Position numbers and translations under genes: made by a program. The notes beneath the pieces were generated by a model, which did no database searches, was not told the DNA's origin, and saw nothing but the letters and a program-made list of their open reading frames with translations. Positions 1 to 32,000 of a DNA stretch of 32,000 bases are shown in pieces. Where the stretch lies: NCBI RefSeq assembly GCF_000619845.1, contig NZ_JHUX01000004.1, positions 60,001 through 92,000 of the forward strand, read 5' to 3'. This DNA is from Alkanindiges illinoisensis DSM 15370 (GTDB taxonomy: Bacteria > Pseudomonadota > Gammaproteobacteria > Pseudomonadales > Moraxellaceae). Numbering within the stretch: position 1 is the stretch's first letter; each line of letters starts with the position of its first letter.

Positions 1-861
1 CTGTGCGCCTTCATAACGTGCCTGTGCCTGCACCGGATCAGCCTGACTGCTAATACCTGCGCGTGCCCGCAGCCGGGTAATCTCCAGAATACGGGCAACC
101 CCGCTCACCTGCTGTTCGGCAATTTTTTTGAGTTCCTGATAGCGCCGCACATTTACCACGGCTTCTGCGGTTTGCAGTGCAATATTATCAATTTGCTTGA
201 GCACCACGGCTTTTTGCTGGTCTACACTGGCCTGTGCAGCATCCACATTACTGCGCACCTTGCCAAAGTCATACAACGTTTGCGTGGCATTCAGGCTTAA
301 AAGCTGGCGGCCTGCCTCCGATGTTCCAATCCGGCCTGTGGTAACACCAGCCTGTACCTGTGGCCAGTAACCGCCCTTGGCGACATCAACTTGACTATAT
401 TCACTGGATAGTTGCGCCAGTGTCTGGGCAATGGCCGGATGCCGGTTGACTGCAATCTGAATGGCCCGGATTAAATCCAGATAGCTACTGTCTGCATTAC
501 TGCTACTTACAATGGCTGCATCAGGATTAGCCTGTATTTCAATAGTGGGCAATGTACCGGGGGTGGCTGCACTGCCGTTGTCAAACATAGGGGCACCATA
601 CGACTCCGGCTGTGATAGTGTCAGCTCGGACACACTAATGCGGTTGTCAGGCGGCGTATTTTGAAAAGCCGCCTGCAAATTACTCACCTTCTGAGTTAGC
701 CGCTGCTTGACCGACAGTTTTTTAGTGGGTACTTCCTGCGCAAAGCCTTGGGCAGGTGCCAGCATCAACTGTGCCAGTACAATCGCTGCACCAAGACGGC
801 TTAAAGCAGCGCCTGGCCTACCAGAATTGAGTAATGCTGTATGGCGTAAATCATTTTGCAT
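1..861 (-). CDS. TolC-family outer membrane efflux/type I secretion protein, N-terminal 287 codons; the gene continues past the window start
   Basis: My own translation of the minus strand from the ATG at 861 reads open to position 1 in frame (861 nt = 287 codons). Product: MQNDLRHTALLNSGRPGAALSRLGAAIVLAQLMLAPAQGFAQE...DLIRAIQIAVNRHPAIAQTLAQLSSEYSQVDVAKGGYWPQVQAGVTTGR...TLYDFGKVRSNVDAAQ. This gives a signal-like N-terminus followed by the typical OEP/TolC repeat start. It is absent from the ORF track because it has no stop in the window. Alternative in-frame ATGs lie at 900 and 906. Confidence 0.75.
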   Translation of the reverse strand, partial: MQNDLRHTALLNSGRPGAALSRLGAAIVLAQLMLAPAQGFAQEVPTKKLSVKQRLTQKVSNLQAAFQNTPPDNRISVSELTLSQPESYGAPMFDNGSAATPGTLPTIEIQANPDAAIVSSSNADSSYLDLIRAIQIAVNRHPAIAQTLAQLSSEYSQVDVAKGGYWPQVQAGVTTGRIGTSEAGRQLLSLNATQTLYDFGKVRSNVDAAQASVDQQKAVVLKQIDNIALQTAEAVVNVRRYQELKKIAEQQVSGVARILEITRLRARAGISSQADPVQAQARYEGAQ

Positions 862-1308
862 TGAATGGTTAACACTTATTGGTATGTCATCAAAAATCAT
901 TGTCATTCATCTGGCCGCTTATTATACAGCCTGTCCATGAACCCAAGCATAATCCCTGTTTTTGCATTTGTCCTGTGTCACACCAGTTGATGGGATTTAA
1001 CCCTCACCTGGCCTTGCGCATACTAAAGCCAAGTTCAAGTTCCAATCAATACCCAAACGTACCTGAATAACACATGGGTGTATTAATTGGGCCAGTCGCT
1101 GCAGGCAATAGCACATCATTAGGAGATTATACTGTAGCGGATGATGACCCTCGTGCAAAATTAGCTTGGCATCCTATAGATTAATCCGTAAAACTTTTGC
1201 TTTTTATCTTGGCAAAGGTTGTTATTTTGCTCAATTTTCACTAAAATTCGCGCTCCATTTTGTTTGGACTGTTTTAAGGTTCAAACCAACGATAATAGGT
1301 AGTGGTCA

Positions 1309-1737
1309 ATGAAAACTCTCAGCGCCAAGCCTGCTGAAGTGCAACACGACTGGTATGTTGTTGACGCATCAGGCAAAACTCTCGGTCGTCTCGCGACTGA
1401 AATCGCTCGTCGCCTACGTGGCAAGCACAAGACATCTTTTACCCCTCACGTTGATACTGGCGACTATATTGTTGTCATCAACGCTGAGCGTGTACAAGTG
1501 ACTGGTACTAAGTCCCAGAACAAAATGTACTATCGTCATAGCGAATTCCCAGGTGGTTTGAAAGAAACCAACTTTGAAAAGCTGATCAACCACAAGCCAG
1601 AAGAAGTGCTGCAACGTGCCGTTAAAGGCATGCTGCCAAAAGGTCCTCTGGGCTATGCCATGATCAAGAAAATGAAAGTATACGCTGGCAGTGAGCATCC
1701 ACATACTGCTCAACAGCCACAGGTTTTGGACATCTAA
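1309..1737 (+). CDS. rplM: 50S ribosomal protein L13
   Basis: 142-aa product [41 protein letters not shown]... is near-identical in pattern to gammaproteobacterial L13. It is followed 12 nt later by rpsI, the conserved operon arrangement. Confidence 0.98.
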
Positions 1738-1749
1738 GGAAGAAACGAC

Positions 1750-2136
1750 ATGGCAACTAATTATGGTACTGGTCGCCGTAAGACCGCAACCGCTCGTGTG
1801 TTCCTGTCCTCAGGTTCAGGTAAAATCACTATCAACAACCGTGATCTAGACACCTATTTTGGTCGCGAAACTGCCCGTATGGTGGTTCGTCAGCCATTAG
1901 AGCTGATCGACGCTGTTGGCAAATACGATATTTTCGTCACTGTTAAAGGTGGTGGTATCGGTGGTCAGGCTGGTGCAATTCGTCACGGTATTACCCGTGC
2001 GCTGATTGCAACTGACGAAACCCTGAAATCTGCACTGCGTCAGGCTGGTTTTGTTACCCGTGATGCGCGTGAAGTTGAGCGTAAAAAGCTCGGTCTGCGC
2101 AAAGCGCGCAAGCGTCCACAATTCTCCAAACGTTAA
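1750..2136 (+). CDS. rpsI: 30S ribosomal protein S9
   Basis: 128-aa product ending ...[12 protein letters not shown], the canonical S9 C-terminus. SD-like AAGGAAG lies upstream of the ATG. Confidence 0.98.
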
Positions 2137-2164
2137 TACGTTTGCCCTTTTGGGCGAGTTGTGC

Positions 2165-2191
2165 AAAAACCCCGGGAAACCGGGGTTTTTT
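2165..2191 (+). terminator. Rho-independent terminator of rplM-rpsI
   Basis: aaaaaCCCCGG-gaaa-CCGGGGttttttatt: perfect GC-rich 6-bp stem, 4-nt loop and T-run, 29 nt after the rpsI stop. Confidence 0.9.
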
Positions 2192-2389
2192 ATTGCCTGC
2201 TTTTTAATCCCGTTTTTCCAGCTTCATTAAATATCTTTAATGTTTAGCTTAGTGATCGCCAGGGCTTTGTTGTACATTAACCACCAAATTTACGCTACAA
2301 ATCTGTCTTGTGATTCACTAAGGTTCAAGCTACAACCAAACCTTTGATTGCCCCACTTTACGCTGTTAATAATTTCAAGACGACTTGCC

Positions 2390-3208
2390 ATGAACACATC
2401 CTCAAGCCTTGTTGCTGATTTTCAACCGCTGCCTGCTCCGCTGGTACAGCCGGTCTGGTGGCTGAGCAAACGCTGGTTTAAGCCACGTTTTTATGGGCTG
2501 GAGCATCTTGATCCCAAACGGCCAGCATTATATGTGGGCAATCACACCATTTATGGTTTTGATTCCCCGGCCTTTGTGCTAGGGATTTACCAGCATAAAA
2601 AAATCTGGCTGCGTGGTCTGGCTGATCATTTTCATTTTTATTTTCCGCTGTGGCGGGATGCACTGCAACAGTTTGGCGCCTTTGATGGCACACGGCAGGC
2701 AGTGGACAGGCTGATGCAGGCCCAGCAGCATATCCTAATTTATCCGGGTGGTTCGCGTGAAGTGCTCAAGCACAAGGGTGAGGCCTATCAGCTATTCTGG
2801 AAGCAGCGTCTGGGCTTTATTGAACTGGCCATCCAGCATGGCTATGACATTATTCCATTTGCTGCACTGGGTGGCGAGGAAACGCTGGACATTGTCTATG
2901 ATGGCAATGACTTTAAACAATCATGGCTGGGCAAACTGGCACAAAAAAGTGGTTTTTCTGCAAGATTCTTGCGTCATGGCGAGTTTTTCTTTCCCATTGT
3001 TACCGGTTACAAACACATTCCCTTTTTACCCAAGCCCAAGGCACTGGCTTACCAGTTTATGCCACGCCTGACCACCCGGCATAAAGACATCAATGCCTCT
3101 GATGAAGAAAAAATGGCGCTGCGTGATTACATCCAACAGCAAATTGAAATTGGCCTGCAAATGCTGCGTCAACAGGATGATCCCAAGCCGACTGATGCCC
3201 AAGATTAA
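2390..3208 (+). CDS. Lysophospholipid/glycerolipid acyltransferase family protein
   Basis: The track ORF 2348-3208 starts at TTG; the first ATG at 2390 (MNTSSSLVADF...) is the more likely start. It contains an acyltransferase motif-I-like NHTIYGFD (an NH...D box with five rather than the canonical four intervening residues) and a downstream YPGGSRE (motif III-like). Confidence 0.7.
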   Translation: MNTSSSLVADFQPLPAPLVQPVWWLSKRWFKPRFYGLEHLDPKRPALYVGNHTIYGFDSPAFVLGIYQHKKIWLRGLADHFHFYFPLWRDALQQFGAFDGTRQAVDRLMQAQQHILIYPGGSREVLKHKGEAYQLFWKQRLGFIELAIQHGYDIIPFAALGGEETLDIVYDGNDFKQSWLGKLAQKSGFSARFLRHGEFFFPIVTGYKHIPFLPKPKALAYQFMPRLTTRHKDINASDEEKMALRDYIQQQIEIGLQMLRQQDDPKPTDAQD

Positions 3209-3235
3209 CGGTGAAACCACCCCATCAATGAAGTT

Positions 3236-4393
3236 TTAGGCAATCTGGCAAAGGCGTTGTGCTGCCTGTTGCAAGGTGGCTTCAGTTTTGGCAAAACACA
3301 AGCGAATCAGGCGCTGGTCTTGAATGGGCTGTGCGTAAAACACCGAAATGGGGATGGTGGCAATGCCGTGCTCATGCACCAGCCACTGGCTCATGGCCAC
3401 ATCATTCAAATCATTGCGAACGGCTGAATAATCCAGCAACTGAAAATAGGTGCCCCGGCTGGGTAGCAATTTAAAGGCTGAAGGCCGGAGTAACTGGCAG
3501 AACAGGTCGCGCTTGGCCTGATAAAAACTGGCTAATTGATTAATATGCTCGGGATGCTGCTGCATAAACCTTGCCAATGCATGCTGGATTGGTGTAACCC
3601 CACAAAAATTCACATACTGGTGTACCTTTAAAAACGCCTGCATCAGTTCCGGTTGTGCCACCACATAGCCGGTTTTCCAGCCTGTGACATGAAAGGTTTT
3701 GCCAAACGAACCAATCATAAACGAGCGCGCAGCCAACTGCGGCAAGCCAAGCACACTGGCATGCGATTGTCCATCAAATACCAGATACTCATAGACCTCA
3801 TCACTGAGCACCACAATATTGTACGGTTCGATGATGTCATACAGGGTTTTCAAATCCTGCAAGGTGATGACAGCCCCGCTGGGATTATGCGGAAAATTAA
3901 TGATCACCAACCGTGTTTTGGCCGAAATCGTGTCTTTAAAACGGTTCCAATCAATGCAAAAATCAGTTTGCAATGGTACATGAATGCACACGCCACCTGC
4001 CAGTCGGGTGGCCGGATCATAACTGTCATAGCAGGGATCAAACACAATCACCTCATCACCTGCCTGCACCACCGCCTGAATCACACAAAAAATCGCAGCT
4101 GTTGCACCGGGGGTAATGGCAACTTCACTGGCAACATCCGCTAGCCAGCCATAGCGCTGTTGAATGGTAAGTGCCACTTGTTCGCGCAAGGAAGGCAATC
4201 CCTGCATCGGTGCATATTGCTGAAAGCCTTGACTGGCATAAGCTTTAAGCGCATCCAGCAGTTGCGACGGACTGTCAAAATCTGGAAAACCCTGCGACAG
4301 GTTCAATGCCCCGGTTTGCTGGGCCAGTTGCGTCATTTGGGTAAAAATCGAGGTGCCAATGGTCGGTAACTTATTGGGCAACTGAACGGGCAT
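3236..4393 (-). CDS. ybdL: Class I/II pyridoxal-phosphate aminotransferase, methionine aminotransferase YbdL-like
   Basis: The 385-aa product aligns along its full length with my recollection of E. coli YbdL (LPxxGTSIFTQM..., NLSQGFPDFD, SDEVYE, SFGKTFHVTGWKxGY with the PLP lysine, IRLCFAK). Confidence 0.85.
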   Translation of the reverse strand: MPVQLPNKLPTIGTSIFTQMTQLAQQTGALNLSQGFPDFDSPSQLLDALKAYASQGFQQYAPMQGLPSLREQVALTIQQRYGWLADVASEVAITPGATAAIFCVIQAVVQAGDEVIVFDPCYDSYDPATRLAGGVCIHVPLQTDFCIDWNRFKDTISAKTRLVIINFPHNPSGAVITLQDLKTLYDIIEPYNIVVLSDEVYEYLVFDGQSHASVLGLPQLAARSFMIGSFGKTFHVTGWKTGYVVAQPELMQAFLKVHQYVNFCGVTPIQHALARFMQQHPEHINQLASFYQAKRDLFCQLLRPSAFKLLPSRGTYFQLLDYSAVRNDLNDVAMSQWLVHEHGIATIPISVFYAQPIQDQRLIRLCFAKTEATLQQAAQRLCQIA

Positions 4394-4446
4394 GACAAAC
4401 TCCTGTACTACTCAAGCGAATGATTTTAAAAGCAGCTAAGCAATGT

Positions 4447-5088
4447 TTAATCCATCATACGCCATAGATACCAGGCTGCCACACTTTGATAAGGCGCCAG
4501 TTGTTCACCAATGGTGCGCAACTCCTTTTTGCTGGGGGCCTGTTCCAGTTTTTTAAGCCGCCGATAGCCCTGTTGCACTGCATAATCATCCACTGGCCAC
4601 ACATCCAGCCGCCCCAGATTAAAAATCAGTAGCATTTCAACCGTCCAGCGTCCAACCCCTTTTAGCTGGGTTAACTGCGCAATCAACTGTTCACTTTGCA
4701 TTTGCTGGGCAGTACTAAAATCAGGAATTTCACCCTGCAACTGGGCCTGTGTAATGCCCAGAATACTGTCCAGCTTACGCGCTGAAAATCCGCAGGCATG
4801 AATCAGCTGTGGATCAGTCTGCACCAGTTGCATGGCGGTGGGAAACTTTCCCTCATAAAGCACTAGCAGCCGATTTAAAATGGCTTGTGCTGCCTTGCCA
4901 TGTAGTTGCTGGTGTGCAATGGCCCGAATCAGGGCTTCATATGGCTGTTGCACCGGTTTTAGGTCAAGCTGGCATTCTCCCACTCTGGCAATGTGTTGTT
5001 GCCAGTCATCATCAAGGCTGGCCAGAAAGCTGCTGGCCTGTTTAAACACCTGTTTTTGATTTACGCTAATTCCAGAAGATTCTATCAT
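4447..5088 (-). CDS. alkA: DNA-3-methyladenine glycosylase II family protein (HhH-GPD, short AlkA-like)
   Basis: 213 aa with the helix-hairpin-helix LKGVGRWTVEMLLIFNLGRLDVWPVDDYAV, including the catalytic Asp context. It lies immediately downstream of alkB on the same strand. Confidence 0.8.
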   Translation of the reverse strand: MIESSGISVNQKQVFKQASSFLASLDDDWQQHIARVGECQLDLKPVQQPYEALIRAIAHQQLHGKAAQAILNRLLVLYEGKFPTAMQLVQTDPQLIHACGFSARKLDSILGITQAQLQGEIPDFSTAQQMQSEQLIAQLTQLKGVGRWTVEMLLIFNLGRLDVWPVDDYAVQQGYRRLKKLEQAPSKKELRTIGEQLAPYQSVAAWYLWRMMD

Positions 5089-5109
5089 CGTGTTGTAGCC
5101 TGCCTTTAT

Positions 5110-5784
5110 TTAACCTGCACGCCGAAAAGTAAAGTTAATACGTCGTTCACCGAGTAGCGGATGACAGCCAGCCTTTAACGCTAAAATACCATGATAGCGC
5201 AAGCGGTCTACCCCGCCCCATACCACCACATCGCCATGCTGTAGCAAAATTTTTTGCGGTTTATCCTGCCGTTGCAACCCACCAAACAAAAACGTGGCAG
5301 CAATCCCTAGTGATACCGATACCACGGGCTGGCTTAGGTCTTTTTCATTTTTATCCTGATGCAGCGACATTTTTGCACCAATGGCATATTCATTGATCAG
5401 GCAGGCGTCCGGCTGAAAATCATTAAACCCGGCAAGGCTGGCAGCCTGTATTGCTAATGTTTTAAAGATAACCGGCATCGCTGGCCATGGTTTGCCGGTC
5501 AATGGATCAAGCGGTTGATAGCGATAGCCCTGCCGGTCCGTCACCCAGCCCAGTGTGCCACAATTGGTCATGGCAGCAGACATCCGGTAACCTCCCGGCG
5601 TAACCATCTGCCGAAATGGCGCGTGTGCCGTAATCTGGTCAATTGCCGTTATTAACTCATGCTGCATGGCGCTGGCAAACTGGCGCAGTACCACCGACTG
5701 CTCACCAATTTTTTCGATGCTGGTTTTTTCAGGCTCAGCTTTTTCTGTTTCATCAGGCAATCCTTCAAACAAATCCAGATTCAT
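5110..5784 (-). CDS. alkB: Alpha-ketoglutarate/Fe(II)-dependent DNA/RNA demethylase AlkB
   Basis: 224 aa. HQDKNEKDLSQPVVSVSLG...LLQHGDVVVWGG..RLRYHGI...RINFTFRRAG matches the AlkB HxD...H and RxNxTFR signature. Confidence 0.93.
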   Translation of the reverse strand: MNLDLFEGLPDETEKAEPEKTSIEKIGEQSVVLRQFASAMQHELITAIDQITAHAPFRQMVTPGGYRMSAAMTNCGTLGWVTDRQGYRYQPLDPLTGKPWPAMPVIFKTLAIQAASLAGFNDFQPDACLINEYAIGAKMSLHQDKNEKDLSQPVVSVSLGIAATFLFGGLQRQDKPQKILLQHGDVVVWGGVDRLRYHGILALKAGCHPLLGERRINFTFRRAG

Positions 5785-5982
5785 TGGTTGCTCCTACCAG
5801 TTTGACTCACCATCGCCAAGTTAGGACACTCTAGCGTGTGATTAAACATAACGCATTTAATGTCACAAAAATTAAAATGCTTAAGCCTGCAAAAATAAAA
5901 CGATGTTATTACCGGGCAATCCATTTAATCGCGCTATAATCTCAAGTATCCTGAAATTTTATTGACATAGCCTTTTGGCAAT

Positions 5983-6633
5983 ATGAATAACGAGTTAGCT
6001 CCCCAGCAAGGTATTGTTCTCTATAGCCATCCCGATGATCATTATAGCCATCGCATCCGGCTGGCGCTGGCCGAAAAAAATGTGAAGTACCAACTGGTGC
6101 TGGTGGATGAATTTTCCGAAGATGTGGCCGACCTCAATCCCTATAATCAGTTGCCAACGCTGGTGGAACGTCAGGTGCGCCTGTATGAAAGCCATGTCAT
6201 TTTAGAATATCTGGACGAGCGTTACCGGCAGGCCAAGCTGCTCCCCGACACGCCAAACCTGCGTGCTGAACAGCGCCAGTATGCATGGCGTATCGAACAG
6301 GACTGGATGAAACTGGCTGATATCCTGCTCCGCCATCCCGATACACTGGACGAAAAAGCCGCCCGCGAGGCGCGTCATAGCTTAAGCCAGTCACTGGTGA
6401 GCCTGTCGCCCCTGTTTTCTCACTTTCCATTTTTTATGAGTGAGCAATTTGGCTATAACGACTGTATATTAGCGCCACTGTTATGGCGTCTGCCACAAAT
6501 GCAGATTCATTTACCAAGCGCCCATTGCAAGCCGCTGCTGGCCTATTGTAAAAGACTTTTTGAACGACCTGCTTTTATTGCCTCGCTGACTGAATCAGAA
6601 CGCCATAAACAGCAAAATCCACTGTACAGGTAA
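5983..6633 (+). CDS. sspA: Stringent starvation protein A (GST-like)
   Basis: 216 aa with a GST-fold N-terminus (LYSHPDDHYSHRIRLALAEKNV...). It is followed 4 nt later by sspB. Confidence 0.93.
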   Translation: MNNELAPQQGIVLYSHPDDHYSHRIRLALAEKNVKYQLVLVDEFSEDVADLNPYNQLPTLVERQVRLYESHVILEYLDERYRQAKLLPDTPNLRAEQRQYAWRIEQDWMKLADILLRHPDTLDEKAAREARHSLSQSLVSLSPLFSHFPFFMSEQFGYNDCILAPLLWRLPQMQIHLPSAHCKPLLAYCKRLFERPAFIASLTESERHKQQNPLYR

Positions 6634-6637
6634 TGCC

Positions 6638-7087
6638 ATGTCTACTGAAATGATCCCAACTCGTCCGTATTTGCTCCGGGCAATTTATGAATGGACCAAT
6701 GACAACAAACTGACACCTTACCTGCTGGTCAATGCTGAACTGCCCAACGTGCATGTACCGCGCCAGCATGTACAGGATGGCCAGATTGTATTAAACATTG
6801 CACCGCATGCCGTACACCAGATGGTGATGGACAATGATGCAGTCAGCTTTAGCGCCCGTTTTGGCGGCGTTTCACAGCAATTGTATATTCCGATGGCTGC
6901 CGTACTGGGACTGTATGCACGCGAAAATGGACAAGGCCTATTTTTTGACCCGCAGGAATATGAAGGCTATCAAGCCAGTGCCGCAGATCAGTCCGTAGAT
7001 GGTGGTCAAAATGAAACAGATCAGGCTGCTGACCAGAATGCTGCTACAGCTCCAGTCAAAAAACCCAGCTTGCGTATTTTGGATTAA
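6638..7087 (+). CDS. sspB: ClpXP specificity-enhancing adaptor SspB
   Basis: RPYLLRAIYEWTNDNKLTPYLLVNA...VLNIAPHAV...FSARFGGVSQQLYIPMAAVLGLYAREN is the conserved SspB core. It has an acidic/low-complexity linker and a C-terminal ClpX-binding-like tail SLRILD. Confidence 0.93.
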   Translation: MSTEMIPTRPYLLRAIYEWTNDNKLTPYLLVNAELPNVHVPRQHVQDGQIVLNIAPHAVHQMVMDNDAVSFSARFGGVSQQLYIPMAAVLGLYARENGQGLFFDPQEYEGYQASAADQSVDGGQNETDQAADQNAATAPVKKPSLRILD

Positions 7088-7130
7088 CAGGCGGTATTAA
7101 CAGGTTTTTAGCTTAACCGAGGAACACCGA

Positions 7131-7868
7131 ATGGCGTTTTCATTACTTGATCACTTGCAAAATAGTCGCCAGACTGAGATTCAGGCTCTTGTGCCAGCTA
7201 TTGATGATAACGGCCAGCGTGAATTGCTAGCCATTGTGCTGGGTCAGCTTATTGTGCTTGACCGTAGCAACAGTCAGGCCTTGTATCAGGCCATTGCAGC
7301 ACAAAAGCATGACATATTCTGGCAGGGCCTTGATGATCAGGCCATCAGCCAGCTTGCAGCAACTTCTGCCCTGCCTGTTAGCGAATTTAAAACCGTACTT
7401 GACCAGTTATATGGCTATGCCAGTAATGAAATTCATGCACTGGACAGCACTGCCAATCTGGAACAAGCCGGGGTGTCTGAACTGATTCAGGGACAGACGG
7501 AGTATCTGGCTGGTGCTGCGCCAGATCAGGTGTGGCACGTGTTAAACTTGACGGAACTACAGGGCCAGACTGCTGCTACAGAAACAGCCGTTGATCTTAA
7601 CGCCAGTATTGCAAGCTTGAATAAACTCATGATGGATGCCAGCCAAATGAACACGCAAACGCCTGACCATGCACACCACAACGATCCTGCTGTAGCGCAT
7701 GATCCGGATTTACATCACGACCAGCACGATCACGCTTATGGCCATGCAGCCATTGAGCTGCCTCCACAACGCCCAGCACCACGTTTCTTTTTAGTCCTGG
7801 AACCATTAATTGCATTGCTGATTCTGATTGCCCTGTGGGAAATTTATAACAACCTGACAGGCTACTAA
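7131..7868 (+). CDS. Hypothetical protein with a His/Asp-rich segment and a C-terminal transmembrane anchor
   Basis: GAGGA SD 7 nt upstream of the ATG and its own terminator at 7877-7915. The C-terminal third contains DHAHHNDPAVAHDPDLHHDQHDHAYGHAA, then the hydrophobic FFLVLEPLIALLILIALW. I recognise no family. Confidence 0.6.
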   Translation: MAFSLLDHLQNSRQTEIQALVPAIDDNGQRELLAIVLGQLIVLDRSNSQALYQAIAAQKHDIFWQGLDDQAISQLAATSALPVSEFKTVLDQLYGYASNEIHALDSTANLEQAGVSELIQGQTEYLAGAAPDQVWHVLNLTELQGQTAATETAVDLNASIASLNKLMMDASQMNTQTPDHAHHNDPAVAHDPDLHHDQHDHAYGHAAIELPPQRPAPRFFLVLEPLIALLILIALWEIYNNLTGY

Positions 7869-7876
7869 TCCGGCTT

Positions 7877-7915
7877 CATGCCTGTTACCCATTTGTATTA
7901 ACAGGCATGGTTTTT
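7877..7915 (+). terminator. Rho-independent terminator after the His-rich protein gene
   Basis: CATGCCTGTTA (7877-7887) pairs perfectly with TAACAGGCATG (7899-7909), followed by gTTTTT. Confidence 0.8.
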
Positions 7916-7990
7916 ATAAGTTTTGCTTTTATAAGAGTTAGCCACGCCGAGCTTTAGAAAAAGATAATATAAACTGGTTCATCAAGGCAT

Positions 7991-8030
7991 AAAAAAACTG
8001 GCAGTAAGTCGGAAATAGCCTTACTGCCAG
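7991..8030 (-). terminator. Rho-independent terminator of the hydrolase gene (minus strand)
   Basis: CTGGCAGTAAG (7998-8008) pairs with CTTACTGCCAG (8020-8030). On the minus strand the hairpin is followed by a run of 7 U (complement of the A-run 7991-7997). Confidence 0.8.
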
Positions 8031-8094
8031 TAAAACTGGTTATTTCAAATCTTATTAATTAAATTTTAAAACTGACATGTAAAATTACAGCCAC

Positions 8095-9438
8095 TCAACT
8101 TAAAAGACCGACCACCGCATCACTTTTCAGCAAATCCTGCAAACGTGCAGCATTTTCAAAATTGCCATGCTTGAACAAGGCACGTACCCGCTGCCCCTGT
8201 GCCTCAAAAATCAGGCATTCCAGTCCAAGCTCTTGTCCGTCAATATCAGTCAGGCACAAGCGCATATCACGCGGCTGTGACAACAGTTGCTGCGCCATTT
8301 CTACACTGCCTGCATCAATCAGCACACCGAAAAAGTTAATGTCTACCACATTAACTTGGGTTTCCAGCTCAGGTTGTACCCGGTGGCGCATCAGATAGCT
8401 GGACTGTTTAAGCTGTAGCCGTGCTTCTCCGCGGCGCTCCATGTTTTGCATTTGCTCACGGTTTAGCACCCGCACGCCTTCCACTTCGGCAATGTCTTTG
8501 CCTTGCAGGAACGTTGCAAACAGGTTCATGGTTTCCTTGCGGCGCTGCAATTGAGGTACATGATCGGCATTTTCAATCATGGCAAACTGCATGTCCTTGC
8601 ATTGCAGGGCAAAGTTGGCATTTTCAAATGGCAGGGTAAAGCTGTCAAATTCACCACAAGCCACCATGGTTTTGCATTGTGGACTGGGCACGTGTTGCAG
8701 ACGTAATAAGCGATTACAATTAATTTCGTAGCGCAGGCGTTCTGTGGTCGCAAAATCCGCCATTTGCCTAAAAAACAAGCGCTTGGCTGTGGGTGACATC
8801 CGGGTCTGGTCAAGGCGGGCATGGTTAATCAGGTACAAAATGACAGCCTGACCAAATTCTTCCATGCGGTCTTCACGCATCAGGTGCAGGGATTCTTCCA
8901 GCAACATGCGCCAGCTGGGACGGGTTTTTTGCATCACGCCCATCAGCACCAGCCGCTCAATTTTTTCAGGACGCTGGTCAGCAAAATGGGAAGCCACCAC
9001 TGAACCCAGTGACATGCCCATAATGGAAACCTTGTTTAAGCCCACTTCATCCATCCAGCGGCCCAGCATGCCTGATAGCTCTGGCAATTCCAGAATACCT
9101 GCAGACGCACCTGTTTCCACATTGGTAATTTGCTGGTTACCGCCCATTGAGGGCAAGTCCACCAGAATGATAGGGCCACATTCCAGCAGTTGTTCTACAC
9201 AGTATTTATAGGAATTAAAGTTTTGAAAGGCACCACCAATAATTACCACTGGCGGCAAATGCATGGTTTCTTCGAGGCCAAAGGCCACATATTCGATTTT
9301 CCAGCCATCAATCCAGTGTGCCCGGCTGGGTTCCTTAAAGCTGTTACGCGTATAGGTGTCAAAAAAACAATGAGGTTGAATTCGCTGGATCAAGCTATCA
9401 TGCATATCCTGTTGCCCTAACGCCCACACGGCATTCAT
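8095..9438 (-). CDS. Alpha/beta-fold hydrolase with a C-terminal PilZ-like domain
   Basis: The track ORF runs to 9465; the ATG at 9438 has an AAGGAG SD 7 nt upstream (MNAVWALGQQ...). It has a nucleophile elbow GMSLGS and a late His in ENADHVPQ. The C-terminal 115 aa carry RRGEAR, then 25 residues, then DINFFG, resembling the PilZ RRxxxR...(D/N)xSxxG signature. Confidence 0.75.
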   Translation of the reverse strand: MNAVWALGQQDMHDSLIQRIQPHCFFDTYTRNSFKEPSRAHWIDGWKIEYVAFGLEETMHLPPVVIIGGAFQNFNSYKYCVEQLLECGPIILVDLPSMGGNQQITNVETGASAGILELPELSGMLGRWMDEVGLNKVSIMGMSLGSVVASHFADQRPEKIERLVLMGVMQKTRPSWRMLLEESLHLMREDRMEEFGQAVILYLINHARLDQTRMSPTAKRLFFRQMADFATTERLRYEINCNRLLRLQHVPSPQCKTMVACGEFDSFTLPFENANFALQCKDMQFAMIENADHVPQLQRRKETMNLFATFLQGKDIAEVEGVRVLNREQMQNMERRGEARLQLKQSSYLMRHRVQPELETQVNVVDINFFGVLIDAGSVEMAQQLLSQPRDMRLCLTDIDGQELGLECLIFEAQGQRVRALFKHGNFENAARLQDLLKSDAVVGLLS

Positions 9439-9787
9439 AACACACTCCTTGTAACCCCACGACATCCCTTGGTATAGCGTGGCTAATTTCAGTAATAAGC
9501 AGCATGAATTCCATTCACATAGCTACCTACATTTCTTTTATGACATCACTGTCAGCATTTCCAGTTATTCCTTTACTGGTCATTTCATTACAGACTTTCT
9601 GTGATTGCTAGATATACCATAAGTTGCTGGCTTGTGAACAGCATATTAACTACTAAAATAATATAATTCTGATGAACAAAAGATCTTGAACAGTGACACA
9701 ATCCGCACAATTGCTTCAAATATACCGCTAAAAGTAGTTTGCTGCTAAACTAGCCCATTCAATCTTTATACCTTATTGGAAATATCA

Positions 9788-11056
9788 ATGTCCGCATCAC
9801 TCAATGATTATATGCAAACGTTAGGGCAACAAGCACGTGCTGCCGCACGGGTGCTATCAGGTGCGCCGACAGAAAAGAAAAATGCTGCACTATCCTGTAT
9901 TTATGATGCACTTAAAACCGGACGTCAGCAAATTCTGGCAGCCAATGCAAAAGACATGCAGCGCGGTCAGGAACGTAATCTGGATGCTGCCTTGCTGGAT
10001 CGGCTGGAACTCACTCCTGCACGTTTTGAAGGCATGTTACAGGGTCTACAGGATGTGATTACGCTGATTGACCCGGTGGGGGTGATTACCGATCTGGCTT
10101 ACCGTCCGTCGGGTATCCAGATTGGCAAAATGCGGGTGCCACTGGGTGTGGTGGGAATGATTTATGAATCGCGTCCCAATGTCACACTGGAAGCAGCGTC
10201 TCTGGCGTTAAAGTCCGGTAATGCTATTATTTTGCGTGGTGGCTCTGAGGCCTTTGAATCCAATCAGGCCATTGCCAAATGCATTCAGAATGGCTTGCGG
10301 GCTGCCCATTTGCCTGAACATTGTGTACAAGTGATTGACACACCGGATCGGGCTGCTGTGGGCTTGCTGATTACCATGTCGCAATTTGTTGATGTGATTG
10401 TACCGCGCGGTGGCAAAAGCCTGATTGAGCGCATTACCAATGAAGCCAGTATTCCGGTAATCAAGCATCTGGACGGCAACTGCCATGTGTTTGTAGAGCG
10501 TCAGGCCGACCTGCAAAAAGCCCTGCCCATTTGCTTTAATGCCAAAACCCACCGTTATGGCGTGTGCAATGCAATGGAAACCCTGCTGCTGGATGAACCC
10601 ATTGCTGAAGATTTCCTGCCGATGATTGCCGAGCTGTATCTGGAAAAAGGCGTAGAGCTGCGCGGCTGTGATGAAACCCGCCGGATTCTGGGTGAAACGG
10701 TGGTTGCCAAAGCCAGTGAAGAAGACTGGTATACCGAATATCTGGGGCCAGTACTGGCGATCAAGATTGTTGATGGCATCACTCAAGCCATTGACCATAT
10801 TAACCAGTATGGCTCGCATCATACCGATGCCATTGTGACCGAAAACTACAGTATGGCGCGCCAGTTCCTGCGCGAAGTGGATTCCAGTTCGGTAATGGTT
10901 AATGCCTCTACTCGTTTTGCCGATGGTTTTGAATATGGTTTGGGTGCTGAAATTGGCATTTCTACCGACAAGATTCATGCACGCGGGCCTGTAGGATTGG
11001 AAGGTCTGACCTCACAAAAATGGATTGTGCTGGGTGATGGCCAGATTCGCCATTAA
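9788..11056 (+). CDS. proA: Gamma-glutamyl phosphate reductase
   Basis: The track ORF starts at TTG 9776; ATG 9788 ([10 protein letters not shown]...) gives 422 aa. ProA hallmarks are present: [27 protein letters not shown], [17 protein letters not shown] (catalytic Cys). Confidence 0.95.
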
Positions 11057-11082
11057 TCTAACCGGAAAATCTTTTGGAAAAT

Positions 11083-11113
11083 AAAAAAGGGTTGCAGATG
11101 CAGCCCTTTTTTT
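11083..11113. terminator. Bidirectional rho-independent terminator between the convergent proA and DUF4198-like genes
   Basis: aaaaaaGGGTTGCAgaTGCAGCCCttttttt: an A-run and a T-run flank an imperfect 8-bp stem. Confidence 0.8.
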
Positions 11114-11136
11114 ATGCCTGCTGAATGAATAACAAA

Positions 11137-11964
11137 TTATCTTACGGTCACGGTCAGCGCATAATGATACACATCAGCCGCAGGCTGCTCACCAGCCTTG
11201 GTTTGCGGGTAACTGGTTTTAATTAAATACTGGCCCGGCTGTGCAAATTGAATCCGTACCTGCCCGTCTTTATCAGACATCACATCCGGTTTAGCTTCAG
11301 TGTCTTCATCATGATGCATGGTACCCGCCTTTTCAACATGCAAACCCGTATTTGCCGCAGGCTTGCCATTAAACAGCACCTGAAAATTTAAACCTTCGGA
11401 TTGTTTAAGCTGGTTGGGATGCTGGCTGAATTTCAGCGCCAGACCTTTGTTATCAAGGGTCAGTGCTTGTTGGGTTGCTTCACCTTTTGTGACATAGCTC
11501 ACCACTTGACCATGAGCCTTGCTGGTGAGCTTCTGATCAGTGGATTTGACTTCGCTGGTAATTAAATAGGGACGCTCACTGGCTGCAGGCGCCTTATCAG
11601 CAGGCATGTCATATACTGCCTTCCACAGTCCATTCTGCCGGGCATAGTTGGTGCTGTGTTCAGCCTGTGCAAAAACCTTGTAAGTGCCTGGCTGTTCCAT
11701 GGGCAACTCAAGCACAGTCGCACTTTGCAGGCCAGATAGGGGGGTCAATTCCTGCTGTTTTCCCTGTGGATTGACACTGTAATACTGCGCCTTTAATGGA
11801 AATTCCGGAACAAACAAATCCTCGGTATACCCTGCATGCAGCAGCACCTGCTTGCCTTCCGGTAAATCACTTAATGGCAAAATATAGGCTTCATGCGCGT
11901 TGGCCACACCAGCCAACAGTAGTGCTGCACTCAGCAAACCTGTATACATTCCGGTTTTAATCAT
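11137..11964 (-). CDS. Periplasmic protein, DUF4198-like (signal peptide)
   Basis: The likely start is the ATG at 11964 (MIKTGMYTGLLSAALLLAGVANA|HEAYILP...), giving 275 aa with a classic Sec signal. A mature N-terminus beginning with His and the beta-rich composition resemble the DUF4198 family. The family call is from memory only. Confidence 0.55.
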   Translation of the reverse strand: MIKTGMYTGLLSAALLLAGVANAHEAYILPLSDLPEGKQVLLHAGYTEDLFVPEFPLKAQYYSVNPQGKQQELTPLSGLQSATVLELPMEQPGTYKVFAQAEHSTNYARQNGLWKAVYDMPADKAPAASERPYLITSEVKSTDQKLTSKAHGQVVSYVTKGEATQQALTLDNKGLALKFSQHPNQLKQSEGLNFQVLFNGKPAANTGLHVEKAGTMHHDEDTEAKPDVMSDKDGQVRIQFAQPGQYLIKTSYPQTKAGEQPAADVYHYALTVTVR

Positions 11965-12212
11965 TGCGATTCCCCACTTAAAAAATTCTGAAAAACCTAT
12001 CTTACAATAGTGTTTATAAAAATTATTCCTATATAAAAACAATTCTCAGTTTCATTTAAGATTCATTAAAGCTTACTGTTTAATACTTAAATGCTTAACC
12101 ATTATTTGCTACTTTTGTCGTTTAGCACACTGTGCAACTTTGCTGTAGGGTTTGTTATGGCCTTGATGGGCTTTATATTTTGCTTTGGTCTGGAATTTAT
12201 TCTGAGAATGAT

Positions 12213-13415
12213 ATGTCTGCTTGCATCCTGGTAATCAATTGCGGTTCTTCATCCATTAAATATGCCCTGATTGGCACTGGCGCTGAGCAGCGGATTGCCG
12301 GGCTGGCCGAAAATCTGGGTACGGCACAGGCCCGGATTAAAGGAACACAGGCGGATGGCAGTACGTTTAACTATCAGTTTAACGACAATAATGATGCACA
12401 GGCAAAACCAGCCAGCCATGCCGATGCGCTGCAATACATTCTTAACCAGTTGTCAAATCATCAGCCTGCTGCAATTGGACACCGGGTTGTCCATGGAGGT
12501 GAAAAATTTACGCAGGCCGTGCAGATTGATCCACAGGTGATGGCCAGCATCCGGCAAACTTCGGCGCTGGCCCCATTGCACAATCCGGCCAACCTGCTGG
12601 GTATTGAAGCCACGCTGGCGTTATTTCCCAGCTTGCCGCAAGTGGCCGTGTTTGATACGGCTTTTCATCAAAGCATGCCGCCGCAAGCCTATCGCTATGC
12701 CATTCCAGAAAATTTATATACAGACTACGGGGTGCGCCGTTATGGCTTTCATGGCACCAGTCATGCTTATGTGAGTGAGCGCGCCAGTATACTTGCCGGT
12801 ATGCCAGATCAGGGCGGCTGGCTAACGGCTCACTTAGGCAACGGCTGTTCCACTTGCGCCATCTGGAATGGCCAAAGCATGGACACCAGCATGGGCCTGA
12901 CTCCACTGGAAGGTGTGGTGATGGGCACCCGTAGTGGCGATGTTGATCCCGGCTTGCACCGTTTTCTGGCTGATAATCTGGGTTGGTCACTGCTTAAAAT
13001 TGATGAGGTGCTAAACCGTAACAGTGGCTTGCTGGGCCTGTCCGGGCTGTCGAATGACATGCGCACGCTAGTGGATGCTGCCAAACAGGGCAATGAAAAA
13101 GCACAGCTTGCGGTGGATGTGTTTTGCTATCGGCTGGCCAAGTCACTGGCAGCCATGAGTTGTGCCTTGCCTGTCCTGCATGGCCTGATTTTTACCGGTG
13201 GCATTGGTGAAAATGCAGCAGATATCCGCGCTAAAACTATTGGTTTGCTACCACATTTTGGCTGCACGCTGGACGATGAAAAAAACCAGCGCATGTACGC
13301 GGGTGCAGAAGGTCGCATCGACGCCGGACAAGGCCCGCAAATCTGGGTAATTCCCACCGATGAAGAAGGCCGGATTGCTGCGGAGACCCGTCAGGTTTTA
13401 GGGCTGGTTGAATAA
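12213..13415 (+). CDS. ackA: Acetate kinase
   Basis: The track ORF 12132-13415 has an implausible N-terminal extension. ATG 12213 gives [19 protein letters not shown] (canonical AckA N-terminus), HRVVHGG, FHGTSH and FTGGIGEN motifs; 400 aa. Confidence 0.95.
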
Positions 13416-13472
13416 AGTCAAGCCATCGGATGAGTTTTATAGATTAGGTTAAAAGCATTAAAGGAAAGCAAA

Positions 13473-15626
13473 ATGAAAACATTTTTACTGGTTCCTACCG
13501 GCATTGGCGTTGGTTTGACGTCAGCGTGTCTGGGGCTTATTCATGCACTGGATTGTCTGGGCATTAAATCGGGCTTTTTAAAACCATTTGTACAAACCGA
13601 ACTGAATGGCAGTGGTGCGGATCGTTCCTCGGCACTGGTAGGCCGCACCTTTGGCCTTAATCCTCCGCTTGCCATTGGCCAGCATCAGGTAGAACGCATG
13701 CTGGGTGATAACCAGCTGGATGAACTGCTGGAAAAAGTGATTAGCCTGTACCATGATGCGGCACAGGGCAAGGATATGGTAGTAGTGGAAGGTGTGGTGC
13801 CTACCGGAGAAGCCAGTTATGCTGCCCAGTTAAATATTGGTCTGGCGCAGGCCCTTGATGCCAAAGTAATTCTGGTTACCACAGCAGACATGCAAAACCC
13901 GGAAGCATTGGCCGACCGCATTGATATGCATTTGCGGCCTTTTGGCGGCACTGTGTCACCACGTACCCTGGGCACCATTTTAATGCGGGTACAGGGCTTG
14001 CCCGCTGATAGCGCACAAATTCCACTGGCCACCGATAGCTCACTGCGCCTGACTCAGCCTTTACAACAGCTGATTGAACAGGTACAGCCATTCTCGCCAC
14101 TGGTGGGCACCGAGCAGTTTCCGATTATTGGCTTGGTGCCGTTTAGTAATACCTTGAGTGTGCCACGCACGCTGGATGTGGCCGATGTCCTGAATGCCGA
14201 GTGGCTCAATATGGGCGACGCTGAACAGCGCCGGGTACAGCGCACCAGTTTGACGGCGCGTACCGTAAGCAATGCCTTGCCGGGCTTTAAGCCGGGTACA
14301 TTAATTGTCACGCCTGGTGATCGTGATGACATTCTGGTGGCTGCGGCACTGTCCAGCATGAATGGTGTTCCGCTGGCTGGCGTACTGCTAACAGGTGGCT
14401 ATATCCCTCATCCCGCCATTGTTGAGTTATGCCGCCCGGCCTTAAAAACTGGTCTGCCCGTACTGTCGGTTAGCATGGATTCTTTTGAAACCGTGAGCCG
14501 CTTAAGCCAGATGAGTAATGAAATCCCCAGTGATGACATTGAACGCGCCGAACAGGTCACCCGCTTTGTGTCCAGTCATATTGACCTGGACTGGCTCAAG
14601 GCACACAGTGCCCTCACTTATGCAACCCGGCTGTCGCCTTCCGCCTTCCGGCATGAGCTGGTGCAACGCGCGCTAAGCCATAAAAAACGGATTGTACTGC
14701 CTGAAGGCGCCGAACCCAGAACCGTACAGGCCGCAGCCATTTGCCAGTCACGCGGTATTGCTCACTGCATCTTGCTGGCCAAGCCTGAAGAAGTCGAAGC
14801 AGTCGCCAAGGCGCGTGCCATTACCCTGCCGCCTGATCTGGAAATCATTGATCCCAACCTGATTCACCACCAGTACATTAGTGCCATGGTTGAACGCCGT
14901 AAAGGCAAACTCACCGAGCCAATGGCCGAAGCCCAGTTGCAGGACACCGTCGTGTTGGGCACCATGATGCTGGCATTGGGCGAAGTGGATGGCCTAGTGT
15001 CAGGCGCTGTACATACCACGGCCAATACCGTGCGCCCGGCTTTCCAGCTGATTAAAACAGCACCCGATTACTCACTGGTTTCTTCGGTGTTTTTTATGCT
15101 GCTGCCGGATCAGGTGGTGGTGTATGGCGACTGTGCCATTAATCCAGACCCGAATGCTCAAGAGCTGGCTGAAATTGCCATTCAAAGTGCTGAATCTGCA
15201 CTGGCATTTGGCATAGAACCACGCGTTGCCATGATTAGCTATTCCACCGGTGAATCCGGTTCAGGCACCGATGTTGACAAAGTTCGTGAAGCCACCCGCA
15301 TTGCCCGCGAGCGCCGTCCAGACCTGCTGATTGATGGCCCGCTCCAGTATGATGCTGCGGCCATTGAAAGTGTAGGCCAGCAAAAAGCGCCCAATTCACC
15401 CGTTGCCGGACGTGCCACCGTGTTTATTTTCCCCGATTTAAATACTGGTAATACCACTTACAAGGCCGTACAGCGTAGTGCCAATGTGGTGAGCGTTGGC
15501 CCTATGCTGCAAGGCTTAAACAAGCCGGTCAATGACCTGTCTCGTGGGGCGCTGGTTGATGACATTGTTTACACCATTGCACTCACTGCGATTCAGGCCA
15601 TTCAGCGCAATGTTCAGCCTGATTAA
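13473..15626 (+). CDS. pta: Phosphate acetyltransferase (long form with DRTGG/AAA-like N-terminal domain)
   Basis: 717 aa, immediately downstream of ackA. The C-terminal PTA_PTB domain includes VSGAVHTTANTVRPAFQLIKT and NIxYKxxQR-like NTTYKAVQR. Confidence 0.95.
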   Translation: MKTFLLVPTGIGVGLTSACLGLIHALDCLGIKSGFLKPFVQTELNGSGADRSSALVGRTFGLNPPLAIGQHQVERMLGDNQLDELLEKVISLYHDAAQGKDMVVVEGVVPTGEASYAAQLNIGLAQALDAKVILVTTADMQNPEALADRIDMHLRPFGGTVSPRTLGTILMRVQGLPADSAQIPLATDSSLRLTQPLQQLIEQVQPFSPLVGTEQFPIIGLVPFSNTLSVPRTLDVADVLNAEWLNMGDAEQRRVQRTSLTARTVSNALPGFKPGTLIVTPGDRDDILVAAALSSMNGVPLAGVLLTGGYIPHPAIVELCRPALKTGLPVLSVSMDSFETVSRLSQMSNEIPSDDIERAEQVTRFVSSHIDLDWLKAHSALTYATRLSPSAFRHELVQRALSHKKRIVLPEGAEPRTVQAAAICQSRGIAHCILLAKPEEVEAVAKARAITLPPDLEIIDPNLIHHQYISAMVERRKGKLTEPMAEAQLQDTVVLGTMMLALGEVDGLVSGAVHTTANTVRPAFQLIKTAPDYSLVSSVFFMLLPDQVVVYGDCAINPDPNAQELAEIAIQSAESALAFGIEPRVAMISYSTGESGSGTDVDKVREATRIARERRPDLLIDGPLQYDAAAIESVGQQKAPNSPVAGRATVFIFPDLNTGNTTYKAVQRSANVVSVGPMLQGLNKPVNDLSRGALVDDIVYTIALTAIQAIQRNVQPD

Positions 15627-15701
15627 TTAAGAGTTACAGCCAGCACTTATAGCGGCCAAAAGTAGGTTTGTCTAAAATTCTTACATTTTTTAACCGTCTT
15701 T

Positions 15702-15737
15702 ATTAGCCATTTTTTAACCGTGAAATGGCTAATTTTT
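15702..15737 (+). terminator. Rho-independent terminator of ackA-pta
   Basis: ATTAGCCATTT (15702-15712) pairs with AAATGGCTAAT (15723-15733), followed by TTTT. Confidence 0.7.
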
Positions 15738-15773
15738 CATTAATTGATTAAAAATAAAACAATTACACCAAAA

Positions 15774-15802
15774 TTGAAATTTTTTTAGATTTGCGCTATA
15801 GT
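15774..15802 (+). promoter_or_regulatory. Candidate sigma-70 promoter of rsfS
   Basis: TTGAAA (15774-15779), a 17-nt spacer, then TATAGT (15797-15802). The implied TSS near 15809 argues against the GTG 15807 start in the ORF track. Confidence 0.45.
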
Positions 15803-15836
15803 AATAGTGCCTAATTGTATGGATTTAATTCCCTGT

Positions 15837-16271
15837 ATGAATATTGAACCTTCTCGAGGTCAATCATCAACATCCGATAAAACCTTTACTACTACTGGTG
15901 TTATCGCAAACTCTGCACTTTCCGCCGCAAATCAAACCGATAAAAATGCACAAGAATGCCTTGAAATCGTACGTTTTGCCTTGAATGATGTCAAAGCCCA
16001 AAATATTGTTGAGCTTGACGTTACTGGTCTGACCAATATTTCTGATATGGTTGTGATTGCCAGTGGAACCTCAACCCGTCATGTGAAAGCGCTGGCTGAC
16101 AATGTGGCTGAAGAAGCCAAAAAACAGGGATACCGCCCTGTTGGTGTTGAAGGTGAGCGTGATGCCGAATGGATTCTGATTGATTTAGGATTTGTTGTGG
16201 TACATGTGATGTTGCCAACAGCCCGCAAGTTTTATGATCTGGAAAGCCTGTGGCGTCCGGTTGAGAAATAA
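15837..16271 (+). CDS. rsfS: Ribosomal silencing factor RsfS (iojap/YbeB family)
   Basis: The core is canonical RsfS: LNDVKAQNIVELDVTGLTNISDMVVIASGTSTRHVKALADNV...GERDAEWILIDLGFVVVHVMLPTARKFYDLESLW. The start is ambiguous (ATG 15819 or 15837; GTG 15807 unlikely) and the N-terminal extension is unusually long for the family. Confidence 0.88.
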   Translation: MNIEPSRGQSSTSDKTFTTTGVIANSALSAANQTDKNAQECLEIVRFALNDVKAQNIVELDVTGLTNISDMVVIASGTSTRHVKALADNVAEEAKKQGYRPVGVEGERDAEWILIDLGFVVVHVMLPTARKFYDLESLWRPVEK

Positions 16272-16329
16272 CTGCTGGTATAGACATTTAGCTTCGCTAA
16301 AAAAGCTGACTGGTCTGGTGTGAGCCAGT

Positions 16330-16358
16330 AAAAAAGCAGGGATATGACCTGCTTTTTT
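16330..16358. terminator. Bidirectional terminator between the convergent rsfS and orf229
   Basis: aaaaaAGCAGG-gatatga-CCTGCTttttt, with A- and T-runs on both sides. Confidence 0.75.
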
Positions 16359-16400
16359 GTTGTGTACCTATAACCATTTGCGGTAATAAGTCTAGTCTCT

Positions 16401-17090
16401 CTACAGCAACTGACGAATAGGCCATTCTGGATGATTTTCTTCCAGAAACTTGACCGCCATAGATAATTGCCGATCTGCCTTCACTGGCCCCACATACTCA
16501 CATAGGGCGCTATAAATCAGGTTAATCACCTGCTGCATATCCTCAATGGTCAGCAAGCTGCTGGGTGGTGCTTCCATATCCGTCCCTGTCCACAGCCGTA
16601 AGGCATGAATGCTGTCACTCGCCATTTTCAGCTTGGGAATGGTATCCATCAGGTATAGTCGCAGGCTACGATCAATCTGGGCAGGTGCAGTTTTAAACAG
16701 GCGCTGGCTTAGCGCAGTAAAGCATTGCATTAAGGCCTGAGCGTGTTCATCCCCTTTAAACCGGGTGGGCATGTCCAGTGATTCAGCATGGCGCAATATC
16801 GGTTTTCCCGGCTTGGTTTTCTTGCTGGCAAGCTGGTTGTCCCGCTCCCGTGCTGACAGGGCCAGCAGGACGCTTTGCAACATTTGGGAACGCTGGGACT
16901 TTAAAGTGGCAGTGGTGCAAATTTCATTTAAAAACCGTTGCAGGACGAATGCCGGTTCATGGCTATAGTGCAGTTCCCAGAATTCCAGTATGTCCTGCAG
17001 GTAATCATCCGGCAAAAAAGGTTTTAATCCCTCTTCCACGGCTTGCCGCTTTTGCGCCACACTCAGGTGCGTCTTTGCATCAGAATTCAT
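16401..17090 (-). CDS. Hypothetical protein (229 aa), co-transcribed downstream of amtB
   Basis: ATG 17090 is preceded by a GGAGGAG SD (minus-strand cagGGAGGAGtgaaaaccATG), 26 nt after the amtB stop. I recognise no motif. Confidence 0.6.
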   Translation of the reverse strand: MNSDAKTHLSVAQKRQAVEEGLKPFLPDDYLQDILEFWELHYSHEPAFVLQRFLNEICTTATLKSQRSQMLQSVLLALSARERDNQLASKKTKPGKPILRHAESLDMPTRFKGDEHAQALMQCFTALSQRLFKTAPAQIDRSLRLYLMDTIPKLKMASDSIHALRLWTGTDMEAPPSSLLTIEDMQQVINLIYSALCEYVGPVKADRQLSMAVKFLEENHPEWPIRQLL

Positions 17091-17116
17091 GGTTTTCACT
17101 CCTCCCTGTATGAGCA

Positions 17117-18454
17117 CTAGCGACGGGTATTCAACTGATCAGGATCAAATACCGCAGCATCCTGAAATTCGGGATAGGCCAGTTCGGCATGTTCGGTATA
17201 ATCCAGACCACGCTGTTCATGCTGTGGTGATACACGCAGGCCGCCCAGTAATTTGCTCAGAACAAAGTACACTACCAGCGCTGCACCAAACCCCCATATA
17301 AATCCTGAAAAAACACCAATGCACTGCACCAAAACCCGGTTCAGATTAAATAACTGTCCTTCAAAAAATAAACCCGCTGCAATGGTGCCCCATGCTCCGC
17401 AAAAACCATGCACACTCACGGCATCGACTACATCATCCAACCCTAGTCGCTCCAGCAACAAAGGCCCGTAAGTCACCACAATACCTGCGATAAGGCCGGT
17501 CAAAATGGCAAATATTGGTGACATGCTGGCACATCCAGCAGTAATCGCCACCAATCCTCCCAGACTGGCATTGATCGCACCAGTGAGCAAAATGGCTTTA
17601 CCGCGTATTAAACTCAGCAACAGATAAGTTACAGTACCTGCACAGGCCGCCAGATGGGTATTTAGTGCAATCTTGCCAATGTTGCCCCCTGCTGCCACTG
17701 TTGAACCCGCATTAAAGGCAAACCACGCCAGCCACAGCATAAAACCACCTAGCGCAACTAGGCTCAGATTATGGCCCGGAATATGGCGGGCACGACCCTG
17801 ACTATCAAATCGGCCCATTCGTGGCCCTAGCACGATAATGCCAGCCAGTGCCACCCAGCCGCCAATCGAATGCACCACAGTAGAGCCGGCAAAGTCAATA
17901 AATCCCATTGCCTTGAGCCAGCCGTCACCACCATGGGCACTGCCCCAGGCCCAGCTGCCAAATACCGGATAAATCAGACCACTCACCAGACAGGCACCAG
18001 CCAGATAAGCCACAAAGTGAATACGTTCTGCCATGGCACCGCTGGCAATGGTGGTGGCTGTTGCAGCAAACATCATTTGAAAGAACATGAACGTCCAATC
18101 CCAGTCGGCCATTTTTTCCGGGAAAAAATGACTTGCCCCAAACCAGCCAGTGCTGTTGGTGCCGAACATCAGGCCATAACCCACTGCCCAGAACACCAAG
18201 CCACCAAAACAGGCATCCAGATAGTTTTTCATAATGACATTCACGGCATTCTTGCTGCGGACCATGCCGCCTTCGACCAGTGCAAAGCCAGCCTGCATCA
18301 TAAACACCAGCATGGCTGCCACCACCACCCAGACGCTGTCCACTGCCAGCTTGATTTCACCCAGATTATCGGGCGCGGCATAGGCAATGCCTGTACTCCC
18401 CAAGCCAGCCACCATGAAAAATATTGATACCCAACGCTGATTACACATGTTCAT
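17117..18454 (-). CDS. amtB: Ammonium transporter (Amt family)
   Basis: 445 aa, polytopic, with Amt signatures: AAPDNL after a signal-like N-terminus, DFAGSTVVHSIGGWVALAG and VHGFCGAWGTIAAGLF (the twin-His pore context). Confidence 0.92.
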   Translation of the reverse strand: MNMCNQRWVSIFFMVAGLGSTGIAYAAPDNLGEIKLAVDSVWVVVAAMLVFMMQAGFALVEGGMVRSKNAVNVIMKNYLDACFGGLVFWAVGYGLMFGTNSTGWFGASHFFPEKMADWDWTFMFFQMMFAATATTIASGAMAERIHFVAYLAGACLVSGLIYPVFGSWAWGSAHGGDGWLKAMGFIDFAGSTVVHSIGGWVALAGIIVLGPRMGRFDSQGRARHIPGHNLSLVALGGFMLWLAWFAFNAGSTVAAGGNIGKIALNTHLAACAGTVTYLLLSLIRGKAILLTGAINASLGGLVAITAGCASMSPIFAILTGLIAGIVVTYGPLLLERLGLDDVVDAVSVHGFCGAWGTIAAGLFFEGQLFNLNRVLVQCIGVFSGFIWGFGAALVVYFVLSKLLGGLRVSPQHEQRGLDYTEHAELAYPEFQDAAVFDPDQLNTRR

Positions 18455-18569
18455 CCCCTTTGATGATTACAGGGGACAACGCAAACAGCATGCCAAGATA
18501 TTAAGCAAAACTTAATTTTTACGCTGGCTTAAGCAATTTTCTTAAAATTAGCGATCAAAAACTCGCTAT

Positions 18570-18601
18570 AAAAAAAGCTGCCCGATTGGACAGCTTTTTT
18601 T
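18570..18601 (-). terminator. Rho-independent terminator after pntB (minus strand)
   Basis: aaaaaaAGCTGcccgattggaCAGCTttttttt; on the minus strand the hairpin is followed by a U-run. It separates the pnt operon from amtB. Confidence 0.7.
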
Positions 18602-18633
18602 GAATCAATGACTTTTAAGATAATTAGCCAGTC

Positions 18634-20091
18634 TTAGTGACCGCCACCATTAATCGCTTTGGTCATGTCTTCCACAACTTTCTTGGCATCACCAAAGATC
18701 ATCATGGTCTTGTCATTGTAGAACAGGTCATTGTCAAGACCAGCATAACCAGTTGCCATGGAACGCTTGATCACCATAATGGTGCGTGCCTTGTGGGCTT
18801 CCAGAATAGGCATGCCATAAATTGGTGAGCTTGGATCATCTTTCGCCGCAGGGTTAACCACGTCGTTTGCACCAATCACCAGCACCACATCAGTGGCCGG
18901 GAAATCGGAGTTGATTTCATCCATTTCCAGAATGTCTTCATAGGCAACGTCGGCTTCAGCCAGCAATACGTTCATGTGGCCCGGCATACGGCCAGCAACC
19001 GGATGGATTGCAAAGCGTACAGTCACGCCCTGCTCTTTGAGCAGATTAGCCAGTTCTTTAACCGCGTTTTGAGCACGGCCTTGCGCCATACCATAACCCG
19101 GTACAATGACCACGCTGTCTGCGTTTGACATCAGGAAGCCAGCATCGTCGGCAGAACCAGAACGGTAGTTACGCTGTTTAACTTCTCCAGCCTCTGCGCC
19201 ACCTGCTGCACCAGCAGTTGCGATACCACCAAACAATACGTTGATGATAGAGCGGTTCATTGCCTTACACATGATGTAGGATAGAATGGCACCGGATGAA
19301 CCCACCAGAGAACCTGCCACAATCAGCATGTTGTTTTCCAGGGTAAAACCAATACCTGCCGCCGCCCAGCCAGAAAATGAGTTCAGCAGGGATACCACCA
19401 CGGGCATGTCACCGCCACCCACTGGTGCAATCCACACCCAGCCAAAGGCCAGTGCCAGCACTGTCATGGCCCAGAAGGCTTGCATGTTGCCAGTGCTAAA
19501 GAACACAAAGCCGCTAGCTAGCATGGCAATAAAGATAATGGCCTGAACCGGTTTAACCCAGCCACCTTTAATGGTTTTGGCCCACTTTTTAGCCGCCAGC
19601 TTGCCATAGGCAAATACAGACGCTGTAAAGGTGATCGCACCCACAAAACAGCCCACGAACAGTTCAAACAAATGAACCTTGCTCATGTGTGCATGCTCTA
19701 CACCGGCAGTGGTTAATGCTGCTTCATTATTTGCAAACAGATCAATCAGCTGGTTGTTGTGCAAGATTGCAGCAATGGCAATCAGGACTGCTGCCAGACC
19801 AACCAGTGAGTGCATCAGCGCTACCGTTTCTGGCATCTGGGTCATCGGTACAGTACGCGCGCGGGCAATACCCACCACGGCACCCAGCACCATCGCACCC
19901 AGAATCATGGGTACAACCGGATGGTCAGCAACAAAGAATGTGGTGATTACAGCAATTGCCATGGCAACCATGCCATAACGGTTACCTGCAATTGCAGTCT
20001 TGGGACCAGACAGGCCACGCAATGTCAGAATAAAAAGGACCGCACCGATTAAATAAAACCAGTTGGCATATTCACGTATAAATTCCATCAA
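18634..20091 (-). CDS. pntB: NAD(P) transhydrogenase subunit beta
   Basis: 485 aa with an N-terminal polytopic membrane domain and a C-terminal NADP(H)-binding dIII (VIVPGYGMAQGRAQ, GRMPGHMNVLLAEA, VIGANDVVNPAA). Confidence 0.96.
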   Translation of the reverse strand: MMEFIREYANWFYLIGAVLFILTLRGLSGPKTAIAGNRYGMVAMAIAVITTFFVADHPVVPMILGAMVLGAVVGIARARTVPMTQMPETVALMHSLVGLAAVLIAIAAILHNNQLIDLFANNEAALTTAGVEHAHMSKVHLFELFVGCFVGAITFTASVFAYGKLAAKKWAKTIKGGWVKPVQAIIFIAMLASGFVFFSTGNMQAFWAMTVLALAFGWVWIAPVGGGDMPVVVSLLNSFSGWAAAGIGFTLENNMLIVAGSLVGSSGAILSYIMCKAMNRSIINVLFGGIATAGAAGGAEAGEVKQRNYRSGSADDAGFLMSNADSVVIVPGYGMAQGRAQNAVKELANLLKEQGVTVRFAIHPVAGRMPGHMNVLLAEADVAYEDILEMDEINSDFPATDVVLVIGANDVVNPAAKDDPSSPIYGMPILEAHKARTIMVIKRSMATGYAGLDNDLFYNDKTMMIFGDAKKVVEDMTKAINGGGH

Positions 20092-20100
20092 TCCTGCCCC

Positions 20101-20427
20101 TTACTCTTTGGCCGCTTTTTTGGCTTTAGGCTTGAACATTTCCAGCATACGTGCTGTTACTGCAAAACCACCAAAAATGTTAATGCTGGCCAGGAATACT
20201 GCAACAGCGCCCAGCACACTAACCACGTTAACGCTCTGGAACGCCACGTTTCCATCTATGCCAATTGCCGGTAAGCCAACAGTTTGCAGCATGGCACCAA
20301 CAATAATAATGGAGGACAGCGCATTGGTTACCGCCATTAAGGGTGTATGCAATGCTGGTGTAACACCCCACACCACGTAATAGCCCACAAAAATGGCCAG
20401 TACAAAAATCGTTATCGTTTCAACCAT
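20101..20427 (-). CDS. pntAB: NAD(P) transhydrogenase subunit alpha part 2 (membrane dII segment)
   Basis: 108 aa with three hydrophobic helices. An AAGGAG SD overlaps the pntAA stop (TAAGGAGCACAATCATG). This is the natural split-alpha arrangement known from Rhodospirillum-type transhydrogenases. Confidence 0.9.
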
Positions 20428-20438
20428 GATTGTGCTCC

Positions 20439-21566
20439 TTAACCACGTTTGAGCAGCACTTGGCCGCCATGGGTTACCAACAGGGCTTTTTGAATTTCAT
20501 CGTCCTGGCTCAAAACCAGATTTTTTTCTTTATCAAATAAAGTTTCAACGAAATTCAACACGTTACGCGCATACAATGCAGACGCTTCAGTGGCCAGCGT
20601 GGCAGGAATGTTTGGGATACCCAGAATCTTGACACCATTGGCGGTTACAACGGTTTCACCAACCTGTGAGCCTTCCACGTTACCGCCCGTTTCAACTGCC
20701 ATGTCCAGAATCACTGAACCGGGTTTCATCTTGGCAACGGTGGTCGCATTGATCAGGCGTGGGGCATTGCGGCCAGGAATCAGTGCTGTGGTAATCACGA
20801 TATCCGCATTGGAAACGGCTTTGTCCACAATGGCAGCCTGATCCTTGATGTACTGCTCACCGGGCTGCCAGCCATAACCGCTTTTAGCAGCTTCGGCAGC
20901 ACGGGCTTTTTCTTCATCGGACATTGGCACATCAAGCCATTTGCCGCCCAGCGACTCAACCTGCTCTTTGGCGGTTGGACGCAGGTCAGTCGCTTCTACA
21001 ATAGCGCCCAGACGCTTGGCGGTTGCAATGGCCTGCAAGCCAGCAACACCAACACCCATAATCACAACACGGGCAGGTTTTACTGTACCGGCAGCGGTCA
21101 TCAGCATCGGGAACATACGCTGATATTCGTTAGCCGCCAGCAGTACCGATTTGTAGCCTGCAAGGTTGGCTTGCGAAGACAGCACGTCCATATTCTGGGC
21201 GCGCGACAGGGTACGTGGCAGTAATTCAAGTGCAAAAGCAGAAACTTGCTGGGCCGCAAACGCATCCAGCTCTGGATTACGGTACGGATCGAAAGTCGCA
21301 ACAATAATACTATTGGCTTCGAGCTGCTTAATTTCATCGCCAGAAGGCGCACGTACCTTAAGGATAATTTTACTGCCGGTATAGGCATTATCCGTCAGGG
21401 TTGCACCCACTTGTTCATAAGCACTGTCAATATAAGCGGCTCTAACGCCAGCACCGCGTTCAATCACAACGGTGTGCCCGCTTGCGGTCAATTTTTTAAC
21501 CGTTTCAGGTGTTGCAGCAACGCGTGTTTCGCCTGCAACCGTTTCGGCTGGAATTCCGATCTGCAT
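20439..21566 (-). CDS. pntAA: NAD(P) transhydrogenase subunit alpha part 1 (soluble dI, NAD(H)-binding)
   Basis: 375 aa. The alanine-dehydrogenase/PNT fold has a Rossmann motif [21 protein letters not shown]. Confidence 0.95.
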
Positions 21567-21825
21567 GAGAGGTCCTCAAGCTGGTTTTTTGTCTGCAAAA
21601 GCTCCTTTGTAAGAAGCTTCCCCCAGTAAATTTCCCGTAAAAGGTTTGCGATTGTACTCTAAATAATTAAAATTTGTACCTACTATTTCTTAGCTGAATA
21701 CCAATAAATTCTATTTTTCTTCAATTTTGACATTTTTACATGTCCAGTTGATAGATTTGGCTAATCTTGACAACTGCCTATTTCAAAAACACACTATTGC
21801 CCTGTCCTGCCGCGCTGCATTTAAC

Positions 21826-22818
21826 ATGTCCCGCCTTAACTCCTCTGCTTCCGGTTCAACTGCCCTGTTTGGTTCTATTTGCGTGCTTTTATCAGCGGTA
21901 TTATTTGCCATTAAAGCCATTTTAATTAAATACACTTATCAGTTATCACCTGATGCCGATGCAGTGACCGTGCTTGCCTTGCGCATGATGAGCGCGCTGC
22001 CATTTTTTCTGGCGATTGCCGTATTATCCAAAGCACCCATAAAATCAACCACATGGCGTGACTGGAGCTTGTTGCTGTTTGCTGGTTTTATTGGCTACTA
22101 CCTGGCGAGTATTCTGGATTTTATGGGGCTGATGTATGTGAGCGCCTCACTGGAACGGATTATTTTATTTTTATACCCAACGCTGACGGTGCTGGCCAGT
22201 GCTGCAATTTACCGTCAAAAAATTAACGGGCACACGTGGCTGGCTATTTTGCTGAGTTATGGCGGCACGCTGGTGGTGGTTTTTGGTGAAGGCTGGCAGG
22301 CGCTGCATGCCAACAATATTTTGCTGGGCAGTTCACTGGTATTTGCCGGAGCCATTGCCTACGCCAGCTATCTGGTGATGACACCCACCTTAATCAAGCG
22401 CTTTGGCAGTTGGCGCTTTACCGGACTTGCCATGAGTGTGGCCTGTATTGCAGCAATTGGTCATTATTTACTGGTAACACCACAGCCTGCGCAGCACCTG
22501 TTGCAACTGCCTAACGGCGTGATCTGGTATGGCATGGCATTGGGTTTTTTTTCAACCGTGTTACCTGCTACATTATTAATGCAAGGTATTGCCCGGATTG
22601 GTTCAGCTCAAGCAGCACTGATTAGTGCAGGCGGGCCAATTTTAACCCTGTTGCTGGCTGTGGCATTTCTGGGTGAACATTTAAACCTGATCCAGTGGAT
22701 TGGCTGTGCATTAAATATCACTGGCGTTTTAATGATTACACTAATGCCTAAAAAAACAGGGATGCCTAAAAAACCCGTACCTGCGCCCACTGCGCCTTCC
22801 ATGGAAAACCTGACCTAG
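21826..22818 (+). CDS. EamA/DMT-family transporter
   Basis: The track ORF starts at TTG 21727; ATG 21826 (MSRLNSSASGSTALFG...) gives 330 aa with about 10 hydrophobic segments in two EamA-like halves. Confidence 0.8.
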   Translation: MSRLNSSASGSTALFGSICVLLSAVLFAIKAILIKYTYQLSPDADAVTVLALRMMSALPFFLAIAVLSKAPIKSTTWRDWSLLLFAGFIGYYLASILDFMGLMYVSASLERIILFLYPTLTVLASAAIYRQKINGHTWLAILLSYGGTLVVVFGEGWQALHANNILLGSSLVFAGAIAYASYLVMTPTLIKRFGSWRFTGLAMSVACIAAIGHYLLVTPQPAQHLLQLPNGVIWYGMALGFFSTVLPATLLMQGIARIGSAQAALISAGGPILTLLLAVAFLGEHLNLIQWIGCALNITGVLMITLMPKKTGMPKKPVPAPTAPSMENLT

Positions 22819-22902
22819 CACAGAAGCGGCATGCGACCAGTTACAGCTTTTTAGGACAGAATCCTGTAAAATAAGGCGCTCTTCAATTGTCCTTTTGCGC
22901 CA

Positions 22903-23925
22903 ATGACCGCCTCTACTGCACCAATTTCCACAAGTCTTGTTCAGCCGCATCAGCGTATTTCTGTCGCGCCGATGATGGATTGGACCACAAAAGATTACCG
23001 CTATTTTGCACGGCTGTTTAATCCGCATGTCTGGCTCTATAGTGAAATGGTGACTACCGGCGCTATTTTATATGGCGACAAGGCACGTCATCTGGATTTT
23101 AATGCCGCCGAACAACCCCTAGTTTTACAACTGGGCGGTTCTAACCCTCAGGACCTAGCCACTTGTAGTAAAATTGCCGAAGACTGGGGCTATGCAGAAG
23201 TGAACCTCAATGTGGGCTGCCCCAGTGACAGGGTGCAGAACAATAAAATTGGGGCCTGCCTGATGGCTGAGCCAGAACTGGTTGCGGACTGTATTGCCGC
23301 GATGCAACAGGCCGTTGAGATTCCTGTGACCGTAAAGCACCGGATCGGGATTGATGACAGGCAATCCTATGAAGAAATGCTGCATTTTGTCGATACCGTG
23401 GCACAAACCGGCTGCACCCACTTTATTGTGCACGCACGCATTGCCCTGCTTAATGGTTTATCGCCAAAGGAAAATCGGGAAATTCCGCCATTGCGCTATG
23501 ATGACGTGTATCGGCTCAAGCAGGAACGTCCAAATTTAACCATTGAAATCAACGGCGGCATTCAAACGCTGGAAGCCACAACCGCACATTTGGCGCCGGT
23601 TGATGGCGTGATGATCGGCCGGGCGGCTTATCATGATCCTTATCTGCTGGCGCAGTGCATGCAACTATGGCAACAAACACCACCTGACCGTTTTGCCATC
23701 ATGCAGCAATTTTTGCCTTATATGGAACAGCGGCTTCAACAGGGTGCTTCATTAAGCATGCTGACCCGTCACATTCTGGGCTTATTTCAGAATATTCCCG
23801 GTGCACGTAAATGGCGGCAGAGCTTAAGTGGCAATAATGCCAAAACAATTGCTGATATCGAACGCGCATTAACTTATATGCAGGAACGTATTGATACAGC
23901 GACCCACTGTTTTGTGGCAGATTAA
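22903..23925 (+). CDS. dusA: tRNA-dihydrouridine(20/20a) synthase
   Basis: 340 aa. VAPMMDWTTKDYRYFARL, LQLGGSNP, EVNLNVGCPSDRV (catalytic Cys) and VTVKHRIGID are DusA hallmarks. The gene looks intact at both ends. Confidence 0.95.
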   Translation: MTASTAPISTSLVQPHQRISVAPMMDWTTKDYRYFARLFNPHVWLYSEMVTTGAILYGDKARHLDFNAAEQPLVLQLGGSNPQDLATCSKIAEDWGYAEVNLNVGCPSDRVQNNKIGACLMAEPELVADCIAAMQQAVEIPVTVKHRIGIDDRQSYEEMLHFVDTVAQTGCTHFIVHARIALLNGLSPKENREIPPLRYDDVYRLKQERPNLTIEINGGIQTLEATTAHLAPVDGVMIGRAAYHDPYLLAQCMQLWQQTPPDRFAIMQQFLPYMEQRLQQGASLSMLTRHILGLFQNIPGARKWRQSLSGNNAKTIADIERALTYMQERIDTATHCFVAD

Positions 23926-23985
23926 ATCTTGTATTTCAAACTTTTGCCATTTGTTCAAATTTAATGCAGCAATACGACTATAGGC

Positions 23986-24013
23986 TGGACAAAATCATAA
24001 AAATCGCTACACT
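23986..24013 (+). promoter_or_regulatory. Candidate promoter of tRNA-Pro
   Basis: TGGACA (23986-23991), a 16-nt spacer, then TACACT (24008-24013), about 11 nt upstream of the mature tRNA 5' end. Confidence 0.35.
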
Positions 24014-24022
24014 AGCTGACTG

Positions 24023-24101
<79 letters not shown>

Positions 24102-24168
24102 ATATAATCAATAAGTTAGATCAAAAATAAGAAAAACAGAAAAAGCAAAACGGTTAAATTTTAATCAT

Positions 24169-24195
24169 TCACCTACACATTCACCTACACTTTTG
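24169..24195 (+). repeat. Putative arm-type integrase binding sites (P' arm): tandem CACCTACAC units
   Basis: The 27-bp tcacctacacattcacctacacttttg is identical to 29968-29994. Internally it is two 10-bp units (minus strand GTGTAGGTGA-at-GTGTAGGTGA) with 12-bp periodicity, 64 bp from the core. Confidence 0.6.
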
Positions 24196-24254
24196 ATAAG
24201 GCTTAACTGCTATTAATAAAATTTCTTTAATTAATTGCTATATTCAAATTTTAC

Positions 24255-24638
24255 TTAAACCAGCTCAACTTTAAACAGCCTGTCAAACTCAGCATTGTTT
24301 TGTTCTTTGCGTCTGGCTTGTGGGGTCTCTAGTCCTAACAGTTTGGCTTTACTCATCGTTGCGCTAATTGCTGCGTTACACTGGCCATTCGCCAATGCCT
24401 GTACTCTCGTGGTTTCTAATTCTGTCAGTATGTCATGTAGCGTTATTTGTATTTCCTGGCTGGCCTGTTGCTGCCTTGCCTCAATGCTGCTTTTGATCTG
24501 GGGCTGCCTTAATAGTCGGCTGGCCTGCTGCTGGGCTGTTCTTGCGCTATAGCCTGCACTGATGGCGGCTTGCGTACCATTGCTGGATATAAGGTACTCG
24601 TCAATAAAGCGTTGCTGTATCGCGCTTATGCGGCTCAT
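24255..24638 (-). CDS. terS: Phage terminase small subunit (Terminase_2/P27 family)
   Basis: 127 aa. QQRFIDEYLISSNGTQAAISAGYSARTAQQQASRLLRQPQIKSSIE matches the conserved N-terminal HTH of Terminase_2 small subunits (FxxEYLxxxNxTQAAIxAGYSxxTA...LL). No large subunit is anywhere in the window. Confidence 0.88.
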   Translation of the reverse strand: MSRISAIQQRFIDEYLISSNGTQAAISAGYSARTAQQQASRLLRQPQIKSSIEARQQQASQEIQITLHDILTELETTRVQALANGQCNAAISATMSKAKLLGLETPQARRKEQNNAEFDRLFKVELV

Positions 24639-25266
24639 GGCTGGCCTGCCCCTAGCAATTGAAAGCTGATCTGATTATAGCCTGTTTTGCTTTGTTGTTA
24701 TTTTCAGCTATTCACGCCATGCGGCAAGGTTTTTCGGATATCAAAACGTGTTTAAACAGGTAAAGCCCTGTTCAGGTTTTAACGGTCTGGCTCTAGGTTC
24801 GCACCCAAGTTCGCACCAAAACCGCTATTTTTTGAGTTCACAAAAAAGGCAATGTTCAGGTTCAAAACCCGATAAAACGGCTTTTTAAAAGACTACCCCA
24901 TGAAAGGCGGGTTTTTGAGTTTTGGGAGTCCATAAAAAGGACGGGATAGCGGGAATCACACGGCTATTTTCGGACGCCTTTACGCGCGCGTACTGCTCCG
25001 AAAATTCACGCCCTTAGTAAATTGCAGGGTGTACGTGCGGGGCAGTTGAATTTTTAGACATCGTAGAACCTGATAAAACCTATTGTTTAACCCTCTACCC
25101 TCAGCTTTAAGACAAGCTAGATCAAACGGCTGTTAACTTTTGCAAAAGGGATTTTTTTTATACATGGGTTGGCCAGTGGTCTAGGATAAACAAGCCGCTA
25201 TACATTGAATATGCCCCCCCTCAATAACCCCTATACCTATGGTAGATTCTAAGAAGGTGTACAGAT

Positions 25267-25397
25267 ATTGGACGCAATGACTGTTTAAAAATAGCGTATT
25301 GAGTTCAATCATTGAACGCAATACTGCCTGTTTTGGTCACTATATAAACAATGCGTCCAGTTATTGAACGCATCGGATAAAAAAAATGGACGCATGA
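25267..25397. repeat. Iteron cluster (5 copies of TGRACGCA); candidate replication origin of the element
   Basis: attGGACGCAatg 25267, attGAACGCAata 25311, inverted caaTGCGTCCag 25349, attGAACGCAtcg 25363, aaTGGACGCAtga 25386. An AT-rich tatataaaca lies between them. The cluster sits immediately 3' of the Rep-like gene. Confidence 0.55.
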
Positions 25398-25417
25398 TCT
25401 ATTTTTACAGTGTGCTA

Positions 25418-25849
25418 TCAGGCGACTGCTGGCCGCCAGTGCAACCATTTTGCAGATGGGGCTTGAGTTGCTTTTACTTTACCGTCACACCCATCCACTG
25501 CCCATAAGGTAATAGCGTAAAGATTAGGCCTATTCTTGTCGGTTTCGCAAAAATTGACAGTCCGTGTTTGTTCAATCAAGCCGCGTGCCAATAGCTCATC
25601 AATGGCTTTTTTGAGCGTAGACTTTGAATTAATGCCCCATGCCTGAGCCTGGGTAAAGGTTGCACTCAAATCACCATTATTCACTGTAGTACCGCCCTTA
25701 AAGCGAACCTGTGACAAGATCAGCATAAATACCTTGTTTGCCATTGGCGACAGGGTGCGGAAACTCTCACTGTTCACAAGGCACGCAGGCAAAGGGTAAA
25801 AAATACCATTAACCCGCCGTTTGCTGTGCTTACTGCTTAGCTTGCTCAT
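25418..25849 (-). CDS. Putative winged-helix replication initiator (phage O / Rep N-terminal-like)
   Basis: The likely start is ATG 25849 (MSKLSSKHSKRR...), preceded by a GGGGG SD; 143 aa. LSPMANKVFMLILSQVRF...NGDLSATFTQAQAWGINSKSTLKKAIDELLARGLIEQ follows the wHTH pattern of phage replication-O-type initiators. The family call is from memory and weak. Confidence 0.45.
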   Translation of the reverse strand: MSKLSSKHSKRRVNGIFYPLPACLVNSESFRTLSPMANKVFMLILSQVRFKGGTTVNNGDLSATFTQAQAWGINSKSTLKKAIDELLARGLIEQTRTVNFCETDKNRPNLYAITLWAVDGCDGKVKATQAPSAKWLHWRPAVA

Positions 25850-25917
25850 TATGCCCCCATAGGGTGTAGCAGGTAGCAGCATAAAACTACGCTGCTACCT
25901 TCCTACTGCCCATGATT

Positions 25918-26358
25918 TTACTCATTCATTAGGGCATCATTTGCCGCGCCAGTATTAAAACCACGCCAAAAGTATCGCGCTACTCTAGGGTGTGGCCTGC
26001 CATTAAGGTCAAAGGCTTCACCATACACAGTAGTAAAGCAGTGTCCTTTGTCCTTTAGGCCTTTAATGCGTGCGGCTAGATGACAGACATTAAGCAGGGC
26101 ATCAGCTTCAAAACGGTTCAAGCCTGAGCCTGAGCTTTGCAGCATTTCAAGAACACGCTGTTCTTGGGCTTCACGCGATAACGATGAATTAGGCTTGACT
26201 GCCTGAGTTATCGTGCTACATTGACGTCGTTCAAGGCCTGCTTGCACTGGTAAATCTTGAGCGGCCTGTGTGTGGCTGTCACCACGCAAAGGCCACTGAT
26301 TCGGCTGCTTATATGCAGCCGTTTCTTTGTGCCCAAAATTATCTACTCGCTCATTCAT
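25918..26358 (-). CDS. Helix-turn-helix protein (HTH_39-like winged helix)
   Basis: The likely start is ATG 26358 (MNERVDNF...) with a GGGGG SD; it overlaps the upstream stop by 8 nt. The C-terminal half RVLEMLQSSGSGLNRFEADALLNVCHLAARIKGLKDKGHCFTTV resembles the pattern xLxxxEAxxxLxxxxLAARIxELRxxGxxIxT. Confidence 0.5.
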   Translation of the reverse strand: MNERVDNFGHKETAAYKQPNQWPLRGDSHTQAAQDLPVQAGLERRQCSTITQAVKPNSSLSREAQEQRVLEMLQSSGSGLNRFEADALLNVCHLAARIKGLKDKGHCFTTVYGEAFDLNGRPHPRVARYFWRGFNTGAANDALMNE

Positions 26359-26611
26359 GGCCTGCCCCCTGTGTGTTGGCATCATTCCTAGTGATGCCGT
26401 CTAGAATCTTTTGCAGTGTGCCTAGATGGATGACAAAGGCATTACTCCCATTTGCCAGTAGTCGGGTAATTTGTTTAGCCTCATTAATTGCAGCGCATGG
26501 GGTCATATCGACAAATACAACAGGCTCATCATTCATAACCGCATCAGCATAGCTTTCATGTTCCAGCACTGGCCGATACTCAACCACTAAAAACTCGTGA
26601 AACTGGCTCAT
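26351..26611 (-). CDS. Hypothetical protein (86 aa)
   Basis: The start overlaps the upstream stop (ATGA) and the stop overlaps the next start. It has a GGGGG SD and a coding-like composition, but I recognise no family. Confidence 0.55.
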   Translation of the reverse strand: MSQFHEFLVVEYRPVLEHESYADAVMNDEPVVFVDMTPCAAINEAKQITRLLANGSNAFVIHLGTLQKILDGITRNDANTQGAGHE

Positions 26612-26742
26612 GGGCTAACCCCCTGTAATGCAGGCATGACAGTTGAATAGCGCGCTTGCTGTGCGCTACAAGTCGTTAAAAAGGCAAAGCACAACATGCC
26701 TAGACAAATGGACTGTAAAACCTGAATTAAAAAATTATTCAT
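26608..26742 (-). CDS. Small hydrophobic peptide (44 aa), possible membrane or lipoprotein-like
   Basis: ATG 26742 (MNNFLIQVLQSICLGMLCFAFLTTCSAQQ...) overlaps the alpA stop by 8 nt (ATGAATAA) behind a GGGGG SD. It has one hydrophobic helix ending in a weak lipobox-like LTTC. The track's longer version (to 26796) overlaps alpA and is unlikely. Confidence 0.4.
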   Translation of the reverse strand: MNNFLIQVLQSICLGMLCFAFLTTCSAQQARYSTVMPALQGVSP

Positions 26743-26962
26743 GGTCTGCCCCCGCATCTGTCGTAGCAAGGGACTGCAAAAATGAATCAATATCACTTTG
26801 CAGCCATGCAGTGACGTTGGCCGATAATTTATAAGGCTTGGGATATTTGCCTGACTTTACACCGCGCCACCAGCTTGAACGGCTGACAGGATAACGGCTT
26901 AGAATTTCAGGTAGGCGCACAAAACGGACGTTTGCGCCTGTAGGGAGTGTATTGTGTTGCAT
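26735..26962 (-). CDS. alpA: AlpA-family phage regulatory protein / excisionase-like HTH
   Basis: 75 aa. RFVRLPEILSRYPVSRSSWWRGVKSGKYPKPYKLSANVTAW matches the Phage_AlpA (PF05930) consensus (rLpeV...g.SrstiyrlvkxGxFPxPxKlgxrxxxW). Confidence 0.9.
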   Translation of the reverse strand: MQHNTLPTGANVRFVRLPEILSRYPVSRSSWWRGVKSGKYPKPYKLSANVTAWLQSDIDSFLQSLATTDAGADHE

Positions 26963-27035
26963 GGTGAGCTATGCCCTTGTGTTATACGGTATGAACCGCG
27001 TTAAGGGCATCATGCAGGATTGATTTTAATTATTG

Positions 27036-27088
27036 TTCCAAGTTAAAAAGTTTCATTCCAATTTGGAATTAGCTTTTCTTATTTGGAA
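27036..27088. promoter_or_regulatory. Four-half-site dyad-symmetric operator-like element upstream of alpA
   Basis: TTCCAA(27036)-N14-TTCCAA(27056)-T-TTGGAA(27063)-N14-TTGGAA(27083). The central 15 bp ATTCCAAtTTGGAAT is a perfect palindrome. The right half is part of a 20-bp tandem duplication (27061-27080 and 27081-27100, 19/20). Confidence 0.5.
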
Positions 27089-28432
27089 TTAGCCTTTCTT
27101 TTTTCTTTTTCGCTCAGGATATAGATGTGAAACAATGGTTTCATCTTTTTCAGGCATTGGTAAACCAGCAGCATAAGAACGTAATGCACCAGCAGCCTTA
27201 AAAGGCTCATCCAGATCAAGCTCAGCCATCATCCGTAGAGCTTTCAAAGTGTAGCTGCGTTCTTTACTAAAGCGCTCCTTTGTATTTGTCACCTCAGATT
27301 CACTAGATGTTTTACTTGCCAACTGGCTCTCCAGCTCTGCTATACGCTGCTTTAATGCGTGATTTTCAGCCTGCAATTGTTCTGATTGGCGCTGGTTGTG
27401 TGCATCATCTGGCTTGCTTATGGTAGGGCTACCTATTGTGTCTGATTTTTCTTTTAAAAGGACTTTGGGGTTTAATAAATTCAGAACATCTTCTACTGGA
27501 AAAACCATATCTATAGCTTTGAAAGGAAGACCATGTGTATGGCTGGTTATATATCTAAAATAATTTTCTTCGGGAAATATTTTCTTATTTTCTTCATACC
27601 CAATATTATAAGTCTGGTCATAGTTATCAAATAAAGCAAAAGATTTTGACAGAAAATTGTTCTCGTCAAAGTCCTCACGAGATATTGAGAGTTCAAAAAT
27701 AGTATGGACGAAAGCATGTGTAATATTTATTGATGAAGCTTCATTAAGCTCATCACCAAAAAGGAATGGTTGGAAAATCTCCCTCAAATAAGGAGTTATA
27801 TATCCACTGAAACACAAATCCCCTTTTCCATTACCAAAACGATTTTGCCAAGCTAAAGCACCTTTATATAAAAAACATGGAAGTAAATTGCCCTTTAAAA
27901 TTAAGGAAATAAGGTCTGTAGCATTTAGCTTTAATTCAGTTTCTTTATTTAATAATAGTAAGGTCTCTGAAAGGTTCAAATACTTTTTAACATCCACATG
28001 CGTGTTTATGCCTGTGGATGTGTCCTTATAAGGTAAATTACTATTATTTTTTAACTCATCCTTGCCTTCTGGTAAATCTAAAGCTTTGATAATTGGGTGA
28101 TTAAAAAAATTTTCCTTTGTCCAAAACAGTTTATTAATTTGAATGATGGGATAAATAGGTATCAAATTAGCTTTTAAATACCTAATTCTGTCTCTAATAT
28201 TCCCTCCTATGCTCGCAAGCTCAAGGTAGTTGAAGGCTTTAACACCCATATCAACAGTAATTTCGTCAGCAGGAACAACCTCATTTAATCGATTTTTGTA
28301 ATATAAAGGAATTTTATGAAATTTTTGGGTAGTTAAATAAACTCCTAGATATGATTCATTATCGGACATGGCATCTAATAAAATCTCTACAGCGTCCCAA
28401 ACAAATATATATTTATTATCAATTATTTTCAT
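27089..28432 (-). CDS. Hypothetical 447-aa protein; AT-rich cargo in the int-alpA slot (candidate anti-phage, helper-interference or island regulator)
   Basis: A long uninterrupted ORF in a region of about 23-35% GC (hand counts of 60-nt lines), against about 43-48% for its neighbours. It has a C-terminal coiled coil QLQAENHALKQRIAELESQL and a basic tail ERKRKKKG. A weak motif is repeated three times (VWDAVEILL / NLSETLLLL / PVEDVLNLL). I recognise no catalytic motif. Confidence 0.7.
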   Translation of the reverse strand: MKIIDNKYIFVWDAVEILLDAMSDNESYLGVYLTTQKFHKIPLYYKNRLNEVVPADEITVDMGVKAFNYLELASIGGNIRDRIRYLKANLIPIYPIIQINKLFWTKENFFNHPIIKALDLPEGKDELKNNSNLPYKDTSTGINTHVDVKKYLNLSETLLLLNKETELKLNATDLISLILKGNLLPCFLYKGALAWQNRFGNGKGDLCFSGYITPYLREIFQPFLFGDELNEASSINITHAFVHTIFELSISREDFDENNFLSKSFALFDNYDQTYNIGYEENKKIFPEENYFRYITSHTHGLPFKAIDMVFPVEDVLNLLNPKVLLKEKSDTIGSPTISKPDDAHNQRQSEQLQAENHALKQRIAELESQLASKTSSESEVTNTKERFSKERSYTLKALRMMAELDLDEPFKAAGALRSYAAGLPMPEKDETIVSHLYPERKRKKKG

Positions 28433-28580
28433 AAAGCACCCTAATGCTAACTCCTAAACCTTATAAAACTTGATACTTAAAAACAGATTGTTAGGTAAAT
28501 AAGCGTTTAGGGAATACTTACTTGTCGGCTGGCCTGCCTATACCTAACAAGATAAATATAGCATGTGATCTAGTTGTTGA

Positions 28581-29909
28581 TTAACCTAATTTATTAAATG
28601 GAATAATCTCGCCTTGCATGGCATTAGGGTCTGACAAATAGGCCAGCCGTGCGCCTAGCAGTTCAAACGCGCGTTTTTGCTCTATGGCTGCGTCCCACTG
28701 GTTATAGGTCAGGTTTAACATGTCATCATCAGTATGGTTTAAGCACTTGCGCCTGATCTCGTTACTCACGCGCTGGCTGGCCATTACATTTGAAGCAGTA
28801 CGGCGTAGATCATGCGCTGTCCAGTGGCCGCCTTCCATTACCAATGACGTGTTATCACTGGCACGGCCATTAATAGGGTTAGTGTTTTGGCGGTCTGTAA
28901 ACTGCTTGTTGAGACTTTTAACATCCACATGGCTTGAGCGGTCACGGTTTGGAAATAACCACACGGCATCATCCACAAACTGAAAAAGCTGGTTAAAACA
29001 GTTCACCGTAAAATCTGACAAGTAAATTAAATGTTCCTTGCCGTTTTTGGCATTTTCTTTTGGGATTTTCCACATTCGCGCCTGTAGGTCGATATGCTTA
29101 CGCTGGGCTTTTAGTAGCTCACCTACTCGCGCTGCTGTAGCCAGTAAGATCAAAGCAGCAAGTTTAGCTTTTGGTGTCAGTGAACAATTGGGTAAAGCCG
29201 TTTGTAAAAAATGGATTAATTCATGGTCTTTAAAATGCCGTGTCTTAATATTGGCCTTGCCACTAAAGGCAATCTTCTTTAAGTGGCTGGTTGGGTCATT
29301 TTCAAGTAAGCCTATCCCAATGCCATAGCCGTACATTTGCCGGATATAGCCAAGTAAACGGCCAGCCATGACTGGTGAACCACGTTCAACCACATTTTGG
29401 GTTACTTGTGCTATTTGCTGGCGTGTCACTTCATCAGCGTAGAGCTTGCCAAGAATCGGCAACATATCGTTTTTAAATAAATCATCGACAAACTTTCCGC
29501 CATCTTTGTGCTTGCTAATTACCGCTTTAAACCAACGGTCATAAAGCTGTTGCATGGTCAGGCGGTTATTCAATAGCTGTTGCTCACGTTCACTTTGCTG
29601 GCGTGCAAGTTCGGCTTGCTGTAACTGTTCTAATCTCAGGCGCTCACGTTCGGCTAATGGGTCAAGTGTTGTTTCAGCGTTTCGCCTTTCCATGTTTAAA
29701 CGGCTGGCTTCAGCACGTGCCGCAACCAGTGACATATCAGGATAGTAGCCAAGCGGTAGCCATCGGGTTTTATTGTCGATCTTATAACGAAAGTAGAATC
29801 GTTTTACGCCTGTTGGTGTCACTTCAAGCACCAAGCCCTCACCATCGGACAAGGTGGTTTTCTTTTCTACCTGAATTTTCTTTATTTTTAATTCAGTCAA
29901 TTTGCCCAT
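28581..29909 (-). CDS. int: Tyrosine recombinase, P4-type integrase with an N-terminal arm-DNA-binding (DUF4102-like) domain
   Basis: 442 aa. The N-terminus LSDGEGLVLEVTPTGVKRFYFRYKIDNKTRWLPLGYYPDMSLVAARAEA is typical of the DUF4102 arm-binding domain. Catalytic motifs are present: ATAARVGELL (Arg), HDLRRTASNVM (HxxR) and LNHTDDDMLNLTYNQ (His...Tyr). Confidence 0.93.
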   Translation of the reverse strand: MGKLTELKIKKIQVEKKTTLSDGEGLVLEVTPTGVKRFYFRYKIDNKTRWLPLGYYPDMSLVAARAEASRLNMERRNAETTLDPLAERERLRLEQLQQAELARQQSEREQQLLNNRLTMQQLYDRWFKAVISKHKDGGKFVDDLFKNDMLPILGKLYADEVTRQQIAQVTQNVVERGSPVMAGRLLGYIRQMYGYGIGIGLLENDPTSHLKKIAFSGKANIKTRHFKDHELIHFLQTALPNCSLTPKAKLAALILLATAARVGELLKAQRKHIDLQARMWKIPKENAKNGKEHLIYLSDFTVNCFNQLFQFVDDAVWLFPNRDRSSHVDVKSLNKQFTDRQNTNPINGRASDNTSLVMEGGHWTAHDLRRTASNVMASQRVSNEIRRKCLNHTDDDMLNLTYNQWDAAIEQKRAFELLGARLAYLSDPNAMQGEIIPFNKLG

Positions 29910-29967
29910 TTTTTAATGCCTTTGCGTCGCCTGTTGCAGATATTGCAAGGGGTTGATAGGCCAGAAC

Positions 29968-29994
29968 TCACCTACACATTCACCTACACTTTTG
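29968..29994 (+). repeat. Putative arm-type integrase binding sites (P arm), the second copy of the 27-bp repeat
   Basis: Identical to 24169-24195. It lies between the int start codon (29909) and the attR core, 124 bp from the core. Confidence 0.6.
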
Positions 29995-30118
29995 CATAGG
30001 TTTTAATGACATTCTATAGGACGGCATGAAATAAGCAATTAAGTTAAAAACATTAAAAACAATCACTTAGTAATTTAATGAAACTGCATGATACTGTATA
30101 AAGTCATCATTATCATTT

Positions 30119-30166
30119 ATGGGGTGCAAGGGGTCGAAGGTTCAAATCCTTCCGTTCCGACCAATA
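30119..30166 (+). repeat. attR core: duplicated 3' end of tRNA-Pro (a non-functional partial copy)
   Basis: 48/48 identity to 24057-24104. It lacks the 5' 32 nt of the tRNA. Confidence 0.95.
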
Positions 30167-30662
30167 AAATCAATGATTTAAGCCATAATAACAAACTGCT
30201 ATTGCAAATTTTGCAAAATAGTTGCAAAATCAAATTTGTGTTTATCCCCTCAACTTATTAATCTTTTTTCTTTAAATGTTAAATAAGCATTCATCGTATT
30301 ACATTGCATCAGTAATTCACCTAGATCTAAAAACCATAGCAGCTTCTCCGTTGGTATGATCAATCGCGCTGATCTCTTTGCTTTAATTTATTCAATTGAA
30401 TTATTTATATTTATTCTTTCCTATAGTTAAAAACAATAAACCAGTCACATTAGTGATTAATCTGCATAAACTTCTTGTATAGCTCTGCTTATTAGCGATG
30501 GTTTTATTGATAAATCTGCCATTTTTTTCTCATTTTCTTATTTCTCTATAAACAGTTCACAGTCGTTTTGTCTTTTACCAGATGAACTGATCCTGAACTG
30601 ATACTGGCAAGCAGCCGGATCAGGTATATCTTTAAAACAAGTTTAAAAAGGAATTCAGGCAC

Positions 30663-32000
30663 ATGAATACTCAACAATTCAAATATCTGCTACTGGCATT
30701 TTCCTTGGGCACTGCAAACGCAACCTTTGCCGCGCAATATGTACGTTATAATGTAAATAGCGTACAGGGCCAGGCCAATTTAAAAGCCATGGAAATGGCA
30801 TTCTGGAAAATGAGGCAAATGGGCTGTGCCGATCCGCGCAGCTGGTATTATCAGGGTGCCATTCATCAGGTGCCGCAAAACCTTAAAACCAATCCCGATT
30901 GTCCCGACTTTGTGATCAAAAATAATCAGCCACCCGTATTAAAAACAGCATGGAGCAATTGCCCCCATGCGTCAGCCCATAGTCCGCAACGGGAAGCCAG
31001 TGACCTAAATTTTTTACTGTGGCACCGCTTATATACCGCACGGCTGGAAGCAGTGGTACGCCAGCTCTCAGGCAAAACCGACTTTACTATTCCTTACTTT
31101 GATTACCAGACTATTCAAACCTTGCGCCTGCCACCGCTATTACGCAACAGTCTGGTTCCTGCGCAAAATGTGCTATCCGGCAATATGGTGATTCCGGCCC
31201 ACCAAAGTGCACTTTACACCTCTGCCCGGCGCCCAAGCATGAATGCCGGCCAGACCATTGATTCAGGTGAAGCGGCAACCCTGAATCAGGCTATTGCTGC
31301 ACTGGACAATAACAGCCTGTTTATTACATTTAGCAATGCTATCAACCAGTCACCGCATGGCGAAATGCATGACTATCTGGGTGGCGATGGACAGGGAGTT
31401 GATAACCCGATTTTGCAAACCAGTGGCAAGGATTCGTCCGGACTCATGGCCAATGTCAGCAGTGCTGGTTTTGATCCGGTGTTCTGGTTGCATCATGCCG
31501 CCATTGACCGGTTATGGACCAAGTGGGATGCCAAAAATAAAAATAATCCCTATGCCCGTCCTAGCCTGCAAACACTCCAGCAACAACAATGGCCATTTGT
31601 GTTCTTTGATGCTAGCGGACAAGCGGTGCGTTATCGCACTGCGCAGGAAGTTTACCGAGCCGTGTATATGCCGGATTACCGCTACGACGACATGCCGCCA
31701 CAAGTGCTGGAACAGGCAGAAAACCCATCGAACAAATCACAAGCCAACAATCGTCCTTTGCTCAAAAAAGTGGTGCTGGAAAAATCTTTAGCCAGTCCTT
31801 TAACTAGCCAACACCAGATTATTAGTATTACTACAGCAGCACAAAATTCACCCTTGCAGTTCCTGCATAAGCTTAAGCAGCGGCTCATGTCCAGTTCAGT
31901 CAAGGCATGGACGCTGGAGCTTGAGCTACAGATAAAAGGCAATCCGGTAAATAACTATCAGGTGTTTTTGATTCAAAACAACCAGCGCCATTTTATCGGG
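30663..32000 (+). CDS. Secreted tyrosinase / type-3 copper polyphenol oxidase family protein (3' end beyond the window)
   Basis: My own translation from ATG 30663 (AAGGA SD) stays open for 446 codons to the window end. It has a signal peptide MNTQQFKYLLLAFSLGTANATFA|AQ, a CuA region CPHASAH...FLLWHRLY, and a CuB region PHGEMHDYLGG...GFDPVFWLHHAAIDRLW. It is missing from the ORF track because there is no stop in the window. Confidence 0.85.
   Translation, partial: MNTQQFKYLLLAFSLGTANATFAAQYVRYNVNSVQGQANLKAMEMAFWKMRQMGCADPRSWYYQGAIHQVPQNLKTNPDCPDFVIKNNQPPVLKTAWSNCPHASAHSPQREASDLNFLLWHRLYTARLEAVVRQLSGKTDFTIPYFDYQTIQTLRLPPLLRNSLVPAQNVLSGNMVIPAHQSALYTSARRPSMNAGQTIDSGEAATLNQAIAALDNNSLFITFSNAINQSPHGEMHDYLGGDGQGVDNPILQTSGKDSSGLMANVSSAGFDPVFWLHHAAIDRLWTKWDAKNKNNPYARPSLQTLQQQQWPFVFFDASGQAVRYRTAQEVYRAVYMPDYRYDDMPPQVLEQAENPSNKSQANNRPLLKKVVLEKSLASPLTSQHQIISITTAAQNSPLQFLHKLKQRLMSSSVKAWTLELELQIKGNPVNNYQVFLIQNNQRHFIG

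Follow-up and report, generated by a model that had tools for sequence, protein, structure and literature searches.

A position-conserved mosaic gene between int and alpA in a small AlpA-type phage satellite of Moraxellaceae, with a candidate structured leader RNA

The window analysed here, a 32-kb stretch of Alkanindiges illinoisensis DNA, contains an island at tRNA-Pro(GGG) (24057-30180, 6.06 kb between repeat starts) with the gene order int-X-alpA-HTH_39-rep-terS, where X denotes ORF447. The borders of the island and the genes around X are located as follows.

24057-24118, forward strand: attL, the 3' part of tRNA-Pro(GGG), a 62-nt direct repeat
26735-26962, reverse strand: alpA, coding for an AlpA family regulator or excisionase-like protein (PF05930, E 3e-7)
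27089-28432, reverse strand: X (ORF447), called as an ORF with an ATG start and 447 aa, a mosaic-family protein adjoining the integrase
28581-29909, reverse strand: int, coding for a tyrosine integrase (Arm-DNA-bind_3, Phage_int_M, Phage_integrase)
30119-30180, forward strand: attR, the other copy of the repeat (62 nt, 95% identity)

The att arms carry TCACCTACAC repeats (at 24169 and 29968), and the hallmarks of Gram-negative PICI-type elements were all found, namely int followed by alpA, an HTH_39 plus rep-O-like replication module, a Terminase_2 TerS and 62-nt att repeats, in an island that is smaller (6 kb) than typical PICIs. The island is a small AlpA-type phage satellite of Moraxellaceae.

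A previous sequence-only reading of this DNA had described X as the largest ORF of the element, lacking any recognisable enzymatic motif and probably forming the undescribed function of the island, and our analysis agrees on each point. X is five codons ahead of int (447 aa vs 442 aa), and in 2000 shuffles of 27000-28600 the longest stop-free frame had a mean of 77 and a maximum of 164 codons; therefore, X is not a chance ORF. The GC hand counts of that reading were reproduced exactly (23.3% at 27901-27960, 26.7% at 28141-28200 and 46.7% at 27301-27360), and the whole of X has a GC content of 33.9% (residues 1-330 about 30%, coiled coil 47%, tail 42%), compared with 44.8% for int and 48.6% for the host part of the window. 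Low GC is a trait of the whole X family, with 31-38% in X versus 42-49% in its neighbours at 6/6 loci tested. The protein is divided into the following parts.

27998-28432, reverse strand: domain A (aa 1-145), 30% GC, common to the relatives P0002, P0003, P0005, P0007, P0010 and P0011
27443-27997, reverse strand: domain B (aa 146-330), 31% GC, common to P0004, P0006 and P0008 and weakly to P0009-type proteins
27293-27442, reverse strand: linker and coiled coil (aa 331-380), 47% GC, PTISKPDDAHNQR..QLQAENHALKQRIAELESQ
27089-27292, reverse strand: C-terminal helical tail (aa 381-447), nearest to P0009 (47-48% identity)

Domain A carries the motif W-x-K-x-D-F-F-N..P-I-K-A-L-D-L-P-E-G-K, and domain B starts with KKYLNLSE...KGNLLPCFLYKGALAW. 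The coiled coil and the basic tail reported earlier are both present, the former at residues ~343-374 (weak Pfam coiled-coil matches and an AF2 helix with pLDDT ~75) and the latter as the C-terminus ERKRKKKG. The linker and coiled coil together are the best-conserved stretch of the X family and a recombination junction, with a crossover mapped there.

The same protein (100% identical) is annotated as hypothetical in Alkanindiges illinoisensis, and an exhaustive search through 1.8 billion proteins yielded just 9 relatives of X, all of them distant; the X family is rare, uncharacterised and highly mosaic. Profile searches with X, which the sequence-only reading had proposed, gave no credible match in Pfam, NCBIfam, PHROG, PADLOC or PDB, and X together with all its relatives returned only coiled-coil noise from the first four collections. 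In PADLOC-DB 2.0, 0/11 members of the X family matched a known defence system at E<=0.01, and the sole match of X itself was to HEC-07, on the coiled coil (E 0.026). Moreover, profile scans found no enzymatic, toxin or membrane domain in X, PDB sequence searches with X alone and with domain profiles gave nothing credible, and the C-terminal tail had no match in Pfam or PDB. Tblastn of X against phage and plasmid collections gave no match, a word-indexed homologue search retrieved X itself only, even with the alignment as query, and alignments of X searched against genomes, viral contigs and metagenomes confirmed no relative (the full 11-sequence alignment being too gappy as a query for the related-locus search). 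The integrase alone, used as query for related islands in genomes, retrieved nothing, and the integrase alignment retrieved one distant metagenome match and 22 phage integrases with <=34% identity, all without the leader motif described below.

Three segments of X had been read as HTH_17-like. They exist as strings, but homology to HTH_17 or AlpA has no statistical support: X had no Pfam match to PF12728 or PF05930 at E<=10, and hhalign against an alignment of the islands' own AlpA proteins gave a probability of 0.4% for the start of domain B and 0.5% for domain A. An internal duplication (domain A vs domain B) was rejected, as hhalign was not significant. Structure prediction, also proposed earlier, gave AF2 models of X with pLDDT 38 from the single sequence and 57 from the 11-sequence MSA, and the best Foldseek match in PDB and BFVD was no better than E 0.6. 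In the MSA-based model a beta-alpha-alpha-beta-beta order was predicted at residues 8-54 and 151-196 (pLDDT ~65-80, for the start of domain A ~70-80), without a Foldseek match. From these results alone X might be taken for a decaying or functionless hitch-hiker recently acquired from a low-GC donor, being effectively an ORFan in ordinary searches with very low GC and no domains. We consider this highly improbable: the 447-codon frame is intact in DNA of 30-34% GC, far beyond the shuffle maximum, low GC is common to the whole family, relatives with conserved motifs occupy the same slot of many islands, and a conserved covarying leader RNA lies upstream of the gene.

This leader lies in the 148-nt spacer between int and X (28433-28580), for which the sequence-only reading had noted inverted repeats. 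The spacer indeed holds a conserved, covarying stem-loop structure, with the following features.

28439-28459, reverse strand: GUUUAGG (28453-28459) and UUAGGG (28439-28444), each complementary to the P3 loop, the second overlapping the Shine-Dalgarno region of X
28488-28550, reverse strand: candidate structured leader RNA, 63 nt, with P1 (7 bp) around P2 (GGC-AGGCCA-GCC) and P3 (8 bp, loop AUUCCCUAAAC)
28555-28563, reverse strand: putative X promoter, an extended -10-like box TGCTATATT read from the sequence ~7 nt upstream of P1

In the leader alignment 98% of cells were paired and 8/18 pairs were compensatory, which 0/500 shuffles reached, and the covariance model R1 scored 86 bits on the sense strand vs 14 bits on the antisense strand. 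The idea that the leader is a thermodynamically exceptional fold was dropped (z-score -0.7), so support for the structure comes from covariation, not from folding energy. An Rfam cmscan of 24000-30300 at E<=10 returned tRNA-Pro and chance-level matches, and nothing at 28488-28550. In about 500 kb of scanned DNA, including Acinetobacter baumannii chromosomes, the motif was seen only upstream of slot genes; in a scan of viral contigs a narrow exact pattern had 0 matches and a degenerate pattern had 6. Covariation thus backs the structure of this candidate leader RNA, which was previously undescribed. The TATATTTAGAT box is kept at the same place in the islands L006, L007, L009, L043 and L049, and scans of the leader for a sigma-70 two-hexamer consensus and for an intrinsic terminator found neither. 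The complement of the P3 loop ends 18-20 nt ahead of the start codon in 5/5 variants tested, and the complementary sequences co-vary (those in L044, L045 and L049 were read by eye). We propose that X is expressed from a promoter of its own, behind a structured 5' leader of 63 nt, and that its translation would be gated, since the P3 loop can pair with the ribosome-binding region; this gating we infer from base complementarity.

In the CI RNA immunity system of P4, seqB pairs with seqA and seqC. For the leader only, and as P4 is generally described, there is a likeness: a structured satellite RNA presents an exposed loop, and the transcript itself holds two complementary sites through which downstream genes are controlled. 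The X leader differs in that it has no Rfam match to C4/CI or another family, has a different structure, and has both sites downstream, overlapping the RBS.

On the other side of X, between its stop codon and alpA, the 'operator' of the sequence-only reading (27036-27088) does exist in the sequence: the heptamer ATTCCAA occurs three times in the 32-kb window, each time within 27055-27089.

26971-27010, reverse strand: hairpin ATGCCCTT...AAGGGCAT directly 5' of alpA, with arms that co-vary in the island L003 (ATGCCCTC/GAGGGCAT)
27036-27089, reverse strand: operator-like repeats from X to alpA, comprising the half-site TTGGAA (27036-27041), the palindrome ATTCCAAATTGGAAT (27055-27069) and, spanning the stop codon of X, a direct copy GCTAATTCCAAAT

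The operator-like pair (ATTCCAAATTGGAAT and the TTGGAA half-site ~21 bp off) overlaps a promoter-like -35/-10 of alpA and is kept in L034, L033 and L039; in other islands this position is taken by different palindromes. In L006 vs L007 the palindromes differ while AlpA is 99% identical, so they are not AlpA's own sites. Such an arrangement could suit a master repressor or immunity determinant that is Stl-like in function, in which a coiled-coil dimer of X on the palindromes would hold alpA off until a helper protein bound to the variable domains relieved it. Besides the palindromes, this would agree with the winged-helix-like beta-alpha-alpha-beta-beta start that AF2 predicts in both variable domains, and with the report that helper phage specifically switches on alpA in Gram-negative PICIs (PMC11773190). 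We regard this repressor as unlikely. The window and L034 share the operator, yet the N-termini of their X proteins are unrelated and the tails only 39% identical; conversely, the first 70 residues of X are common to L001 and L034, which have different operators. Among the compared islands no part of X tracks operator type, and we looked for an island protein whose similarity does and found none. The palindromes, standing right after the stop codon, could be weak terminators or sites for phage or host factors. Furthermore, HTH homology of X is unsupported, and X is co-directional with alpA whereas stl and str are divergent. The earlier alternative of a helper-sensing regulator like Stl survives in part: a regulator fits better than that reading's main proposal, but the Stl analogy is loose, given the shared direction of X and alpA and the failure to demonstrate an HTH.

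That main proposal was that X occupies an accessory slot next to the integrase which swaps single-gene anti-phage systems, and comparison of related islands speaks against it. All X relatives with a readable context lie directly 3' of a tyrosine integrase and 5' of an AlpA/Xis-like gene on the same strand, with none at unrelated non-island loci, and islands found independently through AlpA homologues likewise hold an X-type gene in this slot (the sample comprises ~13 distinct islands, several closely related, six of them found through X itself). The position is constant even though the slot integrases form five families that are 21-35% identical to one another and the replication modules are HTH_39 plus rep, DUF927, DUF3631 or DUF3987. 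The slot is thus not variable in the manner of an accessory site; the variation is inside X. In L034 vs L033 the DNA of int and of the first 60 X codons is 89-91% identical, X codons ~61-222 are unalignable and everything downstream is 97% identical, and L041 consists of the L007 backbone with the N-terminal cassette of an L006-like element, its crossovers mapping to the leader and to the DNA that encodes the coiled coil. This shows that X is assembled from exchangeable in-frame cassettes with crossovers at conserved junctions, so that the earlier view of the X region as a site of sequence exchange between elements was right, the exchange taking place within a kept scaffold. X is not accessory or swapped-in defence cargo and is a core gene of a group of small AlpA-type satellites of Moraxellaceae.

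A core gene could still act against phages. X may be an effector that, as a single gene, combats phages or interferes with a helper or competitor, for instance by triggering abortive infection or by titrating a phage structural, packaging or regulatory protein. Its N-terminal modules would recognise targets in an arms race, and its leader RNA would silence a harmful protein until infection. Cassette-like hypervariability beside near-identical flanks, the AT-richness of X, translation apparently gated by an anti-SD leader and the failure to demonstrate a DNA-binding domain all agree with this. So does the company it keeps, since satellites are known defence carriers: a Type ISP restriction enzyme is found in sister islands, and up2 of PICMI is described as a novel defence gene (PMC10803314). 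We nevertheless rate such an effector as possible but somewhat unlikely. One slot and scaffold are kept across the five integrase families and four replication-module types, known hotspots carry unrelated whole genes and not in-frame cassette swaps, and X combines 0/11 PADLOC matches in its family with the lack of an enzymatic, toxin or membrane domain. Moreover, where related islands carry recognisable defence cargo, it lies at their other end, the Type ISP restriction enzyme following the rep module in L033, L034 and L037.

The neighbourhood of int suggests a further role for X, that of a recombination directionality or architectural cofactor acting with Int at the att sites, like the proposed Int-IOLG-AlpA complex of PICMI (PMC10803314), without sensing. 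X lies immediately 3' of int and begins only 7 nt past the int stop codon in L001 and L034, the domain starts resemble excisionase-type winged helices (by sequence reading and AF2 topology), and the family of the X tail equals the integrase family in 10/10 loci typed. We do not count this co-variation as proof of contact, as the integrases of L001 and L034 are 99% identical and their tails only 33%; the correspondence is coarse and could stem from common descent of the backbones. Such a cofactor would be expected to co-evolve with Int and att, yet integrases that are 95-99% identical pair with X proteins whose central or C-terminal parts are unalignable. In addition, the palindromes next to X are not repeated near attL or attR, and a Xis-like protein is already supplied by AlpA. 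On balance we regard the cofactor role as unlikely.

Among described systems, the closest analogue of X by position is iolg/icg (integrase-overlapping/-contiguous gene) of the Vibrio PICMI satellites. The gene between int and alpA of PICMI belongs to 13 unrelated families in 35 PICMI subfamilies, its function is unknown, and when it is deleted the satellite is neither excised nor transduced (Barcia-Cruz et al. 2024, PMC10803314). X resembles it in slot: both lie in ~6-kb minimal AlpA-type satellites in the order int, gene, alpA on one strand, have no known domains and are very diverse between elements. The PICMI defence hotspot is prim-fis, away from the int-alpA gene (PMC10803314), as defence cargo of the X islands is elsewhere in the element, and this is a further argument against the int-alpA slot as a defence hotspot. 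There are also differences. X is 148 nt from int in the window and has its own leader RNA, whereas iolg/icg overlaps int by 1-13 nt or is contiguous with it, a contiguity that X shows in the sister islands L001 and L034 (7-nt gap). The X island lies at tRNA-Pro and not next to fis, has no primase and encodes TerS, HTH_39 and a rep-O-like protein; the complete PICMI signature (an int, alpA and primase core next to fis) is absent. A literature search for follow-up work on PICMI iolg returned inositol dehydrogenase papers only.

Other systems are more distant. Like X, Stl of the SaPIs adjoins int, varies strongly and in modular fashion from island to island, and is a proposed sensor of helper-phage proteins that controls induction; in contrast, Stl is transcribed away from its target genes and its N-terminal HTH can be demonstrated, and there is no sequence or structural similarity between the two. 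To our knowledge, the Gram-negative AlpA-type elements from which X comes are described as lacking Stl. The defence hotspots of P4-like satellites (psu-int) and PICIs adjoin the integrase (Rousset 2022; Fillol-Salom 2022, as cited in PMC10803314), and as presented in that paper they share with X an AT-rich, integrase-adjacent position and content exchanged by recombination at conserved flanks; they hold unrelated, complete and recognisable defence systems, whereas X is one scaffold with in-frame module swaps. Nor does X have a PADLOC match, and the restriction system of the sister islands is at the other end. Finally, in PIME1 integrative mobilizable elements a LuxR-family regulator next to alpA is essential for excision and is a proposed sensor of the helper element (bioRxiv 10.64898/2026.01.12.698999). 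It is, like X, an extra regulator in the regulatory region adjoining alpA, but it is a recognisable LuxR HTH protein in divergent orientation and its helper is a conjugative plasmid and not a phage.

Given its constant int-alpA slot, its mosaic family and its structured RNA leader, X is a good candidate for the island's means of sensing or handling the helper phage. Our tentatively preferred reading is that X may be a core, position-conserved, fast-evolving helper-interface regulator of induction or excision. X would be a non-enzymatic adaptor in three parts: exchangeable alpha/beta modules at the N-terminus, either one or two (here A and B), then a coiled coil that is conserved and presumably dimerises, and finally a short helical basic C-terminal tail. 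The variable modules would form the recognition surface for a component of the helper phage or of a competing phage, and the conserved parts would link recognition to the induction switch, through Int/AlpA-dependent excision, alpA expression or both. This role would parallel that of iolg/icg, which holds the same slot and is required for excision. Dimerisation, recognition of a phage component and action at excision or induction are what we infer from the arrangement described above. Against the helper-interface regulator stands the fact that neither Pfam, PDB and hhalign searches nor the AF2 model (pLDDT 57, nothing in Foldseek) gave a DNA-binding or protein-interaction domain in X, and the hypervariability and tight translational control of X fit a toxic anti-phage effector equally well. 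In its most specific form, X and its leader would constitute a new satellite induction switch, in which each cassette senses a different helper-phage protein, the coiled coil and tail license excision by Int and AlpA, and the self-complementary leader, in a way that recalls P4 CI immunity, checks translation; we consider this full scheme rather unlikely.

The X locus gives a tractable handle on two questions, namely how Gram-negative AlpA-type satellites detect their helper phage and what the int-alpA gene (iolg/icg in PICMI) does. The X family keeps one slot in satellites that otherwise differ greatly, among them elements on Acinetobacter baumannii chromosomes such as the island of strain X4-300 (NZ_CP064203.1, at about 2.49 Mb). 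Nature has supplied cassette swaps (L033 vs L034, and L041 vs L006/L007) that amount to ready-made specificity experiments, and the compact leader RNA, supported by covariation, can serve as a genomic marker for slots where protein similarity fails. Should X prove to be an effector, defence or interference would gain a new protein, one with an unusual RNA gate. If X is a sensor and switch, it would be the missing helper-sensing component of AlpA-type satellites and would explain the iolg-type genes.

The 6.06-kb island that carries ORF447, the 447-aa AT-rich gene between int and alpA, is delimited by two 62-nt repeats, and all of its genes, including two small ORFs, are on the (-) strand:

24025-24101, tRNA-Pro(GGG)
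24057-24118 and 30119-30180, 62-nt direct repeat of the tRNA-Pro 3' part, 95% identical
24255-24638 (-), small terminase subunit (TerS)
25418-25882 (-), rep-O-like winged-helix protein
25918-26385 (-), HTH_39 protein
26735-26962 (-), alpA
26971-27010 (-), hairpin ATGCCCTT...AAGGGCAT, directly 5' of the alpA start codon
27036-27041, TTGGAA half-site
27055-27069, perfect palindrome ATTCCAAATTGGAAT
27089-28432 (-), ORF447, ATG start, AGGGUG before the ATG
28488-28550 (-), leader RNA, 63 nt, between int and the slot gene
28555-28563, extended -10-like box TGCTATATT
28581-29909 (-), int

The island is a minimal AlpA-type phage satellite. The repeat TCACCTACACATTCACCTACAC just inside both ends looks like integrase arm sites, and a 46-nt direct repeat (24169-24214 and 29968-30013, 83% identical) containing tandem TCACCTACAC probably represents arm-type sites around the att core. 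Between terS and the rep-like gene, about 780 nt (24640-25417) hold no convincing ORF; inverted and direct repeats (I6, D12) at 25300-25402 and a terminator-like hairpin at 25349-25375 were observed there, and the region may be an origin or pac region.

ORF447 exceeds the integrase by five codons and so is longer than any other ORF in the element, as the sequence-only reading had claimed. Its origin as a chance frame is ruled out, because shuffling 27000-28600 2000 times gave maximal stop-free frames of 77 codons on average and 164 at most; that the gene is junk is scarcely credible. The earlier hand counts of GC proved exact (23.3%, 26.7% and 46.7%; int 44.8%), and only residues 1-330 have low GC (30-31%), whereas the values for the coiled coil (47%) and C-terminal tail (42%) resemble that of the remaining island. 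In each of the six loci measured, GC of the gene was 5-15 points under that of the flanking genes, so the low GC is a family trait and not the sign of a recent one-off acquisition.

The protein had been called unknown, and this was borne out: Pfam, NCBIfam, PHROGs and PADLOC returned only coiled-coil noise (residues ~340-400), and sequence searches of PDB gave no match. A word-indexed search of 5.8 billion proteins found solely an identical hypothetical protein of Alkanindiges illinoisensis, and exhaustive phmmer against 1.84 billion cluster representatives found nine relatives (E 7e-11 to 2e-4), all rare, mainly from metagenomes and none with a Pfam domain. ORF447 is a real but uncharacterised gene. 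Alignment with the family proteins P0002-P0011 divides it into four parts:

aa 1-145, domain A, common to P0002/3/5/7/10/11, motif W.K.DFFN..PIKALDLPEGK
aa 146-330, domain B, common to P0004/6/8, weakly like P0009-type proteins
linker and coiled coil, PTIG.PDAAHYQR...QLQAEN.ALKQRI.ELEAQ, the highest conservation in the protein
C-terminal helical tail, 65 residues, nearest to the P0009 tail (47-48% identity)

The rest of the family has A alone, B alone or A joined to another middle domain, and its tails fall into four families or more. AF2 failed on the single sequence (pLDDT 38) and reached pLDDT 57 with the 11-sequence alignment (~70-80 in domain A and the start of B), where both domains are predicted to start beta-alpha-alpha-beta-beta, an excisionase-type winged-helix topology. 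This falls exactly where HTH_17-like segments had been proposed, but no support came from hhalign with the AlpA proteins of these islands (probability 0.4-0.5%), from Pfam at E<=10 or from Foldseek against PDB and BFVD (best E no better than 0.6), and the predicted likeness is a resemblance only.

In every relative with a contig of sufficient length, the gene directly follows a tyrosine integrase, precedes an AlpA/Xis-like gene and shares their strand. The related loci and their slot genes are:

L001/2, P0009
L003-5, P0010
L006, P0011
L007/8, P0007
L009, P0003
L041/42, P0002
L043, P0005
L044, P0004, Xis-like gene downstream
L045, P0008, Xis-like gene downstream

The adjoining integrases belong to families with mutual identity of only 21-35%, and the replication modules vary (HTH_39 with rep, DUF927, DUF3631, DUF3987). 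Retrieval by AlpA homologues, in which ORF447 was not used, also found P0009-like genes directly 5' of alpA in L033/35, L034, L039 and L037/38. L001 is a true sister of this island (int 71%, alpA 79%, rep-like protein 85% and TerS 57% identical), and its slot protein shows recognisable similarity to ORF447 in the last 60 residues only. In L001 and L034, the slot gene starts 7 nt past the int stop codon. A second integrase in L001 (12964-14265, 54% identical to the window int), in tandem right behind the first island, suggests that satellites are arrayed in tandem or that the site also holds a second, degraded element.

The DNA of L034 and L033 was 89-91% identical across int and slot-gene codons 1-60, unalignable at codons ~61-222, and 97% identical past codon ~222 through alpA, HTH_39 and rep. 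Similarly, L041 equals L007 (97.6-97.7%) at the int 3' end, spacer, coiled coil, tail and alpA, with the N-terminal 700 nt of its slot gene from an L006-like gene (98.8% identity) and crossovers in the conserved spacer and the coiled-coil coding region. In these alignments, the exchanged units are cassettes within the gene. The protein scaffold and the position stay constant. The defence hotspot that had been proposed for this position is not supported, since the cassettes are exchanged inside the gene within a conserved slot and recognisable defence cargo follows the rep module in sister islands. This cargo is a Type ISP restriction-modification enzyme of ~1660 aa, in the place that terS has in the window island:

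L033, 11121-16115
L034, 5853-10844
L037, 3841-8814

That ORF447 is itself an anti-phage or interference effector is possible, though rather doubtful. WG_beta_rep or 477-aa genes accompany the Type ISP enzyme. The int-X junction, between int and the slot gene, can also take cargo, as seen in L033 (5289-6865) and L035 (1572-3148), where a reverse-strand Sel1-repeat gene is inserted along with a second copy of 67 aa of the int C-terminus.

Tail family matched integrase family in 10 of the 10 loci with both typed; N-terminal type and alpA type of the same loci did not. P0002 and P0011 have identical N-terminal 140 residues (DNA 98.8% identical up to the coiled coil) and 99% identical alpA genes downstream, yet different tails and different integrases. 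This association in sequence is suggestive only, because N-terminal cassette exchange within two old backbones can explain it and it fails at fine scale, the integrases of L001 and L034 being 99% and their tails 33% identical. A role purely as cofactor of Int seems improbable.

The spacer between int and ORF447 contains a block nearly invariant among islands with ~30% identical integrases, which folds into a leader RNA found also at:

L003, 7904-7966
L006, 7902-7965
L044, 249-307
L045, 92-159
L052, 5996-6052

P1 (7 bp) encloses P2 (GGN-[C/A]GGCCA-NCC) and P3 (8 bp, 11-13-nt loop). Among six distinct sequences, 98% of cells were paired and 8 of 18 pairs showed compensatory double changes, values reached in 0/500 shuffles (slid controls <=2). 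The covariance model scored 86 bits sense and 14 bits antisense, and only the int/ORF447 sense strand fits the conserved G-U pairs. Thermodynamically the fold is not unusual (z-score -0.7), and Rfam gave no match. In each of the five variants tested, the P3 loop has its complement in a site whose end lies 18-20 nt 5' of the slot-gene start codon, and loop and site co-vary: CCUAAAC/GUUUAGG in the window, CCCUAAAC/GUUUAGGG in L003, UUCCCUAAAAA/UUUUUAGGGAA in L006 and, by eye, CACCUUA with UAAGGU and AAGGUG in L044 and CCCC with two GGGG in L045. A second complement overlaps the Shine-Dalgarno sequence of ORF447. Since the -10-like box lies ~7 nt before P1 and the TATATTTAGAT box is kept at the same place in other loci, the leader would form the 5' end of an ORF447-specific transcript, and we infer that it gates translation in cis; alternatively, it may be processed into an RNA that acts in trans, as P4 CI does.

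In ~500 kb of DNA scanned, the motif occurred upstream of slot genes only, and it is absent in L001 and L034, where the slot gene is coupled to int. A degenerate pattern scan found it in six IMG/VR contigs. It is also present in Acinetobacter baumannii chromosomes. In strain X4-300 the integrase on one side of it shares 60% identity with the L003 enzyme, and the slot gene on the other side encodes 263 aa, is Pfam-negative and is followed by xis-like, HTH_39, Bro-N and DUF927 primase genes. BLAST shows no similarity of this slot gene to ORF447, so the leader marks the slot past the reach of protein similarity. L052 is NZ_CP064203.1, a 3.97-Mb A. baumannii replicon filed among plasmids as 'plasmid unnamed1', evidently a chromosome and almost unannotated in the plasmid collection. 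The window has 10 copies of the octamer GGCTGGCC (1.9 expected; reached in 0/100 shuffles), seven of them in the 6-kb island (24458, 24518, 24639, 28527, 28641, 28775, 29360) and three outside; one is P2 of the leader and three are in or beside terS, a possible pac or binding motif.

Between ORF447 and alpA, GCTAATTCCAAAT occurs twice, the first copy over the ORF447 stop codon, and the ATTCCAA heptamer, present three times in the window (~6.8 expected window-wide), is confined to this spacer. The operator-like array of half-sites spans 27036-27089; its TTGGAA half-site, ~21 bp beyond the palindrome, overlaps the promoter-like ATGAAA-N16-AATAAT assigned to alpA. Palindrome and half-site are kept in L034, L033 and L039. 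In L001, L006/9/43 and L007/41 other palindromes take their place, even though AlpA is 99% identical between L006 and L007. No part of the slot protein, nor any other island protein compared, tracks operator type, and we consider an Stl-like repressor of alpA an unlikely role for ORF447; the TTCCAA/TTGGAA sites could also be weak terminators or phage-factor targets. The alpA-proximal hairpin is kept in L001, L033 and L034, its arms co-vary in L003 (ATGCCCTC/GAGGGCAT), and a different nested hairpin takes its place in L006, L007 and L009. It has no match in Rfam, including int-alpA, and may serve alpA as a leader or sequester its RBS.

The nearest analogue, by position, is iolg/icg of the 6.1-kb Vibrio satellites PICMI (order int, iolg, alpA, up1, prim, up2), a gene of no known function that overlaps or abuts int, comprises 13 unrelated families over 35 subfamilies, and whose deletion abolished excision and transduction; an Int-IOLG-AlpA excision complex was proposed, and the defence hotspot was placed between prim and fis (PMC10803314). 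The window island is not a PICMI, as it uses a tRNA-Pro site, has TerS and a 148-nt int-X gap, and is without primase. Excision of PIME1 mobilizable elements likewise depends on an essential regulator, of the LuxR family, in the regulatory region beside alpA (bioRxiv 10.64898/2026.01.12.698999).

The conserved slot and scaffold point to a core function of ORF447, and the extreme cassette-wise variability beside near-identical int and alpA suggests that its variable part faces something external to the island, most plausibly a helper or competing phage. Together with the PICMI and PIME precedents, which point to the excision/induction switch, this leads us to favour, tentatively, a regulator or cofactor of induction at the interface with the helper, whose variable modules would contact the helper or competing phage and which would act in that switch. 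The helper-sensing regulator earlier offered as an alternative fits better than a defence hotspot, in this form and less so as an Stl-like repressor. What this analysis adds is the conservation of synteny, the build of the gene from cassettes and a new leader RNA motif.
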